A stretch of DNA of 8,861 nt. It comes from an uncultured archaeon. Its GTDB lineage: Archaea; Asgardarchaeota; Lokiarchaeia; Sigyniarchaeales; Promethearchaeaceae. A program made the translations under genes and the position numbers. Below the pieces are notes generated by a model. That model was given only the letters and a program-made list of their open reading frames with translations. It was not told the origin of the DNA and did not search any database. Location of the stretch: contig CAYRPF010000032.1 in the NCBI GenBank assembly GCA_964426185.1, positions 1 to 8,861 of the forward strand, written 5' to 3'. The number at the start of each line of letters is the position of its first letter. Position 1 is the first letter of the stretch. Of this stretch, positions 1 to 8,861 are shown piece after piece.

Positions 1-78
1 ATCATGCACAAATCAAACAACGTTCTATTCAAATTTCGACTCGATCTTTATTAATATGAGCAATAATTATTATTGATG

Positions 79-102
79 GGTCGTTGGAGAGGTCGTTGGA
101 GA
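79..102. repeat. 12-bp tandem duplication GGTCGTTGGAGA x2
   Basis: Exact copies at 79-90 and 91-102. Confidence 0.9.
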
Positions 103-149
103 GGAGGTGTGATTTCAATTTTCAATTTTACAATGAAATTTAATAATTC

Positions 150-196
150 AAAAAAATTTTCAAAATAATGCTTAGAGAGAGGGGAAAAGGTGAAGA
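150..196 (-). terminator. Possible pyrimidine-rich/oligo-T terminator of the Nudix gene
   Basis: After the stop, the minus strand reads TCTTCACCTTTTCCCCTCTCT, then a T7 run (A7 at 150-156 on +). No GC-rich hairpin is visible. Confidence 0.35.
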
Positions 197-790
197 TCAT
201 ACACGTGAGAGCCGGACTCCACGGATAAATGCCCAAACATCCAAAGCCACCGAAAATCGGTCTTGATTCAATGTTGAAATCCATGATAACAGTTGTAGAG
301 GTGTTTTCCAAAATTTCTGAATATCTTCAGTGGATTCCATCTCTGTTTCCCCTACTGCATTTTCATCTACAACCATCTCAACCCAATATGATGTTTCATC
401 AGATAATCCAGCACTTTTTGGAAATGGACCCATAATGTTCAAAATTTCGCCTGAATATCCGGTTTCCTCTTTTAATTCTCGAAAAGCAGCCTGAACAGGA
501 GTTTCACCATTGTCGATTAAACCAGCGGGAAAGCTAATTTCAATTTTGTCAATGGTGAGCCGCGGTTGGCTGACAAAGAGAAAACGCCCATATTTTCGTG
601 AACGGCATATTATAGTTACTACTCCATGAAATCGATTACGACATACATATTCCCAAGACTGTTGATTCTTGTTTTTGTCCAAATAACTTATTTCTTTTAG
701 GCATAACCATTTTGTAGTAAATATTTCTTTCCGATTCAATACCTTCATTAGATTAAATTTTGGGTGAGGATACCTAAATGCTTTGAGCAT
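197..790 (-). CDS. Nudix hydrolase, ADP-ribose pyrophosphatase (NUDT5/Ysa1/NudF-like)
   Basis: Perfect Nudix box GLIDNGETPVQAAFRELKEETGY (GX5EX7REUXEEXGU), preceded by SQPR...ISFPAG. The N-terminal KWLCLKEISYLD...SWEYVCR segment resembles ADP-sugar pyrophosphatases. The true start may be the in-frame ATG at 748 (MKVLNRK). Confidence 0.9.
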   Translation of the reverse strand: MLKAFRYPHPKFNLMKVLNRKEIFTTKWLCLKEISYLDKNKNQQSWEYVCRNRFHGVVTIICRSRKYGRFLFVSQPRLTIDKIEISFPAGLIDNGETPVQAAFRELKEETGYSGEILNIMGPFPKSAGLSDETSYWVEMVVDENAVGETEMESTEDIQKFWKTPLQLLSWISTLNQDRFSVALDVWAFIRGVRLSRV

Positions 791-839
791 TTAGAAATAT
801 ATATTACATTCTTTTCAGAGAAAATTATTGTTCATATCG

Positions 840-850
840 GTTATCTTAGT
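840..850. repeat. Left copy of 11-bp direct repeat GTTATCTTAGT (partner at 2390-2400)
   Basis: Exact match to 2390-2400; lies 7 bp past the ATPase stop codon. Confidence 0.6.
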
Positions 851-857
851 TTTTTGA

Positions 858-2306
858 TCATTCTTTAATTTCTTTAAGTATTTTTTCTTTGTCAGCTGAA
901 AGAAAATACTTAATTACAGGAATAACTACTATCGATTTCTCTTTTACTTCTTTACTTTCTTTACTTCCTTTACTTCCTTTACTTTGTTTACTTTGCTTAC
1001 TTTGCTTACTTTGCTTACTATGCTTACTATGCTTACTTTGTTTACGATTATAACTCTTATTATGATTATTATCTGCTTGTGTTTGCGGAATCTTAATTAT
1101 TTTATTTTCTTTCCAAGAAATAATATAGCCTTGGTCGATTTTAAATTGCTTCATAAATTTCATAAGTCCTTTTGTTTGAATTTTTCCAAATTTTACTTCA
1201 ATAGGATATAATTCTTTATTATCACCAACTAAAATTGCATCTACTTCATTTTGCTGAGAATTTCGCCAAAAAAAGTCCACTCCTAATAGTTTTATAACCG
1301 CCCATTCAAATATCTTTGACTTAGAGAGAACATCATTTTTGAATACAAGATCAACTGACACAATGCTTGGATAATAACGCTTTAGTTTTCGCTCCACTTT
1401 TCGTAAATCACGGGAAAAATTGTATAATTTTTTAATTAAGAATGAATTTTCCAAATAGGTAAGGTATTGGGAAATTGTTTGGCGAGTTTTGCCTAAATCT
1501 ACTGCTATTTTCGCAGGTTGAATAATTTGGCCAGGATTTTGATAAATTAACTTCAATAGGGTTTCTAAAAGAGAAATATCGCGAATATTATATGAATATG
1601 GAATTTCTTTGAAAAGAATTTTTTCCAAAAGGCTTTCTTCTAAATATTTTTTTATTATCTCTTGATCATGAATTCCTACAAGTTCGGGAAATCCTTGAGA
1701 ACGAATAAATTCATTCCATAATCCTTTTAATTCATGCTGATACAAAGAAATTGGAGAAAAATCATCAAAATTCTTTCCTTTAAACTTGATAAATTCTCTA
1801 AATGTCAAAGTATCTATTCTGAATAAGAAAATTCGGCCGGCTAACGTTTCTTTTGATGATTTTTGAATAAATAATGATTCAGAACCAGATAAAATTATTT
1901 TTATATTTGGATAAAGATCATAATACGTTTTTATCTGGTTTTGCCAGTTTCTCATTTTTTGAATTTCATCAAGTACCAATAGAATTCTTTCGCTCTGATA
2001 TTCAATATCTGTTAATTCTTCGAATTGGGCGAGAATTGTTTCCAATTCTTCGTTTTGAAATTCATCAAAAGAGAAATATAAAATATGTCTGTGCGAAAAA
2101 CCACGAGAAATTTCATTTTGAATTATTTTCTTCATTATCATAGTTTTTCCTACGCGACGAAGACCAACAAGGGCAATAATTTGTTTTAAAGGAAGATATT
2201 TCTCAATTTTTGATAGTATTTCTCGATATTTGAAGTCTAAAATAAATTCGAAATGAGTTTTCCACCATGGATTTGCCCTAATCATATACTCTGAAATTTC
2301 TACCAT
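858..2306 (-). CDS. AAA+ superfamily ATPase, COG1373-type (AAA_14 + winged HTH + DUF4143/PD-(D/E)XK-like C-terminus)
   Basis: N-terminal NPWW; Walker A GLRRVGKT; Walker B LLVLDEIQ; ILSGSES; ETLAGR; GFPE; HTH-like IAVDLGKTRQTISQYLTYLENSFLI; C-terminal FWRNSQQNEVDAIL...PIEVK. Confidence 0.9.
   Translation of the reverse strand: MVEISEYMIRANPWWKTHFEFILDFKYREILSKIEKYLPLKQIIALVGLRRVGKTMIMKKIIQNEISRGFSHRHILYFSFDEFQNEELETILAQFEELTDIEYQSERILLVLDEIQKMRNWQNQIKTYYDLYPNIKIILSGSESLFIQKSSKETLAGRIFLFRIDTLTFREFIKFKGKNFDDFSPISLYQHELKGLWNEFIRSQGFPELVGIHDQEIIKKYLEESLLEKILFKEIPYSYNIRDISLLETLLKLIYQNPGQIIQPAKIAVDLGKTRQTISQYLTYLENSFLIKKLYNFSRDLRKVERKLKRYYPSIVSVDLVFKNDVLSKSKIFEWAVIKLLGVDFFWRNSQQNEVDAILVGDNKELYPIEVKFGKIQTKGLMKFMKQFKIDQGYIISWKENKIIKIPQTQADNNHNKSYNRKQSKHSKHSKQSKQSKQSKQSKGSKGSKESKEVKEKSIVVIPVIKYFLSADKEKILKEIKE
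952..1045. repeat. In-frame 9-bp tandem repeat (~10 units, TTACTNNNY on +) encoding (SKH)2(SKQ)4(SKG)2(SKE)2 in the ATPase
   Basis: TTACT recurs every 9 bp at 952, 961, 970, 979, 988, 997, 1006, 1015, 1024 and 1033, with a partial copy at 1042. Confidence 0.95.
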
Positions 2307-2323
2307 TTTTTATATTCCCAACC

Positions 2324-2376
2324 ATGTTATAGGTGATTAACATTATTTATAGTTTTGTGTTATTCATAATTAACAT
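2324..2376 (-). promoter_or_regulatory. Two TGTTA-N8-TAACA palindromes flanking a TATA-like box upstream of the ATPase
   Basis: TGTTATAGGTGATTAACAT (2325-2343) and TGTTATTCATAATTAACAT (2358-2376) start 33 bp apart. Between them the minus strand reads CTATAAATAA (2343-2352). Confidence 0.6.
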
Positions 2377-2389
2377 AAAATGAAGATTT

Positions 2390-2400
2390 GTTATCTTAGT
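2390..2400. repeat. Right copy of 11-bp direct repeat GTTATCTTAGT (partner at 840-850)
   Basis: Exact match to 840-850; lies just upstream of the ATPase promoter region. Confidence 0.6.
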
Positions 2401-2567
2401 GGATGAAAAATATTTTGATTTCTAAATTTTAAGAAGTTTCAAATCAATTCCTAATCGAATAAACTTTCCTAATTAAACCTAAAATTCCGAATGAAATGAA
2501 AATAAAGCTTCAATCTTTCTTAAAACAGAATTTTACTTGTTGAAACGGGAAAAAATCGCATTAAATT

Positions 2568-2587
2568 TATTTAAGTAAACTTAAATA
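2568..2587 (+). promoter_or_regulatory. Putative MarR operator, perfect 9-2-9 palindrome TATTTAAGT-AA-ACTTAAATA
   Basis: Perfect inverted repeat just upstream of marR, overlapping TATA-like TTTATTTA/CTTAAATA. A degenerate second copy (ATATTAAGT-GA-AATTAAAAT) lies at 2585-2604. Confidence 0.7.
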
Positions 2588-2612
2588 TTAAGTGAAATTA
2601 AAATTTTTAATA

Positions 2613-3062
2613 ATGGATCAAGTTACTGATTTGCTTCAAAAATGGTTAGAAAATGTAATGCGATTATCCATGCAGAACTTCATTCTTTTTTCCAAAGAAA
2701 AAAATCTCTCCATGTCTCAAATAGGTGCTTTAATGTTTATTCACCGGCAATTTGAATGCGGAATATCTAATATAGGAGAAAAATTAGGAATTTCAAATGC
2801 AGCGGCCAGTCAAATGCTTGATAGATTGGTAAAATTGGGTTTAATCAGCAGGCAAGAGGATCCCAAAGATCGCCGGGGAAAAATTTTGACTTTAACCAGA
2901 AAAGGAAACCAAATTCTACAAGAATCCATAAAAATCCGTCAAAACTGGCAGAATGAACTCATGTGCTTATTAGATAATGAAGAGAAAAAAAAAATCAAAG
3001 AAGCTCTTAAAATCTTGATCCAGAAAACTAACGATTTTTTGCTTTCAAACAAAGAAAAATAA
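2613..3062 (+). CDS. MarR-family transcriptional regulator
   Basis: ~150 aa. LSMSQIGALMFI...ISNIGEKLGISNAAASQMLDRLVKLGLISRQEDPKDRRGKILTLTRKG is a MarR winged helix with the DxR wing motif. ATG 2613 is preferred over GTG 2592, which falls inside the operator region. Confidence 0.95.
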   Translation: MDQVTDLLQKWLENVMRLSMQNFILFSKEKNLSMSQIGALMFIHRQFECGISNIGEKLGISNAAASQMLDRLVKLGLISRQEDPKDRRGKILTLTRKGNQILQESIKIRQNWQNELMCLLDNEEKKKIKEALKILIQKTNDFLLSNKEK

Positions 3063-3078
3063 ACAAAAAATCCAAATT

Positions 3079-5361
3079 TTGAACGAAGAGAGACCAACAA
3101 AAATGGTGCACTTAACTAAATATACAAAACCCTATCTACCGATGATTTTGCTTGCAGTAGTACTACTTTTTGCACAGGCAAATTTTGATCTAGCCCTCCC
3201 CGATTATTTTTCCCGTATCGTAAACGTGGGAATTCAGCAAAATGGGATAGAAGATGCAGTTCCAATTACAATTCGTGAAAGCCAAATGAATCGGACTTTT
3301 CTCTTTATGAGTGAAGAAAACAAATCGCTGATATTAAACACGTATGATCTAAAATCAAATGAATCTGATGATTTTTTAGATCTTGTGGATAAATTTCCTA
3401 TACTTAGGAATGAAACTCTTTATATTCTTAATCAAGAAAAAGACAATGACACGGTTCATGAGCAAATAAATGAAGTATTATCGAGTGCTTTATTAGTTGT
3501 TTTTACCCTAGAACAGTTTCAATCAAATTCATCAGATTTTCAAAATTTAAATCAAAATTCCAACTTCTCCTTGGGATTTAATATGTCCATGATTCCACCA
3601 GGTATGGATCTTTTTAATTTTTTGAGTTTACTTCCACAAACGCAATTGTTGGAAATCAGAACCAGTATCAACCAACGTTTGCTTGCATTAGATGAAAACA
3701 TGTTGACTCAAGCTGCTGTATTCGCAGTAAAGGCAGAATATGAACAAATTGGAATAAACACAGAGAAAATTCAATTGAATTATATCTTTCGTGTTGGAGG
3801 ATTGATGCTTCTATTAACATTATTATCAGCTATTTGTACCATTATTGTTGGTTATTTATCAGCAAAAACCGCAGCAGGATTGGCAAAAGATTTAAGACAC
3901 GATGTTTTCGAAAAGGTGGAGTATTTTGCAAATGCAGAATTTGACCGATTTTCAACAGCCTCCTTAATTACTCGAACTACTAATGATATTACTCAAATCC
4001 AATTAGTCGTAATTATGATCATACGTTTAGTAGTTTATGCACCCATCTTGGGAATAGGGGGAATTATTCGAGCTTTTTCCAAAGATGCTTCCATGTGGTG
4101 GATAATTGCCATTGCAGTTGGTTTTTTAATAAGTTTGATACTTATTATAATAAAAATTGCACTGCCCAAATTCAAAAGTATTCAGAACTTAGTGGATCGG
4201 CTCAATTTGGTAGCCAGAGAGAATTTATCTGGTATTATGGTAATTCGTGCCTTTAATATGCAAAAATTCGAAGAAAAACGCTTTGATAAAGCTAATGCTG
4301 ATTTAACAGGAGTAAGTCTATATATTAACCGAGTTTTGGTGGTATTGATGCCAGTAATGATGTTTACCATGAATACTTTGGCTGCAACTATTATTTGGGT
4401 AGGATCTCATCGTGTAGCGGATGCAAATATGCAAATTGGTGATATGATGGCTTTTATGCAGTACGCAATCCAAATTGCCATGGCATTCTTAATGCTTTCC
4501 ATGATGTTTATCCTTCTACCCCGAGCTTCGGTTTCAGCCAACAGAATTGCGGAAGTCCTGGCTGTTGATCCATCAATAAAAGATCCGTCACAACCAATAA
4601 CATGGAATGAAAATTTTCAAGGTGTTGTAGAATTCGATAATGTTTCTTTCAAATATCCTGGTGGAGAAGCCAATGCTGTGGAAAATATTTCATTTACTGC
4701 CTATCCGGGAAAAACTACCGCCTTTATTGGAGCAACTGGTTCAGGAAAATCCACCTTGCTCAATTTGTTACTACGATTTTACGATGTATCTGAAGGTGCA
4801 ATTCGAATTGATGGAATTGATATTCGAAATGTTTCTCAGCACGCACTACGTGAGAAAATTGGTTATGTCCCGCAAAAAAATGTGTTGTTTTCTGGGACAA
4901 TTAAAAGTAATCTTCAATACGCCAACGCGAATGCTGATAACGAATTACTCACCCAAGCCATCCAAATCGCCCAAGCTGAAGAATTTGTAGAACAACTCCC
5001 GGAAAAATTGGAATATCCCATAGCACAAGGCGGTCAAAATGTTTCTGGTGGGCAGAAGCAACGATTGGCTATTGCTCGAGCCTTAGTTAAACAGGCACCG
5101 ATTAATATTTTGGATGATAGCTCTTCTGCTTTAGATTTTAAAACCGACGCCGCCTTACGACAATCTTTACGAGAAGAAATGAAAAATACAACCCTTTTAT
5201 TAGTAACGCAAAGAGTGGCAACAGTGATGAATGCCGATCAAATCATCGTGTTGGAAGATGGTTATTTAGTCGGAAAAGGAACACATCAAGAATTATTAGA
5301 AAAATGTGATGTCTATAAAGAGATCGCTTTATCGCAATTAGCTATGGAGGAATTACAATGA
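3079..5361 (+). CDS. Heterodimeric ABC exporter subunit A (TMD-NBD; TM287/EfrA-like) with a large extracellular insertion
   Basis: Six-TM exporter domain; Walker A GATGSGKST; Q-loop GYVPQ; signature VSGGQ; degenerate Walker B ILDDSSSALD and switch VTQR. Start is TTG 3079 or in-frame ATG 3103. Confidence 0.95.
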   Translation: MNEERPTKMVHLTKYTKPYLPMILLAVVLLFAQANFDLALPDYFSRIVNVGIQQNGIEDAVPITIRESQMNRTFLFMSEENKSLILNTYDLKSNESDDFLDLVDKFPILRNETLYILNQEKDNDTVHEQINEVLSSALLVVFTLEQFQSNSSDFQNLNQNSNFSLGFNMSMIPPGMDLFNFLSLLPQTQLLEIRTSINQRLLALDENMLTQAAVFAVKAEYEQIGINTEKIQLNYIFRVGGLMLLLTLLSAICTIIVGYLSAKTAAGLAKDLRHDVFEKVEYFANAEFDRFSTASLITRTTNDITQIQLVVIMIIRLVVYAPILGIGGIIRAFSKDASMWWIIAIAVGFLISLILIIIKIALPKFKSIQNLVDRLNLVARENLSGIMVIRAFNMQKFEEKRFDKANADLTGVSLYINRVLVVLMPVMMFTMNTLAATIIWVGSHRVADANMQIGDMMAFMQYAIQIAMAFLMLSMMFILLPRASVSANRIAEVLAVDPSIKDPSQPITWNENFQGVVEFDNVSFKYPGGEANAVENISFTAYPGKTTAFIGATGSGKSTLLNLLLRFYDVSEGAIRIDGIDIRNVSQHALREKIGYVPQKNVLFSGTIKSNLQYANANADNELLTQAIQIAQAEEFVEQLPEKLEYPIAQGGQNVSGGQKQRLAIARALVKQAPINILDDSSSALDFKTDAALRQSLREEMKNTTLLLVTQRVATVMNADQIIVLEDGYLVGKGTHQELLEKCDVYKEIALSQLAMEELQ
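5346..5351 (+). promoter_or_regulatory. Shine-Dalgarno GGAGGA before ABC subunit B; ATGA start/stop overlap (translational coupling)
   Basis: GGAGGA ends 6 nt before ATG 5358, which overlaps the TGA (5359-5361) of subunit A. Confidence 0.7.
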
Positions 5362-7265
5362 TGCGCAATAATTCTAGTTCAAACTCCCCAAAAACGGGGA
5401 AATATTCTCAAAACGAAAGAAAAGGTCCGCCAGGAATCCGAAGTAGACAACATGCAATGATGATGGCAGGCGATAAACCTCGTAATTTTAAACAAACGAT
5501 GGTCAATCTTGGTCAATATATGAAGGAATTTCGAGTTCAGATCATAATTGTTATTCTGTTTGCGGTTCTTTCGACTACTGCCAGTATTGTTGGACCTAAA
5601 ATCTTAGGTAAAGCTACTACAACCTTGTTCGAAGGAATTATTGCAAAATTAAACGGAACAGGTTCAATTGACTTCAAATATATTTCTTTGATAATTTTAG
5701 GAACCATAGGATTATACGCAATTTCCATGCTTTTTGCTTATATACAAGGCTGGATTATGGCGAAAGTTTCCACTACTGTGTCCTATAATTTCCGTCGAGA
5801 TATATCTCAGAAAATTAATCGGCTCCCCCTTAAATACTTTGATAATACCACGCAAGGCGAAGTTCTCTCACGGTTAACAAATGATGTAGATACTGTCAAT
5901 CAAACCCTAAGTCAAAGCCTATCACAAATAATTACTTCCGTGGTAACTGTGATTGGTGTTTTAACCATGATGTTTACAATAAATTGGATAATGACCTTAG
6001 CTTCTTTGGTAATAATTCCCTTATCTATTATATTTATAGGATTTATTGTCAAAAAATCCCAAAAATATTTTAAAGAACAACAAGATCAATTGGGGCACGT
6101 AAACGGCCATGTAGAAGAAATGTATGGTGGACATGTGGTTGTTAAAGCATTTAACGGCGAAGAAAAAAGTATTCAGAAATTTAATATCCATAATAACGCA
6201 CTGTACAACGTAGCATGGAAATCACAATTTTTGTCTGGATTGATGATGCCTATAATGCGTTTTATCAGCAATTTGGGTTATGTAGCTGTGGTGATTTTAG
6301 GAGGTTGGCTCGCGGGCACAGGTGCGGTAAGTGTAGGTGATATTCAAGCTTTTATTCAATACGTCCGATCTTTTACTCAACCAATGTCACAATTAGCTAA
6401 TATTTCCAATGTTTTACAGCAGACTGCTGCTGCAGCCGAACGAGTTTTTGAATTTCTTGGAGAAGAAGAAGAAATTCCAGACAATCCAAATCCAACACCA
6501 CTTCCCGAGGTAAAAGGAAATGTAGAATTTCAAAATGTTCATTTCGGTTATAAACCAGATAAGATCGTTATCAAAAATTTCTCCGCTAAGGCCCAACCAG
6601 GTCAAAAAGTGGCGATCGTAGGACCAACCGGTGCAGGAAAAACCACCATGGTAAAACTTTTGATGAGATTTTATGAACTCAACGACGGGGCCATATTAAT
6701 AGAAAATCACAATATTACCGATTTTACCCGGCGTGATTTACGCTCAATCTTTGGAATGGTGCTTCAAGATACTTGGTTGTATAACGGAACAATACTCGAA
6801 AACATCCAGTATGGAAAACCTGACGCCAGTTATGAAGAAGTGATTGAAGCTGCCCAAGCCGCCCATGTTGATCATTTCGTGCACACCCTTCCCGGTGGTT
6901 ATAACATGATGCTCAACGAAGAAACTACAAATATTTCTCAAGGGCAGAAACAACTACTCACAATTGCCAGGGCAATATTAGCCAATCCTAAGATTTTAAT
7001 CCTAGATGAAGCCACATCCTCTGTAGATACTCGAACAGAAATTCTCATTCAAAAAGCAATGGATAAGTTGATGGAAAATCGTACCAGCTTTGTAATTGCA
7101 CACCGATTGTCAACAATTCGAGATGCAGACTTGATTCTTGTAATGCGTGAGGGAGATATTGTGGAGCAAGGCACCCATAAAGAACTGTTACAAAAAGGTG
7201 GATTTTATGCTGAGATATACAATTCTCAATTCGAACATGTACCTTTATTAGCCACTCGAGAATAA
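5358..7265 (+). CDS. Heterodimeric ABC exporter subunit B (TMD-NBD; TM288/EfrB-like)
   Basis: Walker A GPTGAGKTT; GMVLQD; degenerate signature ISQGQ; consensus Walker B ILDEATSSVD; switch AHRL. Confidence 0.95.
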   Translation: MMRNNSSSNSPKTGKYSQNERKGPPGIRSRQHAMMMAGDKPRNFKQTMVNLGQYMKEFRVQIIIVILFAVLSTTASIVGPKILGKATTTLFEGIIAKLNGTGSIDFKYISLIILGTIGLYAISMLFAYIQGWIMAKVSTTVSYNFRRDISQKINRLPLKYFDNTTQGEVLSRLTNDVDTVNQTLSQSLSQIITSVVTVIGVLTMMFTINWIMTLASLVIIPLSIIFIGFIVKKSQKYFKEQQDQLGHVNGHVEEMYGGHVVVKAFNGEEKSIQKFNIHNNALYNVAWKSQFLSGLMMPIMRFISNLGYVAVVILGGWLAGTGAVSVGDIQAFIQYVRSFTQPMSQLANISNVLQQTAAAAERVFEFLGEEEEIPDNPNPTPLPEVKGNVEFQNVHFGYKPDKIVIKNFSAKAQPGQKVAIVGPTGAGKTTMVKLLMRFYELNDGAILIENHNITDFTRRDLRSIFGMVLQDTWLYNGTILENIQYGKPDASYEEVIEAAQAAHVDHFVHTLPGGYNMMLNEETTNISQGQKQLLTIARAILANPKILILDEATSSVDTRTEILIQKAMDKLMENRTSFVIAHRLSTIRDADLILVMREGDIVEQGTHKELLQKGGFYAEIYNSQFEHVPLLATRE

Positions 7266-7290
7266 CCCTCCAATGAAAATTCAATTATTT

Positions 7291-7410
7291 TATTCCCTTT
7301 TTTCACACTTTTCTTCACTTTTCTTCACTTTTTTTGACTTTTTTTGACTTTTCTTCACTTGTTCCCAATTTTTCCCATTTTTCTTACTTTTATTCAAAAT
7401 TTTCCCTTTC
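7291..7410 (+). repeat. 10-bp-period pyrimidine-rich tandem repeat (core TTYTTSACTT); probable terminator region
   Basis: TTTCACACTT, TTCTTCACTT x2, TTTTTGACTT x2, TTCTTCACTT at 7301-7360, with degenerate units on both sides. It starts just after the ABC stop codon. Confidence 0.85.
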
Positions 7411-7449
7411 TCTTTTAACGCTTTTTAAATCACACTTCTCATCAAGATT

Positions 7450-7477
7450 TAGAAATTTTTAATAGAAATTTTTAATA
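7450..7477 (+). promoter_or_regulatory. 13-bp tandem duplication (AGAAATTTTTAAT x2) containing a BRE/TATA-like element
   Basis: Copies at 7451-7463 and 7464-7476. The first TTTTTAATA lies ~24-32 nt upstream of ATG 7488. Confidence 0.5.
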
Positions 7478-7487
7478 TATTACAGCA

Positions 7488-8861
7488 ATGGCTCACTTAT
7501 ATCTGGCAGATAAATATCAAATACGAAAGCAATCTATTCAAAAACTTTCTGGCAAAGCTAAAACCAAAGATAAACAAACAGTAAGAGACAAAAAAGCTGA
7601 ACAAAGCTGGGGAGATACCATGGGCGGCATTCTAAAATTCATTAAGTGGGTTGACCGATACAAAATTTATCAAATCGCAAAATATCGCCCATTATCTGCT
7701 CTGAATGGATGGGGACATTTACTTGGAAGTCTAGTTTTTGGAACGTCTTATAAAATTCGTCGTAGGATAATGACCAGTTTAAAGGCATTACATCCACAAG
7801 CTTCGCAAAAAACTCTTGAACTAATGCTGAAAACTCATGTAAAGTACATGGGAATGTTTTTGATGGACATCATGTTCAGAATGCCCTTCATCTGCGATTA
7901 TCCTGAAGGGACACAAGTAAAGGAACTTAAATACTTAAATTTTGAACGATTAGATGAAGCACTTCAAAAAGGAAAGGGTGTAATCATTCTAATTCTCCAC
8001 ATCGGGCAACACTTCCATAATCCCGGCGGAATTTTTCTTCATCCCAAGAAATACCCAATGTCCGTTGTTGCCAGTGTAAAAAACCTTCCTATGTATGAAT
8101 TTAATAATCGTCCTCATTTTGACAATCTCTATATTTACGCAAGTACCAAATTCGCCCATATTGCTCCACAATTACGAAAGAGACTAGAAAAAAATGAAAT
8201 ATTAGTAATGTATCACGATTATTCCGCCAAAACGCAGTTAAAAGTACCTTTTATTACGGGAAAATTGCCTTTTTTAATTAACACACCTCAAAGTTATATT
8301 CGATTGCATCGATTAACCGGAGCTGAAATTTTACCATTAATCACATTACCCGACGGTGTTTTTGGAAAATCTAAACTTTTCTTTATTGATAATTCCAGCA
8401 TCAAAAATATCTCGCAGCAATTTTGGGATGCCCCTATGGAAGAATTTCACGGGAGAATGTCTACAGAAATCAACCGAATAATGTATCCTTGGGTGGTAAA
8501 ATATGCGCCATGGTGGGAAGAATTAATGCGACTTGCGGGCATGCGGAGTAAAGACGAATTAAAGATTCCAGCAAACATTACACTGAAGGAATTTCTATCT
8601 CTTATCCAGGAAAAAATGCACGTGGTTATCGATGGAAGTTGGGAACCAGGTCGAAAAGATTCAGATTGGATGGAAAGCATCGATCAAACATTTCAGAAAA
8701 TCTTTCAAAATTTGAAATCTCCCGAGGTTCTATTCAGAGAGCATAAATCAAGGATAAATTTAACATGCATGACCGGTCAACAAGAAATGCAAAAATTAAC
8801 CCAAATCGCTAAACAAGAGTGTGAGAAAAAAGGGGAAAAAACCTCGGCTGGTTATCTTTCG
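7488..8861 (+). CDS. LpxL/HtrB-like (lipid A biosynthesis acyltransferase family, LPLAT superfamily) acyltransferase with C-terminal extension; 3'-truncated by the window edge
   Basis: My translation gives 458 codons with no stop (MAHLYLADKY...SAGYLS). Family motifs appear in order: FERLDEALQKGKGVIILILHIGQH, LEKNEILVMYHD, KVPF, RLHRLTGAEILP, EINRIMYPWVVKYAPWW. Absent from the ORF track because no stop is in the window. Alternative ATG at 7620 has GGAG upstream. Confidence 0.8.
   Translation, partial: MAHLYLADKYQIRKQSIQKLSGKAKTKDKQTVRDKKAEQSWGDTMGGILKFIKWVDRYKIYQIAKYRPLSALNGWGHLLGSLVFGTSYKIRRRIMTSLKALHPQASQKTLELMLKTHVKYMGMFLMDIMFRMPFICDYPEGTQVKELKYLNFERLDEALQKGKGVIILILHIGQHFHNPGGIFLHPKKYPMSVVASVKNLPMYEFNNRPHFDNLYIYASTKFAHIAPQLRKRLEKNEILVMYHDYSAKTQLKVPFITGKLPFLINTPQSYIRLHRLTGAEILPLITLPDGVFGKSKLFFIDNSSIKNISQQFWDAPMEEFHGRMSTEINRIMYPWVVKYAPWWEELMRLAGMRSKDELKIPANITLKEFLSLIQEKMHVVIDGSWEPGRKDSDWMESIDQTFQKIFQNLKSPEVLFREHKSRINLTCMTGQQEMQKLTQIAKQECEKKGEKTSAGYLS

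Follow-up and report, generated by a model that had tools for sequence, protein, structure and literature searches.

Introduction

Among the known systems closest to the protein reported here are PatA, a phosphatidylinositol-mannoside acyltransferase (M. smegmatis and M. tuberculosis Rv2611c; PDB 5F2T, 5F2Z, 5F34 and 5OCE), and LpxM/LpxL/LpxP, the secondary acyltransferases of lipid A (A. baumannii LpxM; PDB 5KN7 and 5KNK). In PatA, E200 lies 2.8 Å from H126 and forms a charge relay, and the H126A and E200A mutants are dead (PMC4792965). The Asp located five residues after the histidine (position +5), D131, has a structural role, and the D131A mutant retains 37% activity (PMC4792965). LpxM, in contrast, depends on its +5 Glu, the PDB entry 5knk being titled "catalytic residue substitution (E127A)". 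Our literature search returned no paper tying Asgard archaea to LpxL/PatA-type enzymes.

Here we describe a gene that encodes a member of the PatA/LpxL-fold (LPLAT) acyltransferase family and lies at the 3′ end of a window of 8,861 nt (the whole stretch of DNA that was analyzed). The features of the gene and of the DNA that precedes it are the following:

7266-7487 (+): intergenic stretch of 222 nt between the ABC gene and the acyltransferase ORF (sequence, Tandem Repeats Finder)
7288-7404: T-rich tandem repeat with a 10-11-nt unit (Tandem Repeats Finder)
7450-7477: exact 13-nt x2.2 A/T-rich repeat (TAGAAATTTTTAA), directly before the ATG (Tandem Repeats Finder)
7488-8861 (+): acyltransferase CDS, first 458 of 472 codons, long Lokiarchaeial form (ORF, PF03279, P0004)
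7488-7619 (+): residues 1-44, conserved N-terminal motif followed by a Lys/Arg-rich linker, predicted to be disordered at 20-44 (alignment, AF2)
7614-7685 (+): residues 43-66, amphipathic helices, likely a PatA-like peripheral membrane anchor and not transmembrane (AF2 model, hydrophobic moment)
7620-8552 (+): residues 45-355, LPLAT alpha/beta catalytic core (VIA-align, Foldseek, hhalign)
7971-7979 (+): G162-K-G164 loop ahead of the catalytic strand, G164 invariant (49 long-form sequences)
7998-8018 (+): block-1 motif H171-I-G-Q-H-F176-H177, with H171 as putative catalytic His and F176 at the canonical +5 Glu/Asp site (MAFFT bridge, hhalign)
8211-8219 (+): Y242-H243-D244, with D244 (8217-8219) as the block-3 acid and proposed charge-relay partner of H171 (alignments)
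8304-8336 (+): L273-H-R-L-T-G-A-E-I-L-P283, the TGA...P block common to classical LpxL/PatA (alignments, hhalign)
8514-8522 (+): W343-E-E345, with W343 at the place of the classical C-terminal "QW" motif, where the LPLAT core ends (hhalign)
8553-8861 (+): residues 356-458 of 472, family-specific C-terminal domain (separate fold prediction)
8637-8654 (+): S384-W-E386-P-G-R389, S-x-E-P-x-R loop of the C-terminal domain (alignments)

Results

The Gene and Its Archaeal Host

The ORF at 7488-8861 (+) runs for 458 codons with no stop and is open at the window's 3′ end. The complete protein is 472 aa long, as judged from P0004, a near-identical database protein that differs from the window protein at two residues; the stop falls ~45 nt beyond the window end, inside a stretch read as N in the genome. 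In alignments the homologs keep an N-terminal M-A-H-[IL]-[FY]-x-A-D-K motif from Met1, which supports this start codon. The 222-nt gap to the ABC gene argues for a promoter belonging to the acyltransferase gene and would disfavor cotranscription with the ABC genes.

The window derives from contig C32 of a 3.26-Mb, 92%-complete MAG with 34% GC. The host is an archaeon of the Lokiarchaeia (Promethearchaeota). No 16S rRNA was found in the MAG assembly; the genome encodes the archaeal ribosomal protein S3Ae (rpS3Ae). The closest homolog, 70-72% identical, lies on a 4.36-Mb contig of Ca. Harpocratesius repetitus FW102, which a genome search placed in the same GTDB genus as the window genome, and residual synteny is evident in the two ABC exporters upstream and a convergent gene of ~300 aa downstream. 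Further homologs sit in closed chromosomes, beside TFIIB in Promethearchaeum syntrophicum MK-D1 and beside the S19-L22-S3-S4e ribosomal cluster in Ca. Lokiarchaeum ossiferum, and a basal member of the long form shares its contig with fibrillarin and Nop56/58. Thus rpS3Ae, the FW102 synteny and the homologs in closed archaeal chromosomes exclude contamination by a diderm, and the archaeal origin that the initial annotation had raised as a condition of its reading is borne out.

Family Membership and Predicted Fold

PF03279 (Lip_A_acyltrans) matches residues 67-257 of the protein with 28.5 bits against a gathering cut-off of 22.3 (E 1.1e-6), in agreement with the description of the frame as an LpxL/HtrB-type ORF of at least 458 aa. 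The term "unlisted", also applied to it, is not strictly correct, since some homologs already bear the names "LpxL/LpxP family acyltransferase" or "lauroyl/myristoyl acyltransferase" in NCBI and JGI annotation. None of the NCBIfam equivalog models for LpxL, LpxM or PatA was reached, all scoring 16-28 bits against cut-offs of 209-491. Specifically, PatA proper (NF005919) gave 15.9 bits against 209, and the models for LpxL/LpxP/LpxM proper (TIGR02207, NF006432, NF006507 and others) gave 16-27.5 bits against 281-491. With equivalog scores so far under the cut-offs, the profiles place the window protein as a distant PF03279 member that is the ortholog of no characterized enzyme.

An AF2 model built from the family alignment reached a pLDDT of 84.9 and a pTM of 0.85. 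PatA is its best structural match: VIA-align superposed the model on PatA (5f2z_B) with Z 21.4 and an rmsd of 2.8 Å over 245 residues (model range 35-355). The corresponding Z was 20.9 for LpxM (5kn7) and only 8.3 for GPAT, and Foldseek with the model gave an E value of about 2e-9. The LPLAT fold and LpxL-PatA kinship proposed from the letters of the sequence thus hold for the model as well as for PF03279. At the profile level, hhalign paired the long-form profile with that of classical HxGNWE proteins (probability 99.9, E 3e-32) and matched the W343 region to the classical Y-P-x-Q-W; in the wide set W343 is found in 87/90 and E344 in 84/90 sequences. Given that the family profile returned nothing at E<=1 when compared directly with PDB sequences, the link to PatA was made through the classical relatives and through structure.

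The database names, together with the MsbA-like ABC exporters upstream, could suggest that the contig is diderm contamination carrying a usual bacterial LpxL/LpxM, or that the protein works on lipid A. This reading is refuted by the homologs in closed archaeal chromosomes, by the synteny of the contig with Harpocratesius and by the equivalog scores. Moreover, the 92%-complete genome yielded no match to LpxC, LpxB or KdtA (PF03331, PF02684 and PF04413), whereas control diderms were positive, and the adjacency to ABC genes is interrupted in the closest relative. There, ~6.7 kb of unrelated small genes separates MarR and two MsbA-like ABC genes from the homolog.

The Active Site

The motif H171-I-G-Q-H-F-H177 lies at 7998-8018, and the "MYHD" sequence considered as a possible source of a second acid comprises residues 241-244. 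In a MAFFT bridge through the classical relatives, H-I-G-Q-H-F stacks column for column on H-x-G-N-W-E, and D244 falls on the conserved Asp of the classical "GDR/DQ" block; hhalign gave the identical pairing. HMMER in turn placed the "GDR" Asp of the classical protein P0128 opposite the Glu of the PatA M-A-E-R (chain residue 196, native E200), and the same numbering offset takes chain H122 to H126. Hence the match of D244 to E200 is a two-step one, from long form to classical proteins (MAFFT bridge and hhalign) and from P0128 to PatA (HMMER). At the level of alignment, these comparisons show that H171 is equivalent to PatA H126 and D244 to PatA E200.

H171 is present in 75/75 sequences of the wide set, where it matches the His of HxGNWE. 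The +5 position, residue 176, is Phe in 48, Leu in 10, Ile in 5, Thr in 4, Val in 2, Met in 2 and Gln and Asn in 1 each, and is never Asp or Glu, among ~74 long-form representatives. The HX4(D/E) acid is therefore truly missing, as had been noticed, and it is missing family-wide, so that this copy is not a decayed version of one that its homologs keep. Judged from the alignments, loss of the acid is a conserved family trait and not decay, because H171 is invariant and +5 is never acidic in these representatives. D244, for its part, is kept in 79/80 long-form sequences, and the Asp is found in 41/42 classical relatives. In 49 diverse long-form sequences reaching down to about 18% identity, the sole invariant columns are G164, H171 and D244, the pattern to be expected of a working active site over such deep divergence.

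The check that had been proposed, on the conservation of HIGQHFH among homologs, bears out its first histidine. Among the 24 closest homologs, H171, G173 and H177 are all invariant; across 74 long-form representatives H177 is His in only 48, a moderate conservation, and the position of H175 is His in 11 and Phe in 44. The two extra histidines are present in the window protein, as stated in the initial annotation, and are not family features. A metal site or new catalytic residues formed by them were rejected as a family feature on the same counts.

The alignments thus favor a family that keeps the PatA-type His-acid pair and has lost a residue that PatA does not need for catalysis. The suggestion that the Asp of MYHD completes the dyad is supported by its invariance in the 49-sequence set and its place opposite PatA E200. 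Conversely, the "changed chemistry" that had been drawn from the missing acid does not follow and is not needed, since D244 is invariant and equivalent to E200, the real charge-relay acid of PatA, an enzyme that tolerates D131A. If the family were to follow LpxM and not PatA, loss of the +5 acid could lower or abolish activity. The protein would then be a pseudoenzyme that binds lipids or acyl-CoA or serves as a scaffold, and the absence of the HX4(D/E) acid from every long-form member, the reliance of LpxM on its +5 Glu and the gain of an extra C-terminal domain would all be consistent with this. We hold it to be unlikely, as a PatA-type pair kept among the sole invariants (H171, D244 and G164) at deep divergence is hard to explain in a protein whose activity is gone, and the +5 acid is dispensable in PatA. 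We therefore favor an active enzyme: the window protein is probably an acyltransferase whose acceptor is other than lipid A, as judged from its alignments and predicted structure.

Terminal Regions

Residues 20-44 have AF2 pLDDT values below 50, and residues 1-45 contain 11 Lys/Arg compared to 5 Asp/Glu. The model has helices at 43-57 and 60-66, and residues 41-58 combine a hydrophobic moment of 1.48 with a mean hydropathy of about 0. No TM segment was found in P0004, in which the highest Kyte-Doolittle 19-residue mean is 1.17, in line with the earlier remark that there is no clear N-terminal TM helix. In three homologs this mean was also <=1.45, and the peak was never N-terminal.

The C-terminal domain (about 356-472), when predicted by itself, gave a pLDDT of 93.6 and consists of two beta-hairpins and four helices. 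The S, E and R of its S-x-E-P-x-R loop are invariant in two family alignments and are found in 83/90 (S), 85/90 (E) and 88/89 (R) sequences of the wide set. A wide VIA-align search for structural relatives returned generic ferritin/Dps-like helical bundles at a best Z of 6.9, Foldseek returned nothing at E<=1e-3 and an atlas search no look-alike. The Dps/ferritin resemblance was dropped as nonspecific, given this Z and the empty Foldseek result.

Distribution and Evolution

When 1.84 billion representatives were searched exhaustively with phmmer, 125 proteins were recovered at E<=1e-3. About 90 of the 125 are of the long form, with 440-480 aa and common C-terminal markers, and classical HxGNWE proteins of ~300 aa surface only at E 1e-6 to 1e-3. 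All long-form matches in named species-representative genomes belong to Promethearchaeota (Harpocratesius, Lokiarchaeum, Promethearchaeum and Sigynarchaeum). Only 6 of 301 genomes sampled across the phylum carry the family; the carriers belong to the window's own GTDB family (4/6, plus the window genome) and to one other family of the same class, and 0/69 genomes of a sister family in the same order have it. There are two copies in the window genome, five in L. ossiferum, nine in MK-D1 (some in tandem) and one in Sigynarchaeum. The family is Lokiarchaeia-restricted and multicopy.

In a FastTree phylogeny of the catalytic core (110 rows, arbitrary root), the proteins with a +5 acid all fall on one side and the acid-less proteins form a nested group, within which the long forms make up one clade with 95% support. 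The basal branches of this clade, with moderate support (80-95%), are short proteins that have no +5 acid either, one of them from a Desulfobacterales MAG. This placement suggests that loss of the +5 acid preceded both the gain of the C-terminal domain and the origin of the archaeal family. The tree is compatible with, and not proof of, a single transfer from bacteria to the archaeal family.

Gene Context, Donor and Acceptor

The neighborhood of the window's subfamily gives no clue to the acceptor, because it is not conserved: no common operon was found, and the neighbors differ in MK-D1, L. ossiferum, Harpocratesius and a JGI contig. We also rejected "LpxL next to MsbA" as a meaningful pairing and regard it as coincidental, on account of the ~6.7 kb of other genes that intervenes in Harpocratesius. 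The acceptor cannot be lipid A, as searches of the genome revealed no Raetz pathway, and to this extent (LpxC, LpxB and KdtA having gone undetected) the changed substrate anticipated from the sequence is upheld.

The genome contains eight AMP-binding (acyl-CoA-synthetase-type) genes and three PlsC-type acyltransferases. No stand-alone ACP was detected, the sole PP-binding match sitting within a 2459-aa open frame. With eight AMP-binding genes and no stand-alone ACP, acyl-CoA would be the likelier donor. By analogy with the two closest structures, the most economical guess for the acceptor is a hydroxyl on the sugar or lipid part of a membrane glycolipid.

The protein might instead be a glycerolipid or lysolipid acyltransferase acting on glycerol-phosphate-type backbones, which would give mixed ester/ether membranes in Asgard archaea. 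Its fold belongs to the LPLAT superfamily and matches GPAT at Z about 8, and acyl-CoA synthetase genes and the three PlsC-type acyltransferases are at hand. We regard this as improbable, however, because the closest neighbors in structure (Z about 21) and in sequence are PatA and LpxM, enzymes whose targets are hydroxyls of sugars or acyl chains, with GPAT/PlsC at Z about 8, and because dedicated PlsC-type enzymes are already present in the genome.

A Paralogous Clade Paired with a Rag-Like GTPase

The second copy in the genome, P0003 on contig C37, is 35% identical to the window protein and begins where a 437-aa Gtr1/RagA-Arf-like GTPase gene ends. A GTPase gene is located immediately upstream on the same strand in 6/6 members of the P0003 clade examined, from two genera and two metagenomic contigs; the pair was found in Harpocratesius FW102, a congener, L. 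ossiferum and the two metagenomic contigs. The gap between the two genes is 0-49 nt, with one case in which a 121-aa ORF lies in between. The G1, G3 and HKxD motifs of the GTPase are of the Rag type; its C-terminal region is roadblock-like, and its tail is acidic. Inspection of the paired GTPases for lipidation motifs revealed no Gly2 and no C-terminal Cys. A GTPase neighbor was seen at no other copy, including the window gene and all nine MK-D1 copies. We take the pairing as a lead to the partners of the family and not as evidence on the window gene.

The same pairing in all six P0003-type members could indicate a protein-directed role, in which the enzyme acylates, or is controlled by, Asgard Rag-like GTPases or acylates another protein or glycan. 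This we consider very unlikely, as the window protein's subfamily and the nine MK-D1 copies have no GTPase neighbor and the GTPases are without the Gly2 and C-terminal Cys lipidation motif. We know of no LPLAT-fold enzyme that acylates proteins, which likewise counts against it. Our literature search for Rag with acyltransferase or lipidation returned nothing relevant.

Discussion

The reading that best accounts for these data as a whole is a Lokiarchaeia-restricted, multicopy LPLAT family of peripheral acyltransferases with an H171-D244 dyad and a non-lipid-A acceptor, to which we assign a probability of roughly 0.65. Within it, we infer the catalytic activity, the acyl-CoA donor, the membrane-peripheral site, the kind of acceptor and what the C-terminal domain does. 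In the proposed mechanism, the N-terminal amphipathic helices and basic linker would hold a peripheral enzyme at the membrane, where it would act as an O-acyltransferase, moving a fatty acyl chain, with acyl-CoA as the most likely donor, onto the hydroxyl of a membrane-associated acceptor. H171 would serve as the general base and D244 as its charge-relay partner, and the canonical +5 acid would be dispensable, a hydrophobic residue taking its place across the family. The acceptor would most plausibly be a glycolipid or polar-lipid head group and not lipid A, and the C-terminal domain with its SxEPxR loop would probably contribute acceptor or partner recognition. Counting against this reading, published lipid analyses of MK-D1 reportedly show ordinary archaeal isoprenoid lipids.

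A more far-reaching proposal, which we offer as speculation and consider doubtful, is that Asgard archaea of the Loki type have expanded a private PatA-like family that attaches fatty acyl chains to archaeal membrane glycolipids or another membrane acceptor, with one branch functionally coupled to a Rag-like GTPase. If true, it would connect, within archaea, eukaryote-type GTPase switches to the acylation of lipids or proteins, and hybrid ester-acylated lipids would have a source in the lineage nearest to the cultured Asgards. How Asgard archaea use fatty-acyl chemistry matters for the "lipid divide" and for the way in which the archaeal ancestor of eukaryotes handled membranes. The family is multicopy in both cultured Lokiarchaeia and absent from the other Asgard families sampled; because MK-D1 and L. 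ossiferum are grown in the laboratory, its product is open to direct lipidomics and biochemistry. As a natural experiment, the family also informs on the LPLAT active site: a whole clade without the HX4(D/E) acid has retained the PatA-type block-3 acid, and this pattern supports the charge-relay model of PatA outside mycobacteria.

Three known systems serve for comparison. The short (~300-aa) acid-less bacterial PF03279 proteins, such as the Desulfobacterales MCJ7773404.1 (P0135) with the motif HLGNFLI, are also without the +5 acid. They have no C-terminal domain, are only distant kin (E 1e-4 to 1e-6) and are uncharacterized. LpxM/LpxL/LpxP share with the window protein PF03279, the fold (Z 20.9) and the GKG, H-x-G, D (block 3), TGA..P and QW blocks. 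LpxL and LpxM, however, have an H-x-x-x-x-E dyad and an N-terminal TM helix, whereas the window protein has neither the +5 Glu nor a TM helix; they also need Kdo2-lipid IVA, and the window genome yielded no LpxC, LpxB or KdtA. PatA, like the window protein, has N-terminal amphipathic helices and no TM helix, and both keep the catalytic His and the block-3 acid (E200 corresponding to D244), although the two are only 14% identical. PatA has Asp at +5 where the window family has Phe, Leu or Ile, and its block-3 acid is Glu, compared to Asp in the window family. The archaeal host also lacks the PI-synthase/PimA operon context of PatA, with no such neighbors in five gene contexts, and relative to PatA the window family adds a C-terminal domain of ~115 aa and an N-terminal extension of ~45 aa. 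The variant is archaeal, domain-extended and new within the PatA/LpxL acyltransferase family.

Conserved neighbors of the acyltransferase genes

One paralog clade of this acyltransferase family, to which its second copy in the window's own genome belongs, keeps a GTPase gene as neighbor.

13084-15597 of contig C37 (L002:1363-4094), minus strand: P0003 acyltransferase and Rag/Gtr1-Arf-like GTPase

P0003, a paralogous acyltransferase of 472 aa, lies directly 3' of the 437-aa GTPase gene, and this pairing is kept in 6/6 clade members (Harpocratesius, L. ossiferum, two metagenomic contigs). The acyltransferase gene of the window itself is convergent with a gene located just past the window end.

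8977-9876 of contig C32 (L001:2990-3889), minus strand: 299-aa gene matching PF00198 (E 3.3e-10)

The match is to the catalytic domain of 2-oxoacid dehydrogenase/CAT-type acyltransferases, and a response-regulator receiver gene comes after it. In Ca. Harpocratesius repetitus FW102, a 302-aa counterpart of the PF00198 gene and a HATPase_c/Response_reg gene are likewise found downstream of the acyltransferase homolog. Family members also neighbor one another: the P. syntrophicum MK-D1 chromosome contains two tandem duplicate pairs among its nine copies (2573595-2576498 and 3793182-3796115), and genome G285 contains one tandem pair (C165:188-2984).

Genes and repeats upstream of the acyltransferase in the window

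858-2306, minus strand: AAA_14/DUF4143 ATPase ORF
2592-7265: gene for a MarR regulator, then a pair of MsbA-like ABC half-transporters
7288-7404, intergenic: T-rich 10-11-nt tandem repeat, ~11 copies
7450-7477, shortly before the acyltransferase ATG: exact 13-nt repeat TAGAAATTTTTAA, 2.2 copies

The first half-transporter (760 aa, TTG start) carries an N-terminal extension of ~225 aa ahead of its ABC_membrane match, and the two ABC ORFs overlap by 4 nt (5358-5361). Together with the MarR gene, they look like a regulated heterodimeric exporter; the adjacency of these genes to the acyltransferase is not kept in other genomes. The two repeats upstream of the acyltransferase gene, the longer of which comprises units such as TTTTCTTCACT and TTTTTTGACT, possibly have a promoter or regulatory role. 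A separate 9-nt repeat (11.6 copies, 943-1045) within the ATPase ORF translates into a run of (S-K-Q/H/G)n tripeptides close to the ATPase C-terminus.

Other acyl, carrier and lipid genes

C9:60456-60656: PP-binding (carrier protein) domain within a 2459-aa open frame
C6:50670-52012 and C5:28862-29230: three PlsC-type (PF01553) acyltransferase genes
L025:11408-12490, minus strand: CTP_transf_1 gene (weak match), convergent neighbor of P0072

The window's genome, an Asgard MAG, has only this one PP-binding domain, and the very large open frame around it possibly encodes a megaenzyme resembling NRPS/PKS systems. Two of the three PlsC-type genes adjoin each other on C6; PF01553 was found in 0/4 archaeal control genomes. 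Beside P0072, one divergent metagenomic family member, the CTP_transf_1 gene is of the CDP-alcohol/CDP-archaeol synthase type, by a weak match only, and two further divergent members (loci L023 and L024) have AMP-binding genes at a distance of 4-9 kb. These neighbors weakly hint at a lipid context.
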